DNA of 38,235 bases from Candidatus Moraniibacteriota bacterium. GTDB taxonomy: Bacteria; Patescibacteriota; Minisyncoccia; Moranbacterales; UBA1568. Made by a program: the position numbers and the translations under genes. The stretch is from NCBI GenBank assembly GCA_037139695.1, contig JBAXFX010000003.1:1-38235 (forward strand), given 5' to 3'. This document shows positions 1 through 38,235 of this stretch, in pieces (the stretch's first letter is position 1; each line of letters opens with the position of its first letter). The notes beneath the pieces were generated by a model, which was given only the letters and a program-made list of their open reading frames with translations, was not told the DNA's origin and did not search any database.

Positions 1-182
1 CCCCATAGAGGGCTATTTTGTGTGATGAGGGGTTTTTAGTGAGACACGCATGGTATTTTACTAAACTTTATAAAATATACGGTTATTGATAAACTGTATA
101 AAGTTTGAAATTGTCGAGAGAAAATAAGGAGAGGCGATCAGTTTGTACTTGAGGTGTATTGTGAGTGGTATCGATAAGACAT

Positions 183-680
183 ATGGAAGAAAAACTGCGA
201 GATACGACGCTACTCTTTCTCGTCCGGCGCGATGATGCGGGAGCGGTTTCGGAGATTTGTCTGGCGATGAAGAAGCGCGGGTTCGGCACGGGGAAGTGGA
301 ACGGCGTAGGCGGCAAGCTCGAGCCCGGCGAATCGATCGAGGATGCGGCACGGCGCGAGACGGAGGAAGAGATCGGCGTGAAAGTCGGGGAATTGCGACA
401 GGTGGCAGAGCTTGAGTTCCGCTATTCTGTCCGGTCTGATTGGGACCAGTTAGTGCACGTGTTTTTCGCGGAAGCATGGGAAGGGGAGCCGACCGAGAGC
501 GAGGAAATGCGGCCTGAACGGTACCGGGTATCGGATATCCCATTTGATTTCATGTGGCCGGACGACCGATACTGGCTTCCGGTGGTGATCGCCGGAACCC
601 TGGTCCGCGGTCGGTTTGTTTTCGGGGAAGGCGAGGCGATACTCGAACACGAGGTTTTGGTCATACCGGACTTCGCATGA
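183..680 (+). CDS. NUDIX hydrolase, MTH1/NUDT1-like 8-oxo-dGTP diphosphatase
   Basis: Nudix box GGKLEPGESIEDAARRETEEEIG plus MTH1-type motifs KKRGFGTGKWNG, ESEEMRP and MWPDDRYW; ATG 183 preferred over the upstream GTG. Confidence 0.9.
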   Translation: MEEKLRDTTLLFLVRRDDAGAVSEICLAMKKRGFGTGKWNGVGGKLEPGESIEDAARRETEEEIGVKVGELRQVAELEFRYSVRSDWDQLVHVFFAEAWEGEPTESEEMRPERYRVSDIPFDFMWPDDRYWLPVVIAGTLVRGRFVFGEGEAILEHEVLVIPDFA

Positions 681-871
681 ATCCTGCCGACGTGCGATAT
701 GCTTCGGTGTCGGATGAGGATATAGATAAAAAGCCGTACACACTGTTCATGTACGGCCTTTTTGTCGGGCTCATCCCCTCATTTCTTTCGGTCTTTTTTC
801 TGTGGGAGAAGAAAAAGGTTATTCGCGTTGTTCGTATTGACGAGGATGCGGACTGCCGGTGTCTTTTTTGA
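677..871 (+). CDS. small hypothetical membrane protein (possibly truncated or a pseudogene)
   Basis: ATGA overlap with the NUDIX stop; one hydrophobic segment LFMYGLFVGLIPSFLSVFFLW; the frame stays open after the TGA until ~1039. Confidence 0.3.
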   Translation: MNPADVRYASVSDEDIDKKPYTLFMYGLFVGLIPSFLSVFFLWEKKKVIRVVRIDEDADCRCLF

Positions 872-1104
872 ATTTTCAGCGGTGACGATCCTTATGTCGC
901 GTCCTTTTCGAGTCTCCTTGCCCGTGTGATTATCAGAAGGGGCGGTTTCCTGTGGTGGCAACCTTCTTTTCCGTTGGGATTTTTCGTTGCCGGCTTTTCC
1001 TTTGTCGGTCATGAGAGCACTCCTTTTTTAAGGTTTTGATGCATCTTATTGAAGCATGGATATGGAAACAAATCAAGTATCTGCGCCATGATGACGGTAG
1101 TCGC

Positions 1105-1857
1105 TCAACGGGCGACGACAATGCCGAAAACCTTCTTTACTCCGGATTTTTTTAGTACTTTGGCACATTCCTCGAGCGTCGCGCCGGTCGTGGCGACATC
1201 GTCGATGAGCCAGACAACCTTGCCTTTCAGTTCCTTTCTCGCTGTTCTCCTATCGACCGGGAGCGAGAAGGCACCTCGGAGGTTTTCTTTCCGTTCTCTG
1301 GCAGTACGACTCTTTGCCTGCGGGAGTGTGAACCGGTGCCGGATGAGCAGGTCTTCGTGGACGGGAACCGGTAGCTCCGGCATGAACGCGGCCGCGAAGG
1401 ATCGCGCAAGCAGGGCGGACTGATTGAATCCGCGATAGCGGAGTCGCCAGGCATGGAGTGGGACGGGAACGAGGAAATCAGGGAGTGGCAGTTCGGTCCT
1501 GGATGCCGATTCGGCAAGCAACGCGCCGAGCGGGGTGGCGAGCTCTTGGACATACTCGTATTTGAACACGTGTATCGCCTGAGCGATTGTTGATGCCTCG
1601 CGGAATGCGGTCACGGAAAAAATCCCGTCGAGCGCGTGCTGTGGGGCGCAGGAAAAACAGGTTCGTCCTTCCGGCACGAGGACCGTCTCACAGAAGGGGC
1701 AGACGTATTCCTGTTTTCGTGGAGCGTTGCGTAGGCACGCGCCGCAGAGATAGGAGTCCTTCCGTCCGCATCCGATGCAGGCACGCGGAAACAGGACATC
1801 GGCGAGGAATTCCCTCGTACGAAACAGGAGATCGATGTGACGAGGCGTGTTTTCCAT
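1105..1857 (-). CDS. comF: ComF family competence protein (double zinc ribbon + phosphoribosyltransferase domain)
   Basis: CxxC pairs at the N-terminus, VPVPLH..RGFNQS, and PRPP motif LIDDVATTGATL. Confidence 0.93.
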   Translation of the reverse strand: MENTPRHIDLLFRTREFLADVLFPRACIGCGRKDSYLCGACLRNAPRKQEYVCPFCETVLVPEGRTCFSCAPQHALDGIFSVTAFREASTIAQAIHVFKYEYVQELATPLGALLAESASRTELPLPDFLVPVPLHAWRLRYRGFNQSALLARSFAAAFMPELPVPVHEDLLIRHRFTLPQAKSRTARERKENLRGAFSLPVDRRTARKELKGKVVWLIDDVATTGATLEECAKVLKKSGVKKVFGIVVAR

Positions 1858-1883
1858 AAAGCACCTTTCGATCGGTACCCGGA

Positions 1884-1918
1884 CGGAGTCGAACTCCGAT
1901 TATCGGAGTTCGACTCCG
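1884..1918. repeat. perfect REP-like palindrome with 17-bp arms
   Basis: CGGAGTCGAACTCCGAT-T-ATCGGAGTTCGACTCCG; each arm is itself a small hairpin (CGGAGT-cga-ACTCCG). Confidence 0.85.
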
Positions 1919-1958
1919 GGAACAGTTTTTGAGAAAGACCGATGACGTATCGAGGAAA

Positions 1959-4502
1959 TCACCTCTTTTTTACGGAAGCCTTCTTCGATTCCGTGCAGAC
2001 GACCGTCTCGCCGGAGAGGGAGAGCGCGAAGGAGCGTTTCGTACCGGTACCGGAGAGTAGAACCGTCGCGACCGGCTTCTCGACAAGCTCCTCGATATTC
2101 TTTCGGACGAGGCGGGCGCCGTGCTCCGGGACGAGGCTTTTCTTCGCGAGGAAGGCGACAACGGCGGTCGGCACGGCAAGCGTCGTGCCACGTTTGGCGA
2201 GGCGTTTCTTAAGCGCGGATAGTTCGAGGCGGACGATCTTCGTGATCGCGTCCTGTCCGAGTGCTTCGAAAATGACCGTCCGGTCGATTCGGGCGAGGAG
2301 TTCGGGACGAAAGGTTTTCTTGAGTTCCTCGAGTGCGACGTGTTTTGCGGATTCCATGCGCGCCTTCATGTCGCCCGTGGCGCCTTTATCGAAGCCGATC
2401 TGGTCCGTCTTGAAGAAAGCGCCGGTGCCGGCATTCGACGTGATGACGATGAGCGCGTCGCGGAAACTGACAGAACGGCCCTCCGCGTCGGTGAGTGTCC
2501 CTTCATCGAGAATCTGCAGAAGAATGTGGGCGACGTCGGGATGAGCCTTTTCGATCTCGTCGAATAAGACGACGGCATGTGGCATACGGCGGATCCGTTC
2601 GGTGAGGCGACCTCCCTCGCCGTATCCGACGTACCCGGCCGGCGCGCCGATCATCTGTGCGACACTGTGTCGCTCCATGAACTCGCTCATGTCGAGCCGG
2701 ATGAGTCGGTCCTTGCCACCAAAGAATTCCTCGGCGACGGTCTTGGCGACGAGCGTCTTACCGACGCCGGTCGGGCCGAGGAAAAGGAGCGAACCGAGTG
2801 GTCGGACAGGATCGCGGACTTCGGAAAGCGAACGCAGTAGCGAGGATTCGACGGCTGAGATGGCGTCTTCTTGGAGGGCGATCTTGTTTCGTAGTGTCCG
2901 CCCGAGCCGTTCTAGCCGGTGTTCCGGTCGATCATGTTCGAGAATGGCGAAAGGGATACCGGTCATAGCGGAAACGGTTTCCAAAAGGTCTCGATCCGTG
3001 AGGGCCGGACGTTCGGATCCGGACCGTTCCTTTGCTGCACGCGCGGAAAGTTTTGCGATCTCGCGGTTCAGACGGTGCTCCTCGTCGAGCATGGCTGCGG
3101 CTTCGTCGAATCGTCCGTCGGACATAAGGAGCTCCTTTTCACCGAGAATGTTCTTGCGGGCGCTTTCGAGTGCGGCAACGGCCCGGCCGGCCGGCGTCTC
3201 TTCGATGCGGGTTTTCGCGAGGGATGAGGCCTCGTCGAGGATGTCGATCGCCTTGTCCGGCAGGAACCGGTCGTGCAGGTGCCGGATGGAGAGGTCGACC
3301 GCGAGATCAAGTAGGTTCGTGCCGATCGTTATTCCGTGGAACGACTCGTATGCCGGCCGGATGCCGCGGAGGAGCCGCTTCGTTTCTTCCGGTGATGGTT
3401 CGCGGACGAGCACGGATTGGAACCGCCGGCCGAGTGCCGGATCCTTCTCGATGTGTTTGCGGTATTCGGTGAGCGTGGTCGCGCCGATGACGCGGATTTC
3501 GCCCCGGGCGAGCGCCGGTTTGAGGATGTTCGCGGCGTCGAGTCCGCCCTGTGCATTGCCTGCACCGACGATGGTGTGCAGTTCGTCGATAAAGAGGATG
3601 ATATCCGGTCGCGACTTCGCCTCACGGACGATCTCCTTGAGGCGCGCCTCGAATTCGCCACGGAAGCTCGTTCCAGCGACGACAAGGGCCAGGTCGAGGG
3701 CAAGGATGCGTTTGCCGGCAAGCGACGTGCCAGCCTCGCCTTCTTCGATTCGCTTCGCGATGGCCGAGACGATTGCCGTCTTGCCGACACCCGGTTCACC
3801 GAGGAGGACGGGATTGTTTTTTTGTCGTCGGCCGAGGATGCTCGTGATGCGGGCTATTTCGGACTCGCGTCCGAAGAATATATCGCCCCGTTCAGTCGCC
3901 TCACGCCCGAGGTCGGTCGCGTACTGTGAGAGTGACGGCGGAAGCCCGTCCGATGCCGGTGTACGTTTCGCGAGTGTCAGTTCGGGGAGGTCGAGCAATT
4001 TTCCGAAATCAGGGACGTTTTCGAGGCCGAGATGGGATTCGAGGTCGGCGAGGGCCTGGCGATGATCGATGGATGCCTCGGTCAGGACCGCGAGAACCGC
4101 ATGGTCGGGTTTTGATAAGATGGCGTGGATGAGGTGTTCCGTGCCGACATACGGTGAGCCGAACCGGCTCGCGGCAAGAAACGCGGCCGTAAGGACGTCC
4201 CTTGTGTCCGCGGAGAAGGGGATTGATGCAAAGAGACGTTGGTGTGTCCGTCCCGGCGCGGTCGCCATCGCGGTCTCCTTCCGCTCCGACGGAGTATGTG
4301 TGGCATCCCCGAGAAATTCCCGCTTAAAACCCGCATTGACGAGAAAAAGGCTACCGAGGCTTCCGTCTTCGGAGAGGATGGCGGCCAGAAGATGAATCGG
4401 CTGCACCGAGGTGGCGGCGGAAACGCGCGCTACGACCTCGGCTTCGTCGAGAATCTTTCGGGCGCGGAGGGAGAATTTTTCCGGCAGATGTTCGATATTC
4501 AT
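1959..4502 (-). CDS. clpC: ATP-dependent Clp protease ATP-binding subunit, ClpC-like
   Basis: Clp N-terminal repeats, two AAA+ modules (GEPGVGKT, FIDELH; GPTGVGKT, LFDEIEKAH), short coiled-coil middle domain and IGF ClpP-binding loop; start placed at ATG 4502, just below an extended -10 TGGTATCAT (4520-4512). Confidence 0.9.
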   Translation of the reverse strand: MNIEHLPEKFSLRARKILDEAEVVARVSAATSVQPIHLLAAILSEDGSLGSLFLVNAGFKREFLGDATHTPSERKETAMATAPGRTHQRLFASIPFSADTRDVLTAAFLAASRFGSPYVGTEHLIHAILSKPDHAVLAVLTEASIDHRQALADLESHLGLENVPDFGKLLDLPELTLAKRTPASDGLPPSLSQYATDLGREATERGDIFFGRESEIARITSILGRRQKNNPVLLGEPGVGKTAIVSAIAKRIEEGEAGTSLAGKRILALDLALVVAGTSFRGEFEARLKEIVREAKSRPDIILFIDELHTIVGAGNAQGGLDAANILKPALARGEIRVIGATTLTEYRKHIEKDPALGRRFQSVLVREPSPEETKRLLRGIRPAYESFHGITIGTNLLDLAVDLSIRHLHDRFLPDKAIDILDEASSLAKTRIEETPAGRAVAALESARKNILGEKELLMSDGRFDEAAAMLDEEHRLNREIAKLSARAAKERSGSERPALTDRDLLETVSAMTGIPFAILEHDRPEHRLERLGRTLRNKIALQEDAISAVESSLLRSLSEVRDPVRPLGSLLFLGPTGVGKTLVAKTVAEEFFGGKDRLIRLDMSEFMERHSVAQMIGAPAGYVGYGEGGRLTERIRRMPHAVVLFDEIEKAHPDVAHILLQILDEGTLTDAEGRSVSFRDALIVITSNAGTGAFFKTDQIGFDKGATGDMKARMESAKHVALEELKKTFRPELLARIDRTVIFEALGQDAITKIVRLELSALKKRLAKRGTTLAVPTAVVAFLAKKSLVPEHGARLVRKNIEELVEKPVATVLLSGTGTKRSFALSLSGETVVCTESKKASVKKR

Positions 4503-4672
4503 AATATGTGCATGATACCACGACTGGGATGATTTCGGGCGTTCGGGATACCTGATTGTATTTTCTCTTAGGGCCCGTGTCAATATGTATGTCATATTCT
4601 GTCGTGTATAGAAGAAGACGATGAGATGTCCCATTTCTTTTCACCACCCTCTTTTCCTCCTGAAAAGAATCG

Positions 4673-4681
4673 TGGTATACT
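4673..4681 (+). promoter_or_regulatory. extended -10 promoter for the pil operon
   Basis: TGGTATACT about 70 bp upstream of pilM, divergent from clpC. Confidence 0.5.
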
Positions 4682-4753
4682 TTCCGTGACGGATGGGCGG
4701 CCTCGAAAAGATAGCTTTCGACCCCCTTCCTTTTTCATGAATACAGACACGTT

Positions 4754-5836
4754 ATGAGCATGTTCGCAAAGGAACGATTCCTTGGTGTCGATTTTGGCAC
4801 TGAATCCATAAAGGCGGTGGAGCTTGAGCTTCGTGGGGGACATCCGTTCCTTGTGAATTACGGTGAGGCATTGTTGTCGGCACCGCATGATTCGAGGAAA
4901 CCGGCCGTCCGTTCTTTTCGTGAGGATGTGGCAATAAAATTCAGGGCCCTGTTGGAGCGGTTGCAGCCGGAGACGAGGAGTATATGTATTTCGATGCCAT
5001 CCTTCCTTGGTCTCATTTCGCTTATCGAGTTTCCGGAGATGACGGATGCGGAGCTCGAGGAGGCGGTCCGATTCGAGGCTCGGAAGTATATCCCGAGCGC
5101 GCTCGAGGACGTCTCGCTATCATGGGAGTCGCTTGGAACGAAGGTTCCGGCTGATGGCGAGAGCGGGGCGGGAGCGCATCGGAAGACCGAGGTGCTACTG
5201 GTTGCCGCGCTCAATAAGGACGTCTGGCAGTATGAGGGATACGTGAGTTCGGTCGGCTATGATATAAAGCTGCTCGAATTGGAAACCTTTTCCATCACAC
5301 GGTCGGTGATCGGAAGCGATCCGGGAACGTTTCTCGTCATCGACATCGGTGCGCGCGCGGCGAATCTGATCCTGGTCGAGGAAGGGTATGTGAAAAAAAG
5401 CCGAAGTATCGACGCCGGCGGTCGCGATATCACACGCTCGCTTGCCGAAAGCCTCAATATTTCGGTGGATCGAGCTGATACGTTGAAGAAAAGTGCGAAA
5501 GACTTCCTGAACGCGAAGGATGTCGCCGTCATCTTCCCGGCGATCGAAGCGATCGTAAACGAGGCTGGCCGCATGGTTGAATCCTGGAAAACGACCCGAC
5601 CGGAAGGGAAAATCGACAGCATCGTCCTTTCCGGCGGGACGGGACGGCTGACGGGTCTTATAGAATATCTTTCCAAGAAACTTGATCTTCCGGTGAAATT
5701 GTCCGATCCGTGGCGGTCAATTTCTTACGCGCCTATTCTACAGCCGAAGATAGAATTGATTGGCGCGTCGTTTTCGGCGGCGATAGGGCTCGCATTGTAT
5801 GCGGTGACGGAGTCGGGAAAGAAAAAGCGTGACTGA
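4754..5836 (+). CDS. pilM: type IV pilus assembly protein PilM
   Basis: Actin-like fold motifs GVDFGTESIKAVEL, VIDIGA and VLSGG; EARKYIP; first gene of the pilus cluster. Confidence 0.92.
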   Translation: MSMFAKERFLGVDFGTESIKAVELELRGGHPFLVNYGEALLSAPHDSRKPAVRSFREDVAIKFRALLERLQPETRSICISMPSFLGLISLIEFPEMTDAELEEAVRFEARKYIPSALEDVSLSWESLGTKVPADGESGAGAHRKTEVLLVAALNKDVWQYEGYVSSVGYDIKLLELETFSITRSVIGSDPGTFLVIDIGARAANLILVEEGYVKKSRSIDAGGRDITRSLAESLNISVDRADTLKKSAKDFLNAKDVAVIFPAIEAIVNEAGRMVESWKTTRPEGKIDSIVLSGGTGRLTGLIEYLSKKLDLPVKLSDPWRSISYAPILQPKIELIGASFSAAIGLALYAVTESGKKKRD

Positions 5837-5905
5837 TTTTGCGGAATGACCGAAGCGGGGTATACTGGAAACATGAGATGTCGATAAACCGAAAACAGAA
5901 ATCAT

Positions 5906-6442
5906 ATGCCGGGAATGAACTTGGCACAGGCGTCGCAGCAACAGCAGAAGACTTCGGTAGGGATACATGTCGGACGTGGTCTTCTTTTCTTGTTCGTGAT
6001 GCTGGCTGTCGTGCTGTCAGTCTGGGGAGGTCTTGCTTATTATGAAAGTCTTTTGTCGGGTGAAGTCGACAGTCTATCGGCTCAGATTACCGATGAACGT
6101 CAGGGGATGTCCCAGGATAAGATCGATGCGATCGTTGATTTTCAGTTCCGGATGGATGATATCGTCGCTGAGCAGGGATCGTCTGTTGACCCCGAAAAAT
6201 TATTGGGGTCGATTGAAAAGGCTATTCTTCCTGGGATAGTCTTGTCGGAATATTCCTTTAATGATGCTTCCCGGAAAGTTCAGATGAGCGGGGAGGCTGA
6301 TTCATTCCGTACGGTCGTGCAGGAGATGACTATCCTCAAGAAAATGCCTGAAATTGAGGCGATTTCTGTTCCGAGCCTGAAGCATAACGATAAGGGACTT
6401 ATCGTGTTCTCCTTTGTTATAAAGCTCGGAAAATCGGTATAA
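5906..6442 (+). CDS. pilN: PilN-like pilus alignment protein
   Basis: N-terminal TM, coiled coil and ferredoxin-like C-terminus (VQMSGEADSFRTV); position after pilM. Confidence 0.72.
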   Translation: MPGMNLAQASQQQQKTSVGIHVGRGLLFLFVMLAVVLSVWGGLAYYESLLSGEVDSLSAQITDERQGMSQDKIDAIVDFQFRMDDIVAEQGSSVDPEKLLGSIEKAILPGIVLSEYSFNDASRKVQMSGEADSFRTVVQEMTILKKMPEIEAISVPSLKHNDKGLIVFSFVIKLGKSV

Positions 6443-6454
6443 ATACAAAATGAT

Positions 6455-7222
6455 ATGTCACTCAAGAATCTTTCTTTCCCCATTTTCGTGTTATTGGCGT
6501 TCACCATAGGCGTCTTTTCGGTCAAGCCGACCGTAGAGTCGATATTGCAAAAGCGCTCGGAGCTGGAGTCGAAAATCGCCGAGAATGCCGATGTCATGGG
6601 GACGAAACAGAATCTCGATTCCCTCTACGCGTCACGGGAATCACTTCTCGGGGCGCCGGAGGGAGCGGCGGTATACGAGTATCTCCCTGTTTCGGTCAGT
6701 CAGGATAGGGTTGTCGACGCATTCAATTACTATGCGATGCAGACGGGTATTTCCCTTAGCGGGGTCGGGTTCGTTGAAAAGGCGAGTCCTGTGGCGATTT
6801 CCGATGTCGCTCCTGACGGATCGGCGGATGAGAGTCAGATTCTGCCCGTGGCGCCGGTTCCCGATTCGTTCACTATGACTGCCGACATCAGTGGATCGTA
6901 TGAAGGCATCAGGTCTTTTCTTAGGGAGGTATCGCATTCCGGTCGTTCGTATATGCTGACTTCGTTCTCGATAACCAAGTCAGCCGCCTCCACGAACGCG
7001 AGCGGTCAGCCGGTTTCCGATTCTGGAACGCTTTCCGGAAATATCGTTGCGGAATTCTTTTATCTTCAGCAGAAGAAATATCATAACGGATATAAGTTGC
7101 CGGTATTTCGGAACAGTGAGTTCAACCTTGAACCGATCAAGGAGATTATTGCCAAGGAAAATTCCGTTCCAGCACTTGCTGAGCCGCAGGGCGCCGGTCG
7201 AAACAACCCGTTCTCTTTATAG
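6455..7222 (+). CDS. pilO: PilO-like pilus alignment protein
   Basis: N-terminal TM and coiled coil, ISGSYEGIRSFL motif, terminal GRNNPF; position after pilN. Confidence 0.75.
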   Translation: MSLKNLSFPIFVLLAFTIGVFSVKPTVESILQKRSELESKIAENADVMGTKQNLDSLYASRESLLGAPEGAAVYEYLPVSVSQDRVVDAFNYYAMQTGISLSGVGFVEKASPVAISDVAPDGSADESQILPVAPVPDSFTMTADISGSYEGIRSFLREVSHSGRSYMLTSFSITKSAASTNASGQPVSDSGTLSGNIVAEFFYLQQKKYHNGYKLPVFRNSEFNLEPIKEIIAKENSVPALAEPQGAGRNNPFSL

Positions 7223-7338
7223 TATAGATTGTAGCCCGGATGTTTTTCCGGATGGATTGCGTCCATTTTTTCCGCTAACAGGCCTGTCGTTTCCTTCCAC
7301 GTCTGCCTCACCATCAATGATGATTGTAAATTCCCGGT

Positions 7339-9066
7339 ATGAATGATGTTTCTCCCGATCAAAAAAAGAGCGTCATTCCAGTAGCCGGACGAATCATGTC
7401 TGTTTCTGTCGGGAATGAGGAGTCGTCGGAAGATGCGTTAAAGAAGCGTGCCGAGGTGCTCGATATGCCGTTTTTTTCCGTGCTACCAGGGAAGGGAGGG
7501 ATAAGGCGAGACATATTGGAATACATACCGGAGGAGGCTGCCCAAAAATATCAGATGGCCGCGTATGAGAAGGAGGGAAATACGCTTCGGGTGGCGATGA
7601 CCGATCCGGAAAACTACGAAGCCTTGAACATTCTTCGTTTCGTGGCCGAAAAAGAACAGTTGAATATAGATATAGCGTTGGTTCCCAAGAAGCTTATCGA
7701 TGAACTGTTGAAAAAATATACCAGTACGGACCGAGCGCTCGAGGAGGCGATTTACTCCTTGAAGGATGAAAATGGCAGTGCAAAAAACTCCCTTGAAAGA
7801 AGCGGGAAGACCGCGAACCCCGAAGAGCGGGAAAACTTTCAGGATGCGCCGATCGCCCGTCTCGTCGAATCGATCGTGGAATATGCGATTGAAGGTCGTG
7901 CGAGCGACATCCATATAGAGCCGGCCGAGGGGCAGTACCGAGTCCGTTTCCGCGTCGACGGATTACTCCGTTCATCGCTTGTGTTCCCGCCTCCGATCGG
8001 AAAGGCGGTAGTCGCGCGTATCAAGATCCTTTCGAACCTGAAGATCGATGAGAAGCGGAAACCGCAGGACGGACGGTTCCGGATGGACCATGACGGTGAG
8101 TTCGTCGACTTCCGTGTCTCGACCCTGCCGGTCGTGGACGGAGAGAAGGTCGTGATGCGGGTGCTCGTCAAGAAGGAAAGTACCGTTGATTTCAATGAGA
8201 TGGGACTCTGGGGCCGGATCGGCGAGCTGTTGCGAAAGAAGATTACTGAGCCGTACGGTATCATTCTTATGACCGGACCAACCGGATCGGGGAAATCGAC
8301 GACGCTGTATTCGTTCCTGCAGATCCTGAATCAGGAAGAGCGGAACATTATCACGCTCGAGGACCCGGTCGAATATTCCATCGAAGGCATCAACCAGAGT
8401 CAGGTGAAACCGGAAATCGGGTACACGTTCGCGAATGGGCTCCGGTCCATCCTGCGACAGGACCCGAACGTAATCATGGTCGGTGAGATTCGTGACGGTG
8501 AGACCGCCGAATTGGCGATCCACTCCGCGCTTACCGGCCATCTTGTGCTCTCGACCCTGCATACGAACAGTGCTATCGGATCCATCCCGCGGTTCATGGA
8601 TATGGGGGTGGAGCCGTTCCTGATCGCTTCCGCCGTACAGGTGGTTGCGGCGCAGCGACTTGTCCGTCGTATCTGTCTTGATTGTCGGGAGAAGATAGAG
8701 GTCAGTCCGGAACTACGGAAGAGGATAGCGAAAGCTATTGAGAATATCGATCTCGAAGAATTGGAGAAATACGGGTATGATCCGAAAGAGGGCATCCATC
8801 TTTTTCACGGGAAAGGATGTGATTCATGCGGGAATTCCGGCTATCGCGGTCGGATCGCCATCTATGAGGCGTTTGAGGTGAATGACGCCGTGAAACGGAT
8901 CATCACCGACGAACACGCGAATGAGGCGAAGCTCATCGAAGCGGCAAGTCGGCAGAAGATGCTTACATTGCGTCAGGATGGTATACTGAAGGCGCTCCGG
9001 GGGCTGACGACCCTGACCGAAGTCGATCTCGTGACGGATGGCGATGTCATGATTGACGAGGAATAA
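7339..9066 (+). CDS. pilB: type IV pilus extension ATPase PilB (GspE/PulE family)
   Basis: ASDIHIEP, PQDGR, Walker A GPTGSGKST, TLEDPVEY, LRQDPNVIMVGEIRD, His box TGHLVLSTLHTN and zinc CxxC pairs. Confidence 0.95.
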   Translation: MNDVSPDQKKSVIPVAGRIMSVSVGNEESSEDALKKRAEVLDMPFFSVLPGKGGIRRDILEYIPEEAAQKYQMAAYEKEGNTLRVAMTDPENYEALNILRFVAEKEQLNIDIALVPKKLIDELLKKYTSTDRALEEAIYSLKDENGSAKNSLERSGKTANPEERENFQDAPIARLVESIVEYAIEGRASDIHIEPAEGQYRVRFRVDGLLRSSLVFPPPIGKAVVARIKILSNLKIDEKRKPQDGRFRMDHDGEFVDFRVSTLPVVDGEKVVMRVLVKKESTVDFNEMGLWGRIGELLRKKITEPYGIILMTGPTGSGKSTTLYSFLQILNQEERNIITLEDPVEYSIEGINQSQVKPEIGYTFANGLRSILRQDPNVIMVGEIRDGETAELAIHSALTGHLVLSTLHTNSAIGSIPRFMDMGVEPFLIASAVQVVAAQRLVRRICLDCREKIEVSPELRKRIAKAIENIDLEELEKYGYDPKEGIHLFHGKGCDSCGNSGYRGRIAIYEAFEVNDAVKRIITDEHANEAKLIEAASRQKMLTLRQDGILKALRGLTTLTEVDLVTDGDVMIDEE

Positions 9067-9090
9067 TGATACTAATCAGGATTACCGTAT

Positions 9091-9555
9091 ATGGAAACTT
9101 CGAGATTCGCCGGAAAAAAAATATTGTTGGTCGAGGACGATTTCTTCGTTCGGGACATCTATCAGCGGAAGCTTCGGGAGTGCGGATTCGAGGTCCGATC
9201 GGCCGAGAACGGTGTTGAAGGGATGGAATGCCTGAAAGAATCCGTTCCCGATCTCGTGATGCTCGATATCTTCATGCCGTATATGGACGGCCGCGACGTG
9301 TTGCGGGAGATCAAGGCGAACGAGGCATGGAAACATATTCCGGTCATCCTGCTTACGAACTTCTCGGCAAGTGAGGGTGTCCGAGACGGGTTCAGTCTCG
9401 GTGCGGAGGAATACCTCATCAAGTCGCACTTCACTCCGTCCGAAGTCCTTCGGAAAGTGGAGTCTGTCTTGGAGAAGACGGGAAAGGGTGGTATCCTGAA
9501 GGAAGGATCGTCCTTGGGTGAAACTGATTCCGGTCTCGTGACGATAAACACATAA
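9091..9555 (+). CDS. stand-alone response regulator receiver protein (CheY-like)
   Basis: LLVEDD, phosphoacceptor LDIFMPYMDG, LTN and YLIKS; no output domain. Confidence 0.9.
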   Translation: METSRFAGKKILLVEDDFFVRDIYQRKLRECGFEVRSAENGVEGMECLKESVPDLVMLDIFMPYMDGRDVLREIKANEAWKHIPVILLTNFSASEGVRDGFSLGAEEYLIKSHFTPSEVLRKVESVLEKTGKGGILKEGSSLGETDSGLVTINT

Positions 9556-9568
9556 CCGATACGAACCT

Positions 9569-10666
9569 ATGTCCGACGGATCCGAAATACTGCATGCCGA
9601 ACAACGCGTCAAGAACCTGCTTCTTCTGGTCGGTCAGCAAGGCGCGTCCGATCTTCATCTGGTCGTCGGCCGTTATCCGACACTCCGCATCAACGGGAAA
9701 TTGCACCCGATCACGCAGGAAAAGATTTTGACGCCGGCCGATACGAAAGCACTTTCGGACATTCTACTGAGCGAAGAGGGTAAAGACGAGCTTTTGTCCG
9801 CCGGTCAGACCGACTTCTCGTATAATTTCGAGAATCGGATGCGGTTCCGTACGAACATCTTTTTTCAGAAGGGATTCGTGAGCGTGACGATGCGGTTCGT
9901 CATGGACCATGTCCGCAACCTGGAGGAGCTTAATATCCCGAACTCGCTCTACAATTTCGCGAATTATTCCCAGGGCCTGGTGCTGGTGACGGGACCGGTC
10001 GGACACGGCAAGTCGACCACGCTCGCGGCCATCATCGAGTACATCAATCACAATCAGGAGAAGCACATCGTCACCATCGAGGACCCGATCGAGTTCGTCT
10101 ACACGCAGGACCGATGCATCATCAACCAGCGCGAGGTCGGTCGCGACGCGAAGACGTTCCCGCTCGCCCTGCGGGCCGTGTTCCGCGAGGACGCGAACGT
10201 GGTCATGCTGGCCGAGCTCCGCGACCTCGAGACGATCGCCACTGCGATGACCGCGGCCGAGACGGGGCACCTCATCTTCGCGACGGTGCACACGAACGAT
10301 GCGGCACAGACTATCGACCGTATCATCGACGTCTTCTCGGCGCACCAGCAGAATCAGATTCGTGCGCAATTGGCGAGCGTCCTCCTCGGAGTCATCTCCC
10401 AGCGGCTTATCCCCCGCATGGACGGGGCGGGACGCATCCCGGCCGTGGAGATCATGCTGAAGAACCATGCGGTGGAGAACCTTATCCGCGAGAACAAGAC
10501 GCATCAGATTGACAGTGTCATCGAGACGAGTCTCAAGGAGGGGATGGTCTCGCTTGACCGGTCGCTCGCCGATCTGGTCCGTCGCGGGCTCATCTCGGTG
10601 AACGACGCGCTCACCTACGCGAAGAACCGTCAGTATCTCGAGATGCTTATCGCCAAAGGTGAGTGA
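9569..10666 (+). CDS. pilT: type IV pilus retraction ATPase PilT
   Basis: ASDLHL, GPVGHGKST, TIEDPIEF, NQREVG, AAETGHL and an AIRNLIRE-like AVENLIRE. Confidence 0.95.
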   Translation: MSDGSEILHAEQRVKNLLLLVGQQGASDLHLVVGRYPTLRINGKLHPITQEKILTPADTKALSDILLSEEGKDELLSAGQTDFSYNFENRMRFRTNIFFQKGFVSVTMRFVMDHVRNLEELNIPNSLYNFANYSQGLVLVTGPVGHGKSTTLAAIIEYINHNQEKHIVTIEDPIEFVYTQDRCIINQREVGRDAKTFPLALRAVFREDANVVMLAELRDLETIATAMTAAETGHLIFATVHTNDAAQTIDRIIDVFSAHQQNQIRAQLASVLLGVISQRLIPRMDGAGRIPAVEIMLKNHAVENLIRENKTHQIDSVIETSLKEGMVSLDRSLADLVRRGLISVNDALTYAKNRQYLEMLIAKGE

Positions 10667-10777
10667 TAATGGCGCGGATATCGGCTGCTGCCGGAATTCC
10701 CGAAGAGGGGAACCGATTCCAGACCTCAGTTCACGAGAACGCAGTCAAGATCATAAGAACCGAACAGCAAAAAGAGT

Positions 10778-11989
10778 ATGAAGTTCGCATTCAAGGCAAA
10801 GAGCGTCGAAGGGGTCCTGAAGGAGGGATTTGTCGAGGCGGAAAGTCGCGACGCCGCCAGTCTTCTCTTACAAAAGAACGGGCTTCTTCCGGTCATGGTC
10901 AAGGAAGAATGGGGCGGATCGACAGTCATGAAAAGCCTGTCCAAGATCTGGGAAGGCGTGAACCGGAAGGAACTTGTCGCGTTCTTTCGGCAATTCAGCG
11001 TGCTGATCGAAGCGAAGGTGCCGATCACGACGTCACTTCTGGCGATCGCCGAGGAGACCGATAGCTCGTATTTCCGGATCGTCCTCAAGGAAACGAAGGA
11101 CGATGTCGACGACGGCATGTCTCTTTCGGAAGCGTTCGCGAAGCATCCGGACGTGTTTCCTCCGCTTGCGGTGAATCTTATCCATGCGGGCGAGGTTTCC
11201 GGCGGGCTCCAGCACTCCGTCATCTTCATCGCGGACACGCTCGAGAAGGATTATCAGCTTACGTCGAAGATCAAGGGTGCGCTCTATTATCCGGCGTTCG
11301 TGCTCGGGGCGGCCGTCATCATCGGCTTTCTCGTCGTCACGTTTATCATCCCGAAGATTACGATCGTGCTGAAGGACTTCGGCGGAAATTTGCCGTGGTA
11401 TACGCAGGCAATCATGGCGACGAGTGATTTTCTCTCGGAGTATTGGTGGGTGGTGATTCTGTTGGCCACGGTCATTATCGGTTCCTTTGTTTATTATTTG
11501 CGTACCCCGGACGGTCGTCGCGCGTGGGACGAACAGATATTCTCTATCCCGATCGTAGGGAAGATCGCTCAATATATCTTCATCTCCCGGCTCGCCGAGA
11601 ATCTCGGTATTATGCTTAATGGTGGCATACCGATCATCCGGTCGCTGTCCATCGTGAGCGGTATCGTCGGGAACCAGACGTTCCAGGCGATTATCGTCGA
11701 CGCGATGGAGGAGGTCCGGAAGGGAGGAAGCATGAGCACCGCGTTCTTTCGTGCCAAGCAGATCCCACACCTCGTCTCGCAGATGGTGAAGATCGGGGAG
11801 GAGAGCGGTTCGATATCCGCCATCCTCCGTAACATCGCCGCCTTTTATACACAGGAGGTGGACGGTATGACCCGGAACTTGACATCCCTGCTCGAACCGA
11901 TCCTCATAGTCTTTCTTGGTATAGGTGTCGCGATTTTAGTTGTGGGAATCCTGCTTCCGATATATAATGTGGTTGGGAACTTCTCGTGA
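10778..11989 (+). CDS. pilC: type IV pilus platform protein PilC (T2SS F family)
   Basis: Two T2SSF domains (GEVSG, GEESG), YPAFVL TM and LEPILIV terminal TM. Confidence 0.95.
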   Translation: MKFAFKAKSVEGVLKEGFVEAESRDAASLLLQKNGLLPVMVKEEWGGSTVMKSLSKIWEGVNRKELVAFFRQFSVLIEAKVPITTSLLAIAEETDSSYFRIVLKETKDDVDDGMSLSEAFAKHPDVFPPLAVNLIHAGEVSGGLQHSVIFIADTLEKDYQLTSKIKGALYYPAFVLGAAVIIGFLVVTFIIPKITIVLKDFGGNLPWYTQAIMATSDFLSEYWWVVILLATVIIGSFVYYLRTPDGRRAWDEQIFSIPIVGKIAQYIFISRLAENLGIMLNGGIPIIRSLSIVSGIVGNQTFQAIIVDAMEEVRKGGSMSTAFFRAKQIPHLVSQMVKIGEESGSISAILRNIAAFYTQEVDGMTRNLTSLLEPILIVFLGIGVAILVVGILLPIYNVVGNFS

Positions 11990-12054
11990 TTGTGGCACCT
12001 GGTTCCTCGCAATAAATAAAAGAATATGAACATAGGGAAAGGGGGTGACAACAC

Positions 12055-12456
12055 ATGAAAAAAATGAAAAAGGGTTTCACCCTGATCGAACTCCTCATCG
12101 TCATCGCGATTATCGGCATTCTCGCCTCGATCGTCCTCGTGAGCCTCTCGAGTGCTCGTGATAAGGCGAAGGTCGCGTCGTTCAAGGCGCAGGTCCATTC
12201 GATGCAGTCTGCGGCCATAATCTCGTGCGATTCCGCGGCATTCACCAATGCTAATATCGCGAACCCGGCCTCGGGGTCCTATATCGGTTCAGCCAATGCC
12301 GTCTCGAACAATTGTGGGCCGGCTGGTGCTGGTACGTTCCAGATTAACATCGTCGCGACGAACATTGCCAACGGTACCGGTGCAGTCGGCTTGGGTTGCG
12401 TGAATACTCCTACCGTAGTTAATGAAACTGGCGTGACATTCCCGTCGAATTGCTAA
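12055..12456 (+). CDS. type IV major pilin, copy 1
   Basis: Class III signal KKG|FTLIELLIVIAIIGILASIV; four Cys, ending in a C-terminal Cys. Confidence 0.93.
   Translation: MKKMKKGFTLIELLIVIAIIGILASIVLVSLSSARDKAKVASFKAQVHSMQSAAIISCDSAAFTNANIANPASGSYIGSANAVSNNCGPAGAGTFQINIVATNIANGTGAVGLGCVNTPTVVNETGVTFPSNC
12070..12406 (+). repeat. 337-bp direct repeat, identical to 13322-13658
   Basis: Base-by-base identity from AAGGGTTTCACC to GGTTGCGTGAATA at an offset of 1252 bp. Confidence 0.9.
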
Positions 12457-12537
12457 TCGCTAGGCGATGTCGAAAAAGGTGCATTTCTCTGGAAAATAGT
12501 ACGGACGATCGTTTATCGTCTGGTGTTGTTTCTGGGG

Positions 12538-12574
12538 AAGAAAAACAGGGAACAGATCCCTGTTTTTCTTTTTC
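12538..12574 (+). terminator. intrinsic terminator after pilin 1 (possibly bidirectional)
   Basis: AAGAAAAACAGGGA-acaga-TCCCTGTTTTTCTT followed by a T tract. Confidence 0.8.
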
Positions 12575-12667
12575 ATCCGATGTGGTTATCCGAAGCCGGT
12601 TTTGTGTCATCGGAAATTATGGTTTTTTTCAAAATCGAGGTATACTTTCAGAGGGAAGAGGAAGAGA

Positions 12668-13207
12668 ATGAAAAGTATGAATATGAAAGATTTCGGTTTC
12701 TCGAGAGTGCAGGAAGGTTCTTGCGTATCTGCGGAATCCGTTCTCGTTTGGCATTTCCCGAACGCGACTATCCTGTTCGGATTTATCATATCTGCAGTCG
12801 GCTTTTTTACGGTATCTTTTTCGTATCCGACTTCGGCCTCCGCGATGGTTTCGTTTTCCAGTCATCCGGTGTCCGTCTGGCAGGATGATGCCTTACAAAG
12901 AGTTCCTAATCGGATGGATACTGTCACGGTGACCGACGATGGACAGTCGTTTTCTCAGATATTTTCCCGAAATGCCGCGTGTGGGGAGAAGCACACCGTC
13001 TTGGAACCCGATGAAGAAGGGTCGGAGAACATCTGGATGAAGAAACGGAAGGACGCTATTGTCGAGAAAACCGCCTATTATCGTTTTTCCTCGTCTGTCC
13101 CGATGCCGGACAAGTTCATATGCGTTTCTGGAGGGGACGGTTGTGCGGTTGACTGCTCGTACGAGTCGGCTGATCGGAGGCTGGCGACTGTCCGGATTCG
13201 TGATTGA
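12668..13207 (+). CDS. hypothetical membrane-anchored or secreted protein
   Basis: Hydrophobic segment ILFGFIISAVGFFTVSF followed by ASA; Cys-containing C-terminus; start uncertain. Confidence 0.5.
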   Translation: MKSMNMKDFGFSRVQEGSCVSAESVLVWHFPNATILFGFIISAVGFFTVSFSYPTSASAMVSFSSHPVSVWQDDALQRVPNRMDTVTVTDDGQSFSQIFSRNAACGEKHTVLEPDEEGSENIWMKKRKDAIVEKTAYYRFSSSVPMPDKFICVSGGDGCAVDCSYESADRRLATVRIRD

Positions 13208-13300
13208 CCAGACTCCTGTTTATGCTCGTTTTAGTTTTATGGTAGAATAGTCATGGAGTATAACCGTTCAGTCGGTACACATCCATAATGAAAAAATAAT

Positions 13301-13708
13301 ATGAAAAAGCCAGTTTTAGCGAAGGGTTTCACCCTGATCGAACTCCTCATCGTCATCGCGATTATCGGCATTCTCGCCTCGATCGTCCTCGTGAGCCTCT
13401 CGAGTGCTCGTGATAAGGCGAAGGTCGCGTCGTTCAAGGCGCAGGTCCATTCGATGCAGTCTGCGGCCATAATCTCGTGCGATTCCGCGGCATTCACCAA
13501 TGCTAATATCGCGAACCCGGCCTCGGGGTCCTATATCGGTTCAGCCAATGCCGTCTCGAACAATTGTGGGCCGGCTGGTGCTGGTACGTTCCAGATTAAC
13601 ATCGTCGCGACGAACATTGCCAACGGTACCGGTGCAGTCGGCTTGGGTTGCGTGAATAATGTTACCACAGTGAACCAGACCGGCGTGACATTTCCGGCGA
13701 ACTGTTAG
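13301..13708 (+). CDS. type IV major pilin, copy 2
   Basis: AKG|FTLIELLIVIAIIG; identical to copy 1 except the leader and the last ~16 aa; own extended -10 TGGTAGAAT at 13240-13248. Confidence 0.93.
   Translation: MKKPVLAKGFTLIELLIVIAIIGILASIVLVSLSSARDKAKVASFKAQVHSMQSAAIISCDSAAFTNANIANPASGSYIGSANAVSNNCGPAGAGTFQINIVATNIANGTGAVGLGCVNNVTTVNQTGVTFPANC
13322..13658 (+). repeat. 337-bp direct repeat, identical to 12070-12406
   Basis: Direct sequence comparison. Confidence 0.9.
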
Positions 13709-13779
13709 TCGTTGAGCGACCTGGCGAAATCATATTTATACGGAAAACGGTAAATGTGATGGTTTGGTGCTGTTTTTAG

Positions 13780-13817
13780 AAAAGAAAAACAGGGATCAAT
13801 TCCCTGTTTTTCTTTTT
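13780..13817 (+). terminator. intrinsic terminator after pilin 2, paralog of 12538-12574
   Basis: AAAAGAAAAACAGGGA-tcaat-TCCCTGTTTTTCTTTT; the following CATCCGATGTGGyTATCCGAAGCCGGTTT is also duplicated. Confidence 0.8.
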
Positions 13818-14242
13818 CATCCGATGTGGCTATCCGAAGCCGGTTTCCAGTATTTGTGGATTTCTTTCAAAATCATACCATACAGAATTATCGGATCATA
13901 CGGTTGGAGGGTTCTGACTGAAGGAGATCCTATCTGAAATATCGGTTCGGTCTTCTGTTCCCCTTATCCGCACAATGTTTCACCTGTCCGCAGCACTTAT
14001 AGCGAGGCCTGCCCTCTCCAAAAGACAAGGGTGGAAGTGTGCGGATTGGAGAATGTTTCCTCCTGCGAACTCCAGTGCTTTTGGAAAGTGCTCTTTCTTC
14101 GCCGAATCGTCGCGGGCTATTCTTATACCAAATTTCGTATGATCCGAATCAGCTGAAGCACTGCGATACCAGGAAGAGGCTGGACCTTATGTGGAAGTCT
14201 GCCCCCTAGACGCTCTCTATCACAAATGAAACTGATGTGATA

Positions 14243-15778
14243 TCAGGACGTTTTCTTCGTGCTGCTGGTTTTCCGGGTTTGTTCCTCAGTCGAGGGTATC
14301 CGTTTGGCGACCAGGAGGAAATTGAAGGCGAAGAGTGTCGGATACGTTTTCGCGAGGAGAGTGCCGATGCGGTCGACGAATTTCAGGAAGGGTGAGTTTC
14401 CGATTCCATCGGCGATCGGCGGTCCGAAACCGCGGATGTCGGTCACGGAAAATCCGCCGTTCTCAAGTAGTCTCCGGAACGATGAAACGGTGAAGAGTCG
14501 GTGATGCGTCCGGTCGAGAATTCCTTTTTTCCCGTAGTTGAACCACCCAAAGAGGTGCGTGAGGCGCATGATGATATAGCCGATATTCGCCGTCGAGGCA
14601 TACAGCGTCCCTTCGGGCTTCAGAATCCGGTGAAGACGCTCGATAGTCTCTTCCGGCGAGAAGAGGTGCTCGATCACGTCGAGGGCGATCACTGTATCAA
14701 AGGAGTCCTTTCCGAAGGTCTCGTCAAACTTTCCGTTGAGGTCTTTCCTGACGGTACGGATCCCCGAAATGTCTCCCAGATCGTTCTGATCCGTCGCGGT
14801 GACCGTCGGGCCCAGTTCGGCGATTCTACGCGCGAGTTGCCCATCGTTTGCCCCGAAATCGAGTACCGTGTCGCCTTTTTTCCACGGAAGTCCGAGAATA
14901 TGCGCATGAAGCGAGGTTGGGGCTTCTTTGAGCCGGTAGGTACGCGCGCCGTTGCCGGGAAATTCGAAATTCGGTTGGAAGAACAGGCCTGACTGATGCA
15001 GCCTGGCCTTCGTGACCGACTTGATGCAGTTCCAGGCATATCGTATCCCGTTCACGTGGCACTTCTCGGTTCCGTAATGGGTCGGCATCGGTATCTCGAT
15101 GACCCGGTTTCCGTTCAGGACAAGCTGTATGATGATGTCGGTGTCGAAGTGGAAGTCGTTGCTATTGAGGTGAAAAGGAATCTTTTGAAGCGCTTCGGTT
15201 CGGTAGGAACGATACCCACTGTGGAATTCGCTGAGGCTGGTCCCGAGGATCTGGTTTTCGATCGCGGTGAGCACCTGATTTCCGACCCATTTATATGGAG
15301 GCATTCCTCCCCGTAGGGCATCCGAGCGCGTAAGCATTCGCGACCCGAAGACGGCATCCGTTTCCTGGTCGGCGTATTTCGCGACGATGTCGGGAATATG
15401 TTCCGGCGGATACTGTCCGTCCCCGTGCAACAAAATGACGATGTCGTATCCATGATCGATGGCGTACGTGTAGCCGATTTTCTGGTTTCCGCCGTAGCCC
15501 TGGTTTCCCGGTGTTTTCATAACCGAGAGATTTTTCAGACCGAGGTCGGTGCCTGTCTGAAGGGCGATCTGGACGGTGTCGTCTGTTGACGAATCGTCGA
15601 TCACGAAGATCTCGGAAAAGAGGGGTCGGCACCAGTCGGGAACCCGTTTCAGGGTTTTTTCGATGTGATTTTCGGCATTGTAGGCCACGACGAACAGAGC
15701 TACTTCCTTTTCTAAAAAGACTGATTTCGCGGTTTCAGACGGTATCCGATCAGGGTGTTTTCTCGTTTGGCGTTTCAT
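14243..15778 (-). CDS. bifunctional GT2 glycosyltransferase (DPM1-like) / class I SAM-dependent methyltransferase
   Basis: N-terminal VVAYNAE, IDDSSTD, NQGYGGNQK, LHGDGQY and EFHSGYR; C-terminal VLDFGANDG, FDTVIALDVIEH and LDRTH; start 15778 or 15817. Confidence 0.9.
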   Translation of the reverse strand: MKRQTRKHPDRIPSETAKSVFLEKEVALFVVAYNAENHIEKTLKRVPDWCRPLFSEIFVIDDSSTDDTVQIALQTGTDLGLKNLSVMKTPGNQGYGGNQKIGYTYAIDHGYDIVILLHGDGQYPPEHIPDIVAKYADQETDAVFGSRMLTRSDALRGGMPPYKWVGNQVLTAIENQILGTSLSEFHSGYRSYRTEALQKIPFHLNSNDFHFDTDIIIQLVLNGNRVIEIPMPTHYGTEKCHVNGIRYAWNCIKSVTKARLHQSGLFFQPNFEFPGNGARTYRLKEAPTSLHAHILGLPWKKGDTVLDFGANDGQLARRIAELGPTVTATDQNDLGDISGIRTVRKDLNGKFDETFGKDSFDTVIALDVIEHLFSPEETIERLHRILKPEGTLYASTANIGYIIMRLTHLFGWFNYGKKGILDRTHHRLFTVSSFRRLLENGGFSVTDIRGFGPPIADGIGNSPFLKFVDRIGTLLAKTYPTLFAFNFLLVAKRIPSTEEQTRKTSSTKKTS

Positions 15779-15823
15779 AGTATACTGGCTCAGAGGGTAA
15801 TCACATACTTGGTTCATGTATTT

Positions 15824-17557
15824 ATGATGACATATCGTCGATTTCTTGAAAAGACGAGGTCCGTTTCCGAAATAGGGATTTCATTCGTAAAGAGACATCC
15901 TTTTTTGCAGGTCGGACTCGTCTTTTTCTTTTTCGCCCTATTGTTCGTGGTTTCGTATATGACCATCGATAAGGTGTATTCTTTAGACGATCACTTTTTT
16001 CATATCCGTTTCGCGGCGACGATCGCCGAAAAGGGATGGGGTGCGTTTTCGGATTTTCAATCGATCTATTTTTCCAAGATGGGGATCGGACATGAATATC
16101 TCGTGTACTATAATTTTCTGTTCTACCTCGTACTCATCCCATTCTCATTCTTGGACCCGCTCGCCCTCGGAATCAAATGGTATAGCGTTTTCGCCCTCTC
16201 GGTCTCATTTACCGTCACATATTGGTTCCTGAAGAAGGCTGCCGTACGGTACCCGTTTCTGTGGGTGCTTATCTTTTATGTCGTTTTGGCACAGTCCGGG
16301 TGGCTGGTTCGATTTACTTTGGCACGTCCATTCACCTTGGCTCCGGTGTTTCTGATAGGGATGCTCTACGCGATTCATACTAGGAAATATGGGATTTCCG
16401 CATTGGTCGCTTTCTTTTATTTCTTCTGGCATACGGCAACGTTTATATTCCCGCTGTGTCTTGCAATCGGATACGTCGTGTTTGAGCTCTTTTACGGGAA
16501 GAAATTTGATGGAAAGAAGATCCTGCTACCGTTCCTTGGGACGGCGGTTGCGGTGCTTCTGGCATACGGCATCTCTCCCGGTGTGATCAGCTATCTGCGA
16601 GACGTCATTTTCCCGGTCTTTTTTGATTCGGCATTGAGAAAGGACTCCGGTATCGTGGAGGGGAACGAGGTGTACGGAAAAGATTTTTTCGATATCTTGA
16701 AATCTTTTTACGGTTTCCTGTCGGCGTTGTTCGTGTTTGGGTCTTATGAGATCCTTCTGTACATCAGGATGAAGCGCGGTATCCAAACCGAGGAAGAGCG
16801 AATCAGCCCAGATATCCAACCGCTCCGTTCGATGCTATTTATGGCGTCGATCGCATTTTTGGCCGCGTCGACCTTGAGCGCGCGGTTCGTCGATTACTTC
16901 GTTTATTTTTGTCTCCTGTATATCGCAATCGTCGGGACGGATATATTGCGGTTCGTCGTGATACGTGGTGAGGTGTTTCGGAAGGCGGCCGGAATCGGAT
17001 TCCTGATCGTCTCACTCTATCTGTTCGTCAGCCTTACGCTAGATTTTTCGACGGGACTTGCCAGATCTCAGTCATATCTGACGGCTCAGGGACCGGCTGA
17101 GTGGCTGAATAAGAACGTAGAGCCTGGGAAAATAATTTTCAATTCGAGTTGGGGTTCATTTCCAACCCTCTATTATTTTACAGGGGATCGATTTCGTTAT
17201 ATCAACGGACTTGAGCCACGTTTCCTGTATGATCTGAGCCCGCGTCTCTATTGGATATGGAACCATATCGGGAGTGACGGGGCATACTGCGTCGAACAGG
17301 CCTGTCCGGAAGCCGTGGACCGTAAGCAATCGGATTTCAATGCGGGGGAAACGGGAAAACAGGCCTGGTATACGGACCAAGGGAGTCGTATCGCTGACTC
17401 TGTCCTGACGGATTTCTCGTCCGACATCGTGGTGGTCTCCCTTGACCAACAAAACCTATTGGATGTGATGGACCATTCGAGTCGTTTCAAAAGAGAATTC
17501 CTTGATAGGGAAAACAGTGCATACGGAGTGTATCGTGTCCTTCCGAAAGCGCGATGA
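15824..17557 (+). CDS. multi-pass membrane protein, GT-C fold glycosyltransferase-like
   Basis: About 11-13 hydrophobic segments, acidic DDHFFH motif after TM1, and a soluble C-terminal domain (AEWLNKN..IIFNSSWGSF); adjacent to the GT2 gene. Confidence 0.7.
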   Translation: MMTYRRFLEKTRSVSEIGISFVKRHPFLQVGLVFFFFALLFVVSYMTIDKVYSLDDHFFHIRFAATIAEKGWGAFSDFQSIYFSKMGIGHEYLVYYNFLFYLVLIPFSFLDPLALGIKWYSVFALSVSFTVTYWFLKKAAVRYPFLWVLIFYVVLAQSGWLVRFTLARPFTLAPVFLIGMLYAIHTRKYGISALVAFFYFFWHTATFIFPLCLAIGYVVFELFYGKKFDGKKILLPFLGTAVAVLLAYGISPGVISYLRDVIFPVFFDSALRKDSGIVEGNEVYGKDFFDILKSFYGFLSALFVFGSYEILLYIRMKRGIQTEEERISPDIQPLRSMLFMASIAFLAASTLSARFVDYFVYFCLLYIAIVGTDILRFVVIRGEVFRKAAGIGFLIVSLYLFVSLTLDFSTGLARSQSYLTAQGPAEWLNKNVEPGKIIFNSSWGSFPTLYYFTGDRFRYINGLEPRFLYDLSPRLYWIWNHIGSDGAYCVEQACPEAVDRKQSDFNAGETGKQAWYTDQGSRIADSVLTDFSSDIVVVSLDQQNLLDVMDHSSRFKREFLDRENSAYGVYRVLPKAR

Positions 17558-17614
17558 CGATTTTCGCAATCGTTCCAGTCGTGCTATGATATACGAAAAT
17601 AAAATCAATCATCT

Positions 17615-18013
17615 ATGAACGCCAAGTGTTCCATTCGCGGTTTCACCCTTATCGAACTCCTCATCGTCATTGCGATTATCGGTATTCTTGCCACAATCGT
17701 TCTCGTGAGTCTTTCGAGCGCAAGGGAAAGGACAAAGATCGTCGCGTTTAAGCAACAGGTGAATTCGCTCAAGACGGCGATTGTCGACCTATGTGATTCA
17801 AAACCACTGCCGGATGCCACTACTATCATCTCGAGCTTGAGAGGAGGCGTCTTGCCGGATGGAATTACGTTTACGAGTTCCGATATCGTGACCGCGAGTT
17901 GCGGACAGTCTGGGACTCAGGTATTCAAAATAAATATTCATTCGACGGCTCTGGCAACTCCATGCACCGGGACGGTCGAACAAACCGGTGTTACGAGTTG
18001 GGGCGGTTGCTAG
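17615..18013 (+). CDS. type IV pilin, third diverged paralog
   Basis: IRG|FTLIELLIVIAIIGILATIV; same four-Cys layout and TGVT..C terminus as pilins 1 and 2. Confidence 0.92.
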   Translation: MNAKCSIRGFTLIELLIVIAIIGILATIVLVSLSSARERTKIVAFKQQVNSLKTAIVDLCDSKPLPDATTIISSLRGGVLPDGITFTSSDIVTASCGQSGTQVFKINIHSTALATPCTGTVEQTGVTSWGGC

Positions 18014-18061
18014 CGACCGTCCCCCGTTCTTTTTTGGAGGAAACCTTTCAGTCTTACTTTT

Positions 18062-18856
18062 ATGGCGTTTCTTTTTTTCATTTCCGGGCTTCTTGTGGGA
18101 AGTTTTCTCAATGTCGTCATTTTCCGGTTCGATACCGGAGAGACGGTGGTTTCGGGGCGGTCGCGATGCAATACGTGCAAGAAAACGATTGCCTGGTACG
18201 ACAATATCCCGTTGCTTTCGTTCTTTCTGCTTCGGGGGCGCTGTCGAAAATGCCGGGAAAGGATCTCTTGGCAGTATCCGGCGGTCGAGGTCGCGACTGC
18301 CTTCCTGTTCGCCTGTGCCGGACAGTCCTTCTTCATTTTCGGAAGCGCCGAGTCGGTGATTGAAACAGTGTTCGCTCTTGGGCTCATCGCGGCGTTGATT
18401 ATCGTTTTCACGTACGATGTCTTGTATATGGAAATTCCCGTCTCGGCGCTCGTCTTTGGGGCGGTGTGGACACTTTTGTCGCTGTTCCTTCTCTGGTTTC
18501 TTCCATCCCCGCGGGAGGCGTTTCTCGATTCTCGGCTGGCAGCGGGATTGATCGGCGGATTGGTCGCCTTCGCGCTCTTTTATGCGCTCGTCTTTTTTTC
18601 CGGAGAGACCTGGATGGGGGAGGGGGACGCATGGCTTGCGCTCTTGCTTGGGCTGGTGGTCGGATGGAAACTCCTCCTTCCGACCCTTACCCTTGCGTTT
18701 GGGTCGGGTGCGCTTGTCGGAATCGCACTCATGCTGCTTCGGAAGAAAGACCTGCAAAGCCGGATGCCGTTCGGTCCCTTCTTGGCGGCGAGCGTGATTT
18801 TTATGCTGTTCTTTGGTACAATGGTCGGGGAGGCCTTCGGATTTTTTACGGTATAG
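18062..18856 (+). CDS. pilD: prepilin peptidase / N-methyltransferase
   Basis: GSFLNVVIFR, RSRCxxC, DNIPLLSF, RGRCRKC, catalytic Asp in YD and MGEGD, and PFGPFL. Confidence 0.95.
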   Translation: MAFLFFISGLLVGSFLNVVIFRFDTGETVVSGRSRCNTCKKTIAWYDNIPLLSFFLLRGRCRKCRERISWQYPAVEVATAFLFACAGQSFFIFGSAESVIETVFALGLIAALIIVFTYDVLYMEIPVSALVFGAVWTLLSLFLLWFLPSPREAFLDSRLAAGLIGGLVAFALFYALVFFSGETWMGEGDAWLALLLGLVVGWKLLLPTLTLAFGSGALVGIALMLLRKKDLQSRMPFGPFLAASVIFMLFFGTMVGEAFGFFTV

Positions 18857-18861
18857 CGGAT

Positions 18862-19407
18862 ATGGAAAAACGGAAATTGAAATCGGACTTCCTGCGGGGA
18901 TTCACGCTTGTGGAAGTGATGGTCGTGGCCGCGATGATCGGGATTATCTCGGCGATTTCTTTGGTTTCCCTGAGTGATTCGCGGGTGCAAGGCGACGTTA
19001 TCGCGGGCGAGCGGACGCTTTCGGCTGCTATACGTGAGGCACAGGCATATGCGTTGACCGGAAAGAACATAAATGGGATGTGTGGTACGGATTCGTGTAT
19101 TCCCTGTGAATTCCGTTTCCATGCGAACGGGGGAGCGTATTCCATCACACAGTCGAACATCGATTCTTCCGGTTCCTGTGGGCCATTTTCCACCCCCGTC
19201 GACATCCCGTTTCTCAATGGTGTTGTGGCATCCGATATGACGGTGATTTTTCTTGTTCCGCGCGCTGAGCCGTTGGACTCTTTCAGTAATGAGCTCGTTT
19301 CCGGGTCGATGGATTTTTCCCTCTCGAAGGCGGGAAAAGTCGGCCATGTCTGCCTGTATCCGCTTGGGCGGATCGAGGAGTTGCCGGTCGGAGTGTCGGG
19401 ATGTTAA
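18862..19407 (+). CDS. minor pilin (FimT/FimU-like)
   Basis: LRG|FTLVEVMVVAAMIGII within the 18466-19407 ORF; IREAQAYAL helix; ends in Cys. Confidence 0.85.
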   Translation: MEKRKLKSDFLRGFTLVEVMVVAAMIGIISAISLVSLSDSRVQGDVIAGERTLSAAIREAQAYALTGKNINGMCGTDSCIPCEFRFHANGGAYSITQSNIDSSGSCGPFSTPVDIPFLNGVVASDMTVIFLVPRAEPLDSFSNELVSGSMDFSLSKAGKVGHVCLYPLGRIEELPVGVSGC

Positions 19408-19430
19408 TGCCAGCCAATACTTTCCATCCT

Positions 19431-19994
19431 ATGCGTATCAAACGGAATGTGCTGAACGGATTTTCTCTCGCTGAAACGATGCTGTCGATGACCGTCCTAA
19501 TCGTCGGCATATTGCCGATCCTTGCAGCTATGAACGGCGGTTTGAAACATTCCCTTGAGAGCCGTTCCATTATTACCGCGTCCGGACTCGCACAAGAAGG
19601 TGTGGAGCTTCTCAAAAACGTGAAGGATAATAACGCGTTCGCCGGCGGAACATCTCTTGCCGTTTGGCTCCCTCCTTCCGGGGGGCCGACCTGGAATGAC
19701 TGTCGGATCGATTTCAATGATAATGCCGTTTCGACTACCGGATTTCCTGTTTCCTGCGGACAGTCGAATTTTTCCCTTTCAGGAACGCCGTATGTGCATG
19801 GTGGCGGATCGGGGAAATTCAATCGGAGGATATTCCTTTCCTATGACAGCACGAATGAGACGGTTGACTGCATAAGCGTTGTCTATTGGGGAAGTACGTA
19901 TGTACCTTCCACCACTATGGCAGATGTGCGTTCGCAATGCAGTGCATCGAACGCCTGTGCGTATGCGGAGACTACGTTGACGCCATGGGAATAG
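19431..19994 (+). CDS. minor pilin (PilV-like)
   Basis: NG|FSLAETMLSMTVLIVG; ASGLAQEGVELLKNVKD; FNRRI; start could be 19401 or 19407. Confidence 0.82.
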   Translation: MRIKRNVLNGFSLAETMLSMTVLIVGILPILAAMNGGLKHSLESRSIITASGLAQEGVELLKNVKDNNAFAGGTSLAVWLPPSGGPTWNDCRIDFNDNAVSTTGFPVSCGQSNFSLSGTPYVHGGGSGKFNRRIFLSYDSTNETVDCISVVYWGSTYVPSTTMADVRSQCSASNACAYAETTLTPWE

Positions 19995-20017
19995 AAAACC
20001 GTATGCATGAAGGTACT

Positions 20018-20551
20018 ATGAGAAAAAAGAACCTCCGGGGATTCACGCTTATCGAACTGATCGTTTCGATGGGTGTCTTTATAGTGATGATCACGACGGT
20101 TTCGGCGACATTCGCTTCCGGATTCGCTTCCTATGGGAATGCCCGCGATCTCGAGCGGGATGTCGAGTCGGCGCAATATGCGATGAATACGCTCGCGAAA
20201 TATCTTCGGACAAGTACGATTATCGACTCGACGCCGTCATCCGTCGTATTCTATGATTATTCCTCGAATCGTTGTTTTGAATACGAAATTACCGGAGCCG
20301 GCGTCTTGCAGGCGCGTATGAAAGATATCGTCTCATATTCTCAGTGCAGCGTTTCAGTCTTAGGGAGTCCGTTCGACCTGACGACGGGGTATGTTTCCGG
20401 CGAGTTCGTCGTCGATCCTTCCGTCAAGAGTCCGAAACATATGGGACGAGTGACGTTGTATCTCGATATACGAAAGTCTCCCACCTCGACGATGTCCGCG
20501 AATGTTCAGACCACGGTCTCGCTCCGCGATTACCAGTTTCTCGAGAACTAG
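20018..20551 (+). CDS. minor pilin (PilW-like)
   Basis: LRG|FTLIELIVSMGVF; C-terminal QTTVSLR. Confidence 0.85.
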   Translation: MRKKNLRGFTLIELIVSMGVFIVMITTVSATFASGFASYGNARDLERDVESAQYAMNTLAKYLRTSTIIDSTPSSVVFYDYSSNRCFEYEITGAGVLQARMKDIVSYSQCSVSVLGSPFDLTTGYVSGEFVVDPSVKSPKHMGRVTLYLDIRKSPTSTMSANVQTTVSLRDYQFLEN

Positions 20552-22735
<2,184 letters not shown>

Positions 22736-22807
22736 TATCGTCCATAATACCTTCCGTCACTCGGCATGTCTTTCGAGGCTGTCGTCGTCGGACTTCTATC
22801 GCATACT

Positions 22808-23095
22808 ATGTTGACGACCGAAGAAGTGAAACACATCGCGCTCCTCGCCCGCATCGGCCTGTCCGAAGCGGAGACGGAAAAGTACCGGAAGGACCTTTCC
22901 GGCGTGCTTGATTTCTTTCACGAGCTCGAGGGACTCGACCTTTCGGGCGAGCAAGATGCCGACGGCATCCCGGTGAAGGAGAATGATACGCGCGAGGACC
23001 GTGTCGTGGCATTCGGCTCCCTTGGGCGGGAGGATATCCTCAAAAATGTCCCGGACCGGACGGATGGGTTCATCAAGGTGCGTTCCGTGTTCTGA
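22808..23095 (+). CDS. gatC: Asp-tRNA(Asn)/Glu-tRNA(Gln) amidotransferase subunit C
   Basis: EEVKHIALLARI, REDRV and GFIKVRSVF; directly upstream of gatA. Confidence 0.92.
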   Translation: MLTTEEVKHIALLARIGLSEAETEKYRKDLSGVLDFFHELEGLDLSGEQDADGIPVKENDTREDRVVAFGSLGREDILKNVPDRTDGFIKVRSVF

Positions 23096-23175
23096 GAGCC
23101 TCGCGTTTTTCACTCGGTCGTTTTTGAAGACGTACTCACGGGGAAAGTTTTCCATTTTCACTTTTCACTTTCGTT

Positions 23176-24627
23176 ATGATCCGAGCACTGCACGAAAAAC
23201 TGAAAAACAAGAAAACGACCGCGGGCGAACTTGCGGAGTCGTATCTTGTTCGTATCGCCGACCGCGATCCGGATATCGGCGCATATCTTTCAGTGCTCGG
23301 TGACGAGGCGCGACGAGCGGCGACATTCGTCGACGAGAAGATCGCTCGTGGCGAGACGATCGGCCTGTTGGAAGGGATTCCGGGTGCGGTAAAGGACAAT
23401 ATGTGCATGGAAGGAACCCGGACGACGGCCGGGTCGAAGATGCTCGACGGCTATATCGCCCCGTATGATGCAACTGCCGTCGGTCGGCTTCGCAGTGCAG
23501 GCGCGGTCATACTCGGCAAGACGAACATGGACGAGTTCGCCATGGGATCGTCCACGGAATCGAGTGCGTACAAGATGACGAAGAACCCCGTTGACACGAT
23601 GCGCGTTCCCGGTGGTTCGTCGGGCGGTTCCGCTGCCGCGGTTGCGGCCGATATGGCCGTGTTCGCGCTTGGGAGCGATACGGGCGGTTCGATCCGTCAG
23701 CCGGCATCGTTTTGTGGCGTGGTCGGACTCAAACCGACGTACGGACGGGTCTCGCGCTACGGTCTTATCGCCATGGCATCGTCGCTCGACCAGATCGGCC
23801 CCTTTACCCATACCGTCGAGGATGCGGCGATTGTCCTTTCCGAGCTGTACGGATACGATCCGATGGACGTGACGACGGCCGAAAGCGACGGGAAGCGGTT
23901 CGAAGATTTCCTTACGGGTGATATCCGTGGACTTCGGATCGGAATCCCGAAGGAATACCTCTCAGACGCTCTGGATGAACGGATACGGAAGACATTTCTC
24001 GCATCGGTCGAGCGGTTCAAGTCGCTTGGCGCGGAAATAAGTGAAATCTCTCTTCCTCATGCGAAGTATGCGTTGCCGGTGTACTATATCATCATGCCAT
24101 CGGAAGTGAGTTCGAATTTGGCTCGGTTCGACGGTATCCGGTTTGGTATGTCCGTGAACGACCAGGAAAAACGTTTCGCGAACTCCGATACATTGCTCGA
24201 GACCTACCTTGATACCCGCGACTACGGGTTCGGCGACGAAGTGAAACGGCGTATCATGCTTGGGACCTACGCGCTGTCGGCCGGATACTACGATGCGTAC
24301 TACAAGAAGGCGCAGCGCGTCCGCGATCTCATCCGAAGCGATTTTACGAAGGCCTTCCGCGATGTCGACCTTATCTTTTCTCCGACCGCACCCGAGCCGG
24401 CCTTCCGGTTCGGTGCGAAGTCATCCGGCGATCCGGTCGGCATGTATCTTTCCGATATCTATACCGTGACGGCGAATTTGGCCGGTATTCCTGCCATATC
24501 GTTTCCGATGGGGACGGTCGAGGAAGACGGGGTAGCTCTTCCGGTCGGCGGACAGCTCATGGTGGCGTGGTTCGACGAAGAAACGCTTCTGCGCGGGGCA
24601 GACGCGTTCGAAAAGGCCGAAAAATAA
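23176..24627 (+). CDS. gatA: Asp-tRNA(Asn)/Glu-tRNA(Gln) amidotransferase subunit A
   Basis: KTNMDEFAMGSSTE, PGGSSGGSAAAV, GSDTGGSIRQPA and EVKRRIMLGTYALSAGYYDAYY. Confidence 0.97.
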   Translation: MIRALHEKLKNKKTTAGELAESYLVRIADRDPDIGAYLSVLGDEARRAATFVDEKIARGETIGLLEGIPGAVKDNMCMEGTRTTAGSKMLDGYIAPYDATAVGRLRSAGAVILGKTNMDEFAMGSSTESSAYKMTKNPVDTMRVPGGSSGGSAAAVAADMAVFALGSDTGGSIRQPASFCGVVGLKPTYGRVSRYGLIAMASSLDQIGPFTHTVEDAAIVLSELYGYDPMDVTTAESDGKRFEDFLTGDIRGLRIGIPKEYLSDALDERIRKTFLASVERFKSLGAEISEISLPHAKYALPVYYIIMPSEVSSNLARFDGIRFGMSVNDQEKRFANSDTLLETYLDTRDYGFGDEVKRRIMLGTYALSAGYYDAYYKKAQRVRDLIRSDFTKAFRDVDLIFSPTAPEPAFRFGAKSSGDPVGMYLSDIYTVTANLAGIPAISFPMGTVEEDGVALPVGGQLMVAWFDEETLLRGADAFEKAEK

Positions 24628-24637
24628 CATCAAACCG

Positions 24638-25165
24638 ATGTCTACCGATATACCTTCGATCGTCGGAATAGCGGTGTTGCTCTGGCACGGACTCCAGCAG
24701 TCGGCCCTCTATTCTCTCGCGGCGTCGCTCCTCAAGATCTATACGGTCGTGGTGTGCATCGACGTTATATTGCTTTTGCTTCTGCATGATGTGCAGTCGA
24801 GTCTTCAGAAACAGCGGTTCGGTGGACGTCGTCCGCTCATCCCGCTGGCAAAGTTCCTCAAGCGTTGGGAGGCGATCAAAGCACGACTCGAAAGTGGAAA
24901 CCCGTCGTACTACAAGGCGGCGATACTCGAGGCGGATGCGTTGGCCGATGAGATGCTTGGCGAGATCGGCTATGAAGGGGGGAATATCGGCGAGCGGCTT
25001 GGTCTTATCATGCCCGGTCAGATTCTTTCCGCGGAACGGCTCCAGGAAGCGCATAAGATACGGAATCGGATCATTCACGATCGGGAATTCTCACTTTCAA
25101 GGGAAGAAGCCGATGAACTTCTGGCCTTCTATGAGAGTTTTTTCAAGGAATTGGAGCTGATGTGA
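24638..25165 (+). CDS. membrane-anchored hypothetical protein with a HEPN/DUF4145-like C-terminus
   Basis: N-terminal hydrophobic segments; AILEAD, GERL and AHKIRNRIIH (RxxxxH). Confidence 0.7.
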   Translation: MSTDIPSIVGIAVLLWHGLQQSALYSLAASLLKIYTVVVCIDVILLLLLHDVQSSLQKQRFGGRRPLIPLAKFLKRWEAIKARLESGNPSYYKAAILEADALADEMLGEIGYEGGNIGERLGLIMPGQILSAERLQEAHKIRNRIIHDREFSLSREEADELLAFYESFFKELELM

Positions 25166-25189
25166 AATGTAATCGTTATAGTCACGAGT

Positions 25190-26275
25190 ATGTTCAGGGA
25201 ACACAGCGGCGTTCACGATATCCTTTCCGGAAATCCGGACAACTTCCAGCCGGAAGCCGCTTATACCGATGAGGAGCGGCGGTTGATCAGTGAGACGAAA
25301 GAACGGTGTGCTTCGGTCGACGAACGGAACCCTGACCTGATCAGGGAACTCGCTTCGAAACTGTTGCGTGAGATCGGTGGGAGCGATCATCCCGACCAGA
25401 CGTTCTCTCCTGATGTGATGCCGATCCGGTACTCCCTTGAGTCTGGTCGGTACGGGAAGATCCTGGAATCGATTGAGGCGGAGAAACGGAAAATCGGTGA
25501 TGCGGATCATCTGACGCTTTCCGGCCTCAGGGTGATCGAGGAATCGGCACGGCGGCTTTTGGAACTGGCGGACCTGTCCGAGAAGGTGTCCGAGGTTCAG
25601 GACGCACTTCGGGAATGCGTTGCTGTTGACGCGAAGGACTATGGAAACGTCCGGTCGGCCGCGACGCGTGTACTGTTTTCGATCGGAGCGAAGGATTCCT
25701 TCGAGAGGCCGTTCCGGGCGAAAAATCTGCCGACGGACTATTTTCTCGAGCCGGGAAGGTATGAGAAAGTCCTTGCTTTGATAGAAGTCGAAAAAAAGAA
25801 GATTGCCGATGCCGTCACGTCTGCCGATTCACGATCCGGCGCGATTATCGAGGAATCGGCCCGGGAGCTGTTGGAACTGGCGGACGAGATGACGGAGACC
25901 TTGTTCCGCCCAAGAAAAATCGAATGGGCGAAGGATGATATCTGGTTGTCTGAAAACGGGATCGGGGTGGCGAGGAAAGAGTTGGATGAGGCGCTTGGGA
26001 TACTGCGGGCGAACGGCATCGATCCGGTTGAAAACGAGAGGAAGCGGAAAAACGGGGAACCGTATGAACGGGTATCGATACCCGATGGGCCGGTTGGAGA
26101 TGCATTCGATGCGTATCTTCGTGCGGCGGAAACGATACGGACGAAAACCGAAAAAATCGACGAGGCGCGCGGGCTCCTGGACCAGTACGATGTCCGCGCC
26201 AAGGAGACGGCCGTGGAAACACCGAAAACCGGGAAGAAGGTCCCGAAAGGGGTGTTGGAGGAATCGAAGCCATAA
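25190..26275 (+). CDS. hypothetical helical protein with an internal ~103-aa duplication
   Basis: 361-aa ORF in operon orientation; repeated Y.LE.GRY.K.L..IE.EK.KI.DA ... IEESAR.LLELAD. Confidence 0.8.
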   Translation: MFREHSGVHDILSGNPDNFQPEAAYTDEERRLISETKERCASVDERNPDLIRELASKLLREIGGSDHPDQTFSPDVMPIRYSLESGRYGKILESIEAEKRKIGDADHLTLSGLRVIEESARRLLELADLSEKVSEVQDALRECVAVDAKDYGNVRSAATRVLFSIGAKDSFERPFRAKNLPTDYFLEPGRYEKVLALIEVEKKKIADAVTSADSRSGAIIEESARELLELADEMTETLFRPRKIEWAKDDIWLSENGIGVARKELDEALGILRANGIDPVENERKRKNGEPYERVSIPDGPVGDAFDAYLRAAETIRTKTEKIDEARGLLDQYDVRAKETAVETPKTGKKVPKGVLEESKP

Positions 26276-26295
26276 GACGCTTCATGGCGGGCCGG

Positions 26296-26324
26296 TTGAC
26301 AGGATGGGCCGGGCTTGGTATGCT
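26296..26324 (+). promoter_or_regulatory. sigma70 promoter for secE-nusG-rplK-rplA
   Basis: TTGACA-17 bp-TATGCT with an extended TG. Confidence 0.75.
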
Positions 26325-26369
26325 TATCCCATACGAAGCCTCTGACGGGCTTTTTTTGAAACAGGAAAT

Positions 26370-26552
26370 ATGCCGAATATCATCGAATTCCTGAAGGAAG
26401 CGAAGGCGGAGCTCCTCAAGGTCGTTTGGCCGACGAAAGAGCGGATGATTCGCGATACGGCCATCGTGGTCGGTATTTCGCTTTCCACGGCGGTATTTCT
26501 CGGATTGCTCGACTTCGTTTTCGAGAGTCTCGCGAAGAAATTCCTTTTTTAA
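26370..26552 (+). CDS. secE: preprotein translocase subunit SecE
   Basis: FLKEAKAELLKVVWPT plus one TM; upstream of nusG. Confidence 0.95.
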   Translation: MPNIIEFLKEAKAELLKVVWPTKERMIRDTAIVVGISLSTAVFLGLLDFVFESLAKKFLF

Positions 26553-26582
26553 GATCAAAGGTAATTTTAAGATCAAAGGTAA
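26547..26582 (+). repeat. perfect 18-bp tandem duplication spanning the secE stop
   Basis: TTTTAAGATCAAAGGTAA x2. Confidence 0.85.
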
Positions 26583-26605
26583 CCGTTTCTTTTTTTCCAA
26601 GCACT

Positions 26606-27151
26606 ATGGCGAAGCAGACACAACATCACGGTCGGGCCTGGTACGTGCTTCACACGTATTCCGGATATGAGGACAATGTCGCCCGGAATCTCAACCAGCG
26701 TATCGAGTCGATGGACATGCAGGAATATATTTTTGATGTCCTCGTCCCGAAGGAGAAGAAGATCAAGATCAAGGGCGGGAAGCGCGTGACCGTCGAGGAG
26801 CGCATCTATCCCGGATACGTGCTCGTGGACATGATGGTGACGGACGCGTCATGGTATGTGGTCCGCAACACCCCGAACGTCACCGGGTTCATCGGTCTCG
26901 GCACCACGCCGACCCCGATTGATTCGAAGGAGATCGACGCGCTCAAGAAGCGGATGGGCGTTTCCGAACCGAAGTACAAGGTGGATGTCCGCAAGGGCGA
27001 TGTGGTGAAGGTGATGGACGGTCCGTTCAAGAATTTCGACGGCAAGGTCGAGGAAGTGGACGAGGAGAAGGGTAAGCTCAAGGTGTTCGTGTCGCTCTTC
27101 GGGCGCGAGACGCCGGTGGAGCTCGACTTCCTTCAGGTGAAGAAGGCATAA
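26606..27151 (+). CDS. nusG: transcription termination/antitermination factor NusG
   Basis: [31 protein letters not shown] motif and FGRETPVEL. Confidence 0.97.
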
Positions 27152-27212
27152 TCAGATTACAACACCGCGGTTCGGATCGAGTGATTTCCGGCAGGCGGGG
27201 TTCCAAGAGTAT

Positions 27213-27638
27213 ATGGCAAAAGCGATCAAGACGGTCATCAAGCTGCAGATTCCGGGAGGTAAGGCGAACCCGGCTCCACCGGTCGGTCCGGCGCTCGGTC
27301 AGCACGGACTCAATATCCAGGGGTTCTGCATGCAGTTCAACGAGGCGACCAAAGACCGTCCGGGCGAGGTTATCCCAGCCGAGATTACGGTGTATGAGGA
27401 CCGCACGTTCGACTTCGTGCTCAAGACGTCGCCGGCAGCCGAGCTGCTGAAGAAGGCGGCCAAGGTGGAGAAGGGCGCCGCGAATCCAAAGAAGGACAAG
27501 GCTGGAACCGTCACCGCCGAGCAGGTTCGTGTGATTGCTGAGCAGAAGATGGAAGACCTGAACGCCAACGATGTGGATGCCGCGGTGAAGATCGTCTCCG
27601 GAACGGCCCGCTCGATGGGAATCAAGATCGAGGGCTAG
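27213..27638 (+). CDS. rplK: 50S ribosomal protein L11
   Basis: [23 protein letters not shown] ... GTARSMGI. Confidence 0.98.
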
Positions 27639-27685
27639 AGACAGCTAGCCGCTATCGGTTAACGGGGAACGCGGGCAGACCCTTC

Positions 27686-27818
27686 CGTCTTTGCGAAGGA
27701 ATGAATGTGAATATTCATGATTGAAGCAATCCAGTCCGGTCGTTCGTGAGCGACAGGACCAGGAAGAATGGAAAAGGGTTGGCCGGATTGCCACGGATGG
27801 TTACATCCTCGCAAAGAC
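27686..27818. repeat. CGTC-type REP-like palindromic element
   Basis: CGTCTTTGCGA...GAAGCAATCC...GGATTGCCACG...CTCGCAAAGAC; nested inverted repeats typical of GTCATTGCGAG/CTCGCAATGAC elements. Confidence 0.75.
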
Positions 27819-27866
27819 AGACGGGGAATAAGGAGAAGGGAACGGATACTATCGATAATTAATTTT

Positions 27867-27906
27867 GTGGGAGATGCGGGTCACAAGATCCGATCGTTAT
27901 CACCAC
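27867..27906 (+). promoter_or_regulatory. probable L1 autoregulatory leader upstream of rplA
   Basis: GTGGGAG...hairpin...GTTATCACCAC just before the rplA start, resembling the L1-binding internal loop. Confidence 0.65.
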
Positions 27907-27919
27907 GAACGACAATCAT

Positions 27920-28618
27920 ATGAAGCACGGGAAGAAATATCGCCAGGCCGCGGGAAAGATCGTCAGCAAGGAGGAGTATTCGCTTGAGGACGCCATCACG
28001 TTCCTGAAGGAGAACGCCATCGCGAAGTTCGACGAGTCGGTCGAGGCACACATCCGTCTCAATATCAATGCCAAGAAGTCGGACGAGTCGGTCCGCGCGA
28101 CCGTCGTGTTGCCTTTCGGCACCGGCCGGGTCAAGAAGGTCGCGGTCGTGACGAACGCGGCTGACAAGGCGAAGGAAGCGACCGATGCCGGAGCGGTACT
28201 TGTCGGCGGTGAGGAGATCGTCGCGGGTATCAAGGATGGGAAGATCATTCCCGGTTCCGCGTTCGACATCCTGCTTGCCACGCCGGACATGATGCCGAAG
28301 CTCGCGGCTGTCGCGAAGATCCTCGGCCCGAAGGGACTCATGCCCAGCCCGAAGAACGAGACCGTCACCGTGAAGATTGCCGACGCGGTCGAGATGCTTT
28401 CCAAGGGAAAGAAGGCGAGCTACAAGAACGACGACTCGGGCAATGTGCACCAGGTCATCGGGAAACTTTCGTTCTCGGCCGAGCAGCTTGCCGCGAACTT
28501 CGAGACCTGGAGCGAGTCCGTCCGCAAGGCCAAGCCGGAATCGACCAAGGGGAAGTTCATCAAGTCGATCACGCTCTGTTCGACCATGGGCCCGGGCGTG
28601 TCCATCAAGCTCCCGTAA
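27920..28618 (+). CDS. rplA: 50S ribosomal protein L1
   Basis: KFDESVE, VRATVVLPFGTG, LGPKGLMPSPK and STMGPGV. Confidence 0.98.
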   Translation: MKHGKKYRQAAGKIVSKEEYSLEDAITFLKENAIAKFDESVEAHIRLNINAKKSDESVRATVVLPFGTGRVKKVAVVTNAADKAKEATDAGAVLVGGEEIVAGIKDGKIIPGSAFDILLATPDMMPKLAAVAKILGPKGLMPSPKNETVTVKIADAVEMLSKGKKASYKNDDSGNVHQVIGKLSFSAEQLAANFETWSESVRKAKPESTKGKFIKSITLCSTMGPGVSIKLP

Positions 28619-28636
28619 TTTTGCCTTTCTCAAGCG

Positions 28637-28667
28637 AAAAACGGACCCTTTCCGGGGTCCGTTTTTT
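28637..28667 (+). terminator. intrinsic terminator after rplA
   Basis: AAAAACGGACCC-tttccg-GGGTCCGTTTTTT. Confidence 0.85.
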
Positions 28668-28896
28668 CATATATAATAGGTAGGCATCAACGGACAGTGA
28701 GCAGACGACAGTTAACGAGTTAACGTGTTCACGGGTTCGATGCTTCGATATCGCTTTCACAAATCGTTAACGCATCGACGGCATATTTATACGAATCTTT
28801 TCTCATGTCCGTCATTGTTTCACTTTAACTTTTCACTCTCATGTTCCCGTCCCGATATTTTACACTTTTCGCTTTAAATTTTTCACTTCCATACCT

Positions 28897-29466
28897 ATGA
28901 TCCTTTCCGACCGCGACATCATCAAAGAACAACGCAGGGGCGGGATTGTTATCAAGCCGTTCAGCCGCAAGCACGTCCAGCCGTCGAGTGTCGACTTGCA
29001 CCTCGACCGGCATTTCCTCGTCTTCGACACGACGCACAACTTCGTCATCGATCCCAAGGCGCCGGCCGAGAATCTCATGAAGCCGATCGAGCTCAAGAAG
29101 AACGAACCGTTCATCCTCCATCCGGGGGAGTTCGCGCTCGGACTCATCGCCGAGGAGACCGGCGTGTCCGACGCCTTCGTCGGTCGCCTCGAAGGCAAGA
29201 GTTCCCTCGGCCGCCTGGGACTCATCATCCACACGACCGCGGGCTACCTCGATCCGGGCAACTCGCTCCACCTCACGCTCGAGCTCTTCAACGCGGGGCG
29301 CCTCCCGATCAAGCTCCACTACGGCATGGCGATCGGGCAGATCGCCTTCGAGCCGCTCTCGTCGCCGTGTGAACGCCCGTACGGCTCCAAGGGGCTCAAC
29401 TCCAAGTACTTCGGCGACAAGAAGCCTGTCGCCTCCAAGATGTATCTCAACTTCAAGAAAAAGTAA
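28897..29466 (+). CDS. dcd: dCTP deaminase
   Basis: MILSDRDI, QPSSVDL, EGKSSLGRLGL, TAGYLDPG, TLEL and IGQI. Confidence 0.95.
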   Translation: MILSDRDIIKEQRRGGIVIKPFSRKHVQPSSVDLHLDRHFLVFDTTHNFVIDPKAPAENLMKPIELKKNEPFILHPGEFALGLIAEETGVSDAFVGRLEGKSSLGRLGLIIHTTAGYLDPGNSLHLTLELFNAGRLPIKLHYGMAIGQIAFEPLSSPCERPYGSKGLNSKYFGDKKPVASKMYLNFKKK

Positions 29467-29514
29467 AACGGTATGGATGTATTTCAGAGCCGAAATACCG
29501 ACCCATTTTAACGG

Positions 29515-31587
29515 ATGTATATCAACGAAAAAAATATGAGCTTTGAGAATTATCGGGATAATTCTGATACGACGGGAAACACTTCATCCGGTGAAGGCAT
29601 TGTGTCGGCCGAAGATACGGTTTCGGAAGTCCCGGAATCGCAGCCTGCGAATCCGTATGCCCGATATGTCAGGAGGAACGGCGACGGTTTCTCGGTGCTT
29701 CTGCCGGGTGCTTTGGATACGAAGACCGGCGAGAACGTGGGGTTTAGTACGCGGACGTGTGAAACCTGGGAGGAGGCGTTGGCCGTCGCGGACAAGATAT
29801 GGAAAGGGGCTGATGAGTTGGCGGAAAAGGTTTCGCTTGAAAAGACATTCACGAAAACATTCTACCGGATCGACGAGATACCAGAAGGGGGTTATCGGGT
29901 GACGCTTCCGGGGCTGTATAATTCGAAAACGGGATATTATCTCGGGACGTCGAATCGCGACTTCGCGACCTGGAAAGAGGCGAAGGAATTTTATCTGCAG
30001 GTGCGGGAAGGAAAAGAAAAGCTTTCGAGGAATCCGATTCTTGAAATTCAGACGGGCGAGCGGGAAAAAATCTCTTTTTCCGATTTCGATTCCTTTGATC
30101 CGCAGATCGCACCTTCGGAATCATCCCATGCCCTCCCGGCCTCGATAGAAAAATACCTGTTAGACGAAAAAAAACGAACGGGATCGGACGCCGGGTCGTC
30201 TACGTATCAGGAAACGGTGAAGGAACAGAATTGGGAGAGAAAACTCTTTTCTTTCGTTTCCTCGTATCTTGAGAATGAAGGGGCTGAGACGGTCAAGCGG
30301 CTGGAAATCGATCATCTGGAGAGTCTGACGCCGAAACAGGCGGTCGCATTGGCAACCGAAGTCGTCATCGATCTGACGAAGTACAAAAAGTCTGATACGA
30401 GGAAAGAACGGGAGGCACGCGGGGAGTCGACCGATACAAAAACGCGGGCCGATCAGTGTACCGTCTTGCAACTCCTGCATGAGGGACAGGTACGACGGAA
30501 CGACGAACGGTGGGAGGGAAACGGGGTCTGTCGGAATTTCGCCGATTCGGTAAAGGCTGTTTTTGAGGCATTGAAGAAAAACCAGACCAGGTTCAATCGT
30601 CTTCGCGACACGTATTGTCTCTTCGAAAGCGATGAGAACTCATTCGCGCCGTCGCGGGGAAAAAAGAAGGGCGACAGGATCGGACATGCGTGGAATACGT
30701 TCGTTACGGTTTCACAAGAAGGTGCGGCCGACGCCGTAATCGTCGATGCCACCTGGGCGGAGCGGAATCTGGAGACGAAAAAGGCCGAGGGTCTGGATTA
30801 TACGCTCAGCCGTATGGAGCCGATTATCAACGCGGTCGGACGTGATCTCCGGGAAGACGCTCCGGAACGGGACGAGCAATTGCGACATATATTGTCATTT
30901 TATCTCCTGAAAATGGAGACGCCCGGCGATACCGGAGGACTGGTGACTCCCGAGGAGGAACGGCAATTTTACGCGACGAGAGCCTTGGACTTCATTATCC
31001 GCCAGGGTCTGACCCATGGGCTGCCGAATGCGCTTGTCGAGGCTATCGGGAAAGAATATCAGACTTTCGGGGAAGGGGTGGACAAGAAAGAGGTCGAGAC
31101 CCTGTATTCGATATTGGGGGATCACCCCGGTATGGATTTTTCGAGCGTGTTCAGGACATACCTGAAAGACAAGGAGTTTTCGGTGTATCGTGCTGACGAC
31201 ATCATTTTCAAGAATGACGATATGCAGAAGGCGGCTTTTGAGGAGTTGAAAACCCGGCAAGGATTCGATTCGTTCCTGAAAGAGAGTCCGAAGTTCAGGA
31301 TCCGTATGCGCGAGGCGTTGCCGGGTCTGTTCATGGGTTTTTCCCCGATGACGAAACCGGAAGATCGGAAAGAGCTCCTGTTCCTGATGGGAAAGTCAAA
31401 TTTTTTGCGCTGGGAAGAGAACAGGATCGGAACGACGCAGGAGTCATATGACGAATTTCTCGCCAAAAAACGTGTCTTGCTCCATGACATGAACCCGGCG
31501 CGATATGACGATACGGTTGCGGATCTGGACGATTATCAGTTGGTGAAGAAATGTGACGCGATCTATAAAGATCTGAAGAGCGGCTAA
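29515..31587 (+). CDS. hypothetical protein with a transglutaminase-like (Cys-His-Asp) domain and a duplicated N-terminal module
   Basis: 690-aa ORF; GVCRNFA, GHAWN and IVDATW in canonical order; start may be 29536. Confidence 0.75.
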   Translation: MYINEKNMSFENYRDNSDTTGNTSSGEGIVSAEDTVSEVPESQPANPYARYVRRNGDGFSVLLPGALDTKTGENVGFSTRTCETWEEALAVADKIWKGADELAEKVSLEKTFTKTFYRIDEIPEGGYRVTLPGLYNSKTGYYLGTSNRDFATWKEAKEFYLQVREGKEKLSRNPILEIQTGEREKISFSDFDSFDPQIAPSESSHALPASIEKYLLDEKKRTGSDAGSSTYQETVKEQNWERKLFSFVSSYLENEGAETVKRLEIDHLESLTPKQAVALATEVVIDLTKYKKSDTRKEREARGESTDTKTRADQCTVLQLLHEGQVRRNDERWEGNGVCRNFADSVKAVFEALKKNQTRFNRLRDTYCLFESDENSFAPSRGKKKGDRIGHAWNTFVTVSQEGAADAVIVDATWAERNLETKKAEGLDYTLSRMEPIINAVGRDLREDAPERDEQLRHILSFYLLKMETPGDTGGLVTPEEERQFYATRALDFIIRQGLTHGLPNALVEAIGKEYQTFGEGVDKKEVETLYSILGDHPGMDFSSVFRTYLKDKEFSVYRADDIIFKNDDMQKAAFEELKTRQGFDSFLKESPKFRIRMREALPGLFMGFSPMTKPEDRKELLFLMGKSNFLRWEENRIGTTQESYDEFLAKKRVLLHDMNPARYDDTVADLDDYQLVKKCDAIYKDLKSG

Positions 31588-31676
31588 GTGGGCATGGCTT
31601 GGTTTATAGGATTTGATGAAAGGAAAATAAAGTCCGAAATGGGGTCAGGTACAATTTTTGAATGTTGCTTAGTCCT

Positions 31677-32111
31677 ATGAATCTTATCCGCGCGACGGAA
31701 AGCGACATGCCGGTGCTGCTCGGGATAGAGGAGACCGCGAAAGATCTGATCGTCTATAATTGGGGGTTCACCGACTCGGAGTTTTTGGAGTGGATCAATA
31801 CCGATATCGTCTATCTGATCGAGGAGGACGGCGTCATGGTCGGGGACATATCGTACGCGGTGAAGGATGCCGATCATGCCTATATCACCGGGCTCGTCAT
31901 CGTGCCGGAGTTCCAACGGCGGGGACTGGCACGCAAGGCGATGAACATGATGCTCGACGAGCTGAAGGAGTTCCGACATCTGGCACTCGACGTTCATCCG
32001 GACAATCACGCGGTTCGGCTTTACGAGTCCCTCGGCTTTGTCGCCACAGAGCGAAAAGAAAATTTTTATGGCGACGGTCAGCCCCGGATCATCATGGTGA
32101 AGGACCGGTGA
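31677..32111 (+). CDS. GNAT family N-acetyltransferase (RimI-like)
   Basis: VIVPEFQRRGLAR, LDVHPDNHAVRLYESLGF and ENFYGDG; alternative start 31662. Confidence 0.9.
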   Translation: MNLIRATESDMPVLLGIEETAKDLIVYNWGFTDSEFLEWINTDIVYLIEEDGVMVGDISYAVKDADHAYITGLVIVPEFQRRGLARKAMNMMLDELKEFRHLALDVHPDNHAVRLYESLGFVATERKENFYGDGQPRIIMVKDR

Positions 32112-32152
32112 CACATCGGGTACGTAAAAAAGACCTGGTGTTTTATGTTCTC

Positions 32153-32181
32153 TTGACCCGTTTTTGTTTTCTTTCTATACT
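32153..32181 (+). promoter_or_regulatory. sigma70 promoter of the CsoR-family gene
   Basis: TTGACC-17 bp-TATACT, 10 bp upstream of the ATG. Confidence 0.8.
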
Positions 32182-32193
32182 GGAGGGGAGTAT
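32177..32193. promoter_or_regulatory. CsoR/RcnR-type operator
   Basis: ATACT-GGAGGGG-AGTAT closely resembles the RcnR site TACT-G6-N-AGTA; overlaps the -10 box and start codon. Confidence 0.75.
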
Positions 32194-32503
32194 GAAAGGA
32201 CGAACTGTTGACAACTCTCCGATCGTGAAGAATGATGGCGCGGAAGCGGGTCGGGTTTCGTCGCGTACCGAAGTGTCCGCCTGTCTGCTCCGGCGCCTCT
32301 CGCGTATCGAGGGGCAGTTCCGCGGTATCCGGAAGATGGTCGAGGAGGAACGCGACTGCCTGGATGTCATCCAACAGGTGACTGCGGTCCGCGAGGCGAT
32401 CACGATGCTCGGCATCGAGATTCTCAAGGACGACTTCGTCTGTCGTCGAAGCGGGAAGGATGTGGATGAGAAATTTTTGAAAACCGTTTTCAAATTACGG
32501 TAG
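32192..32503 (+). CDS. CsoR/RcnR/CstR family transcriptional repressor
   Basis: LLRRLSRIEGQFRGIRKMVEEERDCLDVIQQVTAVREA; real start is ATG 32192 within the longer ORF. Confidence 0.9.
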   Translation: MKGRTVDNSPIVKNDGAEAGRVSSRTEVSACLLRRLSRIEGQFRGIRKMVEEERDCLDVIQQVTAVREAITMLGIEILKDDFVCRRSGKDVDEKFLKTVFKLR

Positions 32504-32691
32504 TCGAATGTTGCCAGGAGCCGTTTTTCCGGCAGTGTGAGCGAGGGCATCCTCACTCATTCCGCCGGGGAAGTACCCGCCCGCCATGCCGGCGTGACGG
32601 CATCGCCTCGGAAGGGTATAATCAATTCAAAGATAACAGAAAGGGACGGTGCGACTCGGCATTGCCGAGGCGTGTCATTCCGAAAAAACGT

Positions 32692-33021
32692 ATGAGCCAG
32701 GTCGTGATACTGACGGACGGGAATTTCGAAGCGGAGGTGATCAAGTCGGATATCCCGGTCCTCGTGGACTTTTGGGCGCCGTGGTGCGGGCCGTGCAAGA
32801 TGATGGCCCCGGTGCTCGAGGAACTCTCCGTGTCGCTTGATGGAAAACTGAAGATTGCCAAACTCGACGTGGACGAGGAAGCGCATCGTGAGCTTGCCAT
32901 GAAGTATCGGATCCAGAGCATCCCTGCGTTGAAGCTCTTCAAGGGCGGCGAGGTCGTCAAGGACTTCATCGGGTTCCGACCGAAAGACGTTTTCGAGGTC
33001 GAGCTCGGCAAGGAACTGTAA
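32692..33021 (+). CDS. trxA: thioredoxin
   Basis: VDFWAPWCGPCK and IQSIP; ATG 32692. Confidence 0.96.
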   Translation: MSQVVILTDGNFEAEVIKSDIPVLVDFWAPWCGPCKMMAPVLEELSVSLDGKLKIAKLDVDEEAHRELAMKYRIQSIPALKLFKGGEVVKDFIGFRPKDVFEVELGKEL

Positions 33022-33028
33022 CAAGGGG

Positions 33029-33967
33029 ATGAACACGGACAAGATCTATCCGCTCGCCGTCATCGGCGCGGGGCCGGCGGGACTCTCGGCGTCCATCTAT
33101 GCCTCGCGCTACGGAATCGATCATATCGTGATCGGTCATCTTCTTGGCGGGCAGATTTCCGAGACGCACGAGATCGACAATTATCCCGCTATCGAGGCCG
33201 CGAACGGTGCTGAATTCGCCGAATCGCTCGTCGCGCATGCGCGGAAATTCGGAGCGCCGATCGAGAACCGGATGGTGATGAATATCGCGAAGGAAGATGG
33301 CGGTTTCGCCGTCTCTCTTGACGGCGGGTCGGTCATTCGGAGCAAGGTACTCCTATTGGCCACCGGGACCAGGCGTCGCACGCTCGGCATCGACCGCGAG
33401 TCGGAATTCCTGGGTCGGGGCGTGTCGTACTGTGCGACCTGTGACGGGTTCTTCTATCGTGGCCGTACCGTGACCGTGATCGGCGGGAATAATAGCGCCA
33501 CGGGTGCAGCTGTCTATCTTGCTGGCATCGCGGACAAGGTCCGACTTGTCTATCGTGGCGCGCAGCTTCGTGCGCAAGAACATCTTTTGAAGGCGCTTCG
33601 TGAACGCCCGAACGTGGATATCATCCTCGATACGAACGTCATTTCGCTTATTGGCGAGGAATCGCTTACAGCGGTGAAACTCGATCATCCGTATGAGGGT
33701 TCCGATATACTCCCGACGGACGGGCTTTTTATAGAGATCGGGTCAGATCCGAGTGCTGATTTCGCCCGCGACCTTGGGGTTGCGACGGACGAGAGCGGGT
33801 TTATCAAAGTCAATGCCGACATGTCGACATCCGTCGCCGGCATCTATGCCGCGGGTGATATCACCGACGGGTCGGACAAGTTCCGGCAGGTGATTACCGC
33901 CGCTGCCGAGGGCGCTATTGCCGCACGGAGCATCCATACTGTGCTTGCGAAGTCGGCCGTTTCGTAA
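33029..33967 (+). CDS. trxB: thioredoxin-disulfide reductase
   Basis: GAGPAGLSA, GRGVSYCATCDG, VIGGNNSA, GIYAAGD and QVITAAAEG. Confidence 0.92.
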   Translation: MNTDKIYPLAVIGAGPAGLSASIYASRYGIDHIVIGHLLGGQISETHEIDNYPAIEAANGAEFAESLVAHARKFGAPIENRMVMNIAKEDGGFAVSLDGGSVIRSKVLLLATGTRRRTLGIDRESEFLGRGVSYCATCDGFFYRGRTVTVIGGNNSATGAAVYLAGIADKVRLVYRGAQLRAQEHLLKALRERPNVDIILDTNVISLIGEESLTAVKLDHPYEGSDILPTDGLFIEIGSDPSADFARDLGVATDESGFIKVNADMSTSVAGIYAAGDITDGSDKFRQVITAAAEGAIAARSIHTVLAKSAVS

Positions 33968-33992
33968 CCGTCGAACCGTTTCCGGATATGCA

Positions 33993-34017
33993 TAAAGGAC
34001 CGTGAGCGGTCTTTTTC
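33993..34017 (+). terminator. probable intrinsic terminator after trxB
   Basis: AAAGGACCG-tgag-CGGTCTTTTT. Confidence 0.65.
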
Positions 34018-34069
34018 AGTCGGTCATCCGTATCGCTGTATATGCGCCGAAGCGAGGAATACTTACTTA

Positions 34070-34253
34070 GTATCTATCTCAAATCTCATGTCGAGCTGTA
34101 AATCCGAAAATTTCGAGCGAAAACCATGAAAAAGGAGAGAAGGCTACTGTCGTAACCTGACGAGTTTTGAATGGTTTGCAGCCGAAATTTTCGGATTTCA
34201 GCCGGCAAGCGGATTTTTTGCCTTATATAGGCGTTGAGATTTGAGATAGATAC
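34070..34253. mobile_element. 184-bp MITE with 19-bp terminal inverted repeats and a TTA target-site duplication
   Basis: TTA|GTATCTATCTCAAATCTCA ... TGAGATTTGAGATAGATAC|TTA; inner IR AAATCCGAAAATTTCG/CGAAATTTTCGGATTT; no ORF. Confidence 0.85.
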
Positions 34254-34378
34254 TTATGGTTGCGATCACTGGCATATAGCGTCATATCGTAGCGATCGTT
34301 TGAGAGAGGCTGTAATCGCATTTTCGGCGGACCCTTTTGGGCCTTTCATGGAAATGGTATAGAATGAGGGCATAATGC

Positions 34379-35290
34379 GTGCGAATCCCGGAGATGAACA
34401 GGAAAAGAAAAGAATCGAAAAAGCATAAGAAACAGGAGCGCGGCGTGAAGATCGGGCTCGCGCTTTCCGGCGGGTCGGCGGTCGGTATCGCGCATGTCGG
34501 CGCGGTGCGCGCGCTCCGCGAGGCGGGGATCGGCATCTCGTGTGTCGCCGGGACGAGTGCTGGAGCGGTCGTGGCCGCTTGCGTGGCGTTCGGTGTTCCC
34601 GAGGAGAAGATGATCGAGCTCTCGCGTAAGCTCAGCTGGTCGAACGTATCCGCGTTCGGCTATTCGAAGCTCGGTCTCAACTCGAACCGACCGGTCGGCG
34701 ACCTCATGAAAAAACTCGTGGGAAACGTGCGGATCGAGGACGCGCCCATCCCGCTTGCGATCGTCGCCACCGATATCGACACGGGGGAGAAAGTCGTTTT
34801 TCGGAAGGGGAATCTCGCCGAGGCGGTCATGGCGAGCACCTGCATCCCGGGATACTTCGTGCCGGTCGAGATCGATGGTAGGCGCCTTGTGGACGGCGGA
34901 ATCGTGGAAAACCTGCCCCTCCCGTCGCTTCGGTTCATGCGGCCCGAGACTCGGGTCGGTATCGACCTCGGATACTGGCGGACGCTCCAGAAGGCGAATA
35001 CCGTTCTCGACGTGATCACGAACTCGTACAGCATCCTGGTCGACGGCCAGGTGGCGGAAATGTCAGTTCGGGACGGCATCGTCGTCCGGCCGCATCTCGA
35101 GGGATTTTCTATCTCCGATTTCAAGCGGATGGACGAACTGATCGACATCGGATACAAGGCGACGCGCGAACGGATACCGGCAATCCGTCGGCATGCTCTT
35201 GCAGTACTCTTTTCTCCCATCGGTTTGTTCCGTCTTCTTTCCCGGCGATTCGGCTTCGGACCCGGTTCACGGAAAAAGAAACGATCATGA
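34379..35290 (+). CDS. patatin-like phospholipase (RssA/NTE family)
   Basis: LALSGG, AHVG, GTSAG nucleophile and DGG motif; start may be ATG 34394. Confidence 0.92.
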   Translation: MRIPEMNRKRKESKKHKKQERGVKIGLALSGGSAVGIAHVGAVRALREAGIGISCVAGTSAGAVVAACVAFGVPEEKMIELSRKLSWSNVSAFGYSKLGLNSNRPVGDLMKKLVGNVRIEDAPIPLAIVATDIDTGEKVVFRKGNLAEAVMASTCIPGYFVPVEIDGRRLVDGGIVENLPLPSLRFMRPETRVGIDLGYWRTLQKANTVLDVITNSYSILVDGQVAEMSVRDGIVVRPHLEGFSISDFKRMDELIDIGYKATRERIPAIRRHALAVLFSPIGLFRLLSRRFGFGPGSRKKKRS

Positions 35291-36252
35291 ATGTTTCCGA
35301 TCTGAAGGAAATCGTCGCCTCATACGGGATCGTCCTTGGAAAGCTTCGCGAGGATATTCCGCTGTTTGGCAGTCCTGAACGGACCGAATGCCGGGTCGCA
35401 TTCGAGGATGCGGATGGAAGACTCTATATTTTCGAGGAGGTCGCATTGTCGAGATTGGAAAAGAAGAAAGCGATCGCACGGACGCTATCGGCGCTCGCTT
35501 CGGCGGATTCTTCGCTTCCCTTGGCGCCGTATCTGCGTCTTCCTGACGGGGTTCATATCCTCGAACGTGATGGACGATATTTCCAGGTCGTGCCGTATAT
35601 CGAAGGTGTTCCGCTTGATCGGAGCCGGTATCTCGGTGATGACTGGCGCGGGGTTGCCGCGGCAGAATACCTGATCGGTATGCGCCACGCATCCGCCTCG
35701 CTCCGTCCGGATGAGATGGGGCCGATTCCGGGTCCGTTCCTGCTCGGAGCGTATACCGATGAGTTGGTCGGCAAAATCACTCGGAAAGACCCGGACGTCC
35801 TTTCCGGCATCATGCCCGTCTTGGAATATCTCGAGAAAGCATATTTCCCGCAGGAAGCGTCCCTGCCTACCGCATTCTGTCATGGCGATTACCATCCCGT
35901 GAATATCATCTGGGACGAACACGGCGTGGCCGGCGTGATCGACTGGGAATTTGCCGGTCCGAAGGCCGGACTCTATGATGCGGCGAACATGGTCGGGTGC
36001 CTCGGCATGGAAGACCCGGACGCGCTCAAAGGCGGTATTGTCACCGGATTTCTGAAGACGCTTCGGAAATCCGAAGTGTTCGTGGAAGATGACTGGGCCG
36101 GGTTTCCGGATCTTCTTCTCGCGACACGGTTCGCGTGGCTTTCCGAATGGCTCCGATTCAAGGACCGGGGATTGATCGCTCTTGAGACGGAATACATGAA
36201 TCTCATCCTCGAGAACCGGGATTTTCTGTCCGGAATCTGGGGTATCGGATGA
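35287..36252 (+). CDS. APH/choline-kinase-like phosphotransferase (homoserine kinase type II-like)
   Basis: Brenner motif CHGDYHPVN and IDWE; ATGA overlap with the patatin gene. Confidence 0.85.
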   Translation: MNVSDLKEIVASYGIVLGKLREDIPLFGSPERTECRVAFEDADGRLYIFEEVALSRLEKKKAIARTLSALASADSSLPLAPYLRLPDGVHILERDGRYFQVVPYIEGVPLDRSRYLGDDWRGVAAAEYLIGMRHASASLRPDEMGPIPGPFLLGAYTDELVGKITRKDPDVLSGIMPVLEYLEKAYFPQEASLPTAFCHGDYHPVNIIWDEHGVAGVIDWEFAGPKAGLYDAANMVGCLGMEDPDALKGGIVTGFLKTLRKSEVFVEDDWAGFPDLLLATRFAWLSEWLRFKDRGLIALETEYMNLILENRDFLSGIWGIG

Positions 36253-36350
36253 CTATGCGTGCCTTGATGGTGGACAATGGCTGGCTGTCGGGGGTATCAT
36301 TCGATCATATGAGTATATGAGGCGGTTGTCATTATTCCTAAAAAGGGCGT

Positions 36351-36731
36351 ATGCGTAAGAAAATCGTGAAAAATATAGCGGATACCCATATCGGCGGATT
36401 CATGCAGTTCATACGGGAACAGGGCGTGGTCGGACTCGCGACCGGTTTTCTTCTCGGTGGTGCGGTCTCGAAAGTCGTCACGGCATTCGTGACGGATATC
36501 ATCAATCCGGTCATGAGTATCGTGCTTGGTTCGGCGGAAGGATTTCGTCAGGCCTCCGTGAAGATTTTCGGCGTGGATGTACTCTGGGGTGATTTCGCGA
36601 GCGTGCTGATCGATTTCTTGATTGTCGCGGCGGTCGTCTACTTCGGATTCAAGGGGCTCGGCCTCGACAAGCTCGACAAGAAGAAAGAGAAACCGGAAGA
36701 GAAGGTCGAGGATACGGGAAAGAAAAAATAG
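36351..36731 (+). CDS. mscL: large-conductance mechanosensitive channel family protein
   Basis: FMQFIREQGVVGLATGFLLGGA, FVTDIINP and WGDFASVLIDFLIVA. Confidence 0.9.
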   Translation: MRKKIVKNIADTHIGGFMQFIREQGVVGLATGFLLGGAVSKVVTAFVTDIINPVMSIVLGSAEGFRQASVKIFGVDVLWGDFASVLIDFLIVAAVVYFGFKGLGLDKLDKKKEKPEEKVEDTGKKK

Positions 36732-36816
36732 GCCGATCGGAATCCTATATCCGATAAAAAAAAGAACAGGAAGCCGCATAGCGATTTCCTGTAGTGGTTC
36801 GTTCCGACAGATCATG

Positions 36817-37068
36817 TCATGTCGTTACGGCATGACCGAGGTAGTTTCCGCATACGTCCGATGCTATGCAGAATTTACCCGTTCCTTTAAAAAATAATTT
36901 TCCGAGAAAGCGATCCCAGGTCTGGAAACGGAAAGATCCGTCCTGACCGATTTTGATCTCCTCCATTCCGGGCATGATGTTCCCGCTGAACTTTTTTGTG
37001 ATCGCGGCGATAAGCTTAGTCGCGCTTTCTTTCGTTGCAGGCGTTCTTTTGGGAGCTGTGAAAGCCAT
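36817..37068 (-). CDS. small hypothetical protein
   Basis: 83-aa ATG ORF with AT-rich upstream DNA, filling the gap between mscL and the tRNA promoter; no recognised motif. Confidence 0.4.
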   Translation of the reverse strand: MAFTAPKRTPATKESATKLIAAITKKFSGNIMPGMEEIKIGQDGSFRFQTWDRFLGKLFFKGTGKFCIASDVCGNYLGHAVTT

Positions 37069-37247
37069 TATGGTAATATTTAATTATGTTTAAGAACAAA
37101 ACCAGCCTGATACTCAGGTTGATAGTTCATTCATATCACATATATTCTGAATGCGCAAGGTCTCAGAAGTGATGCCACGGAAAGCCTGTATCCGGTCTAA
37201 TTTTTTCGCTTCGGCGGGCAACGGCATTCGAATCATTCATTTCCGGC

Positions 37248-37276
37248 TTGATAACCCCGGGAAACGGTGTTACCAT
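37248..37276 (+). promoter_or_regulatory. sigma70 promoter of the tRNA locus
   Basis: TTGATA-17 bp-TACCAT with an extended TG. Confidence 0.65.
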
Positions 37277-37344
37277 GTGTCTGTTCCTTATTTTCTCTAT
37301 CTGGCGCCAATCGGCGTTGTTTTGGAGAAAATGATTGTTGTAAC

Positions 37345-37501
37345 GGAGAGATGGCTGAGCGGCTTCGGCCCTTCATTCCGCTCGGGCGGAATAAAGGGCC
37401 ACCGTGGCATGGGGTAACACCCATCGAGGGTTCGTCCGGCATGCGCCTACACTGCTCATTGTTCTCGTGGTGTACCCGGCGAATGCCCGGGCGAATCCTT
37501 C
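37345..37501 (+). pseudogene. tRNA-Ser-like relic with two hairpin insertions; no anticodon loop and no acceptor 3' strand
   Basis: GGAGAGATGGCTGAGCGGCTT 5' end, long variable arm ATGGG-GTAACA-CCCAT, and split T arm GAGGGTTCG//AATCCTTC. Confidence 0.7.
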
Positions 37502-37542
37502 CAACGTTGAATGACAATCGGTTCATGATGAGTATAGAAACT

Positions 37543-37631
37543 GGAGAGGTGGCTGAGTGGTCGAAAGCGGCACACTGCTAATGTGTTGTGCGGGTAAAAC
37601 CGCACCGCGGGTTCGAATCCCGCCCTCTCCG
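37543..37631 (+). tRNA. tRNA-Ser(GCT)
   Basis: Acceptor GGAGAGG/CCTCTCC, anticodon arm GCACA-CTGCTAA-TGTGT, long variable arm, T arm GCGGG-TTCGAAT-CCCGC, discriminator G; CCA not encoded. Confidence 0.97.
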
Positions 37632-38235
37632 CAGTGAATGAAATGAACGAGGAAGAGGAGAAAGCGAACTGCTTCGCTTTCGAGTGGGATGAGAACGGAT
37701 TTCCCCTGAAAGGGAAATCAGTGGCACGGAGTGGAATCCCGCCCTCTCCGCAAAAGCAAATATCCGCCCCTTCCGAAGGGGCGGATATTCGTTTCTTTGA
37801 GGATGGAAGGGGGATTCGAAGGGTATTCCAAAAAAGCAAACTGCTTTGCATTTTTGGAAACCCGGGCTCTGGATGAGGAGATTCGCTTAAACAGCGAATC
37901 GACGAGGGAGGAGGAATCCCTCTCTCTCCGCAGTGAATGAAATGAACGAGGAAGAGAAGCAAGCCAACTGCTTGGCTTGCGGGAGGGATGAGAACGGATT
38001 TCCCCTGAAAGGGAAATCAGTGGCACGGAGTGGAATCCCTCTCTCCGCAGTGAACGAGGAAGAGAAGCAAGTCAACTGCTTGGCTTGCGGGAGGGATGAG
38101 AACGGATTTCCCCTGAAAGGGAAATCAGTGGCACGGAGTGGAATCCCTCTCTCCGCAGTGAACGAGGAAGAGAAGCAAGTCAACTGCTTGGCTTGCGGGA
38201 GGGATGAGAACGGATTTCCCCTGAAAGGGAAATCA
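37615..38235 (+). repeat. tRNA-anchored tandem array of structured 108-180 bp units, each ending in a tRNA-Ser 3'-end copy; truncated by the window end
   Basis: GAATCCC(GC/TC/-)..CTCTCCGCA at 37615, 37734, 37914, 38033 and 38141; units are 37634-37752, 37753-37932, 37933-38049, 38050-38157 and 38158 onward. Confidence 0.92.
37759..37798 (+). terminator. strong hairpin, probable terminator, inside the array
   Basis: AATATCCGCCCCTT-ccg-AAGGGGCGGATATT followed by CGTTTCTTT. Confidence 0.75.

Follow-up and report, generated by a model that had tools for sequence, protein, structure and literature searches.

An array of candidate RtT-like RNA modules behind tRNA-Ser(GCT) in a Moraniibacteriota bacterium

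We propose that the array of short repeats directly downstream of tRNA-Ser(GCT) in this Candidatus Moraniibacteriota genome probably consists of RtT-like elements in series, by which we mean small, structured RNA modules residing in tRNA operons and carrying a tail like that of the host tRNA. Repeats distal to tyrT have been on record in E. coli for more than 40 years, and rtT RNA for more than 30, and both have been viewed as an oddity of a single operon; we know of no accepted function for either. RtT was reportedly described for tRNA-Tyr by Egan and Landy in 1978, Rossi et al. in 1981 and Bosl and Kersten in 1991. The window (the whole 38,235-nucleotide stretch of DNA that was analysed) is one entire contig, and the array reaches its end. 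All features located below lie on the forward strand.

The host gene, tRNA-Ser(GCT), occupies positions 37543–37632 (ARAGORN; 63.4 bits with the Rfam tRNA model) and does not encode CCA. This 'type 1' allele is identical in the congeners G001, G005 and G006. A consensus scan places a putative promoter upstream, at 37248–37276 (TTGATA, 17 nt, then TACCAT preceded by TG), and by eye a similar TTGATA...ATACCAT/ATATCAT stretch precedes tRNA-Ser(GCT) in congeners. Between this site and the tRNA gene lies a degenerate tRNA-Ser-like element (37345–37505), recognized by visual comparison with an intact 'type 2' tRNA-Ser(GCT). It carries the 5′ part of the type-2 allele up to GGGTTCG (37434), a long hairpin in place of the anticodon arm, and a T-loop insert (37435–37492) ahead of GAATCC (37493–37498). 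Neither ARAGORN nor Rfam calls this element as a tRNA, and a pseudo-copy that resembles it by eye is present in G008 (locus L084).

Unit A1 (37634–37752, 119 bp) starts 1–2 nt past the tRNA, has a predicted fold of −41.2 kcal/mol (z = −2.56) and scores 133.3 bits with R1, our covariance model of family A. It consists of a leader, an acceptor-like 5′ strand (GGAAGAGG), hairpin H1, the strand GAGTGGGAT that pairs with ATCCCGC, the motif GAGAA, hairpins H2 and H3, and finally GGAATCC with the tRNA 3′ end, which is identical to the tRNA tail at 16/16 positions. Unit B (37753–37932, 180 bp; −84.4 kcal/mol, z = −6.07) opens with a terminator-like hairpin, the first helix of its predicted fold, at 37759–37799 (hairpin 37759–37789; 14-bp stem with 7 G-C pairs, followed by a T-rich tail). 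Past this hairpin, a long closing helix, formed by GGAAGGGGGATTCGAAGGG (near-antisense of the tRNA T-loop/3′ strand) and the terminal GGAATCCCTCTCTCTCCGCA, encloses two hairpins. Unit B ends in the type-2 tail, and another B-type unit in the same genome (contig C64) is tailored to tRNA-Gly(TCC). Unit A3 (37933–38049, 117 bp; 124.5 bits with R1, fold z = −2.69) has a pairing strand, GGGAGGGAT, that matches the type-2-like 3′ end ATCCCTCTC. Unit A4 (38050–38157, 108 bp; 106.5 bits with R1 at C3:38049–38158) is similar to A3 with a leader 9 nt shorter, and unit A5 (38158–38235; 64.8 bits, truncated at its 3′ side) is cut by the contig end. TRF reports a period of 108 with 2.7 copies and 99% matches across 37943–38235.

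A sequence-only reading of the window had noticed that the 3′ end of tRNA-Ser(GCT) recurs downstream and delimits units of 119, 180, 117 and 108 bp plus a truncated fifth. The lengths are right, the tRNA itself is called by both ARAGORN and Rfam, and GAATCCCGCCCTCTCCGCA matches three times where 0.01 matches are expected by chance: exactly at 37615–37633 and 37734–37752, and with two mismatches at 37914–37932. None of 100 shuffles reached three. Further copies placed by that reading at about 38033 and 38141 are indeed present, yet as a variant shorter by 2 nt, GGAATCCCTCTCTCCGCA, at 38032–38049 and 38140–38157 (chance expectation 0.00). Judged by its sequence, the variant 3′ end of unit B and of the later A units is the tail of the second tRNA-Ser(GCT) allele, which is present in three congeners, and not a product of decay. 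The distal units B and A3–A5 carry the tail of this second allele, whose broken 5′ part is found at 37345–37434, and are probably its older array, displaced by the incoming present tRNA together with A1.

Given that the array stops at a contig end and that related units are found at the ends of contigs C75, C45, C81 and C41 too, a repeat loop in the assembly graph deserves consideration. The final 50 nt of the window are shared with the end of contig C81, on its reverse strand, where the array seems to continue. Because the contig break falls within the array, the contigs do not reveal how many copies of the 108-bp unit exist. However, unitigs from the probable source run tile 37000–38157, and an independent run (X3) yields a contig of 1634 nt in which units follow a related B-then-A order, so the array is not an artefact of a single assembly. 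Congener arrays, moreover, are assembled within contigs (for example in G006, G007 and G005), as are those of the single-contig genomes G021 and G075. We therefore regard an assembly artefact as exceedingly improbable.

The same unit family is found behind other tRNA genes of this genome, namely tRNA-fMet (C75/C45) and tRNA-Tyr (C4), each time with the tail of that tRNA, and probably also behind tRNA-Arg (C52, continuing on C41) with the Arg tail. The arrays of tRNA-Ser and tRNA-fMet share an identical core of 45 nt. Each unit lies on the strand of its tRNA and ends in the last 17–19 nt of that tRNA, from the T loop on. Across hosts (Ser, fMet, Tyr, Arg, Pro, Leu, Val, Lys and Glu) the pairing strands vary with the tRNA while the core stays recognizable throughout. 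Genome-wide, 12 of 39 distinct 15-nt tRNA tails are duplicated outside tRNA genes. Other small families in this genome likewise regenerate parts of tRNAs.

The association with tRNAs is also evident among relatives. We examined 58 of 60 R1 matches, leaving out two that are truncated at the 3′ side. A same-strand tRNA lies upstream in the locus for 42 of these 58, and 30 of the 42 start no more than 3 nt past the tRNA end; the last 16 nt of the tRNA are repeated exactly in 24 of the 42 units, and at no fewer than 14 of 16 positions in 30. Within the taxonomic family, 77 of 107 genomes, representing 12 of 12 genera, contain units that model R1 detects, and so do five further carriers among 150 genomes sampled from the phylum; in four of these five the units end in the 3′ end of their own tRNA, and in the fifth (L096) in a degenerate copy. 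When all species genomes were scanned with a pattern, 25 of 121 matches ended in the tail of the tRNA just upstream, in records titled Saprospiraceae, Balneolaceae, Rhodohalobacter, Bacteroidota and Cryptobacteroides as well as many lineages of Patescibacteria. Thus, the expectation that family A units would accompany other tRNAs with matching 3′ ends has been borne out in this genome and its relatives, which rules out local slippage and artefact. Within the genus, seven tRNA-Ser(GCT) loci were read: A units follow two (this genome and G006), a B-type start follows one (G005), and four lack units (G001, G003, G007 and G008). The downstream flank of G001, G007 and G008, which is the ancestral one, was not found in this genome at up to 4 errors, so the inserted block could not be delimited.

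Modelling suggests a tRNA-like fold for the units. It begins with an acceptor-like stem and a hairpin; a T-stem-like helix comes next and leads into GAUGAGAA and two hairpins. Pairing with the tail is provided by the acceptor-like 5′ strand and the T-stem-like 5′ strand, the latter extended by AU; directly after the T-stem-like helix come GAGAA, two small hairpins and G-GAAUC. Compensatory changes occur in 16 of 30 pairs of the seed alignment, in which GGGATGAGAA is invariant. In the 60-match alignment, which was fitted to model R1 and so favours pairing, 96.0% of cells are paired and both sides have changed in 26 of 30 pairs; none of 500 shuffles reached as high a value, and slid controls gave 34–59%. 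The closing helix (helix 3 of the model) is paired in 98.5% of cells, with changes on both sides in three of six pairs. Five helices show covariation, which speaks for a single strand that folds, and the excess of G-U pairs (55) over A-C cells (21) favours the tRNA-sense strand. The pairing strands fit the preceding tail copy as well as their own (18 informative units, no clear preference), and the fold as drawn is therefore one of several. The units depart from a functional tRNA in that they lack a D arm, carry a 4-nt loop on H1 and have an enlarged T loop, and 37543–37632 is the only tRNA called by ARAGORN and by the Rfam tRNA model. A hammerhead or k-turn reading of GAUGAGAA was considered by eye and dropped, as strand topology and flanking bases do not fit.

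This colinearity with a tRNA could be taken to mean that the units are tandem duplicates of tRNA genes in decay, or scars of replication slippage, with no function of their own. Each unit does present an acceptor 5′ strand, a hairpin in the place of the anticodon arm, both T-stem strands and an acceptor 3′ strand, the hairpin loop ACUGCU recalls the GCU anticodon loop, and tails are often degenerate in the final units of arrays. However, the same core with GAUGAGAA recurs behind more than 10 different tRNAs in several phyla, which is not expected from independent decay, and the extent of pairing and compensatory change indicates selection on the fold. Decay or slippage is, we believe, quite unlikely.

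It is also important to ask whether a small protein might be encoded by the repeats, comparable to that of the 'protamine-like' tpr gene, which the E. coli K-12 annotation places within rttR. An open frame does cross A3–A5 (37933–38235, 101 aa, open at its 3′ end), the 108-bp period is a multiple of 3, and the leader looks like a ribosome-binding site followed by GTG or ATG. Nonetheless, the frame set by the conserved motif is open in only 26 of 49 distinct units, the lengths of units and inserts (119, 117, 113 and 108 bp) differ by non-multiples of 3, and the changes observed preserve base pairs and not residues. We have rejected coding by the units on these grounds and consider it very improbable.

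The preferred reading, that of RtT-like modules, draws in part on comparison with the tyrT/tyrV locus of E. coli K-12, where Rfam reports four RtT (RF00391) matches and the 19-nt tail of tRNA-Tyr occurs six times, in two tRNA genes and four repeats, at a spacing of 178 or 175 nt. In both systems, a tRNA gene is followed directly, on its own strand, by tandem units that end in the last 19 nt of that tRNA, from AAUCC of the T loop on. In both, an upstream complement pairs with the T-stem 3′ strand and the first acceptor bases to form a closing helix that holds hairpins inside and runs directly into GAUGAGAA; the RtT consensus reads GgGaaGG.AU/AUCCuuCcC and then directly GAUGAGAA. The layout shared with the tyrT/tyrV repeats includes GGAUGAGAA, and G/A/C-rich loops of the GAGCGAAGCGA kind appear in both. 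In contrast to the RtT repeats, the units described here are shorter (108–119 bp versus 178 bp), are extended upstream by an acceptor-like stem and hairpin H1, and follow many tRNAs within one genome. They also lack an encoded CCA, because their host tRNA genes lack it.

Homology between the two is less readily established by covariance search. RF00391 (gathering threshold 45 bits) gave no match in 36500–38235 at E ≤ 1 and none in this genome at E ≤ 10, and R1 scores the E. coli RtT locus at only 4–9 bits. The RtT model does align with a Bacteroidota unit in the same closing-helix register (28.5 bits, E = 0.0012 in a 351-nt search). Homology therefore rests on architecture, a 7–9-nt motif and this one sub-threshold bridge. 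Rfam searches over units at the window end, at eight long-variant or other-type loci and at eight further loci returned tRNA and sub-threshold noise only. In Actinobacillus, RtT members beside Asn- and Lys-tRNA genes gave Northern signals (PMC4986893).

A second point of comparison is sX4 of Xanthomonas (RF02223), whose consensus reads as a tRNA-Ser-like sequence, a spacer and GGGGGGUGAGA paired with a CCCCCC T-stem strand. The combination of tRNA-Ser, spacer and GGGGGGUGAGA corresponds to the start of an RtT-like unit. The sX4 model scores 19.9 bits at 37531–37692 (tRNA-Ser and unit start) and 27.0–35.2 bits at eight other loci, although none of these matches comes near the gathering score of 70, and the tRNA part accounts for most of their signal. 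As reported in the accessible portion of PMC3300014, sX4 is detected on Northern blots, and a tRNA is not mentioned for it there.

If the units are RtT-like, A1 would be co-transcribed with tRNA-Ser from the promoter-like site at 37248–37276, with transcription ending before or at the hairpin at 37759–37789. The acceptor/T-like minihelix would then allow the tRNA-processing machinery to excise and stabilize the unit, with RNase P cutting the 5′ side and the 3′ side being trimmed and receiving CCA. The sequence-only reading had offered, as its second option, that the array is transcribed and processed at its tRNA-like ends into small RNAs, for which E. coli RtT is a direct precedent; one preprint (bioRxiv 10.1101/2024.07.17.603846) describes rtT RNA as tied to the processing of the tyrT transcript. 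The inner hairpins might serve as the working part, or the whole unit might mimic the acceptor arm of a tRNA. Unequal recombination between the repeated tails could make arrays grow and shrink, and cores may be exchanged between arrays, as the 45-nt core found in the Ser and fMet arrays would suggest. This genome encodes a CCA-adding-type enzyme.

Several observations count against RtT-like processing. The terminator-like hairpin stands between A1 and the rest of the array, and similar hairpins precede long-variant units in other genera, so many units may not be part of the tRNA transcript. The search of this genome for RNase Z (TIGR02651), as an enzyme for the 3′ cut, found nothing. Furthermore, the RtT-like reading does not account for how the pairing strands are re-tailored to each new tRNA.

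Related principles operate in other systems. In plant mitochondrial t-elements and in the mascRNA of MALAT1, a mimic of the acceptor and T arms recruits tRNA-processing enzymes to free a neighbouring RNA. Those elements, however, belong to eukaryotes or organelles and have no sequence relationship to the present units; they do not occur in tandem, nor are they tailored to a tRNA next to them. Integron and CRISPR arrays similarly consist of serial units parted by a recurring short sequence, but this genome contains no integron-type integrase (IntI) and the units are not coding, and the stretches between repeats are homologous to each other, whereas CRISPR spacers are unrelated.

The first option of the sequence-only reading was that small cassettes had been serially integrated in an integron- or CRISPR-like way by an integrase. 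We found no direct support for this proposal; the sole tyrosine recombinase has Xer-type domains (Phage_integrase family) and is encoded elsewhere in the genome, on C36. In a more general form, one or more miniature non-autonomous cassettes would have been integrated by site-specific recombination in the T loop, with an enzyme acting in trans, each bringing a tRNA 3′ end and pushing the older tail copy downstream, a scenario that is compatible with an RNA role. Unit presence varies at the same tRNA within the genus, and arrays differ between congeners. The broken 5′ part of the second tRNA-Ser allele ends exactly within the T loop (GGGTTCG, at 37434), and the regeneration of tRNA parts by other small families fits the same scheme. 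The tRNA 3′ part is repeated downstream of an intact tRNA-Ser, as described for integrative elements (PMC9897764), and a classical-looking 27-nt copy of the T arm and 3′ end lies about 2.9 kb further on in C81. Recombinase genes, too, are associated with this locus family: in G003 a large serine recombinase gene runs antisense through tRNA-Ser(GCT), and two of the three large serine recombinase genes of the present genome abut or overlap tRNA genes. In both genomes, genes of this kind border on tRNA 3′ ends.

Despite these parallels, the 'elements' here are gene-free, folded units of 108–180 bp with strands complementary to the repeat. Duplication of an attachment site does not explain why these internal strands match each host tRNA 3′ end and covary with it, nor does it account for compensatory changes in hairpins far from the junction. 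At 108–119 bp, the units fall short of the persistence length of duplex DNA, which makes circles of single units unlikely. At least 10 host tRNAs would require equally many site specificities, and the same layout extends from E. coli to Bacteroidota, across which we know of no common recombinase. The earlier statement that no ORF or integrase lies nearby stands insofar as no recombinase ORF is present in or beside the units, which distinguishes them from a tRNA-integrating island or prophage; as the window ends at a contig break within the array, 'nothing nearby' reflects that break only. Other candidate enzymes in this genome comprise three reverse transcriptases below the group II cut-off, two matches to the Y1-transposase domain and an IS110-type gene on a 1.2-kb contig; there is no TnpB-type match. 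None of the recombinase, reverse transcriptase or transposase candidates lies beside a family A array, and no link to the units was found. On balance, we judge integration unlikely, although it deserves to be taken seriously.

It seems appropriate to ask whether RtT, sX4 and these arrays form one 'tRNA-tailored' superfamily, made up either of elements that move from tRNA to tRNA with rewritten strands or of a general bacterial device. We offer this as a speculative and rather unlikely extension, which may span Patescibacteria, Bacteroidota, Balneolaceae/Rhodohalobacter and Gammaproteobacteria. Among Creative Commons papers in PMC and bioRxiv, our searches met no report that describes tRNA-tailored arrays for Patescibacteria or places RtT in a wider superfamily, and the latest version of the preprint PMC10542128 mentions neither RtT nor tyrT. 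If the superfamily moves, its acceptor-side and T-side strands must be rewritten for each new host tRNA, and this would imply a step of templated copying or guide-like targeting. We know of no recombinase or retroelement model that describes such a step. If it is instead a device, payload RNAs would be carried on a scaffold copied from the neighbouring tRNA, and so be excised and stable, or would mimic an uncharged acceptor arm.

In practical terms, arrays of this type break assemblies at tRNA loci and can be mistaken for the att sites of integrated elements. The presence of the same design behind about a dozen tRNAs in bacteria with small genomes, together with its look-alikes in Bacteroidota, turns a curiosity into a family that is open to comparative study. 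Such comparison separates constant parts (GAUGAGAA, G-GAAUC and the hairpins) from those that are tailored to the host. The predicted tRNA-like fold is testable with RNase P and the CCA-adding enzyme, and E. coli would offer a tractable model for the arrays of CPR bacteria.

The units that end the window are folded, tRNA-sense elements that are tailored to their host tRNA, are widespread and are built like RtT, the repeats of the Escherichia coli tyrT and tyrV loci (Rfam RF00391). The feature itself is real and exceeds chance. A tRNA-Ser(GCT) gene is present at 37543-37632, near the window end (ARAGORN; Rfam tRNA model, 63.4 bits), and the 19-mer GAATCCCGCCCTCTCCGCA, which extends from its T loop through two bases past the discriminator, has a second exact copy at 37734-37752 and a two-mismatch copy at 37914-37932 (three matches versus 0.01 expected; none of 100 shuffles reached three). 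A variant two bases shorter, GGAATCCCTCTCTCCGCA, occurs at 38032-38049 and 38140-38157 (0.00 expected). These counts bear out the recurrence of the tRNA 3' end from the T loop onward (hereafter the tail) that had been noted in the sequence-only reading, although two of its proposed 19-mer copies, near 38033 and 38141, prove to be the shorter variant. Unit lengths of 119, 180, 117 and 108 bp plus a cut fifth are likewise as described there; the 180-bp unit, B, separates A1 from the other units of family A (A3, A4 and A5).

The window is an entire contig of a 1.2-Mb bacterial genome assembled in 106 contigs, and its final 50 nt match one end of contig C81, in reverse reading, without a difference. 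Past this overlap, C81 carries another A unit, a terminator-like hairpin and then B-like units. Unitigs from the probable source run tile the array, and a separate run yielded a 1634-nt contig with a related order, B then A. The array is real, and uncertainty is limited to the copy number of the 108-bp unit. Two genes of C81 (locus L038; 571-1326 and 1290-2788), encoding a class II aminoacyl-tRNA-synthetase-like protein (tRNA-synt_2b and HGTP_anticodon domains) and a peptidase S51, lie between the presumed array continuation and a 27-nt copy of tRNA-Ser(GCT) that comprises its T arm and 3' end.

Units beside other tRNAs with matching 3' ends, which the sequence-only reading had suggested looking for, are found in the same genome with fMet and Tyr tRNAs and probably with Arg. 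On contig C75, 113-bp units follow an initiator-type tRNA-Met, each closing in that tRNA's tail, GGAATCCCACCCCCGCAAC, and this array carries on in C45 through a 34-nt overlap. Contig C4 has tRNA-Tyr followed by a single unit with the Tyr tail, tRNA-Arg(TCG) stands at the end of C52 while C41 opens with Arg-tailed units, and C64 holds a B-type unit bearing the tRNA-Gly(TCC) tail. According to a census of the genome's 39 distinct 15-nt tRNA tails, 12 have at least one exact copy outside the tRNA gene, mostly just downstream; several are members of other, small families of units.

Other tRNA-derived repeats were also observed. On C52 (L032, 8431-8650), tRNA-His is followed by three 67-bp units, each comprising a full T arm, its loop altered to TTGTTT, together with the acceptor 3' strand. 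On C11 (L031, 13140-13840), four units of about 180-310 bp follow tRNA-Gln(TTG); they start with a perfect antisense tRNA 3' end, including the T loop, and finish with a degenerate sense copy, and their inner sequence recurs at the start of C52 and on C13 and C64. The small CACCCAAAGGGTGACCAGCCTCTGGCTGG family (C4, ~8970-9250; C46, ~1230-1350; locus L086 of congener G007, ~1370-1440) is fused to tRNA parts at varying break points, namely in the T loop for Thr(GGT), in the anticodon loop for Glu(TTC) and, in inverted orientation, in the D loop for a 5' fragment of a tRNA-Ser.

A seed alignment of 11 units from seven genomes and five host tRNAs gave a single consensus, from which the covariance model R1 was built. 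A conserved leader is followed by an acceptor-like stem formed by its 5' strand (GGAAGAGG in the window) and the tail's acceptor 3' strand, by hairpin H1 (9 bp, loop CUGC), and by a helix GNGGGAU x AUCCCNC in which AUCCCNC consists of two T-loop bases and the 3' strand of the T stem; next come GAGAA, hairpin H2, the 3-bp hairpin H3 (CNC-GNA-GN'G) and G-GAAUC, in that order. The unit is thus colinear with a tRNA that lacks the D arm and carries a T-loop insert. Fold z-scores are -2.6 to -3.7 for single units and -6.1 and -8.3 for B-type units. Compensatory change affects 16 of 30 pairs in the seed alignment. In an alignment of the 60 R1 matches from the loci at hand, which is biased towards pairing because it was fitted to R1 itself, 96.0% of cells are paired and both sides change in 26 of 30 pairs; none of 500 shuffles paired as highly, and structures slid by one to three columns pair only 34-59%. 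There are 55 G-U cells versus 21 A-C cells, an excess that is expected if the tRNA-sense strand folds. In one A unit of congener G003 (L010, ~1715-1795) the H1 loop is enlarged by roughly 75 inserted nt, and the same form is present in a contig from an independent sequencing run (X3).

The relation to tRNAs was surveyed for 58 of the 60 matches, two 3'-cut matches being excluded. A same-strand upstream tRNA is present in the locus for 42, and the 16 without one lie mostly at the ends of contigs. Of the 42 units, 30 start within 3 nt of the tRNA end, the remainder being mostly later units of an array. The tRNA's last 16 nt are repeated exactly in 24 of the 42 and at 14 or more positions in 30; mismatches come mostly from degenerate last units, long-variant units clipped by R1 and one intron-bearing tRNA that ARAGORN did not call. 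Hosts among these units are fMet, Ser(GCT, CGA, GGA), Tyr, Pro(CGG, TGG), Leu(GAG), Val(TAC), Lys(TTT) and Glu(TTC), with Arg as an additional host in the genome of the window. In genome G018, a tRNA-Tyr gene missed by ARAGORN is interrupted by a group I intron (L025, minus strand, 1649-1866; 44.9 bits with Rfam, slightly under the gathering score of 50), and long-variant RtT-like units come after this tRNA.

By BLAST, unit DNA is present in 30 of 61 genomes searched, that of the window included: all eight congeners, 24 of 36 genomes of the taxonomic family, and representatives of three more families in the order. R1 has matches in 77 of 107 genomes of the taxonomic family, covering all 12 genera, and in five more out of a sample of 150 from across the phylum. 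Four of these five units end in the tail of the preceding tRNA (Leu-TAA, Ser-GGA, Ser-TGA, Val-TAC), and the fifth, after Ser-CGA, has a degenerate copy. A scan of one genome per species with the pattern GGGATGAGAA, 30-60 nt, GGAATCCC gave at least 118 loci and at least 121 matches, where rough arithmetic predicts about 500 by chance in the scanned collection. Among the matches listed, 29 lie no more than 700 nt downstream of a tRNA on the same strand, and 25 of those end in at least 14 of the 16 nt of its tail. By record title, most of these 25 come from Patescibacteria lineages, and Saprospiraceae, Balneolaceae, Rhodohalobacter, a Bacteroidota MAG and Cryptobacteroides are also represented, some MAG labels possibly being wrong.

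The strands that pair with the tail vary by host tRNA: GAGCGGGAU or GAGUGGGAU with Ser(GCT) and fMet, GGGAGGGAU with Ser(CGA), GUCAGGAC with Arg, and GUGAGGAC with Leu and Val. They match the preceding tail copy as well as the unit's own tail, and those of a first unit could compete with the tRNA's own fold. It had been proposed from the sequence that cassettes were serially integrated at a tRNA attachment site, in an integron- or CRISPR-like way. None of the features tested fits an integron- or CRISPR-like system, and integration leaves both the complementary strands and the covariation unexplained, yet it is a possible means of seeding units. A large serine recombinase gene of G003 runs antisense through tRNA-Ser(GCT), and its relatives in the genome of the window adjoin tRNA-Gln and tRNA-Ser(GGA), so tRNA 3' ends are recombination hot spots in this lineage. 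These genes, with Resolvase, Recombinase and zinc-ribbon domains (G003 L085, 1466-3088, minus strand; C2, 1837-3312; C88, 418-2286), converge on tRNA genes, and their ORFs overlap the tRNA or cross it antisense, suggestive of an attachment site within the recombinase gene's 3' end. Three reverse transcriptase genes (C60, C40, C9) score under the group II intron maturase cut-off, and that of C40 adjoins an ORF with a Y1-transposase domain.

The tRNA-Ser(GCT) locus has its own history. Two alleles exist among the congeners, type 1 in the window, G001, G005 and G006, and type 2, with tail GAATCCCTCTCTCTCCGCA, in G003, G007 and G008. The tail of unit B is exactly the type-2 tail, whereas that of A3-A5 is two bases shorter and is fitted by their pairing strand GGGAGGGAU. 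Upstream of the present tRNA, at 37345-37434, a type-2 tRNA-Ser is represented by its 5' portion, which breaks off within the T loop, following GGGTTCG, and has a hairpin where the anticodon arm would be. Read most simply, a type-2 tRNA and its array, both older, were split, and the type-1 tRNA and A1 now lie between. At this tRNA, A units follow in the genome of the window and G006, G005 has a B-type start, and no units follow in G001, G003, G007 or G008. A 45-nt core is identical in A1 and two fMet-array units, and the GUGGGAU strand within it is a perfect fit to fMet but needs a G-U pair to fit Ser(GCT), which shows that arrays have exchanged cores. The partial tRNA-Ser is a second tRNA-like element, kept between congeners (window, 37345-37505; C46, ~10240-10330, L034; G008 L084, ~1503-1640). 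An insert of the form TCCGGCA...CCCGGCGAATG.CCGGGC interrupts its T loop between TTCG and GAATC, and in the window and G008 a long hairpin takes the anticodon arm's place.

We propose that A1 would be made together with tRNA-Ser from a promoter-like site at 37248-37276 and would end at the hairpin at 37759-37789. The acceptor/T-like minihelix may draw tRNA-processing enzymes, by which the unit would be released and stabilised, and arrays would be altered through unequal recombination and core exchange. This scheme has weak points: terminator-like hairpins precede B and long-variant units, RNase Z was not found in the genome, and the pairing strands suit the preceding tail equally well.

The E. 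coli precedent is close in build. In K-12, the 19-nt tRNA-Tyr tail AATCCTTCCCCCACCACCA is present six times, twice as the tyrT and tyrV ends, once 175 nt past tyrT and three times at 178-nt steps past tyrV, and Rfam calls four RtT elements at these repeats. The RtT consensus has a closing helix GgGaaGG.AU x AUCCuuCcC with GAUGAGAA directly after and hairpins inside, which is the layout and motif of the window units. Northern signals are reported for Actinobacillus RtT members adjoining Asn- and Lys-tRNA genes (PMC4986893), and rtT RNA is described as linked with the stringent response and with processing of the tyrT transcript (bioRxiv 10.1101/2024.07.17.603846). By score, the units fall outside RtT: RF00391 has no match in the window end and, up to E 10, none in the genome; E. 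coli RtT reaches 4-9 bits with R1. A single bridging case is a Bacteroidota unit that shares the layout and is placed by the RtT model in the expected register at 28.5 bits (E 0.0012 with 351 nt searched), a match that is below the gathering score of 45 and absent from a larger search. The consensus of the Xanthomonas sRNA sX4 (RF02223) resembles a tRNA-Ser and then the start of an RtT-like unit, and its model has sub-threshold matches spanning tRNA-Ser and the unit start in the window and eight other loci. The window array is most fittingly classed as a variant of RtT. It extends a long-known and still unexplained element of E. coli to many tRNAs and, according to the pattern scan, to other phyla.
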